Positions 1 to 50,682 of a stretch of DNA of 50,682 nt are shown here, piece after piece. The translations under genes were made by a program, and so were the position numbers. How positions within the stretch are numbered: the stretch's first letter is position 1; every line of letters starts with the position of its first letter. Under the pieces are notes generated by a model, which was given only the letters and a program-made list of their open reading frames with translations, was not told where the DNA came from and searched no databases. Source of the DNA: a virus (taxonomy: Duplodnaviria; Caudoviricetes); IMG/VR virus record IMGVR_UViG_3300031953_000022, positions 1-50,682 of that record; one strand, given 5' to 3'.

Positions 1-493
1 TCGTCGGAATAAGACCTATTTGAGAATATTTCCAGCCATTGTAAAAAACAGCATACTTACCCGCATTTGTAGGGTCTAAGGCGTCGACTTTCGCTTTGTC
101 TACATTTACCCCTAAATATGGATATAAGAATTTTAATTTAGCCAACCAAGTACTTCCTGATTTAAAGAAGTCATCCCAAGCTACCCATATTTGATTACCT
201 GTTTTTACGTTCAAGTTATCATCCCAAAATAAAGTAGCATCATTTGTAATGCCCAACTCTGTCATATAAGCGGTTGTCTGTGATTCAGGAGCGAAAACTA
301 ATAGGGAAAAAGTTTGTATTGCAGTTAAGGAACTTTCCCCTCCATCATCATATACATTGGAAAACTGAACATCAAATGACGCCCCTGCTGCAACCACATC
401 TCCTATACAATACGCGGTTTGAGTATCTAATTGAGGGGTTGAGTTATGTTTAACTCCACCTATATAAATATTTATTCCTGTTTTGGTTGCCAT
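1..493 (-). CDS. Tail/receptor-binding protein, N-terminal part (runs off the left end)
   Basis: Own translation from ATG 493: MATKTGINIYIGGVKHNSTP...LAKLKFLYPYLG...FYNGWKYSQIGLIPT, open to base 1; absent from the ORF track. Confidence 0.8.
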   Translation of the reverse strand, partial: MATKTGINIYIGGVKHNSTPQLDTQTAYCIGDVVAAGASFDVQFSNVYDDGGESSLTAIQTFSLLVFAPESQTTAYMTELGITNDATLFWDDNLNVKTGNQIWVAWDDFFKSGSTWLAKLKFLYPYLGVNVDKAKVDALDPTNAGKYAVFYNGWKYSQIGLIPT

Positions 494-497
494 ATCT

Positions 498-1334
498 TTA
501 AGTTATATTATAATCAAATCCGTTTGATGTTACATTTGTAACGTTTGCACTTGTTATCGCTGCATAGGTTGTGGCTATTGTTTTCCATCGTATTGTTTCA
601 TCTCCTGTTTTTACAAATCCATTAGTGTTCAGATATGCGAGACAATCCGATTTTGTGAAATTAGCGGGCAATGAACCTTCTGGAATTTCTATGGTGCGAA
701 TGTTAGAATTATTTATTTCGCCAGTTCCTGTAGCAATTATAACATTCCCATTAACATCAGGTAAATTATCATTTACACTCTTTACCACCTCTGCATCATT
801 GGCTGGGGTGATACCTAAAGCATCTATAACGGCTTGGGCTGTTATAGCGTTCAAAGGAAAATAAAGCCCTTCAAAATCATCCCACAGATACCCTATGTTA
901 AATTCTTCATCAACATAAAGCGTATCTTCAAATCCAGTAAGCGGGAATGAAATAAAATCAGGTTGGCGCTCTATGGTGTCGGGTTTGGTTTCAAGACTTA
1001 AAACCCTATCTTCCAACAAATCAAAAGTCGATTGATCTACCCCGGTAACTTCCGCTAAAACCTTGTATTCAAAACCGGACTCATCTTGTTTTACAACAAC
1101 AATTTTTCCTTTTTGCCCTAAATAAGTACTTGGAGTGTCGGTCAATCCTAAATAAGTGGAAACGCCTTCTCCAGGAAAAACAGTTTTCTCTTTTGTAATC
1201 GTGAAAGGCCGCTTTTCTCCCGGCTTAAAAACTAAGAATGATTCCGTTCCGTCTAATGTGTCGAGGGCTGTTAATTGGCTCCCTTCGGGGGAATTCGCGA
1301 TAATCTGGAGCAGAAGGGCGTAAACTTCGTTCAT
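498..1334 (-). CDS. Minor tail / tail-fibre-associated protein
   Basis: Motifs LGLTDTPSTYLGQKGKIVVVK and VKSVNDNLPDVNGNV typical of phage fibre proteins; distal to tail genes. Confidence 0.65.
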   Translation of the reverse strand: MNEVYALLLQIIANSPEGSQLTALDTLDGTESFLVFKPGEKRPFTITKEKTVFPGEGVSTYLGLTDTPSTYLGQKGKIVVVKQDESGFEYKVLAEVTGVDQSTFDLLEDRVLSLETKPDTIERQPDFISFPLTGFEDTLYVDEEFNIGYLWDDFEGLYFPLNAITAQAVIDALGITPANDAEVVKSVNDNLPDVNGNVIIATGTGEINNSNIRTIEIPEGSLPANFTKSDCLAYLNTNGFVKTGDETIRWKTIATTYAAITSANVTNVTSNGFDYNIT

Positions 1335-1338
1335 AACG

Positions 1339-1381
1339 TAAATATAATTAAATTATTCTTATTTAGATTCATTCCAAATAA
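1339..1381 (-). promoter_or_regulatory. Promoter -7-like element (TATATTTA) with Fur-box-like palindrome
   Basis: TATATTTA at 1346-1339 (minus); TTATTTAGA-TTCAT-TCCAAATAA at 1359-1381. Confidence 0.55.
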
Positions 1382-1425
1382 TAAAGTTAAGTAATTAGCA
1401 TTCAACTATTTCTTATCTTTAATAC

Positions 1426-1680
1426 ATGACTGAATTCATATTCTTTTTTCTAATCTTCATTCTACTGGCGGTGTTCTGGACCAAGCCTAAGGAACTCCCT
1501 ATGGACAAACCCTTGAAAGAACCTTTAGATATTTCTAAAAATTCAGATTGGTACCTCAAAGAATATCCTGAAATTCTTAAACCCGAACCTCCGGAACCTC
1601 AAAACCCGACAATAATTGTGAACGTAACCAACAATCATTTGCATATTCATATTACACCTGAAGAAACCCAACCCCGCTAA
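1426..1680 (+). CDS. Small membrane-anchored moron protein, antisense to tail genes
   Basis: N-terminal hydrophobic helix, Pro-rich tail; TATCTTTA just upstream. Confidence 0.6.
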   Translation: MTEFIFFFLIFILLAVFWTKPKELPMDKPLKEPLDISKNSDWYLKEYPEILKPEPPEPQNPTIIVNVTNNHLHIHITPEETQPR

Positions 1681-3664
1681 CATCCGTTCCAACTTTCAGG
1701 AATTGAACATTAATTTGGGTAAAGTCTGCTTCAATACTTTCCATTGTTTGCCCTATCAAAGCTAATTCACACCTCACAAAATACCAGTTCCCAACCGGAT
1801 CTGTCTTGGCTGCTGAATTACAGATAAAAACCGCCCCGTCAATGTCGATATGACTTGCGTGGTTTAGTCCGTCAATTAGCCCGTGGGCCATTTCCATTGC
1901 CGTCGGCCTAAAATCAAGTTCGTAAATCGCTTTCGATTTGGAATTTATCAGTTTAATCGAGGTGTCCGTATCATGTGTTTCCCGTTCATTTTGACCGACG
2001 AACGTAAAATATTTGTCGTATTTTATCCGTCTAAACGGTCTAATTCCGGTACTGTAAATTATTTGATCATTCAGGTCTTCATTCCACCATTTCACCTTTA
2101 AATAAGTGCCGTTCAAAGATTCTTGAATCCTTAAAACCTCGCTCCAATATTCATTTTTACCGTTATCAATTGTGATAATGTAGGTTCCTGGCGCGCGGTT
2201 ACATAACACGTCAAATTCAAACACTTCGTAAGGGTGCTCGCTGTGAATTGAGGCGATAGGGGTGTTGATTACTTCTACCGGGTCTAAATTCGTAACTGCA
2301 TAAGCAATATCATTTTCGTATAATATATTGCTGATTTGCGCAACCCCGATATTTTCAATACTAAGAAAAACCCCGGCTTTGTACCAAATAGGCAAAAGTC
2401 CGTTCAAGATGTGTCCCTCTGCTTTTGGCGTAATTCCGTCGCTTTCGTAGATATTACCAGATGTGAAATGAACCGCCAATTTGCCATTTTTTGCAGTGAG
2501 GTTTCCCGCGTAAATATTCAACCGATTTATATTGTTGGACTTTTGAATGACCGTAATTTCTTCTTCGGTACCACACCCAAAAATCTTTACCGTGTGATTT
2601 TTGAAACTGGATTTAAACTGATCTGGTGCAATATCGGTTTGCAAATGATCGTGAAAAACTTTTATTTGCGCATTTGCCGGGATTTCCTCCGCAATATGTC
2701 CTAAGAAATTCTTTTGGGACCTGTCTACAAAATGATGTGAGTTGTGTTTTGGAATTTCGAATCTCTCTGGCACGGTCAAACCTTGTACCTGATCTTCCGT
2801 AACAATAAATGCTTTGGTTTTCTCGCATCCAAATTCATCTTCCACGTAAGCGGTAAAACTTCCTGCCAACAAACCGCCCCATGAGCTACTGCTTTTATAA
2901 TTTATTCCGTTCAAGGAATAGGTTTTGGCGAATCCTGAAGTTGACTGAATATTCGCTATTGCGCCAAAGGGACTTCCCGTAATATCTACACTCAATATTG
3001 AAAGAACCGCAGGCGGGTTAAATAAAATCGATTTTAAAACCGTCCCTGTAAATTCGGTATTATACAGTTTTACAATTCCGGTTAATTGTTCCGCAACCCT
3101 TAACCTGTCGAGGTTGTAGCTAAAAGCCCCGCTGATATCTGTAGGTATATCTACTACAAGATTTCCTACAGGAATTTCAATAACAATCCTTCCGCTTTTT
3201 ACGTTTGTCCCTACGTTTAAAAGGAATTTTCCGCAGGGATTCGTTGGGCTTTGGCTTAATGTTGCTGTAAGGGTTGCGGCGGCCTCCTGATCTGTGGTGG
3301 TCAGTTCGCTTGTGATAAAATCGGTATTGTTTAGGAACCCGTCAAAAAACGCACTATCAATATTGGATATCTGTACAATCCAGTTAGTCCCTCCATTCGC
3401 GATAGGCGCCCCGGCTGCGTCAAGCGTGGTTGTGTATATATAAAGCGTGCTTTGTGAGTAGTAATTATCATCTATCTCGTACGCATCCTTAAAATTGATT
3501 GCAGCGCCAATAGGGGTTTTAGACCCCGTGGAAGGATCGTAAATACTTACCTGCCTAAGCCCTGTTCTTTGAGGTTTAAAAGTGTAGGTACTCCCTGTTT
3601 TGATGGTAATTTGCTGCTCCGCAGTCGCGTATGTTATGAACCTTAATTTTAGACTAGATGCCAT
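1652..3664 (-). CDS. Minor tail protein with a SprB-like repeat
   Basis: 670 aa; YSLNG...GLLAGSFTAYVEDEFGC motif; second gene after tape measure. Confidence 0.7.
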   Translation of the reverse strand: MASSLKLRFITYATAEQQITIKTGSTYTFKPQRTGLRQVSIYDPSTGSKTPIGAAINFKDAYEIDDNYYSQSTLYIYTTTLDAAGAPIANGGTNWIVQISNIDSAFFDGFLNNTDFITSELTTTDQEAAATLTATLSQSPTNPCGKFLLNVGTNVKSGRIVIEIPVGNLVVDIPTDISGAFSYNLDRLRVAEQLTGIVKLYNTEFTGTVLKSILFNPPAVLSILSVDITGSPFGAIANIQSTSGFAKTYSLNGINYKSSSSWGGLLAGSFTAYVEDEFGCEKTKAFIVTEDQVQGLTVPERFEIPKHNSHHFVDRSQKNFLGHIAEEIPANAQIKVFHDHLQTDIAPDQFKSSFKNHTVKIFGCGTEEEITVIQKSNNINRLNIYAGNLTAKNGKLAVHFTSGNIYESDGITPKAEGHILNGLLPIWYKAGVFLSIENIGVAQISNILYENDIAYAVTNLDPVEVINTPIASIHSEHPYEVFEFDVLCNRAPGTYIITIDNGKNEYWSEVLRIQESLNGTYLKVKWWNEDLNDQIIYSTGIRPFRRIKYDKYFTFVGQNERETHDTDTSIKLINSKSKAIYELDFRPTAMEMAHGLIDGLNHASHIDIDGAVFICNSAAKTDPVGNWYFVRCELALIGQTMESIEADFTQINVQFLKVGTDVSGVGFLQV

Positions 3665-5861
3665 AAGCTTTCAGTAATTTATAAGTGAATTTATCTTTTG
3701 ATTTTACGCTGAAAATATAGGCGTGTTCCGTCCTATTTTGCTCATTTGTGAACTCCCAAAGCCCGTAATAATTATTGATCATTCGCCCGTTAATAAGGGT
3801 GCTTCCAAGTAATTTATCTAATATGTCCTGAGAAAAAGGCGCTTCTGCGTCTATCCATTCGGGCTTGAATAACGGATTTGTAACTTTGGAAATTAGGATA
3901 TTTTCGCGCTCCTGCAAGGCATCTTCGCCCGCCTTTTTAGTCTTTAATTCGCTGTTTCCTTTGGAGTTTGAGAATTGAATTTCTTCGTCCTGAAGCATAA
4001 TTATAGAATTGCTCCACCAATACTCATGACGTTTTTTATTCCGGGCCGGGCTTAGATTTAAATTAAATGCGGTTTCAGGCGAATAAATCCCGGTTGGTAC
4101 GGTTTCAAAATCATCGGTATAGGTTCGCGGCTCAAAATAACTACCTTGATTTGACCTCGAAATAAATTTCACATCAAAGAGGAAATTATCTTTATCTTCA
4201 TTGGTATCTTCGTCTGGGAAATCTTTATACGGCTTTCTTCGTGTTCCCTCCGCTCCGTAGCTATCGGTTCTGGAAGGCCCTAATGCTTCATAAATATTAT
4301 CTGTCCCTGTGAGTGGTGTTCTGTAGTCTGTTTGGGTGTTATATTCATCCAATCCTAAAGGCTGTTCATAGTCGCCTCCTTTTACATATCCAAATTTTAA
4401 GGACTGATAGCAGTATTCCGCTGCGGTGCTTCGGCCTTTGATCTGGATTTTTCCCAAATTTCCCATTACGGTCCTTTGGAAGAAAAACCTAAGGCTTTCA
4501 AGTACGATTCTTTGACTGTTTCCAACCGTGGAAATTCCGTAACCAACTGGCAAAATTGCGTGAATGGACTTATAGAAGTCTTCGAAATTCATTTCCATTG
4601 GCCAGGGTAATAAATTCCCGTTTTCGTCTTTTTTCTTCAAGTTCCGCAGCCAACCGCCCGGTGCAAATACCAAATTATGATCTTCATTTTTTAAATATTC
4701 CGGATCTTTTCCGTCCAACAAATGACTTTCAAAACAATTCTTTCCGGTGTATATTTCTGAAAGTCTTTTCCCTACATTATAGGCGGTTAAACAAGGCGAA
4801 TTTGTGCGTTTGAAAAATGAATCTTCCGACCACGTGAGCGTTCCGTTGAATTTATTAGCATCGAAGCTTATATCGCCATTACCACTTATTCCTCCTCCGT
4901 ACTCACCCGTTACATAAAGCCCAATTGCAAAACTGTCCCCAGCTTTGATGTCCCATCCGTTTTCATGGATCAAGACTAAAGACCCCCCGCCTGAATTAGA
5001 GCCAGGTATCGCGCTTCCCAACTCTTGTATTACATGTCTTTTTTTAAGGTTTAAGGTTGTGCCATTTTCGTACTGATCTAAAACCACCCTAATATTTACG
5101 TTCGAGGCATCCTCTATATGAATATCCGACACTTCACTCCATTCATAAGAAAAATTTAAAACAACTTTTCCGATATCCCTTCCCGTGTTTTCAAAAAAAC
5201 AGTTTAGGAGTGATTTTTTCCATCTTTCCTCAATGCCATAGCTTTCGTAAGGACTGGATATATTAAGTGGATCTGAATTAGCTACGACTTCGTACGGAAA
5301 AGGGGCGAACGATTCCCTTGAATCCCCTGAACTCCAAATACCCGATTGAAATCGGAAAGTTTCATTTTCAGAAGCCAATTTGCTCAACAAATAAATATCC
5401 CGTCCTTTGTTCGATAAAGTATCGGTCAAAAGTGCTGGAATAGGTCTACCGTTAATGTCGATAATCCTGTCCAACTCGAATTTTTCCCGCATTTGAGACG
5501 TTAATATTTCTCTTAACCCGCCCTCGACAAAATCCAATGACAATTTGTTTTCTTTGATGTTCCGGCTGTAAAAGTCTAGTGAGCCGATCGCATCCAAACG
5601 CCAGTCATCTGTAGTTGGGTGTTTTTCCTTCCTGATCAACTGGCATTTTGCGTGAACACCTTTTAAGGCATAGAGGTTTTCGAGGTAAGATTTTGCCTTT
5701 CCTACAAATTCAAGGTTGTTTATTTGGGTAAGAAAGATCCCATTGGTAGCCTCGCTCCTTTTTATGTCCAGTTCTTTTTGACGGAACCCGATAGGATCAT
5801 ATTCAAGGATCATAGTTCCTAGAATTGAGATCAGCGTTATTTCTACCCGGTTGCTAAACAT
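3654..5861 (-). CDS. Minor tail (hub/distal tail) protein
   Basis: 735 aa immediately downstream of tape measure. Confidence 0.7.
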   Translation of the reverse strand: MFSNRVEITLISILGTMILEYDPIGFRQKELDIKRSEATNGIFLTQINNLEFVGKAKSYLENLYALKGVHAKCQLIRKEKHPTTDDWRLDAIGSLDFYSRNIKENKLSLDFVEGGLREILTSQMREKFELDRIIDINGRPIPALLTDTLSNKGRDIYLLSKLASENETFRFQSGIWSSGDSRESFAPFPYEVVANSDPLNISSPYESYGIEERWKKSLLNCFFENTGRDIGKVVLNFSYEWSEVSDIHIEDASNVNIRVVLDQYENGTTLNLKKRHVIQELGSAIPGSNSGGGSLVLIHENGWDIKAGDSFAIGLYVTGEYGGGISGNGDISFDANKFNGTLTWSEDSFFKRTNSPCLTAYNVGKRLSEIYTGKNCFESHLLDGKDPEYLKNEDHNLVFAPGGWLRNLKKKDENGNLLPWPMEMNFEDFYKSIHAILPVGYGISTVGNSQRIVLESLRFFFQRTVMGNLGKIQIKGRSTAAEYCYQSLKFGYVKGGDYEQPLGLDEYNTQTDYRTPLTGTDNIYEALGPSRTDSYGAEGTRRKPYKDFPDEDTNEDKDNFLFDVKFISRSNQGSYFEPRTYTDDFETVPTGIYSPETAFNLNLSPARNKKRHEYWWSNSIIMLQDEEIQFSNSKGNSELKTKKAGEDALQERENILISKVTNPLFKPEWIDAEAPFSQDILDKLLGSTLINGRMINNYYGLWEFTNEQNRTEHAYIFSVKSKDKFTYKLLKAYGI

Positions 5862-8800
5862 TGGCTCTCTTATTTAATTTCATTTCTTTTGCGAATTCAC
5901 GCGCCAAAATTCCATAATCAGGAACCGGCATAGGAGCTTGTTTTTTATTATTCCCTTCCTTGATTGCTTTCAAAATCTCTTTATCCAGGTTATTTCCTGA
6001 CTCGCGTTGGTTCAGGGCTTTGGCCTGACTGCTCAATGATGCCATAATAGAGGCGCGGTTAAGCGCGTCCATATCTACAGAATCTAAGTAACTGCCAAAA
6101 TCTGGCAATACTTTATCTCCTTCTGATAGGTGGGTAAGGGTAGGCTTGCTTGAGGTGATACTTTTTAGTTTTCCGTATTTATCGGTAATAAATTCATTGA
6201 CCCCTCCGTCCCCGGTTATTGCCAGTTCCTCTTTCCCGCCTTTTCTACCGTCCTTATATTTTGGAATAGGCGTAGCTATCGCTGTAGCTAACTGCAAGGC
6301 TCCAAGAGTTCCGTAAAGAATCGCTAAAGGCAAACCTCCTTCTGCGAGTCCTCTTACAACTGCTGCGGCAGAATTCAAGGCTATGTCAAAAATTGCTGTC
6401 GCTTTATTTATTTTAGCCTGCTTATTTTGCTCAATTTTTTTCTTTTTATCTAACTCTTCAACCTTTCTCCTTCTTTCTTCCTCAGCTTCTTTGCGTTGTT
6501 GTTCCGTAAGACCTTCCCTAGCTAGGATTTCATCATACATTTTATTATTGGCGTCAATCTCTTCCTGATATTTTTGTATTTTACGTTCTGAAATTGCAGA
6601 AGCCAACGCGCCAACCTGATAAATTACATCGGAAGAGTATTCAAGCCATTCGGCAAGCTTCTCTTTTTTAAAGGTATTTTCATCTTCCGACCCTTTCATT
6701 TTAAGTTTAGAAAACTTCAAGAACTCATTGTAATCCCATTCGTAAGAAGAAACAAATTCTTTCATCAACCCGTCATGATCTTCACCAATTAGATTTGAAA
6801 GATTTTTCATCCCTTTTGTAATCCCCTCTGTGTTTAGGAAATTATCAATCTCTAATTTTTCGTCAGGTGTTAAATCAAGTTGCTCTAAGCCGTCAAATGT
6901 TCCTGAGACTATTTTTATATTAGTATCTACAAGTTCTATTTGCCTTGATAGGTTTTGGTATTCTTTAGAAGTGACGGCTAAATCTTTTTGTTGTTCCTGA
7001 AGGTTTTTTCTGAGCATTTCATAAAATCCAACAGACCCTTCAATTGCTTGGTTTTTTTTATCAATCCAAGCTATCTCTTCTTTTTCTCTTTTTCCCGCTC
7101 CTTTTGCCCCTCCTTTTCCTTCAGGGTCGCTATTCTCAGCATCTTCCAACGGAAGTTGCATAAAATTCCAGAATTTAGCATCTTTTTTAAGAGGCGCAAG
7201 GCTCCCGTTTTTTTCGACAAAAGCGTCTAATTCCGCTTGTATTTTTTTTCGGTTTATCTTTACTGCTTTATAAGCCCTGTCCCATTCCCTGGTAAACGAA
7301 TCGCCAATATCTTTATTTGTAAAAGCTATATATTTGTAAGCCTTATCCAATTCCCCATTAGATAAATACCCAAAAAGCTCCCTTACGGATTGATCTGTTT
7401 TCTTAATCGCTGCTATGCTAGATGAAAAAGAAACCCTAACAAGTTTTATCCCTTCTGCCCACGCTTCGAATATTGATATTGAAAAAAGATCCACAATAAA
7501 ACCTCCCACTACACCTAATTTTTCAAAAGTTTTTACCAATAAAGAGGATTCGCCTGTAAGATTTTTAATGTCTTCTTTTGTTGACCTAATGAAATTTCCG
7601 GCTAAATCAAATTCATTTCCTAATTCATTTAAATCATTTGAGGTAGATGTGATTTTTGAAGCGAGTAGTTCAAAAGTCCCTATTAACACTTTAGAGATTA
7701 ATCCGTTTCCGTCTTCCATATTCCTGAGCATTAAGTTCCAGCTATTTGAGAGACGGCCTTGTGCTGCGTTTAAAGTTTCAACTTTTTTAACTTTGTTAAG
7801 CGAAAAGGTTCTTTCTAATTCCTCAGCAAATCCCGGAAGCACTTCATCAGAAATAACATTCCCTAATTCAAGTTGTTTGTTTAACTCCGCTGTGGTCAAC
7901 CCCATAGATTTCGCTAGGATCTGGAACGCGCCCGGTAATCTTTCCCCTAATTGCCCCCGTATTTCTTCGGCTTGAACTTTTCCTTTTGATAGGATTTGTT
8001 CCATTGCCCTCATAGCTCCATTAACCTCTTCAGTGGAAAGACCCAAAATAGCACCGGCTTTTGCTGTTTGCCTGAATATGTTTTGAGTTTCCTCTAAAGT
8101 TAAATTTGTAGTTTTCGCAGACGCGTAAAACTTAGTATAAGCTCTCTGGAGTGTGTTGATCCCTACTCCTGTTTCCTCTGCAAGTTCATTTATATATTCC
8201 TGAGCCTGAGCGTAAATCCCTATTGATCCAGAAACTTGTAATAACGCTTTGTTTAGCCCGTCAATTTCTTTAATTTGCTGAAATATCTCTTTACCGATAT
8301 TGATAGCTTCATAGATTCCAAAGGCAGCGACCGCAGACATTACCATTTCTTTCACCCCGCCCCATGCCTTGCCATAATTACCTACACTTCTTTGATGCTG
8401 GCCTACCGACGCGTCAACCCGTTTTAATTTACCGTCAAGCTCTGTAATTTCTTTTTCGAGCTTGTTCATTTCTCCCACTTCCTTTTTAGTAAGGGTAATT
8501 CCTTGCTCTTTAGAAATAGACAGGTCTTTATATCGCCTCCTTAATCCATTTAAAGTAATGGATTGTTTGGTGTATTCGCCTGAAAGTTTTGATGATATTT
8601 TAGCGTACTCCCTAGCGTTTCTGGCTAGTATTTTTTGATTCTCAATCTCTTCGGTAGTCCTTACATTGGATTGTTGCTTTGCATTAGCCAGTTTAGCTAT
8701 TTGAGATTGTAGGGCTTCATTTAATTGCTTTTGCTCTTTTAATTGCGCGTTGACTTGTTTTATATATTCGGAATGCTTTTGCAGCCTATCGTTTACATCT

Positions 8801-8955
8801 TTTGACGCAACTTCGGTCATTGGGGTTTCTGCTAATTTCCTGGCGCTTTTTGCAGCGCTTAAAATACCTTTATCTACACTTAAAACAGACGCTTCAATTT
8901 TAGATAGGGTGTCAAGTGCTTCATTTAATGCTTGGTCAAGACTGTTTTTTCCCAT
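5854..8955 (-). CDS. Tail tape measure protein
   Basis: 1033 aa coiled coil; tape-measure domain motif QILSKGKVQAEEIRGQLGERLPGA; C-terminal IPKYKDG...GDGGVNE. Confidence 0.93.
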   Translation of the reverse strand: MGKNSLDQALNEALDTLSKIEASVLSVDKGILSAAKSARKLAETPMTEVASKDVNDRLQKHSEYIKQVNAQLKEQKQLNEALQSQIAKLANAKQQSNVRTTEEIENQKILARNAREYAKISSKLSGEYTKQSITLNGLRRRYKDLSISKEQGITLTKKEVGEMNKLEKEITELDGKLKRVDASVGQHQRSVGNYGKAWGGVKEMVMSAVAAFGIYEAINIGKEIFQQIKEIDGLNKALLQVSGSIGIYAQAQEYINELAEETGVGINTLQRAYTKFYASAKTTNLTLEETQNIFRQTAKAGAILGLSTEEVNGAMRAMEQILSKGKVQAEEIRGQLGERLPGAFQILAKSMGLTTAELNKQLELGNVISDEVLPGFAEELERTFSLNKVKKVETLNAAQGRLSNSWNLMLRNMEDGNGLISKVLIGTFELLASKITSTSNDLNELGNEFDLAGNFIRSTKEDIKNLTGESSLLVKTFEKLGVVGGFIVDLFSISIFEAWAEGIKLVRVSFSSSIAAIKKTDQSVRELFGYLSNGELDKAYKYIAFTNKDIGDSFTREWDRAYKAVKINRKKIQAELDAFVEKNGSLAPLKKDAKFWNFMQLPLEDAENSDPEGKGGAKGAGKREKEEIAWIDKKNQAIEGSVGFYEMLRKNLQEQQKDLAVTSKEYQNLSRQIELVDTNIKIVSGTFDGLEQLDLTPDEKLEIDNFLNTEGITKGMKNLSNLIGEDHDGLMKEFVSSYEWDYNEFLKFSKLKMKGSEDENTFKKEKLAEWLEYSSDVIYQVGALASAISERKIQKYQEEIDANNKMYDEILAREGLTEQQRKEAEEERRRKVEELDKKKKIEQNKQAKINKATAIFDIALNSAAAVVRGLAEGGLPLAILYGTLGALQLATAIATPIPKYKDGRKGGKEELAITGDGGVNEFITDKYGKLKSITSSKPTLTHLSEGDKVLPDFGSYLDSVDMDALNRASIMASLSSQAKALNQRESGNNLDKEILKAIKEGNNKKQAPMPVPDYGILAREFAKEMKLNKRANV

Positions 8956-9560
8956 TATGCCGCTTTGTTGTTAATTACTTCGTCTATCCATAAAAGCCAT
9001 TCCGAAACAGAGGTGTTTCTTAAGTCGATATTCACTTTTAAAGCCCTTTGAATTTTAACTTTTAAAGTTAGTGTTGAAGCTCCTTTGTTGTCTTCAGAAG
9101 CATTTTCAAACTCCTTCGCCTCTTTTGTTTTTAATTCCAATTTCATTTTAACAGCTTTCAGCTGGTTAATGAGTTTTAGAATCTCTCCCTTTAAAGGCTT
9201 TCCTTCGTTTATGTAGAATCGTATTGCTTTTAACTCTGAAATGTACTCTTTGCGAATTTCGTTGCTCATAAGAAAACTTCTTTCCGCTAATTGCTTGATC
9301 ATAATATCAGCAAAATGCGCTCTGCTTTTAAGATCCGCTATATCTGCCACAAGTTCAAAATACCCAAGCGTTTTGTCATTTTCGGTTTTCTTTAAATACT
9401 CCTCCTGGATATTTTCCCATACTTTTTTAGCGTCTTCAGGAATTTCTATTTGCTCGTAACCGTCATATCCAACCACCAAAAACCGCAAGTCATTTGTCTT
9501 TATGATCTTGTCAAAGTTCCATTTTGATAATTCGTCGCAGTTTTGGTGTAATCGAATCAT
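8955..9560 (-). CDS. Hypothetical protein, possible tail assembly chaperone
   Basis: Helical 201 aa ORF directly before tape measure. Confidence 0.5.
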   Translation of the reverse strand: MIRLHQNCDELSKWNFDKIIKTNDLRFLVVGYDGYEQIEIPEDAKKVWENIQEEYLKKTENDKTLGYFELVADIADLKSRAHFADIMIKQLAERSFLMSNEIRKEYISELKAIRFYINEGKPLKGEILKLINQLKAVKMKLELKTKEAKEFENASEDNKGASTLTLKVKIQRALKVNIDLRNTSVSEWLLWIDEVINNKAA

Positions 9561-10000
9561 ATTCTAATATTTTCTATACAGTATTCAATTAAATCAGGCA
9601 AAATGTATTCTTTATTTATAGTCTCTTCGTCTTTCTCAGTATTCCCGAAAATGTCCTCACCGTATTTTTTTGCGAGTTTATTTCTTTTGGGGTTTTTGCT
9701 GTCAATTTCATAGTCCCCTTCCTCTGCATTGACAAAGAAGTCCCTGTAAAACCGTCCTATATCATTCAGAGTAACCCTATTAAAAGGCTGTCCCGCTAAT
9801 TTTTTAAGTTCAATAGTGGTTTCAGTATATTCAGGAAAAATATCATCATCATTGGAATCTTTACCAGAATATAATTTAGCGGTGTTCATCGCTTTTATGA
9901 TAGGCTCGTTTTTCTTTGCTGATTTAGCCGCCACAATGGAAAGTTCCTTCTTGATTTGAGTAAGTGAACTAATTGCGACGTCTACCATTCCTGAACTCAT
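9557..10000 (-). CDS. Virion morphogenesis / tail completion protein
   Basis: Y..T...K...GQP.RVTL.D.G.FY pattern seen in phage neck proteins. Confidence 0.55.
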   Translation of the reverse strand: MSSGMVDVAISSLTQIKKELSIVAAKSAKKNEPIIKAMNTAKLYSGKDSNDDDIFPEYTETTIELKKLAGQPFNRVTLNDIGRFYRDFFVNAEEGDYEIDSKNPKRNKLAKKYGEDIFGNTEKDEETINKEYILPDLIEYCIENIRI

Positions 10001-10056
10001 TCTTATTTAATTTTTAGGCGTAAAACTTTAATAGTTCAATCCTTATTTAACCTTTA

Positions 10057-10095
10057 TTAAAAAAGCCCCGCCCAATTCAGGACGGGGCTTTTTAA
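10057..10095 (-). terminator. Intrinsic terminator after major tail gene
   Basis: AAAAAGCCCCG...CGGGGCTTTTT inverted repeat. Confidence 0.85.
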
Positions 10096-10114
10096 TTGGC
10101 TAATCAGTAAATTC

Positions 10115-11068
10115 TTATGCTACAACCTCAGTAACCTGAGAACCCCGGTACACTGAAATTCCATCTTTGATAACTGCAACTGTTTTGGTCGCGTCATCCC
10201 AGGTAGATAGTTTTAAAGTGTCGGCTGCTACAAGTGGAGCAGCAAAAGTTGCAGTGTATTTGCCTGGCTCTCCTTCAGTTACCGCAGTTAGAGCAACTAG
10301 CTCATCATTTACAAGTAATTTAAAATCAGTTTCGCTTCCTCCCTGAAAAGCGGTTGTGCCGTCTTTCAAAAATGCGCTAAAAGTGATCTCACTCGCTGCG
10401 GCTTCAAATCCTGTTAAGGTTAGGTCCACATCATTGATACCTTCTACTTTGTCCGGTCTGAATGGTAAGTTTGCTTGACTGAAATAAGCCGCAAACTGGT
10501 TGTAATCCTGAGGGTTGTTTAATTCAACCATCATTCCAACTTTTCCGGAAACGGAACCGTCTGCCTCTGTAAATGGATCGGTGTCCAAAAGACCAACGCT
10601 GGCCCCGGTGATCACATTTCCATTTTGGGTAAGCTTCATATTCCCTTTAGAATCTATCGAAACATAGTCATAGATATCGTTGGAATCATAAGAAGCCATT
10701 ACGGATTGCAGGGTATCATCCTTATCCCATGTGAATCGGTATTTGTAGATTCCTTTTCTAGAAAGAGAAGAAAGTCCGATATTGGAAGTCTCCACGGTAT
10801 TGGCCTCTGTCAATCTTTCAAATCCAAAACCTAAAGGCATTGGATTGATATTTCCTTTCTGGATTTCAAGGGCTATTCCCTCAGCGGTTAGATCTACAAT
10901 TGACCCGTAGTCAAACCCTCTTTTGGATATCCAGAAAGTACGCGGCACACCCTCTTTATAGGAGCAGTGTTTGGAGCCTGTCCCTTTTCGGGCGGCTATT
11001 GCACAATTTACTTTATTGATAATGTCTGAAGCGACAATTGCTAAAAGTAGAAACATTCCATTTTTCAT
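10115..11068 (-). CDS. Major tail (tube) protein with C-terminal Ig-like extension
   Basis: 317 aa; N-terminal C...GTG...C motif; beta-rich C-terminus; followed by strong terminator. Confidence 0.75.
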   Translation of the reverse strand: MKNGMFLLLAIVASDIINKVNCAIAARKGTGSKHCSYKEGVPRTFWISKRGFDYGSIVDLTAEGIALEIQKGNINPMPLGFGFERLTEANTVETSNIGLSSLSRKGIYKYRFTWDKDDTLQSVMASYDSNDIYDYVSIDSKGNMKLTQNGNVITGASVGLLDTDPFTEADGSVSGKVGMMVELNNPQDYNQFAAYFSQANLPFRPDKVEGINDVDLTLTGFEAAASEITFSAFLKDGTTAFQGGSETDFKLLVNDELVALTAVTEGEPGKYTATFAAPLVAADTLKLSTWDDATKTVAVIKDGISVYRGSQVTEVVA

Positions 11069-11070
11069 AA

Positions 11071-11253
11071 TTAGATTTTTTTTATTATACCTTTGTCAAG
11101 GTTAAAAATCGCTGCCTTTTCATTCAGCTTAACGGTTTTCCCTGCCTGTACCACACCGCTTCCAAAATTCTTAGCATAAACCACTAAGTATTCTTTTCGC
11201 GTTACGGCTGCGGGTTGTTTTGGGCTTTCGGCCTCTTTTTTATTTATTCCCAT
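11071..11253 (-). CDS. Small hypothetical structural-region protein
   Basis: ATG 11253 (MGINKKEAES...), 60 aa, fills the gap between neighbours. Confidence 0.6.
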   Translation of the reverse strand: MGINKKEAESPKQPAAVTRKEYLVVYAKNFGSGVVQAGKTVKLNEKAAIFNLDKGIIKKI

Positions 11254-11753
11254 ATTAATGGTTTTAAACAATTATTGTTAAATGATACGGTGCAGTCAAT
11301 TACAACGACATCCCATATATCTATTTGATTGTTCTTATCGGCTTCAGCATAATTTGGAACCCTGTCTAACCCAAAGTCATCATGCAGTCTTGAGATTGTT
11401 GAAGCCTCAAGTGCATAAAGAAAATTTTCTGCTAATGGATTTAAAACAGCTTTATAGCTGCTTTCCCATCGGTCTGTATTCAGGAGATCTGTATTAGGTT
11501 CTGAAACCGCTAAAATAAACCTGCATTTTCTTGTCACCTCTTCAGAAAGCCTGTTTTTTAATTTTTCAGGACTTCTTACAAGAATAATAAGAGGGTATGG
11601 CCTGTCTTTGAGTTTAAGGTATTGGTTGACTTCTTTGCTGTCTTTTGCCCAATAAAAATTAATAGGAAAAGAGATTGCATTTACGCCTTCACCTCGTATA
11701 TTCGGAGGTAAGACGAAAACAAGTTCCTGCGTTCTTTCTTCAAAGATTATCAT
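11244..11753 (-). CDS. Head-tail joining / tail terminator-like protein
   Basis: Position and size (169 aa), YPLI motif. Confidence 0.55.
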   Translation of the reverse strand: MIIFEERTQELVFVLPPNIRGEGVNAISFPINFYWAKDSKEVNQYLKLKDRPYPLIILVRSPEKLKNRLSEEVTRKCRFILAVSEPNTDLLNTDRWESSYKAVLNPLAENFLYALEASTISRLHDDFGLDRVPNYAEADKNNQIDIWDVVVIDCTVSFNNNCLKPLIWE

Positions 11754-12331
11754 ATCCCAAAAGGATTTATTCCGTTATAAAAACTACTGTATGAAGTGAA
11801 TTGCTCCACTTCCGGATAGGTTGTCTTATTGTCATTTAAAAAATGATACAAGGACCTACGCTTGGTGTTTTCTTCAAGAGAAGTATTCCCTTGGTATTTG
11901 TTATAAAAGGATCTATAGGTATCTACTAGTAACATTTCTGGCGAAATTGAAGTTGAATTATTCCCTTCCGGGCGTTCTACTCCAAGCGTGCTGAATGTTC
12001 CAAGTGTATTCCGGTGTAAAAACTCATGGAAGACATAGTAAGCCAGGAGGGAAATATCTTGTAATCCCTCCCAGTTTACATCTATGTTATCCACCTTATA
12101 GCTTTTCCCTTTAACAAGATCCTGAATGCGCTGTGGAGCGTTTTCAAGATTGCTGTAAGCTGTTTTTACTTCCTCATATAACAGTGAGCCAAGCCCATCT
12201 ATTAATATGTCCTTCTCGAATTCATCAATATAGGCCTGTACTTCATCCGTGCGGTCCGTCCCGTTAGGGGCCGCGACTGCGTTTGGAATCTTTAACCTGC
12301 CTGTTTGAAAAATATCGATTTTAAGGATCAT
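11750..12331 (-). CDS. Head-tail connector-like protein
   Basis: Position after capsid; YIDEFEKDILIDGLG..LY pattern. Confidence 0.6.
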   Translation of the reverse strand: MILKIDIFQTGRLKIPNAVAAPNGTDRTDEVQAYIDEFEKDILIDGLGSLLYEEVKTAYSNLENAPQRIQDLVKGKSYKVDNIDVNWEGLQDISLLAYYVFHEFLHRNTLGTFSTLGVERPEGNNSTSISPEMLLVDTYRSFYNKYQGNTSLEENTKRRSLYHFLNDNKTTYPEVEQFTSYSSFYNGINPFGI

Positions 12332-12334
12332 GGT

Positions 12335-12583
12335 TTAGCCTTTTTTTGCTTTAGACTTTGATTTGGGTGTTTCCGGTGTTTGGGCCTTTGGTGTTGGATT
12401 TGCCCCTGTTTTTGTTTCAGGATCTGGAATCACTTCAATATCCTTTACATCTTCAAGGGGCTCCTCTTTAGCCTTAGGCTCTTCAAAGGAAAATTTAAGG
12501 TTGTATTTGGCTGATCGCAAACGGTTCTCCCGTTGGATCAGCTCCAAATACTTCCTTTCACCTGTTATGGTCAATTTGGCCAT
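12335..12583 (-). CDS. Small hypothetical protein after capsid
   Basis: 82 aa, coupled start/stop overlap, low-complexity basic tail. Confidence 0.65.
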   Translation of the reverse strand: MAKLTITGERKYLELIQRENRLRSAKYNLKFSFEEPKAKEEPLEDVKDIEVIPDPETKTGANPTPKAQTPETPKSKSKAKKG

Positions 12584-14175
12584 TATACAGTTTTAGCGAT
12601 TGCAGTTTTCGCTGTTCCAAAACTACCTACCACAAACATATATTTGTTGTAAATAGGGAACAACACTTCTTCCTGGATGATCGCTTCAACAGAATTTGTA
12701 AGTTTCTCTTGAGTGCTTTCAGAAAATTCAAGAACCAATTCAGAGAATTGACCAAGGCCAGCGGCCATAGCCCAATCTCCTACCGCAAATCTACCTGCTG
12801 GCATTGCTGTAGTCTCTACTACCGGAGTTCCTGAAATAGTAAGAACACCATTTTCAAGCCTTTTCACATCGATATAATGCTCATCAGAACCTTTCAAGGT
12901 TTCAATTTTTGTTGCATCAATTGGATTCAAAACGATTCCATTGGCGCTATACTCCTGAATGGTACATAAAGTTTTGGCAACTTTAAGCACGTCAATTTCC
13001 TGAGCTGCTTCAATGGATGTTTTAAAAGCGTTGTTCACTCCAAATGTCCAGGCAGCAGTTGATCCGGCTGCATAAGCAACATCGACAAGAATCTTGGTAG
13101 GACTGATCACGGTTGCGGAAAGAGACGCATTGTAAGCTACTTGCCCGGTAGTCGCACCTGCAATAGTAATAATATCACCGTTGTTCACATTTTGCGGAGC
13201 TGCAAAGTTCACAATGGTTTTTGCGCCGCTGTCATACGATTCTACAGAGGTAATGGAACCGGCCACACCTGCAATTGAGGCATTGATAAGGGTTGCAAAG
13301 TCCTGAGCTACTTTGAAAATTCCCAGTATGTTGTTCCCTTGACCATCTCCGTGAAGCAATTGGAAATCTTCCTGATACTTCACCTGTGAAGGTAAACGTT
13401 GCATAAGGTGGTTTACCACGAATTGAGCAGACCTAAGCATCCTTTTTGAAAGGGATACATGAGTACCGATCCTTTTGGCATCTACAGTCGATTCGCGAAC
13501 CTTGAAAGTAGATTCTGCTAACGCTCCGTTTTCGGAGTTCATTCCGGCTTGTCTGTCCCAATCGTAAACCTCGATAAAGGCTAGGTAAGGAAGATCCGCA
13601 GGCATAACAGTAAGCAAATCTCTAATGTTCAAACGTTGAACAGATGGATGGTCAATTACACGGGTATCACGGCTGGTAATATGCACCAAACTGTTTCCTG
13701 TATAATCATTGCTCACAGATACCGCTTTCAAGGTGAAAGAGGCTTTCTTTTTCCCGTTGGATTCCACAAATTCCTTGAAAGAATCGCTTTCCACGGCGTC
13801 GATAAGGGTTTTTCTAAAAGCCCCTTTGATGTCCGGACTTCCTCCGTTGTCTTTCAACTTAGAAAGTTCAGTTCCCTGCTCTTTCAGCTTTTCTTTATAA
13901 CCTTCCAAGGTTTCTTGAAATTTCTCGAATTTCTCAGCGTCAAAACCTTTCAGTTTTTCAGTAAGTTCGCTGAACTTCTCAGTAAATTTCTCTTCAGTGA
14001 TCACGCCAGATTTCATTCCGGAAACCAGTTCATTGAATTCCGTTTTAAATCCGTCGATTTGCTCTTTGTTTTGCTCTTTTATTTTAAGCAATAAAGCATC
14101 TTCTTGTGTCTTTTTTTCTTGTTCGGCCGCTGTTAAGGCAAATAACAAAATGAAAGGCATGTTCTTGTTTTTCAT
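12583..14175 (-). CDS. Major capsid protein, HK97 fold, with N-terminal delta domain and an inserted beta domain
   Basis: Coiled-coil N-terminus; EDFQLLHGDGQGNNIL, IVLNPID, GTPVVETTAMPAGRFAVGDW motifs. Confidence 0.93.
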   Translation of the reverse strand: MKNKNMPFILLFALTAAEQEKKTQEDALLLKIKEQNKEQIDGFKTEFNELVSGMKSGVITEEKFTEKFSELTEKLKGFDAEKFEKFQETLEGYKEKLKEQGTELSKLKDNGGSPDIKGAFRKTLIDAVESDSFKEFVESNGKKKASFTLKAVSVSNDYTGNSLVHITSRDTRVIDHPSVQRLNIRDLLTVMPADLPYLAFIEVYDWDRQAGMNSENGALAESTFKVRESTVDAKRIGTHVSLSKRMLRSAQFVVNHLMQRLPSQVKYQEDFQLLHGDGQGNNILGIFKVAQDFATLINASIAGVAGSITSVESYDSGAKTIVNFAAPQNVNNGDIITIAGATTGQVAYNASLSATVISPTKILVDVAYAAGSTAAWTFGVNNAFKTSIEAAQEIDVLKVAKTLCTIQEYSANGIVLNPIDATKIETLKGSDEHYIDVKRLENGVLTISGTPVVETTAMPAGRFAVGDWAMAAGLGQFSELVLEFSESTQEKLTNSVEAIIQEEVLFPIYNKYMFVVGSFGTAKTAIAKTV

Positions 14176-14198
14176 TGGTAATTGGGTTAAATGGTTAA

Positions 14199-15059
14199 TT
14201 ATAATTGAGAGATCAGACTACCGTAATCTATCGTAGTGACTTTTTTAGACGGCCCTTTGTAAAGGGTGTCTTTTTTAGTCGGCTCCTTGGATAACACATC
14301 TGAGAAAATTTGTTTTATTTGATTGATTTGTAATTCTACCATTCGGCCTTCCTCTTTTACATTTCCTCCTGATTTAATTTCATTCTGAAGGCTGTTCATT
14401 CTGCTAAACAATTCGAATAACTGATCGTCTTTTGATTTGGATTTAAACCCTACCACTCCGGTAAGACTGTTGGCCCCAAATGTTACCACTGAGGCTTCGA
14501 ATAATTCTATTTCTTTAACTATGAAGAAAAACCCGTGCTTATCTGCCTCTTCGGGGTTTAGGATCTGTGGGTAGTATTCATCCCAATACGCCTGGGAATC
14601 GCTGTTATCTGAATCTTTTTGAGCAAATTCAAGGTCTTTGTATCGGAAACCTATAGAGTGATTATCGTATCCTCCAGACTGGTATTTCACCAAATGTTCA
14701 TCACCTGCGGGGGTTTCAAAGATTTCAGATTCGTAATAAATTACAGACTTCCCGTCGATCTTTGTCTCTTCAGTCACCACTGGTTTGCCTACCATTTTAT
14801 CAGTGGTCATTTTATGGTCTGCAAGGTGTTTTACCTTCGCTGAAGCGTTGGATTGTGCCCCGCGGTCGTTCAATGTCTTTCTTGCGCATCCGTCAATAAG
14901 TATATCAAGATCACTATCCAACCAGTAATAGGTATTGGCAATGAATTGAACCGTCCTTTTTTGAAGGTCAACTTCTTTAACCTGGTTTGCCAGCCCCGAA
15001 CTTTTGACAGGGTAGTGCATTCCAAGCTTTTTCTTCTTTAATTTTTCAATATCTACCAT
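14199..15059 (-). CDS. HK97-family prohead protease
   Basis: LDSDLD, HLADH, HSIGF, ELFEASVVTFGAN motifs. Confidence 0.92.
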   Translation of the reverse strand: MVDIEKLKKKKLGMHYPVKSSGLANQVKEVDLQKRTVQFIANTYYWLDSDLDILIDGCARKTLNDRGAQSNASAKVKHLADHKMTTDKMVGKPVVTEETKIDGKSVIYYESEIFETPAGDEHLVKYQSGGYDNHSIGFRYKDLEFAQKDSDNSDSQAYWDEYYPQILNPEEADKHGFFFIVKEIELFEASVVTFGANSLTGVVGFKSKSKDDQLFELFSRMNSLQNEIKSGGNVKEEGRMVELQINQIKQIFSDVLSKEPTKKDTLYKGPSKKVTTIDYGSLISQL

Positions 15060-15061
15060 AA

Positions 15062-15262
15062 CTATATGATTTTAGGCACTGGGGTGTAACTCCTGCTTCC
15101 TGAATATCTTTTACTGTATTTCCGGTTTCGCTCAGCCATCCTTTCTTTTCGCTCTTCCTGTCTTTGATCCCTAGCGTCAGATTTTACTGATTCTGAATAA
15201 TTCCCGTGGAACCTAGACTTGATCCATCGGAATATTTTGAATAAAAAGCTTGTCTTATCCAT
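15062..15262 (-). CDS. Small basic hypothetical protein
   Basis: 66 aa ORF tightly packed between portal and protease. Confidence 0.55.
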   Translation of the reverse strand: MDKTSFLFKIFRWIKSRFHGNYSESVKSDARDQRQEERKERMAERNRKYSKRYSGSRSYTPVPKII

Positions 15263-16637
15263 TTTGAGGTTTTGAGGTTTTTACTGTTCCGATAGCGCTC
15301 CTTTGGCTTTCGTTTAGATCCCATATACGCAGTTCTCCAAATACGGCATCGTTAGGCATATCGAACGCTGCTAAATAATTATTGTAGGTTATGGCCCCTA
15401 TTTTAAAGGCCGATAATGCTGTTTCTTGTTTTGTTTTTTGCGTCTCAGCCTCTTCCTTTTTATTGATCTGAAGGATATTGAGGTGGTCATAAGTGCCTAA
15501 AAGCTCAATACCTAATTCCTTTGTCTTAAAGAAATTGTTCAGTCCTACCATAAAATCCTTTGATTCAGGTATAATTGTGGAATCGTACAACCTTTTTTCG
15601 CTTGCGTCCAGATTGCTGAAAGTGCCTCCCTTTAGGTAATACTTTGCCAATAATTCAGGTACCCCGAATGAGTTGGCGACTGCAATGGCATCAGATTCTA
15701 CCTCTTCAAACAACATGAGTTCTTTTACGCTCATTGCCATTTTTTGGTATTTCAAGGGTTGTGGAGAAATAAGAAGGTTGTGCTGGTCCTCCATCAGTCC
15801 GTATTTTTTATAATCATCCTGCACCTCTTTCTTTTCTTCTGGAGACAATGCGATATTTCCCATCGCTTCATCTTTCTTTTCAGAGGTAAGAATCCCTAGC
15901 GCGCCCCTTCTGTTGATCAAGACATTTCGACTTTCATAAGCTTTGTCTATATTGGAAATAGGCGATCTAAGGGCAATAAGTTTTGATTTTCCTTCGGTGA
16001 AATGCGCATCCAGTTGAATGTTCACGTTATTGGAATGGAAAACGGTATTGGTCGGAAACCTAAGTTCACGACCGTTCATATCCAAAAATATATATTCTTT
16101 TACTATTTCTTCCAGGCTGGTAGCTTCGAGCCATTTCCCGGTAAGGACCGGTGTAACCTTGTAGGAAAAAAGATTGTTCATCACATTGATATCTTCGTAT
16201 GTGAACTTGTTTTTCCATCCTACAGGAAGCGAGGCGTACACGTAAGCGTTCCCAAATACCTCATTATTTACCTTATGCTGCATCAACCATTCGTATGTGG
16301 ATTGAAGCGGGTTTGGTCTAGACAATAAAGCGGCCAGCTTTCCTTTGTCCTTTTCGTATTTTTCAAGAGGGAATATTTCGTCGGTCTTAAGGTCTTTTAC
16401 AGAAAATTTGATGTTCGCAAAGGCCTCTGCCTTGATATTAATAATAGCCTGTACTATCGGGTTTTCCTGATAACACTTCAATAAATAAGATAATTCTGAT
16501 AAGTTCCTCCAGGACGGTGTTCCTGATACCTGATACGTGGAGCCTGGAAAGGTGGTATTGGTTCCCAGCGAACGCAAGGAATCTTTTATAATAAGTTTAC
16601 CAAGTGAAGTTTTGCCTAGTAATGCGCCTATATTCAT
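15255..16637 (-). CDS. Portal protein (HK97-type)
   Basis: LLSRPNPLQS, FGNAYVY, VANSFGVPELL, TFSN, YDSTIIP motifs. Confidence 0.95.
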   Translation of the reverse strand: MNIGALLGKTSLGKLIIKDSLRSLGTNTTFPGSTYQVSGTPSWRNLSELSYLLKCYQENPIVQAIINIKAEAFANIKFSVKDLKTDEIFPLEKYEKDKGKLAALLSRPNPLQSTYEWLMQHKVNNEVFGNAYVYASLPVGWKNKFTYEDINVMNNLFSYKVTPVLTGKWLEATSLEEIVKEYIFLDMNGRELRFPTNTVFHSNNVNIQLDAHFTEGKSKLIALRSPISNIDKAYESRNVLINRRGALGILTSEKKDEAMGNIALSPEEKKEVQDDYKKYGLMEDQHNLLISPQPLKYQKMAMSVKELMLFEEVESDAIAVANSFGVPELLAKYYLKGGTFSNLDASEKRLYDSTIIPESKDFMVGLNNFFKTKELGIELLGTYDHLNILQINKKEEAETQKTKQETALSAFKIGAITYNNYLAAFDMPNDAVFGELRIWDLNESQRSAIGTVKTSKPQNG

Positions 16638-16659
16638 TCTTAATAAAATCTCTAAGAAA

Positions 16660-16694
16660 CAAATATAATCTTTATTTAGAATTAATCTAAATAA
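16660..16694 (-). promoter_or_regulatory. Head-tail operon promoter (-7 TATATTTG) with Fur-box-like palindrome
   Basis: TATATTTG at 16667-16660; TTATTTAGA-ATTAA-TCTAAATAA at 16672-16694. Confidence 0.7.
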
Positions 16695-16799
16695 TATTAG
16701 GTTATTTTTTTAATTTGTTTTATTGGTTTGTGGGGTTTGGCGTGAGGTGTGATTTTTTGGAGCGGGAAAATGCGTGTTTGTTTGGTGTCGTGTGGGATT

Positions 16800-16827
16800 A
16801 AAAAACCCATCTGGCGTAGGTGGGTTT
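16800..16827 (-). terminator. Intrinsic terminator ending the accessory island
   Basis: Minus strand AAACCCACCT-ACGCC-AGATGGGTTTTTT. Confidence 0.65.
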
Positions 16828-16871
16828 GGGTTTGATATAACGGTTACATCTACTTATTCAGTTGTAAAGGA

Positions 16872-17273
16872 TTACTTTACAACTGGATTTATTACTTTTA
16901 TTTCAAGTTCTTTTTCGGTTAAAGCGTAAACGATGTTTTGTAAAGTGTGAATGTATAATTAAATACATTCGGTATTAGTGGTATCTTCATTATTGTAAGT
17001 GATTAATTCAAAGCCATCTGTTACAGGATTAAATCCGAAAACATCTTCATCTGGAAGGCAAAAAACTCCGTATTCATTAATAAGTCCAAGCTTTAATAAC
17101 CATTCTTCATTTAATGAAAGCCCCGTAAATTGGAACAAGTCAATCCAAATTTCTTCATCTGTTTCAGGAATAAAAACAATTACCCCGCCTGAATGTATTT
17201 CTCTGACTATACATAAAACCCCGTCAAGATCAATGTAATTTCCAATTCTAAGTTCGTTCGCTTGTAATTCCAT
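16872..17273 (-). pseudogene. Conserved Bacteroidota-phage hypothetical gene with in-frame TAA
   Basis: ANELRIGNY N-terminus; the family-type C-terminal motif YIHTLQNIVYALTEKELEI lies in frame after the TAA at 16961-16959. Confidence 0.65.
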
Positions 17274-17557
17274 TAGTCAAGGGGCTTTAATTCGTGAGTT
17301 GAATCGGTTTCTTTTTTTATCATAGGGGCAAAATTGCTTTTAGATATAATCTCTTCATAAACGAAAATTTTAGATTCTAAAATTCCAAGTTTCTCATCAT
17401 GATCATCTAGCAAGTGCTTTCTGATTATTTGCTCAATAATTACCCTTGCTTCTTTATCAATAGCATCGGTGTCGTAATTTCCTATATTACTGGATGCCTT
17501 AGATATCCTTTTGCTGAATAATTCATTCAATAAATCAGTTAGTTTATTTTCTTTCAT
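17273..17557 (-). CDS. Hypothetical protein
   Basis: 94 aa, coupled to neighbours. Confidence 0.7.
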   Translation of the reverse strand: MKENKLTDLLNELFSKRISKASSNIGNYDTDAIDKEARVIIEQIIRKHLLDDHDEKLGILESKIFVYEEIISKSNFAPMIKKETDSTHELKPLD

Positions 17558-17560
17558 TAG

Positions 17561-17797
17561 TCAAGGGGTGTTTGGTTTATCTACAATTGTCCAATTCCAT
17601 TTTTTGGCTATCTTAATCAATTCAGCTTTAGTATTTCTCCCTTTGACTGATACATATTTATTTCCGCTTTCGTGAATCCAATAGATATGCCATTTTAAAT
17701 TACCTAGATACTCAATATACTGTTCTTTTCCAACCAAAATATCTCCATAAGGGAGGAACATTACACGTGTTTCCATAATCTTATCTTTACTCATCAC
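17561..17797 (-). CDS. Hypothetical protein
   Basis: 78 aa ORF in tandem cluster. Confidence 0.65.
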   Translation of the reverse strand: MMSKDKIMETRVMFLPYGDILVGKEQYIEYLGNLKWHIYWIHESGNKYVSVKGRNTKAELIKIAKKWNWTIVDKPNTP

Positions 17798-17960
17798 TGT
17801 CCTTTTTTATTTTGTATTTCCCCAGGATCTTCATTACGGTTTTCTTTATGAAATCAACTTTAGATATCGGAACTTTAAATGAAACTGATTTAGTAGGTTC
17901 TGAATATTGTGGTTTGGGTCCTGATCCGGGACGTTTGCCACCTCTTTTATCTTTGGTCAT
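17787..17960 (-). CDS. Small DNA-binding protein (RGGKRPGSG motif plus ribbon-helix-helix-like segment)
   Basis: Own translation MTKDKRGGKRPGSGPKPQYSEPTKSVSFKVPISKVDFIRKTVMKIL..., 57 aa, below track cutoff. Confidence 0.7.
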   Translation of the reverse strand: MTKDKRGGKRPGSGPKPQYSEPTKSVSFKVPISKVDFIKKTVMKILGKYKIKKDSDE

Positions 17961-18003
17961 TTGTTAGTTTTGTGTTTTTATAATTAGTTGTAAACAATAA
18001 AAA

Positions 18004-18195
18004 TTAAGCATTTTTGTACTTGGTTTCTATTGCCCTTAAACGCCTCAATATTTCCTTCAATTCTTTAGTACTACCCATACAACATTCTAACTTTTCATTA
18101 ACCTCTTCCCAAGCGTTTCCAATGGCTTGTATTTCTTTTTCAGTTATATTTATTCTCATAATTTTTAAAGATTTATAACAACGTATATAAATCAT
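18004..18195 (-). CDS. Hypothetical protein
   Basis: ORF track; true start may be the internal MRINIT. Confidence 0.55.
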   Translation of the reverse strand: MIYIRCYKSLKIMRINITEKEIQAIGNAWEEVNEKLECCMGSTKELKEILRRLRAIETKYKNA

Positions 18196-18383
18196 ATAAC
18201 ACTACCATAGGTTTTCCTACTGTAATTGCAATAAGGGTTTTCGCAAAAATCAATTTTTTTATCTGTTAAAAGCCTTAATGCTTTACCACATTTCGGGCAT
18301 TTTTTATCAATATTCATAGACTTTAAATCTTCATCCCAAGAATCGTAAAGCCTTTGTAATTGTTCTTCTTCTATGCAGCTCAT
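18192..18383 (-). CDS. Zinc-ribbon protein
   Basis: CPKCG...FCENPYCNY. Confidence 0.7.
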   Translation of the reverse strand: MSCIEEEQLQRLYDSWDEDLKSMNIDKKCPKCGKALRLLTDKKIDFCENPYCNYSRKTYGSVI

Positions 18384-18385
18384 AA

Positions 18386-18757
18386 TTATTCTATTATAGT
18401 TTCAATTGCTCGTTTCATAATTAGCCTTGCGGTTTCTTTGTTGCTTGTCATAGATTTGTGATAACCGCAGATAATTTCAATATCTAAGTCTTTGCATTTT
18501 ATAGAAACTAAATTTCTAATTACAGAAACTTGTTGTCCGCTAAGTTTGGAAGTATCAACCATTTTCACCTCACAGTTATCTAATAATCCTTGTCTTGATT
18601 TTTCAAAATTCTCCTGTCTATCGTTTTCTATTTTAAGGTTTTTAATAATTTCAATTGTCTGAATTACACCTTCATAATAAGCTTCGTGAGCCTTACTTTC
18701 TTTTCGAGTTTCATAAGCCTGTTTTCTAAAATCTTCTATTTCTTTCTCTAATTTCAT
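18386..18757 (-). CDS. Hypothetical protein
   Basis: 123 aa ORF in tandem cluster. Confidence 0.65.
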   Translation of the reverse strand: MKLEKEIEDFRKQAYETRKESKAHEAYYEGVIQTIEIIKNLKIENDRQENFEKSRQGLLDNCEVKMVDTSKLSGQQVSVIRNLVSIKCKDLDIEIICGYHKSMTSNKETARLIMKRAIETIIE

Positions 18758-18761
18758 AATA

Positions 18762-18950
18762 TTATATTTTAATTAATCCTGCTCTTAGCATTCTTATTTC
18801 ATTGTCTTTTTCTTCTAATACCAATCTTACAAGTGTAGCGGGTGCAGTTCCTTCCTGACCGTGTTTATCTATCATTTCCGCAGATAAGTCTAGTTCATTA
18901 ACTACATCTTCAAGCATATTTTCTAATTCTGGTTTTGTCCAACAACTCAT
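18762..18950 (-). CDS. Hypothetical protein
   Basis: 62 aa; first gene after a TATATTTA promoter near 18980. Confidence 0.65.
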   Translation of the reverse strand: MSCWTKPELENMLEDVVNELDLSAEMIDKHGQEGTAPATLVRLVLEEKDNEIRMLRAGLIKI

Positions 18951-19015
18951 TTTATTTGTTTTAAAGTGTTAATTTCCAGTAAATATACACCTATTTAATG
19001 AATAAGAAAACCTTT

Positions 19016-19552
19016 TCAAATAATAATTAAAGAAAGTTCCTTATAAACCTCCAAAGTAGCCTTACAATCTCCAAGCGCCCTATGCCTATCCAAGTGATCT
19101 ATCTTAAAATGATCACAAACACTAGATAGTTTGTTGCAGGAAAGGTTTAGGTGCTTTCTGGATAGTTCCAGGGTATCTTCAAGTTCATAATAAAAGTTGT
19201 GTTGCGTGAATCTGTCAAACAAATATTCAATCCTGCGAAAATCAAATAATTTAATGTTGTGCCCGATAATTGAGGTAACATTATTTGCAATTAACATTTC
19301 ATTGATTGCCTCACAAACCAAAGTGACAATTTCGCCCGCTTCAATCTCTTCCATACTTATCCCGTGAATTGCCATGGCATCTTCTTTATAACTTACCAAT
19401 TCATCAGAATCGGGCCGGGTGTAAGGTTTTATAATGAAGGAACGCTCTAAAACTACTTCTAGTTCGTCGTTTACAATTAAGATCCCTATTTCACAAACTG
19501 CGTTTTTTGTTATGCTGAAGCCGCCAGTTTCCAAATCCAGTACTGCTTTCAT
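19016..19552 (-). CDS. DEDDh 3'-5' exonuclease (DnaQ-like)
   Basis: DLETGG, GHNIKLFD, HRALGD motifs. Confidence 0.9.
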   Translation of the reverse strand: MKAVLDLETGGFSITKNAVCEIGILIVNDELEVVLERSFIIKPYTRPDSDELVSYKEDAMAIHGISMEEIEAGEIVTLVCEAINEMLIANNVTSIIGHNIKLFDFRRIEYLFDRFTQHNFYYELEDTLELSRKHLNLSCNKLSSVCDHFKIDHLDRHRALGDCKATLEVYKELSLIII

Positions 19553-19666
19553 CTATTTTTTATTTAAAGTTCTACTTAATTTCTCTTGATGTGATTCTTT
19601 TTTGCATCGGCAAAGATTGGTATTGTACCTCTTTTTGCATTTCGGACATTGCTCTTCTTTGTTCAT
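19553..19666 (-). CDS. Tiny Cys-rich protein
   Basis: Own translation MNKEEQCPKCKKRYNTNLCRCKK..., 37 aa, fills the gap exactly. Confidence 0.5.
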   Translation of the reverse strand: MNKEEQCPKCKKRYNTNLCRCKKESHQEKLSRTLNKK

Positions 19667-19893
19667 TTGATTGTTTTTATTATTTTATCGGAATTGTTGA
19701 AGCAGAAACTAATAAACTTAGCGTGTTTTAAAGCGTTTGACCTTTCTATTTCGGTCATTATTTCAGCCCCTTCGATTACTAGATAAGGTATTCTAGCAAT
19801 CTTGTATTTTGCGCCTAATCCAGATCCAATAATATTCCAGACGTTTTTGCTCTCGCTGTGTTTTACATCTGTAGTTATGTTTGGGTTTTCCAT
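19663..19893 (-). CDS. Hypothetical protein
   Basis: 76 aa ORF in cluster. Confidence 0.65.
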   Translation of the reverse strand: MENPNITTDVKHSESKNVWNIIGSGLGAKYKIARIPYLVIEGAEIMTEIERSNALKHAKFISFCFNNSDKIIKTIK

Positions 19894-19900
19894 AAGTAAA

Positions 19901-20116
19901 CTATTTGTCCTTATTTAATTCAGCTTCTAGTTCCTCTAATTCCTCAATAGCGATTCTTAGTAGTTTAGCGGCTAATTTAATTTCACTCCTTTGGTAAAGG
20001 TTTATTTCCACATCCTTTAACAAAGTTTCAGCGTTTAAAATCCTTCTTTCTTTCATTGGGGTTAATGGACCTAATCCGTGATCTAAAGTTTTAAATTTTT
20101 TGTTGAATAATTCCAT
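19901..20116 (-). CDS. Hypothetical protein
   Basis: 71 aa ORF in cluster. Confidence 0.6.
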   Translation of the reverse strand: MELFNKKFKTLDHGLGPLTPMKERRILNAETLLKDVEINLYQRSEIKLAAKLLRIAIEELEELEAELNKDK

Positions 20117-20143
20117 AAGTAAACCTGTAAGTTGATTTTTAAT

Positions 20144-20320
20144 TTAAAATTTCCGTTCCCGGTATGTAATTTTATAGAATTTCACCCCTTTATAGGTAAA
20201 AGGAAATTTCTTGTTTCGTAAAGTGTAGTAGCTAAACTCAGAATGATTCTTGCAAATTTCAGTTAAAGAACCCCAAACCTCAATTTCATCACCTTTCTGC
20301 AGGATAATTATTTGCTTCAT
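20144..20320 (-). CDS. Small putative DNA-binding protein
   Basis: MKQIIILQKGDEIEVWGSLTEICKNH.FSYYTL...; TATCTTTA element directly upstream. Confidence 0.55.
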   Translation of the reverse strand: MKQIIILQKGDEIEVWGSLTEICKNHSEFSYYTLRNKKFPFTYKGVKFYKITYRERKF

Positions 20321-20375
20321 AATAGTAAAGATACGCATTATCTTTCCATTGAAACAAAAATATATAATTTTAAAA

Positions 20376-20840
20376 TTAAGATTTAACCTTTGTCTTGTTT
20401 TTCAAATAAAGCGCCTTGTTTTCACAATCTATAATGGCTTTTCCTGCCTTTAAAACATCCGCCCCTATAATTCCGTGAACTTTTTCGGCATTGTGGTTTA
20501 CAAGGGCCTCGTTTACGTGTGAAAGATCAAACAACACTAAGTTAATTTTTTTCTTTTCCCAGCCTTTTATTTCAATACTGTTTTGCCGGGCAATTTGCGT
20601 GATCATATTTGCAGCCCCGGCACCTGCGGCCAGAATTTCGCTTTCTTCAACCGATAAATTAAAATGGTTTACGCTGTCAAAGTCTATGCAGGAACTAGAA
20701 GCCCCGGTATCGAGAATAAAATTTCCTTCTATTCTGTTGATTTTCGCTTTTACCTCGAAATGATTGGTAATAGTGCGCTTCAGGCTTATGCGGTGATAGC
20801 CTTTTTCCTTTAGAATACTCCTTAAAGTTCCTTTTTCCAT
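20376..20840 (-). CDS. Retropepsin-like aspartic protease (host-type)
   Basis: FILDTGASSS catalytic motif and GIIGAD motif; probable ATG at 20840. Confidence 0.9.
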   Translation of the reverse strand: MEKGTLRSILKEKGYHRISLKRTITNHFEVKAKINRIEGNFILDTGASSSCIDFDSVNHFNLSVEESEILAAGAGAANMITQIARQNSIEIKGWEKKKINLVLFDLSHVNEALVNHNAEKVHGIIGADVLKAGKAIIDCENKALYLKNKTKVKS

Positions 20841-20851
20841 GGTAGATAATT

Positions 20852-22001
20852 TTAACCCCAAAGACTTTTGGCGAGGCATACATAACGGACCGCTGCCAGT
20901 TCATCAGGTTCGTGTCCATCAGGTTCAGGGACTATTTTCCCATTGTGATCTATCTTCCAAAACCAACTCTCGCACCCGGTCTTGATCCCGGTGCTTCTTT
21001 TTGTGATCTTCAGGTTATAACTTCGCATTCGTTTAATCCCTGTAGCTACACTGCCCGCGCCTTTCTTGACCCCTCTGGCATTGTACCCGTGTTTTCTTAA
21101 ATCTACCAACTCAGTCTTACCGGAGCTGTCCCCTATGATCATCCAGCCTTTAGGGAATCCAATTTCTTCCATTTTATCAACAATTGCCATTCTTTCAGCT
21201 CCTTGTATCTTTTCCGGCATCAGGTTGTTTTCACTAAATCGCTGATCTAAATAGAGATTGGTGCCTTCCACGTAAACATCTATCAGGCAGGTTGGGTCTG
21301 GACTTTGCCCAAAATCCATTCCTGAAGGGATTCTTTTTGCCGTCTCAGGTACTTCGTCTACCATTTCAAAGGAATAGATCCTGCGGTCGCTGTAAGTTCC
21401 AGTTAGGCCTAAACCGTAAACCCGGTACCATTGGGTATTTTCCTTTCTGGATTCAATGTACCTTACCTCGTTTTCCGGGCATAATTCGTTATCCAAAAAA
21501 GTAACCACGATCTTTTCGCAGTCGTCCCTAGGCTCCAGTTCGGTGTGCGCCCAGAATTCAAAGTCGGGGTTGAAATCAATGAACACTTCTTTTGATCTGG
21601 AAATGTAAGGCTCCGCAGCGGCCCATCCTATCTTGTTCCCTTCGTTTATGTATAGAATTTGCCTTCTCTTGGATTTACCAGCGTGGGGCTTATGATCTGC
21701 TATGTACCTGAACTGTATCTTGCTTTTTCCCCAGGTCAAAACCTTCTCCTGTTTATTGTAATAATCGTAGAGGTTTAATCCGCTCCACTGAAATATATCT
21801 TCATAATCAGTCAGGATACCATCCTTAATATTATCGTAGGTATCGCTTAGAATGGTGATAATCCTGGCATCCTGTCTCTCTAAAAGATGAATGGCCAATG
21901 CGTAGTTCTTTCCTGCTCCTAGGTCATTGACCCCCCTGAATCAATTTCAGGGGGGCTTTCATTGCTTTTATTTTATAATACGTTGTGGTGAGGCCTATCA
22001 T
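20852..22001 (-). CDS. terL: Terminase large subunit (PBSX-type), frame interrupted at 21926-21920
   Basis: ATG 22001 overlaps terS stop; IQGGQ*/GAGKN Walker A halves; YINEGN Walker B; DFNP; GMDFGQSPDPT nuclease motif. Confidence 0.9.
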
Positions 22002-22510
22002 TTGTTTTTCCTTACGTCTACTACTTGGATTGTTGGGGCGGTTTTTTGGTCATTGTCAATTTTATAACCTCCTAAATGTTTCATCAACTCAACAATATTG
22101 GCCCGCCTGTTTGAGGCTTTGACTTTTTTTGTAGTGGTGACTACCATTCCGTCTACCGTGAATTCATCACTATCCAAAGATTCTATTGCAAGCCGGGTTT
22201 CTTTTGGGATTTCATGAATAGGCTTTAACTTTCCGTTTTCATCATAACAATCTGCAATATCAAATCTTGCCATTGAAGCGAGTAAAGAAACGCACTCGTC
22301 TACAGTGATTTTGTTGCGCTCTGCTGCCTCTTTTTGAAGTTCTGATACCCTCGCCCTAATCTCCCCGTTAGCGTACAGCTCATAGGCTTTATTGTTAATG
22401 GTTTCGGGTTTCATTTTTTCAGCATTATAAGCAAGTCTGTAAGCTTCGGATTTGTTCCCGGTCTTCATATACTCCTGGCAGAAATTTTCTTGCTTTGCGG
22501 TCAATCCCAT
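21998..22510 (-). CDS. terS: Terminase small subunit
   Basis: LTAKQENFCQEY...GNKSEAYRLAY; ELMKHLG. Confidence 0.92.
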   Translation of the reverse strand: MGLTAKQENFCQEYMKTGNKSEAYRLAYNAEKMKPETINNKAYELYANGEIRARVSELQKEAAERNKITVDECVSLLASMARFDIADCYDENGKLKPIHEIPKETRLAIESLDSDEFTVDGMVVTTTKKVKASNRRANIVELMKHLGGYKIDNDQKTAPTIQVVDVRKNK

Positions 22511-22514
22511 TGCT

Positions 22515-22892
22515 TCAGTCTTTTTTAATTCTAGGTGTAAACGATATATCCAAATACCATTGATCGTCTGTGTGATGTCCCAATGCGTTAAATCCGTAAT
22601 TCAAATGCAATATATAAGAATCTCTACTTCCTGGCAAAACCGAATGATTGTAACTTGGATTTCCTTTTGCGTCAACGCATCTCAATGCTCCTAAAAACTC
22701 TCTCAATTTCTCAAGTAATTCATAAGGATCTACAGGGTTGTCATTCCAGGCCACACAGACCAAATCTAAATCCCTATCCATTGATCCGTGTACCAATAAA
22801 TTGTAACCATTCTCTTTCGCTATCCTTTGCATTTCCGGCAAACAGACAGCGTACAGTATTGGTTTAGATTTTATTGGCTTGGCGTGAATCAT
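22515..22892 (-). CDS. Minimal nucleotidyltransferase-like protein
   Basis: VHGSMDRDLDL resembles the Pol-beta superfamily GS..DxD motif; third Asp in YLDISF. Confidence 0.55.
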   Translation of the reverse strand: MIHAKPIKSKPILYAVCLPEMQRIAKENGYNLLVHGSMDRDLDLVCVAWNDNPVDPYELLEKLREFLGALRCVDAKGNPSYNHSVLPGSRDSYILHLNYGFNALGHHTDDQWYLDISFTPRIKKD

Positions 22893-22922
22893 TATTTATA
22901 TCGATTCTATTTAACAAATATA
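22892..22922 (-). promoter_or_regulatory. Packaging operon promoter (-7 TATATTTG) with degenerate Fur-box-like palindrome
   Basis: TATATTTG 22922-22915; TTATTTATA-TCGAT-TCTATTTAA 22892-22914. Confidence 0.5.
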
Positions 22923-22976
22923 CTTTATTCCCTGTAATAATCAAACTGTTAAAGTTTTAAAAATAATGCTTTCTTA

Positions 22977-23008
22977 TTTGTACGGCATTATTTCTTGTCG
23001 TATATTTA
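22977..23008 (+). promoter_or_regulatory. Bacteroidota sigma-A promoter with operator-like inverted repeat
   Basis: TTTG-N20-TATATTTA; spacer holds TACGGCA...TGTCGTA. Confidence 0.65.
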
Positions 23009-23044
23009 CCATGTTGAAATTAATAACTACAAATCTTAGAAACT

Positions 23045-23368
23045 ATGTCAAATTCAAACAACGCATTCAGAACCAAAGTTTTTCATTGGGCACATCAACT
23101 GGTAAAATCTACTGGCAAATCATTTTCAGTATGTCTTTCTAAAGCCTGGTCCCTGTACCGTCTTAGAAAACGTATGGCAACTGAAACTGTAAAGATCGCT
23201 TTTGAAAAAGCCGATGGATCTTTAAGGATCGCTTTTGCAACTCTAAAAGATACCGCAACCTTGATTAAAGGTAACGGAACTCCTAATTACAAAACCCTTC
23301 CTTATTTTGATACTGAGGCAAATGGGTTTAGGGCTTTTAAACTCGAAAACTTTATCGCTGCTTATTAA
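23045..23368 (+). CDS. WYL_2 / Sm-like SH3 beta-barrel protein
   Basis: VKIAFEKADGSLRIAFATL...YFDTEANGFRAFK motif. Confidence 0.8.
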   Translation: MSNSNNAFRTKVFHWAHQLVKSTGKSFSVCLSKAWSLYRLRKRMATETVKIAFEKADGSLRIAFATLKDTATLIKGNGTPNYKTLPYFDTEANGFRAFKLENFIAAY

Positions 23369-23373
23369 TTAAC

Positions 23374-23396
23374 CGGGGTGTAAAAACCCCTTTTTT
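23374..23396 (+). terminator. Intrinsic terminator
   Basis: GGGGT-GTAAA-AACCCC followed by T-run. Confidence 0.6.
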
Positions 23397-23408
23397 ATCC
23401 TTTCAATT

Positions 23409-23714
23409 ATGAGTAAAAACAGATTTGATCAGACTTTAGCCGAAACAAAAACCTTTTTTAATAGGGGTACAATTGTTAAATCTAATCGCATACACCTGGA
23501 GTATGTTTCTAAATATCGCAGGGTTCTTGTCTTAGCTGATGGATCTGGATTTGTTATTTCTGTTTCCTATAAGCTTGTAGACGTTAAACCCTGGGAGAAT
23601 AGATATGGCACCTTGTCTCTTGCAATGGCTTGGGCTAATGCTCAAATCAAGAATAGAGAAATTTATTTAGGGTCTTTAACTATTATTGAGGCTCCAGGTA
23701 AAAGGATAATTTAA
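23409..23714 (+). CDS. Hypothetical protein
   Basis: 101 aa in plus-strand island. Confidence 0.65.
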   Translation: MSKNRFDQTLAETKTFFNRGTIVKSNRIHLEYVSKYRRVLVLADGSGFVISVSYKLVDVKPWENRYGTLSLAMAWANAQIKNREIYLGSLTIIEAPGKRII

Positions 23715-23785
23715 ACTTACAAACCTAACGGGGGCTTCGGCTTCCTTCTTAAATATTTTGTTGAAACTTTTAAATCTTAGAACTT

Positions 23786-23935
23786 ATGAAAAATTACTTT
23801 AATGAATTCACAGCTGATTTTCATCCTATCGGAAAATTGACTATTATTGGGGTATTAACTTTTATTGCCCTTTGCGTATTAGCCTTAATTATTAACCTGG
23901 CATTGAATGGGGCTCCAGCTACTATTGCTTACTAA
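23786..23935 (+). CDS. Small single-TM protein
   Basis: Own translation MKNYFNEFTADFHPIGKLTIIGVLTFIALCVLALIINLALNGAPATIAY; preceded by the repeated leader. Confidence 0.7.
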   Translation: MKNYFNEFTADFHPIGKLTIIGVLTFIALCVLALIINLALNGAPATIAY

Positions 23936-23946
23936 AAATTTGATTT

Positions 23947-24315
23947 ATGGAATTAGAGTTAAAAGATAAAGACGGTCAATCATTGAGGCTTGGCGACATG
24001 GTACGTGTTTTAAAGCTGACAGATGATTCAGGAAATGCCACTGATCTTTATGGGGTAGAGCCTCAATTAAACGGATGGGTTGATATCCTTTATATCGAGC
24101 CTTTTGAGGGAATAATCACCTTCGATCATAAAAAACTAATGGTCGTCATAAAAGGAAAGTGCAATAACCTTCCTTTGTCGGATTTTATAAGGTATAATAT
24201 CTGGAATGATATATATGATAGGCTTTCAAAAGAAGATTTGGAAATTGCAAAAGAAGAGTTTGGCTTAGAAAATACTGATTACGAAACAATAATTGATTAC
24301 CTCGTAAAATTATAA
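23947..24315 (+). CDS. YopX-like protein
   Basis: LKDKDGQSLRLGDMV resembles the YopX LKDKNG.EIYEGDIV motif. Confidence 0.5.
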   Translation: MELELKDKDGQSLRLGDMVRVLKLTDDSGNATDLYGVEPQLNGWVDILYIEPFEGIITFDHKKLMVVIKGKCNNLPLSDFIRYNIWNDIYDRLSKEDLEIAKEEFGLENTDYETIIDYLVKL

Positions 24316-24329
24316 ACCCTATTCAATTG

Positions 24330-24356
24330 AAAAGCCCGGTAACTACTCCGGGCTTT
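24330..24356 (+). terminator. Hairpin / probable terminator
   Basis: AAAGCCCGG...CCGGGCTTT. Confidence 0.65.
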
Positions 24357-24388
24357 CCTGTTGAAACTATAACCATACCTTAGAAAAT

Positions 24389-24583
24389 ATGGATACAAAA
24401 GTAAAAGTACTTGAAATTATTGATATTTTCGGGATCAAAGATAAAAAGGCGGCTGAGTTTATGGGTATTTCCTACTCTCAATTCACGAATAAAAAACATC
24501 AGCGGAATTACAATAAATTCCATCCCTCGGAACTTTATAGCCTTATTTCCTATTTGCGGGAAAAGGTGTTGGATTTGCCTTAG
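24389..24583 (+). CDS. Small HTH regulator
   Basis: GIKDKKAAEFMGISYSQFTNKK helix-turn-helix pattern. Confidence 0.7.
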   Translation: MDTKVKVLEIIDIFGIKDKKAAEFMGISYSQFTNKKHQRNYNKFHPSELYSLISYLREKVLDLP

Positions 24584-24675
24584 AATGTCAATGAACTTTA
24601 AAAATTAAAAACTCCCTTTCTTTAAGTCACTTCTAGCGGCTCGGTATTGGGGGTTCCTTCGATTGGGAGTTTTTT

Positions 24676-25038
24676 TTAATCTAAATTATCTGGGTGATAA
24701 TGTTTAACATCTCCAAATGCTTCATAGTATTCATCTTGCACCTCTCCATCAACATTAGGCCAATTAACATCCTCTTTAATTTCGATGGCATCCGCAACGT
24801 CTCTCTCCCCTTTAGCATTCCTTAAAATACATATCGCCTCTTTGATTATTTCGGTTTCTTTATTCATATTTGGTTTTTCTTTTGTTATCTGATTATGCGT
24901 ATTTTGCCAATTTTTCAAAGTCTCCAGATTCCTTTCCGGTTCCGCTTCCTTGAAATTCTCCGGCTTCCAATTCCTGATTTTATAAGTACTTCCTACTAAA
25001 ATATCAGGGTTGTCTGGATGCGGTTTGAATCGGCTCAT
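24676..25038 (-). CDS. Hypothetical protein
   Basis: 120 aa; possible internal start at MNKETE. Confidence 0.55.
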   Translation of the reverse strand: MSRFKPHPDNPDILVGSTYKIRNWKPENFKEAEPERNLETLKNWQNTHNQITKEKPNMNKETEIIKEAICILRNAKGERDVADAIEIKEDVNWPNVDGEVQDEYYEAFGDVKHYHPDNLD

Positions 25039-25040
25039 TC

Positions 25041-25391
25041 CTAATACCTGTAATTATATTTTTCCTTCACTCTCTTCCACTCACGGTCTAGCCTACTGTT
25101 TTGCTTTTGGAAGGTCAAAGTTCTTGAAACTCGCTTGATATCTTTTTCGGTAAATTTGCTGTATGTTCCGAAAATATTTAAATCCAACCAAAACTTTATG
25201 TTCCTGTAGGTGTCGGACCTACTAACCCTGTTAAGGAAATTCCAAATAATGATAAAAATCCCTACAAGTGTTCCCAGGAGCAAGCAACCGATTAAAGTGA
25301 GCCAACCACTTAAGGTTTTATAATTAAATTCTCCTTGCCCCGCTATGTAAGCGTTGAGCATTAAATAAATTAAGATTGCTATTTCAATCAT
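25041..25391 (-). CDS. Membrane protein
   Basis: Two hydrophobic helices. Confidence 0.65.
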   Translation of the reverse strand: MIEIAILIYLMLNAYIAGQGEFNYKTLSGWLTLIGCLLLGTLVGIFIIIWNFLNRVSRSDTYRNIKFWLDLNIFGTYSKFTEKDIKRVSRTLTFQKQNSRLDREWKRVKEKYNYRY

Positions 25392-25681
25392 AAACCTAGT
25401 TTTTTCTTAACGTTATTCGTGTTTAAAGAAGAAATGTAAACACAATCTTTATTTATCAAAACCTTTTTAGAAGGGCAAAGGTTTTTATTTTTCGCCTGCT
25501 CTAAAGTGATTGTTTGACTTTCAAATTTCGCTTTCTTTATTTCTCCGGTGAATCGGTTCACTTCAAAAAGGGTGTGCCCTTTGCGCGGCCTGATCCTTCC
25601 AATTAACTTAACTTCCTTTTGCTGTTCCGCTTGTTTTGATAAGACTATTTTGTCTTTGTCCCTTGGTTGGATTTCCTTCAT
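25388..25681 (-). CDS. Hypothetical phage protein
   Basis: 97 aa, coupled. Confidence 0.65.
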   Translation of the reverse strand: MKEIQPRDKDKIVLSKQAEQQKEVKLIGRIRPRKGHTLFEVNRFTGEIKKAKFESQTITLEQAKNKNLCPSKKVLINKDCVYISSLNTNNVKKKLGL

Positions 25682-25684
25682 ATT

Positions 25685-26410
25685 TTAAAATATTACAACC
25701 CTTTTCTGGTTATTGTGATTATAAACTCTTTCAATATTGTAAATATATTCTTTGGCGCTTCCTTGGCTATCCATCAAATTTGGCGCGGCTGCAATTTTCT
25801 GTTTTAAAACTGAAAAATCACAAAGCCCGGCTTTCTCAATGTCCTGCATTGCCTGGATCAAATACCTGTCATTTCTAAATCGGTAACGCTCAAAGGTATC
25901 TCTGGTTAATTGGGTGGCGTGTTTTGCCGCTTCCAGATGGTTTACTACAAATTCTCCGTCCCTGAAGATATCCATGGAGTTTTTGTTTCCCTTCACGTTT
26001 CCAAACATTAACAAATCAATTGATGCTGAGTAGATAATCCCGAATTCATCTATAAAATCTGAAAGTATTTCATAATCCTTTACTCCCAAACTCATATAAC
26101 ATTCCAGAAAGTCCCTGTTTTTCCATTTATCGCTCCGGGAATTCAGGCGGGCAATTTGCTTTAAATCCAATTCGTCGCAAATCACAAAATAAACAGGCAA
26201 CTCTAGGCGCTTTGAAGTTTCAAAACGGTGCTGTCCATCCACGATCATAAATTTTTCATTCTGCCTGTAAACAACAATCGGGCAATATTTAAGAAGATCT
26301 AAGCCCGATGTGATATCCTGCATTAATCTTTCAATCTTCTTTTCGTTGACAATCCTGTTTCCAGTGATTTTCTTGAAGATGCTGTAATTTTTTGAAGATT
26401 GAATTTCCAT
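25685..26410 (-). CDS. ParB/Srx N-terminal domain protein
   Basis: GNR, PIVV, IVDGQHR motifs; probable ATG 26410. Confidence 0.85.
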   Translation of the reverse strand: MEIQSSKNYSIFKKITGNRIVNEKKIERLMQDITSGLDLLKYCPIVVYRQNEKFMIVDGQHRFETSKRLELPVYFVICDELDLKQIARLNSRSDKWKNRDFLECYMSLGVKDYEILSDFIDEFGIIYSASIDLLMFGNVKGNKNSMDIFRDGEFVVNHLEAAKHATQLTRDTFERYRFRNDRYLIQAMQDIEKAGLCDFSVLKQKIAAAPNLMDSQGSAKEYIYNIERVYNHNNQKRVVIF

Positions 26411-26631
26411 TGATTTTTTATAAAAATACCCCTCCATTTGTGGGGAACAAAGGGGTATATGAAAAATATAAACTTAGAACCTGGTTAGGCCCTAGATTGA
26501 ATTGCAATAAGATTTAAAAGTTGCGCTATTTTTGACTTTAACCCGTGAAAAACAGTGCTTTGGAAACTGCAATATAATAAATATCAGAATAACAATAGGG
26601 GTTTTCCTGTATTTTTTTCAGGCAAATTTAT

Positions 26632-26826
26632 TTACTCTTCATCCAGGACTAACACGTCCTGAAATGCCACGCAATCTTCATATTCAGGGATTTGATGGAA
26701 CCGTATTCTTTGAACGCTTGCGCTGTTTAAAAGTCCGTAGGTGAATTCTGTTTTCCCTCCGCAAACAAAGACTTCCATAGTATCTGGAAGGTTTGCAATT
26801 TTCTCTTTAAGCTGTTTTACTGTCAT
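26632..26826 (-). CDS. Hypothetical phage protein
   Basis: MTVKQLKEKIANLPDTMEV common phage N-terminus. Confidence 0.7.
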   Translation of the reverse strand: MTVKQLKEKIANLPDTMEVFVCGGKTEFTYGLLNSASVQRIRFHQIPEYEDCVAFQDVLVLDEE

Positions 26827-27041
26827 TGTTTTTTTGGTTTTAATCTCACCACAAAGGAGTTAAACCCGCTTGCTATGTAGGTGTCTTGACTTAGTGATAA
26901 TCGCATTAACTTATATTTCCTGTCTTTGCTAAATCTATTTTCAAGCATAGATTTTAGCATAACATCTGGCACGGGCTCTGTTCCGCTTCCATCGCGTTTT
27001 ATCATGCTGATAAATTCTAGTCTGTGTGGTTTTTTCCTCAT
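26823..27041 (-). CDS. Hypothetical protein
   Basis: 72 aa, coupled. Confidence 0.6.
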   Translation of the reverse strand: MRKKPHRLEFISMIKRDGSGTEPVPDVMLKSMLENRFSKDRKYKLMRLSLSQDTYIASGFNSFVVRLKPKKQ

Positions 27042-27043
27042 TT

Positions 27044-27187
27044 TTATTGAGTTGTTTCAAACCATTTATAACTAGGATAGTCGCTTTCAAAGATCGCTAT
27101 GGCATCTTCACGCTCCGGGGCTTCGATGTTAATATCGTTCTTGATCTTCCCTTTAGCCGTTCGGTATAGGAATTTGAAGGAAGTCAT
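27044..27187 (-). CDS. Small hypothetical protein
   Basis: Own translation MTSFKFLYRTAKGKIKNDINIEAPEREDAIAIF..., 47 aa, fills the gap. Confidence 0.6.
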   Translation of the reverse strand: MTSFKFLYRTAKGKIKNDINIEAPEREDAIAIFESDYPSYKWFETTQ

Positions 27188-27483
27188 AAGTTGATATTTG
27201 TAACCGCTTTAAACTTCTCTATCTGCCTTAATTCTTTTGTTATCAGCTTATTTTTTACCGGACCCGCATCCAGAAACGTGTTCATCAGCTCGTTTAATGC
27301 TGTGAAGGTACCGACTGAAAATACACATTTCGTTTCGGAAATACTCCGCGTTTTGCGGTCTTGAAGGGTTTTTGTGTGTAAAATAAAGTACTTTGATTCG
27401 CCTTCCTGGACCAGGAAGATATCAATCCTTTTGTTTTTTCCTTTTGCCTCGATAAATTTCAGGCATACTTTTGGTTCTTTCAT
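27184..27483 (-). CDS. Hypothetical protein
   Basis: 99 aa, coupled. Confidence 0.6.
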   Translation of the reverse strand: MKEPKVCLKFIEAKGKNKRIDIFLVQEGESKYFILHTKTLQDRKTRSISETKCVFSVGTFTALNELMNTFLDAGPVKNKLITKELRQIEKFKAVTNINL

Positions 27484-27494
27484 AACGGTTAGGG

Positions 27495-27701
27495 TTACTT
27501 GATTAGTTTTTTAGGCTCCACAACTCCAAACATACTATTGGCTTGCACGGCAATTGCGTCTGGAAATTCCCTGCGGTCCACAATCATTCCTGTACCTCTC
27601 TGGCACCCGGCATAACCTGAAGCGTTCAAGCCTTTAATCCAGGCAACCCTTTCTTCAATACTGCTTTCTTTTGTGATATCGTCTAATTTGAAAATCTTCA
27701 T
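27495..27701 (-). CDS. Hypothetical phage protein
   Basis: Start MKIFKLDD at 27701; SGYAGC...G.IVDRREFPDA. Confidence 0.6.
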   Translation of the reverse strand: MKIFKLDDITKESSIEERVAWIKGLNASGYAGCQRGTGMIVDRREFPDAIAVQANSMFGVVEPKKLIK

Positions 27702-27721
27702 AATTTTGAATTTAGAATTAT

Positions 27722-27832
27722 TTAATTTAAAATCTCTGAAGCAAGTCCAAACAGGAAGATTCCGAATACAATTGAACATGCAATGATTTGATTTAGTTTG
27801 AAATGTGAGCGAATTACTTTGAGTGTTTTCAT
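27722..27832 (-). CDS. Tiny membrane protein
   Basis: Own translation MKTLKVIRSHFKLNQIIACSIVFGIFLFGLASEILN. Confidence 0.45.
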   Translation of the reverse strand: MKTLKVIRSHFKLNQIIACSIVFGIFLFGLASEILN

Positions 27833-27851
27833 AATGGTTTGTATTTAAAAA

Positions 27852-28115
27852 TTAAAGATTAATTTCCTGTTTTACGTGCGCTATATTTCTCCAGCAAATT
27901 GAAAATCCAGCCGGGATGTTTCCGTCAATATCCAATACGTTGCACATTACGTTTTTGTCTTTTGTGGCGACAATAAATACCAAATAGCCGTTGTGGTTAA
28001 AATAATACTGGCTTTTGTAAAGTTCTTTTTCCTTCCTGCCTTCATTGAGCAATCTCAGTAATTCGGCTGCTTTTTGAAGTGCTATGTTTTCGAATAGGGA
28101 TGTTTGGATATTCAT
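27852..28115 (-). CDS. Hypothetical protein
   Basis: 87 aa, coupled to ATPase. Confidence 0.6.
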   Translation of the reverse strand: MNIQTSLFENIALQKAAELLRLLNEGRKEKELYKSQYYFNHNGYLVFIVATKDKNVMCNVLDIDGNIPAGFSICWRNIAHVKQEINL

Positions 28116-28831
28116 TCCCTGAAGCTTTCACCATCCCATTTGATGATATTAAACATTTCCGGTAATCGGTCCCCAATACGCTCCCCGTATTTATTGGTTA
28201 ATTCTGAGGGCTTTAAATTCGTGGTAACATAGGTTTTTGAGCTAACCCGGTTACGTTCGAATAAGATTTCTCCAAATAATTCTGTTTTGTTAAAGGCTTT
28301 CTTCTCAAATCCAAGATCGTCAATATAAAGTTTTCCGGTATAAAAATTCTTAATATCGAATACTTCCACATTTTCGCGGTCCCCGGCTGCTCTCATGTAC
28401 TGATCCACAAATGAGCCTGAAGAAATAGAGGTAAACCAAAGATCGCTGCAATTCTTTTTAATAATCAGTTCCCGGCCTATTTTACTTAATATCTCGAATA
28501 AGAATGATTTTCCTACCCCATTAGAACCGTAAATCAACAATCCTTTGTCCAGGCTTGGCGCGTTGTTTATTTTTCCGTACTGGTTGAAATTTTCATCTTT
28601 CAAAAAATACCTTAAAACAGTGAAAACAAATTCCCTGTTTTTTTCATTCAAAATATAATCTGGAGAATAGAATTTAAACAATTTCCAAAGGATGTCTTTT
28701 GTTAAAACATACTGAATAGCATCTTTCTGTTTTTTCAATCCAGGATAAACCGGGTGTACGGTTTTTTCTACTTCGCCTCTTAATTTTGCAAGTCTTTTGA
28801 GGGCTTCTGCGGTCGTGAGTGTTTTAGTCAT
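28112..28831 (-). CDS. DnaC/IstB-like AAA+ helicase loader
   Basis: GSNGVGKS, YIDDLG, TTNL, YGERIGDRL. Confidence 0.88.
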   Translation of the reverse strand: MTKTLTTAEALKRLAKLRGEVEKTVHPVYPGLKKQKDAIQYVLTKDILWKLFKFYSPDYILNEKNREFVFTVLRYFLKDENFNQYGKINNAPSLDKGLLIYGSNGVGKSFLFEILSKIGRELIIKKNCSDLWFTSISSGSFVDQYMRAAGDRENVEVFDIKNFYTGKLYIDDLGFEKKAFNKTELFGEILFERNRVSSKTYVTTNLKPSELTNKYGERIGDRLPEMFNIIKWDGESFRE

Positions 28832-29687
28832 ATTTCGCGATTCTATCTCTTACTCTCTGATTTTGGGGGCTTATTGAAACGGCTGATTTACTGCTATTTT
28901 TCTGAGAAATAATTATACTTATTTTTTCCCGCAGTTTTGAGGTGCTTAGAATATTGCTTTTCCAAAAATTCCCTTCTTTGCTCTTTAGATATTCGTAAGC
29001 CTCTTTGATTTGATCCTTAGTAACTTTATCAGCTTCAATCATTAGGCGTATCGGATCTACATAGGCTGAAAATTTCGCCTGGTCTTGATTTTTTGTTGGC
29101 GCCCGGCTTGCTTTTAAGTTTTCAATGAATAGTTTTTGAAAAGTAACAGCAATCTCAAAATAATTTTTCAATTCAGAAGGAACGTCTGAAATTGAAATTT
29201 CAGATAAAAGCTTTTTATTTATATCTTTTACTTTAGTTTTATTTACTTTACTCTCTTCTCTTTTATTATGTGGTTTTTCGACGTCTGAAACTGCTACTTT
29301 TGGGGTTATCGACGTCGATAACTCCGTTTTAAGGGGTTTTACATCTCGAATCCTCTTATTTAACAAAGCTCCAAACCTTTCTTTCATTTTTTCGGAATAG
29401 ATTTTTTTATCCTCCATAACGAATAATTTAAGGGTCAGACAGCAATAATTAATGATCTCTTCCAGTAGTTCTGGATCGCAATCAAAGTCCCCTGCTGTGA
29501 GTTCAATATTTAAAGGAGTCCATTCTATCTCAAAGTAATCTGAATCAGTTAGGACTTCTAAAAACATAGTCCAGATTGCATAACCTTCTAGGCCAAATTT
29601 TCGTCTTAATGCTCTTAATTTTGGATCATTTCTCATATCGGCATCATGGGAGAAATAATAAGCATTTTTCTTTTTAGGACGTGCCAT
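28824..29687 (-). CDS. Replication initiator (DUF4373/Lin1244-like N-terminus)
   Basis: MARPKK..YFSHDADMRNDPKL..LRRKFGLEGYAIW; upstream of loader. Confidence 0.85.
   Translation of the reverse strand: MARPKKKNAYYFSHDADMRNDPKLRALRRKFGLEGYAIWTMFLEVLTDSDYFEIEWTPLNIELTAGDFDCDPELLEEIINYCCLTLKLFVMEDKKIYSEKMKERFGALLNKRIRDVKPLKTELSTSITPKVAVSDVEKPHNKREESKVNKTKVKDINKKLLSEISISDVPSELKNYFEIAVTFQKLFIENLKASRAPTKNQDQAKFSAYVDPIRLMIEADKVTKDQIKEAYEYLKSKEGNFWKSNILSTSKLREKISIIISQKNSSKSAVSISPQNQRVRDRIAKYD
29182..29322. repeat. Probable replication-origin repeats within the initiator gene
   Basis: Perfect palindrome GTTATCGACGTCGATAAC 29305-29322; ACGTCTGAAA at 29182 and 29281; AT-rich tract between. Confidence 0.5.
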
Positions 29688-30196
29688 TAAAACCCTTCTT
29701 TAGATAGTGAATGCCCGTATTCAGGCATAAACTCTATTCCATCCACGGAATATGAATAAGTGTAAAAACTCACATCTGAAACATTCCCGCTAGGCTCAAA
29801 ATCTGTAGTGTTTTGGAATAAGTCTGGGAGGTATAAAAAGCTGCTATTCTTCTCAATTTTTTTACCTATTAAAACTATTTTTACTTCAAAAAATTCTATA
29901 TTTCTTTTACGTAAAAAATTTACAATTCCTTTAGCGTATCTTACGCTTTGCCAAAATGCATCTTGATCTATCACATTCTTCTTTAACTCGCAAACTGTAA
30001 CTACTAATTTCGGCTTTATTTTACCGGAATAAGAATGAAAGTATTCCCTCTTATAAGTTATAAGATCCGAAACGCCATAATTACCAATTCTAAATTGGCG
30101 TCTCATTTTACCTGTTAACTGAAGTCCTTTTGATTGAAGTGTAAAGTTGTCCGTCTCTTCAATAATTTGTTCTAAATCCTTTTCTAAAAAATGCAT
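29687..30196 (-). CDS. PD-(D/E)XK (NucS-like) nuclease
   Basis: LEKDLE, RQFRIGNYGVSDL, VCELKK, QSVRY motifs; probable ATG 30196. Confidence 0.7.
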   Translation of the reverse strand: MHFLEKDLEQIIEETDNFTLQSKGLQLTGKMRRQFRIGNYGVSDLITYKREYFHSYSGKIKPKLVVTVCELKKNVIDQDAFWQSVRYAKGIVNFLRKRNIEFFEVKIVLIGKKIEKNSSFLYLPDLFQNTTDFEPSGNVSDVSFYTYSYSVDGIEFMPEYGHSLSKEGF

Positions 30197-30230
30197 TTCG
30201 CTGGGGGGTTTAGCGTTAGAAAATAGAAAA

Positions 30231-30298
30231 GGCGTAACCCTTCCCTGTTCGCTAAAACACCTTAACCTCTCGGTTGAAGATTGGGAAAAAGCTACGCC
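30231..30298 (-). ncRNA. C4-like three-way-junction antisense RNA candidate
   Basis: Closing stem GGCGUAGCUUUUUCCC/GGGAAGGGUUACGCC, GAGA tetraloop hairpin, UGUU-UUAGCG-AACA hairpin complementary to flanking CGCUAAA sites. Confidence 0.55.
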
Positions 30299-30407
30299 AG
30301 TATTAAGGAGTAGTGAATTTAAATTCTTGGAGTGATCTTTCCAAAAGGTATTCGGTATTTTAGCGTTCACAAATATACTATTATTTTTCATATCTCAATT
30401 TTAAAAT

Positions 30408-30971
30408 TTAATTTTTCGGTAAATAATTATGCATTGAAGCTTTTTCAAGCATCGAAATCATAGGCGTAAGCCTTTCTATAACTGTATTAATATGATGCTC
30501 TGGTACTTTTTCAATAAGATCAAAAAGCGGTGTTCTAGCATCTTCTTTTCGGGCTTTACTTTCAATTTTGACAGTTTTCTTTGAGTGTTTTTTCTTTAAT
30601 TTTAAAAGCTCCACATTAAGCTTGTAATTGGTTTGTTTTAAATCTTCAATAGAATTTTTTAAGCGCCGGTATTTATGACTTTCTTCATCTGTGAATATCG
30701 CTGATTCGCTTAAAAATGCGTGTATTTGCTTTATTTCAGGAAACTTTTTAAAATATTTTGGAAGCCTTTTGATGCATAAAAGAACAGTTGTGTGGCTCTC
30801 CACGTTTACTGTTTTTCCAATTTCTAAATAACTCATTCTTGTATTGGATCGCGCGATGTCGTAATAAACAGATCTTGCCGCGCTTATTTCTACAGTTTGC
30901 GCTTTAATAGCCATATTTTCAATCCCTGACAAGCGTTCTATTTCGCTTTTAAGTAATTTTAAATCAATCAT
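30408..30971 (-). CDS. DnaA C-terminal-like HTH protein
   Basis: ARSVYYDIAR...SYLEIGKTVN..HTTVL. Confidence 0.7.
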   Translation of the reverse strand: MIDLKLLKSEIERLSGIENMAIKAQTVEISAARSVYYDIARSNTRMSYLEIGKTVNVESHTTVLLCIKRLPKYFKKFPEIKQIHAFLSESAIFTDEESHKYRRLKNSIEDLKQTNYKLNVELLKLKKKHSKKTVKIESKARKEDARTPLFDLIEKVPEHHINTVIERLTPMISMLEKASMHNYLPKN

Positions 30972-30974
30972 ATC

Positions 30975-31295
30975 TTAATGTTCTAATATTTTCCTGAATA
31001 CTACAGGCCGGGATTCTTTAAGCGCCCGGTCAATTCCTTCTTGCATTCCTTTGCTGGTTCCAAAATCAATGTAAACAACTGTTTTTTCGGCTTCTTTTCC
31101 CCAAATTAAACCCGCTTCTATTCCTAAGGCTCTTTCCTCTGGGATTGAATCGTCCAGAATTCCATCTTGAGTGTATAAAATATGTGAGCACAAGGGGTAT
31201 TCTCCCCGTTTTAAGCTGTCTTTCATACAAAGTCTTGCGTATGCTATATTTCTTTTTACAAACCCTGCGTAGGGGCTTTCAATGATTACTTTCAT
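30975..31295 (-). CDS. Conserved phage protein, deoxyribosyltransferase-like fold
   Basis: VIIESPYAG...RNIAYAR...SHILYTQ...SKGM..GI. Confidence 0.65.
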   Translation of the reverse strand: MKVIIESPYAGFVKRNIAYARLCMKDSLKRGEYPLCSHILYTQDGILDDSIPEERALGIEAGLIWGKEAEKTVVYIDFGTSKGMQEGIDRALKESRPVVFRKILEH

Positions 31296-31296
31296 T

Positions 31297-32043
31297 TTAA
31301 AATATTGTTAGTTGGGATTGGCGTTGAATTAGTCTTTTCTTGCCGTTATCGAAATGAGTTTTTGAAATTTCGCAACCATAGAAATCAATATTAAATTTCA
31401 AAGAAGAAATAGCGTCTGACATACTTCCTAGATGAGTGCTTAAGACTTTATCTCCATCATGGGTGTAGTTTTTAAATTGCCAGTCGTAAAGTTGAATTGG
31501 TTTTTCTGTAGGATGTATTTTTTTCTGGTTCAATTTTTTATTTCCTTGCTGAATATGGCCTTCAAGCATAGATTTACCTTGAAGCATTCCGTTCCACATA
31601 AATTTGTAAATTACTGTAGGTTTATCAAATGAAGTCCAGGCCAATTCGTAATCATTAAAAGAAGATACGCCATTACATTTATCCCAAATAATCCAGCCTT
31701 TAGGATTTTCTTTAATGAATTTATTTATCTCTTCACCTCTTGGAGTTTTAAAGGGTTTTCCAATAAAATCAAAATAATTAGCACCCCAAATAATTTGATT
31801 TACAGATACTCTTTTAACATCATTAAACCATTTTTCGTCAGGCAAATTCCAAGTTGCTGTAATAGGATAATCCCTTCTTTTTACATTTATTTTGCTAACC
31901 TCATTTCCGTAAAATTTCCTTTTTTCCGGGCCACTAAAATAAGGGGGGTCTGCGTCCGTTAGATTAAAATAGTTATCTGGATAACGTGCCATAAGTTGCA
32001 TGTTATCTTCGTTGGTTATTGTCATATCTATAATTTTAATCAA
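31297..32043 (-). CDS. DNA methyltransferase (N6A/N4C, beta class), orphan
   Basis: DPPY, IIWGANYF, IHPTEKP, THLGSMS motifs. Confidence 0.88.
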   Translation of the reverse strand: MIKIIDMTITNEDNMQLMARYPDNYFNLTDADPPYFSGPEKRKFYGNEVSKINVKRRDYPITATWNLPDEKWFNDVKRVSVNQIIWGANYFDFIGKPFKTPRGEEINKFIKENPKGWIIWDKCNGVSSFNDYELAWTSFDKPTVIYKFMWNGMLQGKSMLEGHIQQGNKKLNQKKIHPTEKPIQLYDWQFKNYTHDGDKVLSTHLGSMSDAISSLKFNIDFYGCEISKTHFDNGKKRLIQRQSQLTIF

Positions 32044-32689
32044 AAAGCGTTAATGGAAATTTCTCAATTAATACAGGAACTTCAACGTGAATTCCTTTGG
32101 GTTTCAATTCCTGTTTTTTCTCAGTAAAAATGTATCGTTTGCATTCTTCAATAGACATAGGATGAACTCCTAAAAGGGTTTTGGGCATCCATATTCTCCA
32201 ACCTCCGTAAATTTCAAGGGATAGGCAGTTCATATGAATTACAACCCCTGACATCCCAAACATCACATAATTAAGAACGGACATAAGGCAACATCTTTTA
32301 TCCAAATCCTGGGCGACATAGGTGAATTTAAAGCGGTTGTTTGGACTTTTCATTGCGTGAGCTATTAGGTTTCGGGCGCTTCCACAACTCGGATCGTTTA
32401 CACTCATTCTCTCTCCTTCCCGGTCGTCATTCGTGAACATTGCCATTAAATTACAGAGGGAAACAGGTGTGAAAAATTGCCCGAATTTTGCGCTCCGTCC
32501 GTATTTGTTCTGGACTTTTACCATTTTCAGGTTTATTGGGATTCCCATTTTTCTCAAATCGAGAATTCTGGCTTTAGGGTGTAATATTCCGGTCTCAGAA
32601 AGGATTTGTCTTACAGAAATATCTTTGTTGGTTAAAAGCTCTCTGAAGACTTCCTGTAGCTGCGTTGTGGGTTGTGGGAGATTTTTTAT
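32036..32689 (-). CDS. Winged-HTH / N-6 DNA methylase-like chimera (start uncertain)
   Basis: GQFFTP and NDPSCGS; frame open upstream to an ATA at 32689 encoding HPKARILDLRKMG...VQNKYG. Confidence 0.6.
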   Translation of the reverse strand: MKNLPQPTTQLQEVFRELLTNKDISVRQILSETGILHPKARILDLRKMGIPINLKMVKVQNKYGRSAKFGQFFTPVSLCNLMAMFTNDDREGERMSVNDPSCGSARNLIAHAMKSPNNRFKFTYVAQDLDKRCCLMSVLNYVMFGMSGVVIHMNCLSLEIYGGWRIWMPKTLLGVHPMSIEECKRYIFTEKKQELKPKGIHVEVPVLIEKFPLTLFD

Positions 32690-32703
32690 AATTTCGGATT
32701 TAA

Positions 32704-33006
32704 TTAATTAATATCTTCAAGCGTGTAATATTTCAAGGGTTGCCCCATGTGATCAGTCCTTTCTCCTTCAACTTCCACTAATCGGGTTCGCTCCACTTTC
32801 AAGGGTTTTTCATCTTCGTCAAAAAAGCGCTCATTCCAGTACATTCTTTTGGCCGGGACCAGTTCGGGGTCTTTTCGGGTGCCCTTATTGAATTCGATAT
32901 CTTCAAATCTGCGGGCTCCTTTTACTTGATCTTCATATTCCAAATTGATAATCTGGTTAAGAAGGGTAATTACTTTTTTCTTTTTGTTTAATATTCTTTT
33001 GCTCAT
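32704..33006 (-). CDS. Hypothetical protein
   Basis: 100 aa ORF. Confidence 0.6.
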   Translation of the reverse strand: MSKRILNKKKKVITLLNQIINLEYEDQVKGARRFEDIEFNKGTRKDPELVPAKRMYWNERFFDEDEKPLKVERTRLVEVEGERTDHMGQPLKYYTLEDIN

Positions 33007-33017
33007 AACGGTTTGGG

Positions 33018-33674
33018 TTACTGGTTGGGATAAATTTCTAATTCCTGGTTAAATTTTCTTCGCAATTCTATTCTTTCTGAGTTTGAGAATTTTCTATCCT
33101 GCAAGTCGAGCCATTTTATGATCCGCTTTGCAATGATGGTTTTTTCCTTGATTTCTTCTTTGGATAGATTAAGGGCTGGTAAGCCTTTAAGGGATATGCA
33201 GTATTCTTGAATTTCTTTTCCAAATACCTCTTTTAGAAATATCTTGTAATCCGAATGATTCCCGTCTTTATCTGTATTTTGATCTACAGATTGTCCGAAA
33301 ATATTAAATAAATGAAACCTGATTTGATTGTTTCCTCCTATAGCATAGAAATGTCCTGCATGGTATTTCCTTATGTCAAATCCAAGCGGCTCATTAGAAG
33401 ATATGCAGTTATGCCCCCGGTCTAAGATTCTGACCATTCTGTTTATTTCGTACTCTAGCTTTTTTTCAACATCGGTTTTGGTTTCCGAATTCTTAGGTGA
33501 GATGTTTTTTTCTTTGTTCCGCTCCTTTTTAGCTGTATTAGCTGCTACGAATTTATTGTATTCGTTAAAGCATTTTGAAGAACAAACAGCCTGAGTAGTG
33601 GAATAGGTGGGTACAAATACTTTATTGCAATTTTGGTTCTTGCACTTACGGGGTTTATCTTTTCTAATTGACAT
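33018..33674 (-). CDS. NinG/Rap-like recombination endonuclease
   Basis: CKNQNC..F...QAVCSSKC; VRILD...CISS; HAGHF; IRFH..NIFGQ. Confidence 0.82.
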   Translation of the reverse strand: MSIRKDKPRKCKNQNCNKVFVPTYSTTQAVCSSKCFNEYNKFVAANTAKKERNKEKNISPKNSETKTDVEKKLEYEINRMVRILDRGHNCISSNEPLGFDIRKYHAGHFYAIGGNNQIRFHLFNIFGQSVDQNTDKDGNHSDYKIFLKEVFGKEIQEYCISLKGLPALNLSKEEIKEKTIIAKRIIKWLDLQDRKFSNSERIELRRKFNQELEIYPNQ

Positions 33675-33735
33675 TCTAAGGGGGAATTGTGGGGGTTAAT
33701 AAATATCCCTCGTTTGAGGGCACTTGTTTTGAATT

Positions 33736-34122
33736 TTAGAACGGCAGATCGTCAAAGTCTTCTTCGTGCTGATCAACAGCACTTTCTGAAAGTGAATTGG
33801 TTGTTTGCGGTTCCGGTTCCCTTCGTCCCCAAAGAATGGCATTTCCTAAAATAGGCATTGCCCGTTGTTCTTCCTTGGTCATTGAGTTGTACAGATCTTT
33901 GTCTAAAGACTGTTTTACCAGGTGGGTATCTTTGCTGTCTCCCACCTTATTTTTAATTTCCATTGCCTGAAGGTCCAGGTAAATCCCTTTTTCTCCTTCA
34001 AAAAAATTATTCTCTTTGATTGGAAGGATCAAACATTTTACCATGGTCCCGTTTGCTCCTTTTAATTCGCGAACGACATTCTTTAATTGAAGCATATTGA
34101 TTTTTGTGCTAATATTTGCCAT
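33736..34122 (-). CDS. Putative single-stranded DNA-binding protein
   Basis: Acidic DDLPF tail; THLVKQS...PILGN. Confidence 0.65.
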   Translation of the reverse strand: MANISTKINMLQLKNVVRELKGANGTMVKCLILPIKENNFFEGEKGIYLDLQAMEIKNKVGDSKDTHLVKQSLDKDLYNSMTKEEQRAMPILGNAILWGRREPEPQTTNSLSESAVDQHEEDFDDLPF

Positions 34123-34124
34123 CT

Positions 34125-34301
34125 TTATTCTGTTTTAAATTGTGAAAAGTTTATTTGAAAAAACCTATACACAAACCCCGGTTTCTTATCCAGTTTCAGT
34201 GCCTTTCCATAAGTCATAACTGACTTATAAGCTTTGCCGTTTTTCAGGGCAATAACTTCAATCTGTGTCTCCGGTGCCAGGCCAATACTATCTCTTGCCA
34301 A
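34125..34301 (-). CDS. Small hypothetical protein
   Basis: Own translation from TTG: MARDSIGLAPETQIEVIALKNGKAYK..., 58 aa. Confidence 0.55.
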   Translation of the reverse strand: MARDSIGLAPETQIEVIALKNGKAYKSVMTYGKALKLDKKPGFVYRFFQINFSQFKTE

Positions 34302-34854
34302 TTACGATATCGTAAACTTTCTTAGTGATCTCAATATCGTAAAAGCCGTCGTGCGCTTTTTCCTCTTCAATCTCAATCCCTAAATGTTTAGCAACGGTCA
34401 TTAGCTTGAAATTAGGCATTGATGCGCGTTCGTTTTTCAAATATTCCGCAGCTAAAACCATTACGTCAATGTTATTGGACCAGAAATAAGAACCGAAATA
34501 ATTGTCCCCGCATTGTTTGAAAAATGCCCTCACAAAAGCATTGTCAAAGTGAGCATTATAGGCGCAAAAGAAAAACTTGTCCTGTCTGTCGAATTTCTTC
34601 ACATACTTGGAAAGTATCTTTGTGAGTTGCGCGTAAGATTCGCTGCGGTGTGGATAAGCCATTACATCTTCCAGTTTCAGTCCTCCAATTGCCAGGGCTT
34701 CATCTTCGATTTTCCCTTTTTCGTGGGGTTTTATCTTGAAGTCAAAGGATTCTTTGAGTTCGTTATCGATATAAACCCCGCCTGAGATTTGATGAACGGA
34801 ATGTTGCCAGTGGTTTACGCCTGTGGTTTCAACGTCAATAAATACTTGTTTCAT
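34288..34854 (-). CDS. DEDDh 3'-5' exonuclease
   Basis: DVETTG, AYNAHFD, AHDGFYD. Confidence 0.9.
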   Translation of the reverse strand: MKQVFIDVETTGVNHWQHSVHQISGGVYIDNELKESFDFKIKPHEKGKIEDEALAIGGLKLEDVMAYPHRSESYAQLTKILSKYVKKFDRQDKFFFCAYNAHFDNAFVRAFFKQCGDNYFGSYFWSNNIDVMVLAAEYLKNERASMPNFKLMTVAKHLGIEIEEEKAHDGFYDIEITKKVYDIVIGKR

Positions 34855-34855
34855 A

Positions 34856-36022
34856 TTAACTTTTAAGAAGGTTATTTAAAAATTCCCGGGACAATCTCAC
34901 AACTTCTTTGAGTTGCGCGTTTCTATTTTCGCAGTACGAATGAGGGTAGATCTTAAGCCGTTTATGTTTTGGGATCTCAAAAAATTTCCCAACAAACCAG
35001 TCTAACTTAATCGTGGTGCTTTGCTCGCAAAATTCAGTAAGTCCTTTCCTGGTGAACAAATGCCCGCAAACCAATTCTACTACCAAATCAATAGATTCTT
35101 CCCGTACGTCTCCTTCATTTGTCAGGATATCCATTTTCCAATCCAACCGCCTTATTTCATCTTCGATCATTTTGAAGGGAGTATCTACAAGGCCATAGAT
35201 CAATTCAGACTCTTTCAGTTCCCAAAGGTCCATGTAGCAATCCAATTGCCATTCATAGTCTTTGTTTGGGATCTTGGTATCATTGGCTGGAAAAGAGGTG
35301 TATTCCCAACTGGTTTTCACATCCCTTATTTTTCCCTGGCTATTATCGCATTCACCGTTGAAAAATTCGTTTTTCCTTCGGGTCTTGTTTTTTACGAAAA
35401 TCCCGCCCATCACATCTTCATAAAGCTCAATGGTTTTATCTTCGCAAATAATCCCTTTGTCAAGCTGCTTTGCGTAAATATTCTTACTTCGGCCTGTGGT
35501 GGCATTCCAGAAAATTGTTTCCAGTTCCTTTTTTGCCGCGTCGCTCAATTTAACTTTGGCGTTTTTCTTGCCTAAAAGGTCTCCAAGAACGGTAATTTGG
35601 TTTTCGGTAAGTTTCCTTCCTTCTCCATTGTTCCGGGCTAAATACGCCTCCAATGTTTCTATTTGTAGCCCGGTCAATACCTTTGGAATGCCGCCCATTA
35701 ATTTTCCTATCATGTGAGGATGGAAAAGAAAACTATCAAAACTCTCGATAATTCCCTGCAATTCGCCCCTTCTAAGCTCCAGGTACACATCAAACTGATC
35801 TTCATATCCGTTATCTTCCAGGATTCCGATAAGGATTTGAAGTTCCTCTTCGCTTTGAGCCTTCAAAATATGGGTTTTGATGCGATCAAACATTTCGGTT
35901 TCAGACTTTTCAAAGTCATTAATGGCCCGGCTTTCCTCTTCAGGCACGTCCATTAGTTCGGTTGAAGAAACCTCTGCCGAATGTAAATTCGGCAAGGTTT
36001 TCTTTAATTCTTCAGAATTCAT
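34856..36022 (-). CDS. YqaJ/lambda-exonuclease-like recombination nuclease
   Basis: KG..CE, GECD...IRDVKTSW, YEWQLDCYM. Confidence 0.78.
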   Translation of the reverse strand: MNSEELKKTLPNLHSAEVSSTELMDVPEEESRAINDFEKSETEMFDRIKTHILKAQSEEELQILIGILEDNGYEDQFDVYLELRRGELQGIIESFDSFLFHPHMIGKLMGGIPKVLTGLQIETLEAYLARNNGEGRKLTENQITVLGDLLGKKNAKVKLSDAAKKELETIFWNATTGRSKNIYAKQLDKGIICEDKTIELYEDVMGGIFVKNKTRRKNEFFNGECDNSQGKIRDVKTSWEYTSFPANDTKIPNKDYEWQLDCYMDLWELKESELIYGLVDTPFKMIEDEIRRLDWKMDILTNEGDVREESIDLVVELVCGHLFTRKGLTEFCEQSTTIKLDWFVGKFFEIPKHKRLKIYPHSYCENRNAQLKEVVRLSREFLNNLLKS

Positions 36023-36023
36023 C

Positions 36024-36440
36024 TTAAAGGATTATTGGTTTAATGCTCCATCTGTCAGAACTGAAAGCGTTGGTTTTGTTTTTCTGCTTTCCGATATAAG
36101 CAATTCGTACCGGGGTGTTTTTCAATACCACTTCTCCGCTTTCAATTGCCGCTTCAATTGTGGCAACCAGTCGCTTTGATCCGTTATGGATGGTGCTGAA
36201 GGCTCCATCTTCCTCCTGGGACAACATAATAATACAAGGGAGGATTATATCTTCCCCTGACTTTTCGTCTGTGTAGGTGGAATTTTGAATTTCCATTACA
36301 ACCCCTACCTTGTATTCGCCCTCCGCTTCGGGAGTCCAGTAGATTGAAGATAGTTCCCGTTGAGAAACTTTTGCTTTGTGCAAGTTTGGGAGTGAATCCA
36401 AAACCGCAACTTCATTCGAATTAATCGCATTTTTTTCCAT
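36024..36440 (-). CDS. Putative OB-fold ssDNA-binding / recombination protein
   Basis: YWTP..EGE, VRIAYIGKQK pattern; adjacent to exonuclease. Confidence 0.5.
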   Translation of the reverse strand: MEKNAINSNEVAVLDSLPNLHKAKVSQRELSSIYWTPEAEGEYKVGVVMEIQNSTYTDEKSGEDIILPCIIMLSQEEDGAFSTIHNGSKRLVATIEAAIESGEVVLKNTPVRIAYIGKQKNKTNAFSSDRWSIKPIIL

Positions 36441-36471
36441 TGTTTCTAAGTATTTATAGTTAATTATTGAA

Positions 36472-37635
36472 TTACTTGATTGCTGAAAGCTTTGTTAAGA
36501 AAGTTTTCGTAAGAAAATCGGCTTCCCCGATATAATCGATTAAAAGAGAATCGATTGAAGCGTCTTTTATAACCACTTCCGGGCTGTAGTCTATTGTTAA
36601 GGATTTTATAACCGCCTCCGCTTTTTCTTTGTCCGGTTGCAGGGCTTTTAATCGTTTTGCTAGTTTTGCCTTTTCAACTTTTTCGGCTTCGATTCTTTTT
36701 ACCTCTGCTTCAATTGCTGCTTTTTCCTGCTTTTCTTTCACAATGACCGCAAGCCTGGCATCTTCGATATCGGCAAGGCGTTTCTTTTCCTCTTCAATTT
36801 CCAGGCGCTGCAAGGCCAGTTCTTTTATTTCAGATTCGCGGGCCGCGCGTTCTTTTGCCTCAACTTGTTTTTTAAGCAAATCTTCTTTTTCGGCTTTTTC
36901 CCTGGCATCGGCTTGCTCTTTCGCGAATGCAGCGCGTTCTCTTTTTTCAACTTTTTTTCTTGCGGCTTGCTCTTTTTCAAAGGCCGCGCGTTCGGCTGCT
37001 AATTTTTCGGCTTCTAACCTGGTATTTTCTTTTTCTGTCAGGTATTGGATTTTTTCTTGAAGTTGGATTCTTAGAAGAGTGCAATTATCCGCATGATCCG
37101 ATTCAAACTCTTCCATTTCTATTTTAGATTGAATATTCAAAGCTTCAGCAATTGCCACGTCAAGTGATTTAAGATCTCCAAATTCAGCTTTTGATATTTC
37201 GTGTTTCCAGTCCACGTAAAAATCATTGATTGACATTTGCAAGGCTTGTTTACGCTCTTTTTCGATCCGTTCTTTTTCCAGGCGCTCCATTTCTTTAGCC
37301 GCCTCATAACGCCTTACCTCTTCTTGCTGTTTATCTTCGTGAGGTTGGGTAATCGCGATAAGTTCCTCTGAAATTTTAGCGGCCTCACTCCTTATTTCCT
37401 TCAATTTTGAAGCGATAAGTTTATCCTGTTTTTGAATATCGGTACGTGCAGAAACAAGCGCGGTCCGGTTATTTTTCCCTTTCTCATAGGTTTTCGGATC
37501 TTCACAGGAAACAAAGGGGTTGGCCTTTACAATAGCCTGTTGTTTCTCTTTCCATCCCTGAAGTTCAGGTAAATTTCTTACCTGGATAAGATCCAATGTG
37601 ATCACTTCTTTTTCTAAAGTCTCAGAATTTTGCAT
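36472..37635 (-). CDS. Long coiled-coil phage protein
   Basis: E/K/A-rich; typical position before recombination genes. Confidence 0.7.
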   Translation of the reverse strand: MQNSETLEKEVITLDLIQVRNLPELQGWKEKQQAIVKANPFVSCEDPKTYEKGKNNRTALVSARTDIQKQDKLIASKLKEIRSEAAKISEELIAITQPHEDKQQEEVRRYEAAKEMERLEKERIEKERKQALQMSINDFYVDWKHEISKAEFGDLKSLDVAIAEALNIQSKIEMEEFESDHADNCTLLRIQLQEKIQYLTEKENTRLEAEKLAAERAAFEKEQAARKKVEKRERAAFAKEQADAREKAEKEDLLKKQVEAKERAARESEIKELALQRLEIEEEKKRLADIEDARLAVIVKEKQEKAAIEAEVKRIEAEKVEKAKLAKRLKALQPDKEKAEAVIKSLTIDYSPEVVIKDASIDSLLIDYIGEADFLTKTFLTKLSAIK

Positions 37636-37668
37636 AAATTTGATTTTTTTGTTGATTATTGATTTTAA

Positions 37669-37860
37669 TTAAAGCCCTGTTTCCGCAGGGTTTTTTTTAT
37701 TGATTTTTGCGTATTCTTTTAAAAGGATAATTAAGCCCACTGCCATTCCTGTTATGACATACCCGGCTAAACTCTCAAAATCCTTCACCAAAAACACAAG
37801 TGAAATCACTGCGGTAATCAGTAGGTAAAAAACGATCAGCATTGTTCTAAGTGGTATCAT
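37669..37860 (-). CDS. Small membrane protein
   Basis: Two hydrophobic helices. Confidence 0.6.
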   Translation of the reverse strand: MIPLRTMLIVFYLLITAVISLVFLVKDFESLAGYVITGMAVGLIILLKEYAKINKKNPAETGL

Positions 37861-38003
37861 GCGCTTGCTTTTAACAGGTTTAACTCTTCTTTTATTTCCC
37901 GAAAAAAAGCATTCATAAAAATCCTTTCGTCCTGGTTCAATTCTTCCATTCGCTTGTTATTTACAAGCCAACGGCCTTGGCTGAATTCTGTTTTTATCGT
38001 CAT
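37857..38003 (-). CDS. Small hypothetical protein
   Basis: Own translation MTIKTEFSQGRWLVNNKRMEELNQDERIFMNAFFREIK... Confidence 0.6.
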   Translation of the reverse strand: MTIKTEFSQGRWLVNNKRMEELNQDERIFMNAFFREIKEELNLLKASA

Positions 38004-38084
38004 TGTTATGATTATAAATTCGTACTATTTCATCGCTTAGCATTTCTGAAATTCTGATTTCGTGGTAACTTTCCGTCAAATTCA

Positions 38085-38303
38085 TTATGCGGGAACTATC
38101 TTATCAATGAATTGAAGCTTTGGAATTCTCCATGTCCTGCCTATAAATTGGGCCTTAAACTCCTTAGAATGAATTTTGTTTAAAACCGTTTTCGGATGGA
38201 TTTTAAACCAGTCGGCACATTCGTCAACTGTCATACAAACATTGTTTGCATCGTGAAGCCTAAGGGCTTCCATTGTCGCTTTAATTGATTCTTGTCTTTC
38301 CAT
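38085..38303 (-). CDS. Excisionase-like HTH_17 protein
   Basis: MTVDECADWFKIHPKTV...KAQFIGRTWRIP. Confidence 0.8.
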   Translation of the reverse strand: MERQESIKATMEALRLHDANNVCMTVDECADWFKIHPKTVLNKIHSKEFKAQFIGRTWRIPKLQFIDKIVPA

Positions 38304-38530
38304 TACTTACTTTTCTTTTTTGAAATCTTTAATTCCGCTTCGATAATTTCTATCATCTTTAGATCTAAAGGAATTTCAGTCCTTAATTGAGATTTTGAGA
38401 AATAATGCTTCATAAGGTATTTAGGGCTCCTGTCTATCTTTGGGGCTAGGGAAATGACAAAATCCGTTTTGCTTTCCAGGGCGTTGCAATCCTTCTCGAT
38501 CTTAGCCCTTCTTTTTTCTAAATCTTTCAT
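38303..38530 (-). CDS. Hypothetical, possible HTH
   Basis: 75 aa; loosely similar in layout to 40223-40438. Confidence 0.55.
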   Translation of the reverse strand: MKDLEKRRAKIEKDCNALESKTDFVISLAPKIDRSPKYLMKHYFSKSQLRTEIPLDLKMIEIIEAELKISKKKSK

Positions 38531-38775
38531 TAGTTTTGAGCTGTGTTAAGGTTGAATTCCAGGAGTTCCAGACCCCATTTCTTTTCCGCACCTATCAGGG
38601 CTGTTTTTGCCGTGAAATCTGAATCTTTTCCCATTACCGTATGGTTGTCGTGAAAAACATATTTAGATGAACCGGGTGCTTTTACGTGAAGTTCCACACT
38701 GGTATAAGCGGGCGTGCAAACTAATTGCACTTCGTATTTCATAGGCATTTCGCCTTTTCCGTTAATGATCCTCAT
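38530..38775 (-). CDS. Hypothetical protein
   Basis: 81 aa, coupled. Confidence 0.6.
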   Translation of the reverse strand: MRIINGKGEMPMKYEVQLVCTPAYTSVELHVKAPGSSKYVFHDNHTVMGKDSDFTAKTALIGAEKKWGLELLEFNLNTAQN

Positions 38776-39107
38776 TAGGACGGAAGGTTGAGTTCTTTTC
38801 TTAAATTTTCGTAAGCGGCCAATTTTTGGGAGTGAAGATCTCCGTTTTTAAAATCGGCCAAAGGCTTATCCAAATTCTTCCAAACAGATTTCTTTTCTTT
38901 TTCATTAAAAATTAATTTCATAAAAGAATCTTCTCCTTCATACGTCCTTAAACGGTCTGATCCGTTTGAAACCCATAAGGCAAAATCAAAATCTTTATCA
39001 ATAACAATATGAATTACATACTGTGAAAATTCTTTGATCTCAAACTCCCCATTGATAAGTTTTTGTTTGAAATATTCCTGCACGGCTAAAATGGTTTCTT
39101 TTGTCAT
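38775..39107 (-). CDS. Hypothetical protein
   Basis: 110 aa. Confidence 0.65.
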   Translation of the reverse strand: MTKETILAVQEYFKQKLINGEFEIKEFSQYVIHIVIDKDFDFALWVSNGSDRLRTYEGEDSFMKLIFNEKEKKSVWKNLDKPLADFKNGDLHSQKLAAYENLRKELNLPS

Positions 39108-39129
39108 GATCTTTATTTTTAGTTGGTTA

Positions 39130-39414
39130 TTATTTCAAGGCTTTATTGATTGCTTTTTCGGCTTTTAAAAATTTCTTTTGGACTGACATATGCAGGTCGG
39201 CATAGTGTCCTAAGTGCGGTAAAATCTCTTGCAACGCTTCCAATAATTCAGGGGCTGCGGCTATTAATTTAGCATCAGCCTCTAATTCTCCTTCTTTACT
39301 TAACTCTGCATCATAAACCTCCGCAATGGTTTTACCTTCATCGCTTTTAATGGCAAAACACAAACTTTTTTGCAATTCACAATTCCATTTTCCTTTTGTT
39401 CCTTGAAATTCCAT
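39130..39414 (-). CDS. Conserved phage hypothetical protein
   Basis: FQGTKGKW...ADAKLIAAAPELLEAL family motif. Confidence 0.8.
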   Translation of the reverse strand: MEFQGTKGKWNCELQKSLCFAIKSDEGKTIAEVYDAELSKEGELEADAKLIAAAPELLEALQEILPHLGHYADLHMSVQKKFLKAEKAINKALK

Positions 39415-39454
39415 AATTGTAGTTTTAGTTGGTTAATATGTTCCATTATTTTTT

Positions 39455-40210
39455 TTATACGGCCTGAAGCCTGAATTTGCTCATTTGGCTGTGAATGAAT
39501 TCCCTGCCCTTCTCTGTCCATACCAATTGCATACTGGTTTTTTGACTCCCTTCGCTATCGGTGTAGGTGTAGGTCTTGGTTTTGGTGTAGCCGTTGTTCT
39601 GGTATTTGGAATACAGCATCCAGGTGTCATTTTGCTTATAAATGATCCGGTTTTTTGCCAGTTGACGGTTAAGGGTTACGGCGCTTGTTCCCAGTTCCTT
39701 TGCTATCTGGTTGGTAACATAGGTACTCTTGCTGTCAAGCACCTTGTTTACATAAGCTACTTTTGGAGCCTGGATCTTGATTTGCTCTTCTAAGAGTTGG
39801 TTGCGTTCTTCAGAATCTACAGCAATCCTTAAGGCTTCCAGTTTGGAAATATTGGCGTAGGGGTTTAAGGCTTCTTTTTCTTTTTGGATGAAATACTTTC
39901 TAGCTATTGCACCTTTATCGTTGCGCTGAATCATAGAGATTTCTTTTGCACAATCAATGGTTAAAACGTAATCTCTTTTGCTAACTTGCTGATTTTCAGA
40001 CTTGCTAATTTCAGCGCCTTTGTAATCGAATTCGAATATGGAATAGTCAGTATTTTCTTCAAATCCGTATTCCAGCATCCTTTTGATCCAATGAGCGAAC
40101 ATTTCTCCTTTTTGGCCTCCTTTAGCATCTTGAATTAAGAATTGGTGTAGCTCTCTTGCGCTAACTGCTTTGCCGTTTGTGGTTTCTGATATTTTGATTA
40201 ATTCTTTCAT
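39455..40210 (-). CDS. Phage antirepressor (AntA N-terminus, KilAC C-terminus)
   Basis: AVSARELH, AKEISMIQR, APKVAY, QIAKELG, WTEKGR. Confidence 0.9.
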   Translation of the reverse strand: MKELIKISETTNGKAVSARELHQFLIQDAKGGQKGEMFAHWIKRMLEYGFEENTDYSIFEFDYKGAEISKSENQQVSKRDYVLTIDCAKEISMIQRNDKGAIARKYFIQKEKEALNPYANISKLEALRIAVDSEERNQLLEEQIKIQAPKVAYVNKVLDSKSTYVTNQIAKELGTSAVTLNRQLAKNRIIYKQNDTWMLYSKYQNNGYTKTKTYTYTDSEGSQKTSMQLVWTEKGREFIHSQMSKFRLQAV

Positions 40211-40222
40211 AAGTCTGGTTTT

Positions 40223-40438
40223 TTAGCTTCTAAGGCTTTTTAAAAATCTTTTTTCTTTGGTGAGTTGCTTTTTAAGCAACCGTACCATATCCTTCTGCCT
40301 GTCAAGGGGAATAGTGCCGTTACTGATCCAGTGGCCTTTTATGGTGTTGGGGTTTTTTTTGAATTTCACACCTGCCACCCTGGCGAATTCGCCCTTGTTT
40401 TTCAATTGAGCGTACAGCTCTTTTATTTCTTCTATCAT
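40223..40438 (-). CDS. Cro-like small DNA-binding protein
   Basis: 71 aa basic HTH-like; early operon divergent from cI. Confidence 0.5.
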   Translation of the reverse strand: MIEEIKELYAQLKNKGEFARVAGVKFKKNPNTIKGHWISNGTIPLDRQKDMVRLLKKQLTKEKRFLKSLRS

Positions 40439-40498
40439 TGTATTTTTTCTAAGGTGTTCGTTTTTTATGCCTGTGATACTCTGTGGAGTTCTTTAGTC

Positions 40499-40888
40499 TT
40501 AAGCGTTAATGGTTGATTTCGAGTTATACGGGCTCGCAGCAAATACACTAATCGCATTGTGCACCGCCTGTTTTTGTGGGGATTTGTCGTAGTTGATCTT
40601 TTTGAAGTGGTTGAGAATGGAAATCCTTAAAGCCATTTCCTTAAACACTGATCTTGTTAAGGAATCTTTAACAAGTATTCCTTTGGTGTCTATGGAAGAA
40701 AAAATTCGAAAAAACTTAGCCCGGTAGCCTTCATGTAAATTGTTAAACAACACTACTTTAGCGTAATTTTTAGCGGTTTTTTTATCAGAAAATTTTCCTA
40801 TCTTTAATAATCGTTCACTGATGTGATCAAATCCTCCCCGCACGTCCTCCTGTGATAAATATTGATATTTAAGTTTGAGTGTTTTCAT
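40499..40888 (-). CDS. Hypothetical early protein
   Basis: First gene of the leftward early operon. Confidence 0.65.
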   Translation of the reverse strand: MKTLKLKYQYLSQEDVRGGFDHISERLLKIGKFSDKKTAKNYAKVVLFNNLHEGYRAKFFRIFSSIDTKGILVKDSLTRSVFKEMALRISILNHFKKINYDKSPQKQAVHNAISVFAASPYNSKSTINA

Positions 40889-40917
40889 AATTTTATTATC
40901 TTGGCTTATCGGTGTAA

Positions 40918-40960
40918 CAAATATACAACAGGTTTCGAAACTAAAGGTAAGTTTCGCAAC
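40918..40960 (-). promoter_or_regulatory. Early lytic promoter with repressor operators
   Basis: -7 TATATTTG 40925-40918; GTTTCGAAAC 40932-40941 and GTTTCGCAAC 40951-40960. Confidence 0.7.
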
Positions 40961-41005
40961 AAAGTTTCATTCAAAAACCGTTAAAGTTTTGTTAATACAG
41001 TTCAA

Positions 41006-41707
41006 ATGCCTGAAAATCAAAGTAAAGAAAATGTCGAAAGACGAAACAAAGCCTTTTTAAAGGCTGTAGATTCTCTAAAATTGAAAAGTCCCAATAAGCA
41101 ATTAGTGCAGGATCTGGAGTTCAGTAAGGGGAATATTAGCCGTATTTTGAACGGAAGGCAAGATGTTTCAGACAATTTAGCTGAAAGTTTCGAAACTTTT
41201 TATAATCTGGATTTAAAGGATTTTGAAGAAGATGAGGAGCCCCCTATAAATATTCTACACGAACCTAAGGCGACCGAATACCGAAGCAACCAAAATATAC
41301 CTTTATATGGCATAGAAGCTACCGCAGGAGTTGTTTCTTTGCTCCGAGACCCGAAGTCTCACAAGCCTATAGATACCATTAGAATCCCTAACATGCCAAA
41401 TTGCGATGGGGCTATAACCGTTACAGGAGACAGTATGTACCCGTTGATAAAATCAGGGGATATTGTGCTTTATAAATCAATTACTGATATTCCTCAAAGC
41501 GTGTTTTTTGGAAATATGTACCTGGTGTCAATTGATGTGGAGGGGGATGAAATGGTAATGGTGAAATACGTACAACGGGGAAAAGACGAAAACCATATTA
41601 TGCTGGTGTCAGAAAACAAACATCACGCAGATAAGGAAATTCACATAAAATATATCAATGCAATGGCATTGGTGAAAGCTAATATTAGATTCAATACATT
41701 GACTTAA
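41006..41707 (+). CDS. CI-like repressor (HTH plus S24 peptidase)
   Basis: SKGNISRILNG HTH; ATAG cleavage site; VTGDSMYP; VK catalytic Lys. Confidence 0.92.
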   Translation: MPENQSKENVERRNKAFLKAVDSLKLKSPNKQLVQDLEFSKGNISRILNGRQDVSDNLAESFETFYNLDLKDFEEDEEPPINILHEPKATEYRSNQNIPLYGIEATAGVVSLLRDPKSHKPIDTIRIPNMPNCDGAITVTGDSMYPLIKSGDIVLYKSITDIPQSVFFGNMYLVSIDVEGDEMVMVKYVQRGKDENHIMLVSENKHHADKEIHIKYINAMALVKANIRFNTLT

Positions 41708-41718
41708 ATACTATATTT

Positions 41719-42060
41719 ATGAAAGGATGTTTAAAAGTATTAGGAGTATTTTTTGTCGGGTTCATATTGTTAATGATATTTCTCCCTGATGATGTAAATG
41801 AAAAAGAGCCGGAAGAGGCGGACAAAATGGATGCCTTTTATTATGCTGAACAAGCGGTGGAGGGCCATTTAAAAGCACCTTCTACAGCGGAATTTGCCAG
41901 TTATAATCCTGCCAATATAACCCAGGAAGGTAATACGTTTTACGTCCGGTCTTACGTAGATTCCCAGAACGGATTCGGGGCTATGGTACGGAGCGATTTT
42001 GAAGTGAGGGTAATTTTTGTGGACGATAAAATACAAACAAGAATTTTAAAATTTGAATAA
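41719..42060 (+). CDS. Membrane-anchored lysogeny-region protein
   Basis: N-terminal TM; LKAPSTAEF and VDSQNGFGAMVR motifs. Confidence 0.75.
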   Translation: MKGCLKVLGVFFVGFILLMIFLPDDVNEKEPEEADKMDAFYYAEQAVEGHLKAPSTAEFASYNPANITQEGNTFYVRSYVDSQNGFGAMVRSDFEVRVIFVDDKIQTRILKFE

Positions 42061-42062
42061 TT

Positions 42063-42566
42063 ATGAAAAAATTACTTTTTTTGCTTTTAGCTGTCTTAAT
42101 TTTTGGGTGCTCTACTGAAGAAAATGAAGAGGAAAGAAGGCAGGAAACCCCTGAAACATTTAGCGTTAAGTATGAAATTTTAGGCCACGGAGAAATTCCT
42201 CAAATATCATACTCTTCCAATGAAGGAGGCGTGGTGGTTGACCACGACGAAGATGAACCTTATTACGACGCTTCAGGTGTACGCATGCCTTTTGTTAAAG
42301 AAATCCAATACACCACAAAATTAGATGGAGAGGTTCAGCCTAATGGGACAACTATTTACGGTTGTGATAATATTTCTATTTCTGCTTATGCCAATAGAAA
42401 CCACGGTTACATAGAAGCTATGAACATATACATTAACGGTGTTTTAAAAGACTCGAGAACCAGTGGTAATTATTACATGCCTGGTGAAACTTGGCCGCTT
42501 TGGGGAAGTGCCTCCTTTACCTATCTAAGAAGAGGGGCTGATCCGAACGATTATGGGTGTGATTAA
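42063..42566 (+). CDS. Lipoprotein
   Basis: MKKLLFLLLAVLIFG-C lipobox followed by acidic stretch. Confidence 0.8.
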   Translation: MKKLLFLLLAVLIFGCSTEENEEERRQETPETFSVKYEILGHGEIPQISYSSNEGGVVVDHDEDEPYYDASGVRMPFVKEIQYTTKLDGEVQPNGTTIYGCDNISISAYANRNHGYIEAMNIYINGVLKDSRTSGNYYMPGETWPLWGSASFTYLRRGADPNDYGCD

Positions 42567-42701
42567 TCATTACCCCTAAATTGAACTCACTGCATCAATT
42601 ATAAAGCACCTTATTTAGAACGTTTATAAATTACAGCCCCTTCCGAAAATAATTGCAGTTATGTTTTTATTTTAGGTAATTTTGCCACATAATATAACAT
42701 T

Positions 42702-42899
42702 ATGAAAGATACCAATAAGTTACTTCAGGAATTAATCGCCAAGATTGACGGGATGGAAAATAAGGTTGATAATTTAGAAAAATCTTTGGATAGTGGTTTT
42801 AAAGGGATTTACAAAAGACTGGACGGGATAGACCACGAACTTAAAAAGCTAAATACCGTCACTAAGTATAAAGATAAGTGGGATAATATCCCAGCTTAA
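42702..42899 (+). CDS. Small coiled-coil protein
   Basis: Heptad pattern; own TAATTTTG element at 42678-42685. Confidence 0.65.
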   Translation: MKDTNKLLQELIAKIDGMENKVDNLEKSLDSGFKGIYKRLDGIDHELKKLNTVTKYKDKWDNIPA

Positions 42900-42900
42900 T

Positions 42901-44115
42901 TCATTCCCACGCCTTATTAATCTGATCTATCACAGATTTTTGGGAAGTTTTTTTATATTTCTGCAAAGTCTGTACATTCCGGATTCCGGTAACTTTCATA
43001 ATTATATGGTCCGGCAGTCCCTTTTCTGAAGAAAGGGTTATAAAAGTCCTTCGGGCTGTATGGCTTGAAACCATTTTCCATTTAGGAATATAATTCACTT
43101 TTTTTTCATTGCCCCGGTAAACCGTTTCTTTTATTTCCTGGTCCATTCCCGCGGCTTTGCAAATTGCCTGGATATGCGGGTTGAATTTTTGGCTACTGAT
43201 CTCTGGCAATTCCCAGTCGTATTTATCCAGTAAATTCCTTAATTTCCCATGCAAAGGGATAAATGATTCCTGCTCCGTTTTTTCGGCCCGCTTGATAATA
43301 AGATCTCCCTGCACGTCCGATTTTTCGAATACGGAATAATCTGAAAACCGCTGGCCGGAATAAACCCCGATTAAAAAAACATCCCGAACCTTCTCTTTTT
43401 GCCCGGTAAGATTCATTATTTCCAAGGCGACAACTTCCTCTGTGGTCAGGTGAACATCGTCGGCCTGGTATTTCTTTACCTTGTTCTTAGGCAAATCGTT
43501 GTTGTGGTACTTCCCTTTAGCCCAAATTAAGAAGGTAAACAGGAAATTGATGTTACGGTGCAGCGTGTTATCGTTATGCGGCTTAAAAGGCTTTATTTTA
43601 ATGGTTCTTAAAAATCCTGAATAAGAATCTAACCAATCTTCGTCGATATCGTTGAATTGAATTTCCTTTTTATTTCTTTGAAACGCTTCCAATTTTGCCT
43701 TTAAATTGCTGTATTTCTGGTTCCAGGTATGCGATTGAGCGCCGGATCTGTTCTTACTGTCAATAAATTCCTGAAGGGTTTCGATAAAATTAAGCTCCTG
43801 TTTTTTCTCGTGTTTAAACTGATCTTCAAAAACTTGCTTTAGTCCGGATCTGGTAAGCGGTTTATTTTCTTCCAGGGACCTTCTCAATTCCGATTCCAAA
43901 AGTTCAGAATACTGCGTTAGAATAGAAGACAAATGTTTGTGCTGAATTCCTTTATTTCCTCTCAGGATTTTTGGCGCCCGGTTTCCAAAATCCCAGAATT
44001 CAGATTCAATTTTCTGCCCGGTAGAATATTTGAAATTCTTTTTTTCAAATTTCAGGTAGTGAATTATATTAATTCTGCTTATTTTTGCGGTCGGGTTTTC
44101 AAGGTAGAAATACAT
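42901..44115 (-). CDS. int: Tyrosine integrase
   Basis: SGQRFSD, K, SSHTARRTF, TG(I), Y catalytic motifs; N-terminal arm-binding and SAM-like domains. Confidence 0.95.
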   Translation of the reverse strand: MYFYLENPTAKISRINIIHYLKFEKKNFKYSTGQKIESEFWDFGNRAPKILRGNKGIQHKHLSSILTQYSELLESELRRSLEENKPLTRSGLKQVFEDQFKHEKKQELNFIETLQEFIDSKNRSGAQSHTWNQKYSNLKAKLEAFQRNKKEIQFNDIDEDWLDSYSGFLRTIKIKPFKPHNDNTLHRNINFLFTFLIWAKGKYHNNDLPKNKVKKYQADDVHLTTEEVVALEIMNLTGQKEKVRDVFLIGVYSGQRFSDYSVFEKSDVQGDLIIKRAEKTEQESFIPLHGKLRNLLDKYDWELPEISSQKFNPHIQAICKAAGMDQEIKETVYRGNEKKVNYIPKWKMVSSHTARRTFITLSSEKGLPDHIIMKVTGIRNVQTLQKYKKTSQKSVIDQINKAWE

Positions 44116-44120
44116 GGCGT

Positions 44121-44382
44121 TTACTTTCCGCTAATATAATTCACGGAATGAAATACGGAAAGTAAAACCTTATTTAATTTCCTATTGAAAGTAAGTTTGT
44201 GGATAAGAAATAAATATTATACCTTTGAAGTATCAATAAAATAAGGGTTTTTAGCTCTAAAGTTCTTTTAAATAAATATCATAAGGATAAGTTAAATTTT
44301 GTAGCGGGGGTCTCATACTCTCCGCAATAAACCCAGTAAACACAAGGGTTTCAAAATTTTACGGAAAGTATTACGGAAAGTA
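44121..44382. other. attP: tRNA 3'-end-like core flanked by arm-type repeats
   Basis: Core TCTCATACTCTCCGCA 44311-44326; TACGGAAAGTA at 44154, 44360 and 44372; inverted copy 44121-44130. Confidence 0.7.
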
Positions 44383-44414
44383 AAAGCCGCTTCATTAATT
44401 TGGGGCGGCTTTTT
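44382..44414 (+). terminator. Intrinsic terminator downstream of att core
   Basis: AAAAGCCGCTTCA...TGGGGCGGCTTTTT. Confidence 0.8.
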
Positions 44415-44450
44415 GCATTTAAAATAAATATGTTAAACTTTCTTTAATAA

Positions 44451-44482
44451 GTTGCATATATGCAACAATAGGACTATATTTA
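44451..44482 (+). promoter_or_regulatory. Promoter with perfect 16-bp palindromic operator
   Basis: GTTGCATATATGCAAC 44451-44466; TATATTTA 44475-44482. Confidence 0.7.
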
Positions 44483-44509
44483 CATATAGAAATTAAAGAA
44501 ACAGAAACT

Positions 44510-44773
44510 ATGAAAACTCTAAAAATTGAAAACGTAAAGATCAACAACAAAGGAAAAAACTTTCATTCCTCTTGTTACGAAGGCTTAAATTCTGAAATAG
44601 AAAGACTTAATAATTATATTGAGAAAAAAGGAGCTATTTCACCAAGGCAACAACCCGTATTGGACATCTTAAATTACGCAATGGAAAACGAAGTCACCAT
44701 ACAGCAATTAGATGCCGCCTTGTTATTCTGTCAGGATGATTTCAAAAAAGCAATGGGATTCTTTTCAAGATAA
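44510..44773 (+). CDS. Hypothetical protein (anti-defence candidate)
   Basis: 87 aa; first gene of a 3-gene moron. Confidence 0.7.
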   Translation: MKTLKIENVKINNKGKNFHSSCYEGLNSEIERLNNYIEKKGAISPRQQPVLDILNYAMENEVTIQQLDAALLFCQDDFKKAMGFFSR

Positions 44774-44800
44774 TAATTAAAATCATAAAAACTAAAAACG

Positions 44801-45073
44801 ATGAAAAATAAAGAAATTAACACAGAAGAATTTGTTAAAACACTTAACAAACAACAACCTTATTTTGCTCAGTCAATAAATGGCACTGGGGAAACAAGAT
44901 CATCAAAGAGTGGAAAGGTAAATTTCAATGTTGTACTAAGCGGAAACAACCTAAACATTAATCGTGAAGGAGTGTATAATTCAAATAGATTTGAAATTTA
45001 TAATTCAAAAATCAATTCTATTGAAGAATTAGAATCTATTGTAACAGAAAAATGCGGTCTAAAAAACCTTTAA
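44801..45073 (+). CDS. Hypothetical protein (anti-defence candidate)
   Basis: 90 aa, very AT-rich. Confidence 0.7.
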   Translation: MKNKEINTEEFVKTLNKQQPYFAQSINGTGETRSSKSGKVNFNVVLSGNNLNINREGVYNSNRFEIYNSKINSIEELESIVTEKCGLKNL

Positions 45074-45107
45074 AAAAATTACATTTTCCGCTAAAACTAG
45101 GATTGAA

Positions 45108-45374
45108 ATGTCGAACTACAGCACATCAGCCAATATGGCCTCAGACCTAATCTTTCAATTCATCAAAGCCCGGATGAAGGAAAAGAAGATCACCCAGGAG
45201 GAACTATCGGACCGCATTGGTATCGATAAATCTACCTTGATCCGAAATTTCCAAAAGAAAACCGAAATGTCATTATCTACTTATCTAAAAATATGCGGGG
45301 CTTTGGAGTTGCGGCCTTACCTGGTACCGGCAGAAATTGATACTTCAAAATTCGAGTTCTTGCATTTCAATTAA
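45108..45374 (+). CDS. XRE-family HTH regulator
   Basis: KKITQEELSDRIGIDKSTLIR...SLSTYLKICGAL. Confidence 0.88.
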   Translation: MSNYSTSANMASDLIFQFIKARMKEKKITQEELSDRIGIDKSTLIRNFQKKTEMSLSTYLKICGALELRPYLVPAEIDTSKFEFLHFN

Positions 45375-45739
45375 ATAGACCCCACAACAAATCCGCTCCC
45401 AAATGCGGCTATTGTAGCCAAAACCCAAACAAACCAATTAGATCTTGGTTTCCGGGCTTTTTCGGCTTCATATTGGGTCTGTAGAATAGCGTAGTTTTTA
45501 TTAGTAAGAGCAACTATCATTTCTTTATCGCTAACCTCATTTTTTAAATTAGAAACAAGTTCTATTTGACTCAATATAATAACCTCTGAGGAGCGTAAAT
45601 CAACCTTAAGGCTTTCTACACGTTGAGCGTTTCTAATTGCTTCTTTTGCTTGATCAGGGCTTATTTGGATCTGGGTAAAACCTATTGAAGAGTTTAGAAA
45701 TACTATCAATATCGTTAATATGGTCAATAGTCGTATCAT
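45371..45739 (-). CDS. Spanin-like lysis protein (signal, coiled coil, C-terminal TM)
   Basis: Topology and position after endolysin; overlaps the previous gene. Confidence 0.5.
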   Translation of the reverse strand: MIRLLTILTILIVFLNSSIGFTQIQISPDQAKEAIRNAQRVESLKVDLRSSEVIILSQIELVSNLKNEVSDKEMIVALTNKNYAILQTQYEAEKARKPRSNWFVWVLATIAAFGSGFVVGSI

Positions 45740-46019
45740 ATTTTGGTTCTTTAGGTTTGCTGGTCCAAATTTTTAAAAGGCTGTCAATGGATTTACCTTG
45801 CTTTTCAATTAATTCCTTTTTACTGTTTTTGATTAATTGGTCAATCTGTATTATATTCTCATTCTTTTGCGCTTCCAAATTTTCATCCAGTAAATCATAA
45901 CTCTTTTTTAAGGCTTTCAATTCTGCATTGGCCTGAATTTTATCTACCAAGGTAAATATGGTCAATGCTATCAATCCTACCAGGAGAATAATGTTCCAGA
46001 TTTCGGGTTTCAGTTTCAT
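45654..46019 (-). CDS. i-spanin-like protein
   Basis: N-terminal TM plus coiled coil, directly after lysozyme. Confidence 0.55.
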   Translation of the reverse strand: MKLKPEIWNIILLVGLIALTIFTLVDKIQANAELKALKKSYDLLDENLEAQKNENIIQIDQLIKNSKKELIEKQGKSIDSLLKIWTSKPKEPKYDTTIDHINDIDSISKLFNRFYPDPNKP

Positions 46020-46021
46020 AA

Positions 46022-46549
46022 TTAAATACTCAAATTATATTCCCGATCATAATTTTTCCCGATAAAAATTTCGAATTCATCATTCCTTCGATATTGAAGC
46101 CCTTTCAGATACACCCCGTTTGCTGTGATATATTTTGTGGTGAACCAATGTTTGATCTTGGAAATGTGAGCCTTGGCATTAACCAGGCTATAGAGTGTAC
46201 TGGAGAAACCGCAATTAAAAGCGTGGGAAACAAGCGCGTCAAATTGATGTTGGCTTACTTCAACTCTCAATCTGTTATTTACTCCCCTAACTGTAGCTTG
46301 CAGATCTATTTCTAACTGCCTATCAGCATCGGCAACCGTACTAATTGCGGAATAAGTCAATACACTTGCAATGGTCGGATATTGCTTCATGTGCAATTTC
46401 TTGCCATTTCTAAGCATCAAATGTCCCCATCCTTCAGTCCAGTAGCCTACCGGATCTGGTTTTGGTTGCAGTCCAATTTTTCTTAAATCCCCATCATGCA
46501 GGGATTCAAAAATTTTAATGAAGATGTAGATTTTTGCTGAAGGATGCAT
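46022..46549 (-). CDS. Endolysin, GH24 lysozyme
   Basis: FES...PDPVGYWTEGWGH, QHQFDALVSHAFNCG, GLQYRRNDE; ATG 46549. Confidence 0.9.
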   Translation of the reverse strand: MHPSAKIYIFIKIFESLHDGDLRKIGLQPKPDPVGYWTEGWGHLMLRNGKKLHMKQYPTIASVLTYSAISTVADADRQLEIDLQATVRGVNNRLRVEVSQHQFDALVSHAFNCGFSSTLYSLVNAKAHISKIKHWFTTKYITANGVYLKGLQYRRNDEFEIFIGKNYDREYNLSI

Positions 46550-46553
46550 AATT

Positions 46554-47249
46554 TTAAGATTCATTAGGGTTGGAAATATCGGTTTCATTTTCGTCGTTTT
46601 CGTCATATATCGGATTCCCGTCTGCAGGGGTTTTGGCTCCAAAGAATTTAAAGATCCTGGGTTCAAAAATTCCTTCCACAATTTTAAATATGGATGCTTT
46701 CCTTCCGTATAAATATTCTGAATTTTCGCCAATAGATTTAAATTCATAGTACCAGAATAATGCAATCGGGACCCGGATAAGTATTTCGGTAGTGAGATAC
46801 AATGCTTTGATTTCAATGCCTGCACCTTCAACGCTGTCAGACATCAAAGCTTTTGCAACCAACAAATAAGTGAGGAAGGCAAAGCACTTGAAGAACACAA
46901 AATAAGTTCGCTTAAAATCGAATTTATGAGCCTCCCATTTTCGGATATTGATGCGATATTGGACCGTATTTACTTTATGTTTTTGAGCTTGGGCAAAGAA
47001 AACCCTTGATTTCTGTAAGTTTTTTGAGATCCCAAATGCGGTGTTGATAAATACGGTTCCCATCACCAAGATCAAAACTAGCGGAGTAGTTCCAAGCATT
47101 GTTTCCGTACTAAGAAATTCAGTGACTACAACCCCTCCTGTAATAGCTACGGACATCCAACTAACCGATCCAAAATTAGACATTGAAAGCTGGTATATCC
47201 CGGTTATCCAGGAACTAAATGCGCAAAAAACAAAACTTGACTTAATCAT
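46554..47249 (-). CDS. Holin-like membrane protein
   Basis: Several TMs; YEFKSIGEN motif; directly before endolysin. Confidence 0.65.
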   Translation of the reverse strand: MIKSSFVFCAFSSWITGIYQLSMSNFGSVSWMSVAITGGVVVTEFLSTETMLGTTPLVLILVMGTVFINTAFGISKNLQKSRVFFAQAQKHKVNTVQYRINIRKWEAHKFDFKRTYFVFFKCFAFLTYLLVAKALMSDSVEGAGIEIKALYLTTEILIRVPIALFWYYEFKSIGENSEYLYGRKASIFKIVEGIFEPRIFKFFGAKTPADGNPIYDENDENETDISNPNES

Positions 47250-47266
47250 TTAAGGGGGGCTTTAAT

Positions 47267-47749
47267 TTATAATTTTATCCTGAACCTGTATTCACTTCCT
47301 CCGGCTCCCAATTGAATGTGAAACCATTTGCAAGCATACGACCATTGGCAATAAGTTTTCCCGTCAATCCTGTACGCGATATAATTCTTTCCGTATATTT
47401 TCTTTTCTTTATCAGCACGTGTCCATTTAGTGATACGATTTCTTGAAAGAATACAGTTAATTGTATTTTCAATAACCAAAAATTCATCTATTTTTCCTGC
47501 GTTCCAATGTGGTTTGAATTGTGAAATGTAGTTCCAACTATGGTTGCGCCCAAACCACGATATTGCTGACCAAATCCCTTTCTTTAACCCTTTTTCTTTC
47601 AGCCACCAGTCAGCACCAAAATCCCCATCCAACGTATCATTGAGCCACCAAAATTTGTACTTAACCCCTAAATAGTTTTTTAAGATGAAAGAAATCACAA
47701 GCCCTCCTGACAATATCCCAATAAGAGATACCAAAATCCACCTAATCAT
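47267..47749 (-). CDS. Trp-rich phage membrane protein
   Basis: N-terminal TM; WWLND..DGD, WFGRN motifs; start may extend to 47809. Confidence 0.6.
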   Translation of the reverse strand: MIRWILVSLIGILSGGLVISFILKNYLGVKYKFWWLNDTLDGDFGADWWLKEKGLKKGIWSAISWFGRNHSWNYISQFKPHWNAGKIDEFLVIENTINCILSRNRITKWTRADKEKKIYGKNYIAYRIDGKTYCQWSYACKWFHIQLGAGGSEYRFRIKL

Positions 47750-47796
47750 TAAGATCCAGTAGAAACACCAGAAACGCCTTATTTCTTTCTTAGAGA

Positions 47797-48255
47797 TCAA
47801 TACAGCCAAATATATAAAGCAGCCCCTAAAAGCGTAATTAAAAAAGGAGCTTCGCCTTTTATAATATCAACATTGTCACCTTCAAAATGCTTTTCAAATA
47901 TTGTTAGAAGTCGTTTGTGTTCCGAAATAAGGTATTTGCCCGCAGGAAAGGTATCGTCCTTTGTCCCTATTTTTAAAGGTTTGTTAAGGTATTGCCATTG
48001 TTGTTGCCAGTCTGTAAGTTCATCGTATTTCAAGGGATAAAACCGATAGTAAAAGAACCCCAAAAATATAGCGATAGCAAAAGGAATCCAGCACAACAGG
48101 GTTACGAATGTTCCCGCATCGAACAGGGTCTGCAATAGTACCCCTATAAAAAAAGCAATTACAATTGGCGTTGCTGCCCGAACTACTTTGATTTGTTCTC
48201 CGAAATATCTAAACTCCCTCATTAAAAAGAAGTTGGCAATGATTAAATTTCTCAT
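47797..48255 (-). CDS. Membrane protein
   Basis: Three hydrophobic segments. Confidence 0.65.
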   Translation of the reverse strand: MRNLIIANFFLMREFRYFGEQIKVVRAATPIVIAFFIGVLLQTLFDAGTFVTLLCWIPFAIAIFLGFFYYRFYPLKYDELTDWQQQWQYLNKPLKIGTKDDTFPAGKYLISEHKRLLTIFEKHFEGDNVDIIKGEAPFLITLLGAALYIWLY

Positions 48256-48271
48256 AATTATTGTTTTAAAT

Positions 48272-48751
48272 TTATATCCGTTTGTCTATCGGGTTTTTCT
48301 CTGCCAGCGCATCAAAGAAAATCTTGTTTTGGTTGTTGGAAATTGTCCTAAGGTACTTGGCGTATATCTCGTGTTGCGCGTCAATTTCCCAATGTGATCC
48401 CATAATGTTATGACCTTTCACATCTTCTTTCAGCCCCATTATTTTGCCCAATTGCCGGAACAAAATCACCCTTGACAAGTATTTGTACTGGATAAGTTCC
48501 TCATTCAGGAAAATTACCGTGCCGTCATCGCTGACCGATCCAAAGAAATTTAGATCTGCTTTTACGTACCTAACTTCTTTGAGTTCAGATATCCTTCCTT
48601 GATAGTCCACCTTCGCCCACCGTGCGCTCTGGTAGAAGTCCTGCAAAAGTTCGGGCAAATTCTCGTCATTGGTCATGACGGGGATTTTAGCCTGTGTTTG
48701 TGCGCTTAAATTCAGCGTGAGAAATAATAATAAGGGGAGTAGTTTTTTCAT
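48272..48751 (-). CDS. Secreted metzincin-like protein with degenerate zinc site
   Basis: Signal MKKLLPLLLFLTLNLSA-Q; ILFRQLGKIMGL....HNIM in place of HELGH..GL.H....IM. Confidence 0.5.
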   Translation of the reverse strand: MKKLLPLLLFLTLNLSAQTQAKIPVMTNDENLPELLQDFYQSARWAKVDYQGRISELKEVRYVKADLNFFGSVSDDGTVIFLNEELIQYKYLSRVILFRQLGKIMGLKEDVKGHNIMGSHWEIDAQHEIYAKYLRTISNNQNKIFFDALAEKNPIDKRI

Positions 48752-48855
48752 TATTCGAATATTAAAAATGAGGTGATAATAATTCCTATTAATATGGCAA
48801 ATACCCAAAGGAATATTTCCCAAGTCGGGTGTTCTTTGTCAAGCCAGTTTTTCAT
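48751..48855 (-). CDS. Tiny single-TM protein
   Basis: Own translation MKNWLDKEHPTWEIFLWVFAILIGIIITSFLIFE; TAATG coupling. Confidence 0.55.
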   Translation of the reverse strand: MKNWLDKEHPTWEIFLWVFAILIGIIITSFLIFE

Positions 48856-48867
48856 TTTGAATTGTAT

Positions 48868-49521
48868 TTATGTTAATCTTCTATGAACCGCCCCTGTTGA
48901 ACTATTTACATATCCATAGCCAACTGCCACGCCTCCTGTTGCTGCTGCTGCATCATCAGTATAACTTCCCAAATTGGAGAAATCAGGGTTTGTGGGCAAT
49001 GCAGAAGCACTCCATACTAACGCTGACAAATTCTCGACATCCCTTGACCATAATTCAAGAACTCCACCATCATTTGTCCTGAGTTCATAAGTAACACCTC
49101 CGGGAGCGAAAAAAACAACGCCTCTGCCTACTTTTTTAATCTTAATGAAATCTTGAAATTCCCAGTCTTTTTTACCTCTATCTATACGTGCTGATATAAT
49201 ATCTGTCCCAAAGTCGTTACTACCAAACTCCATAAAATTTGTTGCAGCATTGTGCCTGATAAATGTATAGGAAGTGCCGTTCAAAATCCCTTCATAGAAA
49301 TAAACGGTACTGGTTTCTGCACCCTCACTTAATAGTTTTATATCCTTACCGTTTAATGTATTATCTTTCTCTTCCTGAGTAACGGTAAAGGTATCTTCAT
49401 TAGCTAAGACGGCTGCTTTGGTTTCTTCGGGGTTTAAGAACTCCCATAAATTTCCCAAGACAAGTGGAGTTCCTGAATCCCCAAAAGCTCCTTTTCCGAT
49501 TCCTACTATTAGTCCTTCCAT
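48868..49521 (-). CDS. Tail fibre-type protein
   Basis: C-terminal YTDDAAAATGGVAVGYGY motif common at ends of Bacteroidota phage fibres. Confidence 0.6.
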   Translation of the reverse strand: MEGLIVGIGKGAFGDSGTPLVLGNLWEFLNPEETKAAVLANEDTFTVTQEEKDNTLNGKDIKLLSEGAETSTVYFYEGILNGTSYTFIRHNAATNFMEFGSNDFGTDIISARIDRGKKDWEFQDFIKIKKVGRGVVFFAPGGVTYELRTNDGGVLELWSRDVENLSALVWSASALPTNPDFSNLGSYTDDAAAATGGVAVGYGYVNSSTGAVHRRLT

Positions 49522-49526
49522 AATTA

Positions 49527-50682
49527 TTAATCTAATTGAGTTAAATCAAAGGTCAACATCATAATTGCATTAAATCGAGTGTCGTTTAACCCTCCTTTTG
49601 TATATAAATAGACGGTATTTCCTTCTTCATATCCATGAAAAGATCTTAAATCAATATCACTTGTAATTCTCTCAATATAAGTAACAGTTCTTTTATCATC
49701 ATCTACTGTTACTAACGATAAATAAGTAACCGATGGGGTAAAGTTCTCGTCTTGAATTCTGATTATTGCATAATCAATTCCATTTCTTGAAAATGGAAAT
49801 CTTTGGTCTTGGTCTTCATTTAGCCCAGCGGGTAAATTTAACGTGTTGCTTACCGTTTCTTGTCTTATCCAATTAAGACCATCATTAGACCAAGAATAAC
49901 CACGAACACCTCCATATTGTACATAGTGCTGCATTACATATTTATATCCATCTAAAAGTTTAGGGTAAACTCTTGCATACCCTAAATGTGTATCAGTTCC
50001 CAATACAGGAAGAGATGCACCTTGATCTGTCCAAGTCATTTGATGAAATCCAAGTGTTCCGTCTCCAAAAGATGTTGCTAACTGAGTATATTGAGGAGAA
50101 CCTAATCTTGAATAATATATAAATATAGTCTCTGTAGCTAATCCACTATCTACTGTTGGTATTCTTATAAGCCAAGGAGTTTCTTGTTGTGCCCCTCCCG
50201 CAATAATAAGTCCTCTTTCTATAAATCCAGTAAAATCTGGTGCATCCATTTCGCCCCAACTAACGCCACCCCCTGCGCTTTGTGCGTGATCTGTAGAATA
50301 CAATACAAAATAAGCCTTAGTTGTTGCTATCTCAGGCCAGTCAGATGATTTTTTAACGTTTGGATAATAAACTGAATCATTACTTGCATCTTCTGAATAA
50401 AAAACAGGTGAAGGAATATCATCTCTTTTTAGCCCAAGGTTATTTATTAAATTTTCCATAGCATTTGAAAAAGAAATAGCCTCCGCGTCTGTAAATCCCG
50501 AGGCCGCAAAATCCATCATAACAATATCTTGGCTATTTCTCTCGTCGACATAAGTCGCCCCGTTAGCGTACCTCCTTAAAGTGATATTTTTACTATTTGG
50601 CAACCCCCCGCTGGTGTAAGCCGTTTCCCCTAATTTGCTACCTTTAAAATAAGTCCTTACCATTTTATCCGATTGAACGGTG
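49527..50682 (-). CDS. Tail/receptor-binding protein, C-terminal part with glycoside-hydrolase-like beta-propeller (5' truncated)
   Basis: Frame open to window end (TVQSDK-MVRT...); YSTDH, QETPW, HLGY and SNDGLNW motifs. Confidence 0.7.
   Translation of the reverse strand, partial: TVQSDKMVRTYFKGSKLGETAYTSGGLPNSKNITLRRYANGATYVDERNSQDIVMMDFAASGFTDAEAISFSNAMENLINNLGLKRDDIPSPVFYSEDASNDSVYYPNVKKSSDWPEIATTKAYFVLYSTDHAQSAGGGVSWGEMDAPDFTGFIERGLIIAGGAQQETPWLIRIPTVDSGLATETIFIYYSRLGSPQYTQLATSFGDGTLGFHQMTWTDQGASLPVLGTDTHLGYARVYPKLLDGYKYVMQHYVQYGGVRGYSWSNDGLNWIRQETVSNTLNLPAGLNEDQDQRFPFSRNGIDYAIIRIQDENFTPSVTYLSLVTVDDDKRTVTYIERITSDIDLRSFHGYEEGNTVYLYTKGGLNDTRFNAIMMLTFDLTQLD

Follow-up and report, generated by a model that had tools for sequence, protein, structure and literature searches.

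How a phage could make its large terminase (TerL) from a gene that is interrupted within its ATP-binding motif is the question raised by the locus analysed here. The window, i.e. the whole 50.7-kb record, carries terL on the minus strand, where the ATG at 22001 overlaps the TGA stop of terS and the first ORF ends after 25 codons with QGGQ. It is followed by a spacer, TGACCTA, that itself starts with a stop, after which the coding sequence continues from GAGKN onward, in the +1 frame relative to the first ORF, up to the stop at 20852. The break lies inside Walker A, directly after Gln25, exactly where a preliminary description of this DNA had placed it. The elements concerned, and their counterparts in a related contig (L061), are the following.

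21998..22510, minus strand: terS, small terminase (PF03592, E 2.7e-23; phrog_51)
21927..22001, minus strand: terL ORF1, 25 codons that cover the first helix, the first beta-strand of the ATPase and Walker A as far as its third residue (G-G-Q)
21930..21956, minus strand: 27-nt hairpin with 10 Watson-Crick pairs plus G-U and a 5-nt loop, whose last base directly precedes the Gln codon
21927..21929, minus strand: Gln25 codon CAA, putative take-off codon (CAG in L061)
21920..21926, minus strand: 7-nt coding gap TGACCTA, with the stop UGA-C and CUA (21922-21920) as putative landing triplet
20852..21919, minus strand: terL ORF2, 355 codons from GAGKN, remaining ATPase and nuclease domain
L061, 644-649: gap TGACTT, 6 nt and in frame, between Gln (CAG) and GAGKN
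L061, 614-640: 27-nt counterpart of the hairpin, in the same register as in the window, with five structure-keeping differences

The gene product has the characteristics of the large terminase of tailed phages, namely a P-loop ATPase and an RNase H-like nuclease encoded downstream of terS. ORF2 matches terL families, a profile built from 105 sequences matches Sf6 gp2 and SPP1 G2P, and a full-length relative aligned to Sf6 gp2 puts GGQGAGKN on GGRGSGKS and Gln25 on Arg24, a position listed as part of Walker A in Table 1 of PMC6379665. In a structural model of the L061 protein (TGA read as Trp) the ORF1 part forms a helix (7-13) and a strand (19-24), corresponding to the first helix and the first ATPase strand, and the fold search with this model returned D6E and Sf6 TerL as top matches. 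The earlier label 'PBSX-type' can be kept as 'PBSX-like' at most: L061 read through its stop and three relatives score 45-63 bits against TIGR01547 (PBSX-family TerL), for which the cut-off is 105, and ORF2 of the window does not match it. The record holds a single terL match and, being estimated as 72% complete, does not strictly exclude a second one. Genes for head, tail, lysis, replication, repressor and integrase are all present; portal, protease, capsid, tape measure, integrase, repressor and endolysin are each encoded by a single ORF, in agreement with the earlier remark that the other virion genes look intact. The host is likely a member of the Flavobacteriaceae, because the nearest named relatives are Polaribacter phages (54.8%) and Muricauda and Polaribacter proteins.

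An assembly error, formerly held out as a real alternative, is unlikely at the window junction, because the contigs of three runs carry the site unchanged. X1, X3 and X4, which may be the source samples and whose contigs drop rare variants, each gave a single contig over 20500-23000 with 0 other letters and 0 gaps, at a word depth of 28.5, 86.4 and 152.8 at the terL site, where X6 gave no cover. The runs that cover the window in full are brine metagenomes. The junction in a 51,738-bp contig (L063) is identical to that of the window, and four runs with a small share, assembled against the window at 80% likeness, yielded 0 contigs across the junction.

Of the two gap-bearing DNAs in the analysis, the second is L061, the closest relative with DNA and a 5' end (78% amino acid identity to the window TerL), a single 1,729-bp contig that was checked as assembled. 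It is broken at the same codon and its gap starts with the same TGAC, but it measures 6 nt versus 7 nt, so the gap length is not conserved in the way the preliminary description had envisaged. A reading of this TGA as tryptophan (genetic code 4) was ruled out: all 10 Trp codons of L061 are TGG, and the TGA is therefore a stop. Within the window, UGA-C ends 0 of the 55 normal genes; 10 genes end in TGA and all of these read TGAT or TGAA. Between the window and L061, pS and pN are 0.68 and 0.10 for ORF1 and 0.84 and 0.136 for ORF2, values that point to conservation of both ORFs at the protein level. The saturated synonymous sites date the genes and not the gap; the substitutions within the gap-and-hairpin cassette, to judge from these two sequences, show that it was retained during divergence.

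The hairpin directly 5' of the break had been described as perfect over 10 bp, and so it is (arms 21955-21946 and 21940-21931, with a closing G-U pair), being one of only two perfect hairpins of at least 10 bp in the 50.7-kb record. Among the 5,711 stop triplets in the window the terL stop ranks second for an abutting 5' hairpin, and no second hairpin-plus-stop site stood out there, the other top matches being mostly terminator-like hairpins as judged by eye. The 30 nt before the Gln codon fold with -20.9 kcal/mol in the window and -20.2 kcal/mol in L061, versus a best of -7.1 and a median of -0.8 kcal/mol for the same region in 94 unique continuous loci; when the same peptides are recoded with synonymous codons, the observed energies are reached in 5 and 1 of 10,000 draws, respectively. 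Where the window hairpin has G-U, C-G and, at the loop edge, A/A, that of L061 has U-A, U-G and G-C; pairing is preserved or extended at all five differing bases, so that the stop and a hairpin with compensatory changes, which the preliminary description had suggested looking for in relatives, are both found in L061. The stem needs Pro-Leu-Lys, and PL[K/R] occurs at that place in 0 of the 202 family proteins as called; outside the hairpin codons ORF1 resembles its continuous relatives. Among the loci compared, only the two gap genes have the hairpin. A competing palindrome around the stop (GGUCA-A-UGACC), to which attention had also been drawn, could form only with a loop of 1 nt and is not conserved in L061. 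Because the same break and hairpin recur in L061 and synonymous recoding rarely folds as well, split and hairpin together are more than chance, and the terL split is confirmed as a real, conserved feature.

Conservation bears directly on the view that terL is dead or crippled, or that the two gaps are coincidental, with the hairpin serving another end, for instance as a stop for antisense transcription. It is improbable that two genes were knocked out independently at one and the same codon and both came to have TGAC there and hairpins that co-vary, and the G-U pairs favour the mRNA strand: the L061 stem has -19.9 on that strand versus -16.0 on the other. The site is furthermore invariant in three runs, and the integrase lies mid-record with flanking repeats, as in an excised genome. 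On the other side, the gap is rare and patchy, the nearest relatives per segment are continuous, the window hairpin read on the plus strand has a terminator-like score, and an unrelated break is seen to truncate another family member (P0137/P0143). We consider a non-functional gene or coincidence quite unlikely.

If the gene is functional, the family indicates what the product should look like. The P-loop motif has exactly the same spacing in 187 of the 202 family proteins and another spacing in none; of the 15 without the motif, eight are N-truncated, two are fragments, one has a variant motif, two form the L061 cluster and two belong to the window itself. Because both halves are needed and the spacing of the motif is fixed in the family, the gap is probably skipped exactly. 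A short programmed bypass that would yield QGGQ-GAGKN, as originally proposed, is also our best reading in the light of L061 and the family spacing. That terL undergoes some kind of productive recoding, all forms taken together, we hold to be very likely; for the specific form in which a hairpin-pushed ribosome bypasses the gap at UGA-C with little or no landing match, and full-length TerL with an exact P-loop results, our confidence is moderate.

In such a bypass the ribosome would stall at the UGA, UGA-C being a site at which RF2 is expected to be slow, and the peptidyl-tRNA-Gln would release CAA or CAG during the stall. When the P site holds Gln and the A site UGA, the 3' arm of the hairpin, unwound in decoding, would occupy the E site and the exit channel and would re-pair as the mRNA exits, a re-formation that requires forward movement. 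Refolding would in this manner push the ribosome over 6-7 bases, until 6-7 nt lie between the end of the stem and the P site; the tRNA would come to rest, only weakly paired, on CUA or CUU, and decoding would resume at the Gly codon. The landing position would be set mainly by the geometry of the hairpin and less by a codon match. A distance of 6-7 nt before the P site is about where the Shine-Dalgarno (SD) helix sits. Precedents for the individual steps have been described: when RF2 is absent, 70S ribosomes slip forward more readily on mRNA with a refolding hairpin upstream (PMC6321510), and pairing of the exiting mRNA has been proposed as a forward driver in T4 gene 60 (bioRxiv 2024.12.09.627546).

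Landing is the weak step of the bypass reading. The take-off codon and landing triplet agree at two of three positions in the window (CAA/CUA) and at one of three in L061 (CAG/CUU), so the partial match on which a CAA-to-CUA hop had been based is not conserved. A matched hop from the preceding Gly codon to the next one was considered and rejected, since it would cost two residues of the P-loop and would start with a sense codon in the A site. As to what would push the ribosome, a G-rich run is present 5' of the gap as a candidate internal SD; it is forced by Gln-Gly-Gly, and similar AGGGGG-like runs, which had been taken as a prfB-like context, also occur in continuous relatives (e.g. L006, L040 and L098). 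Bacteroidia ribosomes are reported to sequester the anti-SD and to largely ignore SD sequences (PMC10798248). On such ribosomes a hairpin would more plausibly supply the push than would a G-run of this kind.

Both genes have a Leu codon immediately before Gly, CUA in the window and CUU in L061, with only the last base different, a pattern equally compatible with translation of this triplet and as such a point against a bypass. It is the starting point of the main rival, a shorter slip in which the Leu codon is decoded: a +1 shift in the window, adding Asp-Leu, combined with UGA readthrough in L061, or else with an L061 gap that really has 7 nt and lost one base in assembly, leaving a P-loop longer by one or two residues. 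The +1 frame is indeed open across the window gap, one substitution and one base more or less in a CC run are all that separates the two gaps, stimulation of +1 shifts at UGA by upstream hairpins has been shown (PMC6321510), and the L061 model with TGA as Trp is still predicted to fold as TerL; a dip in pLDDT (77 for residues 21-30) in the model with the two-residue insert was given no weight. Such a slip would nonetheless give a motif whose spacing is seen in 0 of 202 family proteins and whose insertion pattern is seen in 0 of 292 proteins, and tRNA-Gln would presumably re-pair poorly with AAU or AGU. L061 is moreover in frame as assembled, which would require two different mechanisms, and with TGG for all its Trp codons it is no TGA=Trp genome. 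More weight would fall on the shorter slip if L061 did lose a base in assembly; as it stands, we regard it as unlikely.

The comparison with the prfB +1 site (CUU-UGA-C with an upstream SD; PMC10798248, PMC6321510) leads in the same direction. Shared with prfB, as described there, are the UGA-C in the A site, the G-rich run upstream and competition with RF2. Unlike prfB, terL has no re-pairable +1 codon for tRNA-Gln (CAA-U, CAG-U) and its G-run is locked in a hairpin and also present in continuous relatives; a prfB-type shift, which the preliminary description had considered, cannot explain the in-frame gap of L061, again unless that contig lost a base.

A skip at the RNA level, whereby the 6-7 bases are removed (as a micro-intron, cut out and ligated in trans) or are passed over by an RNA polymerase pushed by the hairpin, would restore the exact spacing for either gap length without any codon match, and a G+C-rich hairpin that ends a few bases before the skip may be said to resemble the geometry of a terminator. 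Yet the gap is not enclosed by the hairpin, and the fact that the gap opens with an in-frame stop, in the weak context UGA-C, points to the ribosome. The window furthermore gave 0 Rfam matches at the gathering threshold (no group I/II intron) and no tRNA, and no RNA ligase was matched among the 83 ORFs scanned. We know of no such RNA-level micro-skip element in bacteria, and consider this explanation very unlikely. Hardly probable at all is the last one, in which the two ORFs are made as separate, assembling chains through termination and re-initiation, or in which a truncated TerL starts from the TTG/ATG seven codons downstream. Gene callers do start there (348 aa and 347 aa), but this start lies past the catalytic Lys of GAGKN, neither gene has an earlier in-frame ATG, GTG or TTG after the break, and the chain would have to be broken within the P-loop.

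As for translational bypass in general, very few genes are firmly established to use it in nature, and matched codons carry much of the weight in current models. The closest parallel is the terL of Streptomyces phage phiHau3, described with two short coding gaps of 10 nt each (PMC10732093); in the DNA, which we checked, both are indeed 10 nt, UUA-first and codon-matched, and at the g7/g8 site a hairpin of -21.2 runs up to the last base in front of the take-off codon. The supplement of that paper lists an 8-nt matched gap in the terL of prophage StrepC and a 7-nt gap in that of an S. catenulae prophage, with a landing triplet that matches at two of three positions, and bypass of Hau3 g6/7 with UAA for UUA was detected in E. 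coli by mass spectrometry (PMC10732093). As in Hau3, the gene affected is the essential terL, a short non-coding block (here 7 and 6 nt, in Walker A) splits a terL motif that does not tolerate insertions (the first Hau3 gap, in a G-W-G-K motif, would also be in Walker A), a slow A-site codon follows directly upon the take-off codon, a strong hairpin abuts the latter (as at g7/g8) and a G-rich run is part of the 3' arm. Gap length varies at one site in the Hau3-type group as well, and the partial landing match of S. catenulae equals that of the window. Unlike in Hau3, the trigger in both the window and L061 is a true stop, UGA-C, and not a hungry rare UUA; the gaps are 7 and 6 nt, one of them in frame; and TerL is of the Sf6/SPP1/PBSX-like lineage, with a likely Flavobacteriaceae host. 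Landing is matched in gene 60, at both Hau3 sites and in StrepC, as opposed to two of three positions in the window and one in L061. By analogy the terL gap may thus work like the Hau3 type while lacking two of its defining features, the UUA trigger and the matched landing, and it can be viewed as a stop-first variant of short-gap bypass in another TerL lineage and host phylum.

T4 gene 60, as described in the sources consulted (bioRxiv 2022.08.31.505936, bioRxiv 2024.12.09.627546, PMC5009743), likewise has a stop directly after the take-off codon and a 5' stem-loop proposed to push the ribosome forward. That stem-loop is 9 nt upstream, however, and the gap measures 50 nt, with matched GGA codons, a take-off stem-loop inside it and the MobA endonuclease adjoining. 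A gene 60-like cassette was rejected for terL, for which no 50-nt gap, take-off stem-loop, matched GGA or adjacent endonuclease was found: among the 83 ORFs there is no HNH or GIY-YIG family match next to terL, and the flanking ORF has 125 aa. In E. coli, synthetic 'stop hops' have been described in which a single amino acid is encoded by 9 nt, and the parts of a 2016 review consulted state that no natural in-frame stop hop was known (PMC5009743). The Gln codon, UGA and CUU of L061 are also 9 nt and would give one residue, so that its 6-nt form, if the bypass is true, would be a natural in-frame stop hop; the synthetic hops differ in having matched codons, a low level and no stimulator, according to the same source. 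No Bacteroidota terL with a gap triggered by a stop was encountered in a literature search, outside which most subscription papers fell.

How the gap is distributed was examined at the DNA level. A usable 5' end was available for 58 of 59 viral loci, and all 58 are continuous (51-60% identity); among 77 further loci, many of which duplicate viral contigs of the first set, 65 are continuous, 10 have too little 5' sequence, one is the window's own contig and one (L061) is broken. The terL of the cultured Polaribacter phages Danklef and Freya (54.8%) is continuous. Over residues 1-110 the continuous P0007 is 84% identical to the window and the continuous P0023 91% to L061. For the segment that follows the gap, the tree joins the window to the continuous P0007 and P0016, and L061 to the continuous P0023, a split that ORF1 follows; window and L061 are sisters in the C-terminal segment only (the segment trees have 45 rows, and the second is a quick one). 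The TerL family as a whole is strongly mosaic, its ATPase and nuclease segments giving different trees (P0002-P0124), and even one 90% cluster can hold differing N-terminal segments (P0139 versus P0085). Since the family is mosaic and the nearest N-segment relatives are continuous, the gap is patchy, and either has been lost repeatedly or is a small cassette that moved by recombination.

Pattern scans of viral contigs and genome searches did not find a third gap DNA in this TerL family. One scan of the viral contigs for other inserts at the motif gave 0 hits; another gave 23 hits, none of which is terL by tblastn, a further one 6 hits, none of this family, and 135 hits (31 + 104 loci) did not match the TerL profile at E 0.01. 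Three of the 6 hits belong to a different terminase, with the pattern across two frames, and were taken as chance. The genome contigs contained 1 relative, which is continuous; among the class genomes 1 of 151 matched, the centre genome itself, with no further gap; and among the family genomes 1 of 401 has a relative (the same genome, found twice), continuous and with another N-terminus. At the protein level, the eight N-truncated proteins, in five clusters (P0006, P0008, P0085/P0138, P0029/P0125 and P0103/P0141), are candidates for gap genes. P0008, P0085 and P0138 start at the Met of L061's called protein and group with L061 in the N-segment tree, a likeness that is suggestive only. P0029 and P0125 share one 90% cluster with the full-length P0124; if their truncation is a gap, gain or loss would be recent. 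N-truncated 'TerL' calls in databases may in this way hide recoded genes.

If the bypass reading is true, terL is likely read in a rare way, by ribosomes hopping over a spacer, in a phylum whose ribosomes mostly ignore SD sequences. Two natural alleles, with different gap length and frame and one hairpin, constitute a tiny, testable cassette, and the question it poses is whether the landing site can be determined, with no codon match, by mRNA that refolds in the wake of the ribosome. We tentatively propose, as a possibility that is itself rather doubtful, a minimal cassette of about 36 nt (hairpin, Gln codon, UGA-C and 2-3 bases) in which the hairpin alone would measure the hop, with neither matched landing nor SD pairing and in either frame, and which would gate an essential enzyme on RF2 and move between terL alleles by recombination. 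Its purpose is a matter of speculation: it may be a tolerated insert that alters the target of a homing element, or a throttle on the TerL level through competition with RF2. Distant TerL relatives (P0179, P0226 and P0254) carry inteins in or at Walker A, two of them with LAGLIDADG homing endonuclease domains, and the Walker A site of TerL is on this ground to be seen as a homing target; that the gap would protect terL against homing cleavage is speculation.

Several other features of the record deserve mention. The integrase (42901-44115) is situated mid-record, between lysis and early genes, and beside it the stretch 44042-44385 has two 28-nt direct repeats and an inverted repeat around a short core, which look like the uncut attP of an excised genome, in keeping with the attP noted in the preliminary description. 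Two adjacent DNA methyltransferase-like ORFs (31297-32557, minus strand) show no stop-first gap by eye, and the lysis region (45371-47249, minus strand) has long overlapping ORFs (45371-45739 with 45654-46019, and 46022-46831 with 46554-47249). Between terL and portal there are about 4 kb of small ORFs (16959-20338, minus strand), at a place where phage Freya has one small gene; this interval includes a 3'-5' exonuclease (19016-19552), and a second member of the same PHROG is encoded at 34288-34854. Directly behind terL, finally, a retropepsin-like aspartyl protease (20376-20879, minus strand) is 50-52% identical to genes in 3 of the 151 class genomes and was likely acquired from a host.
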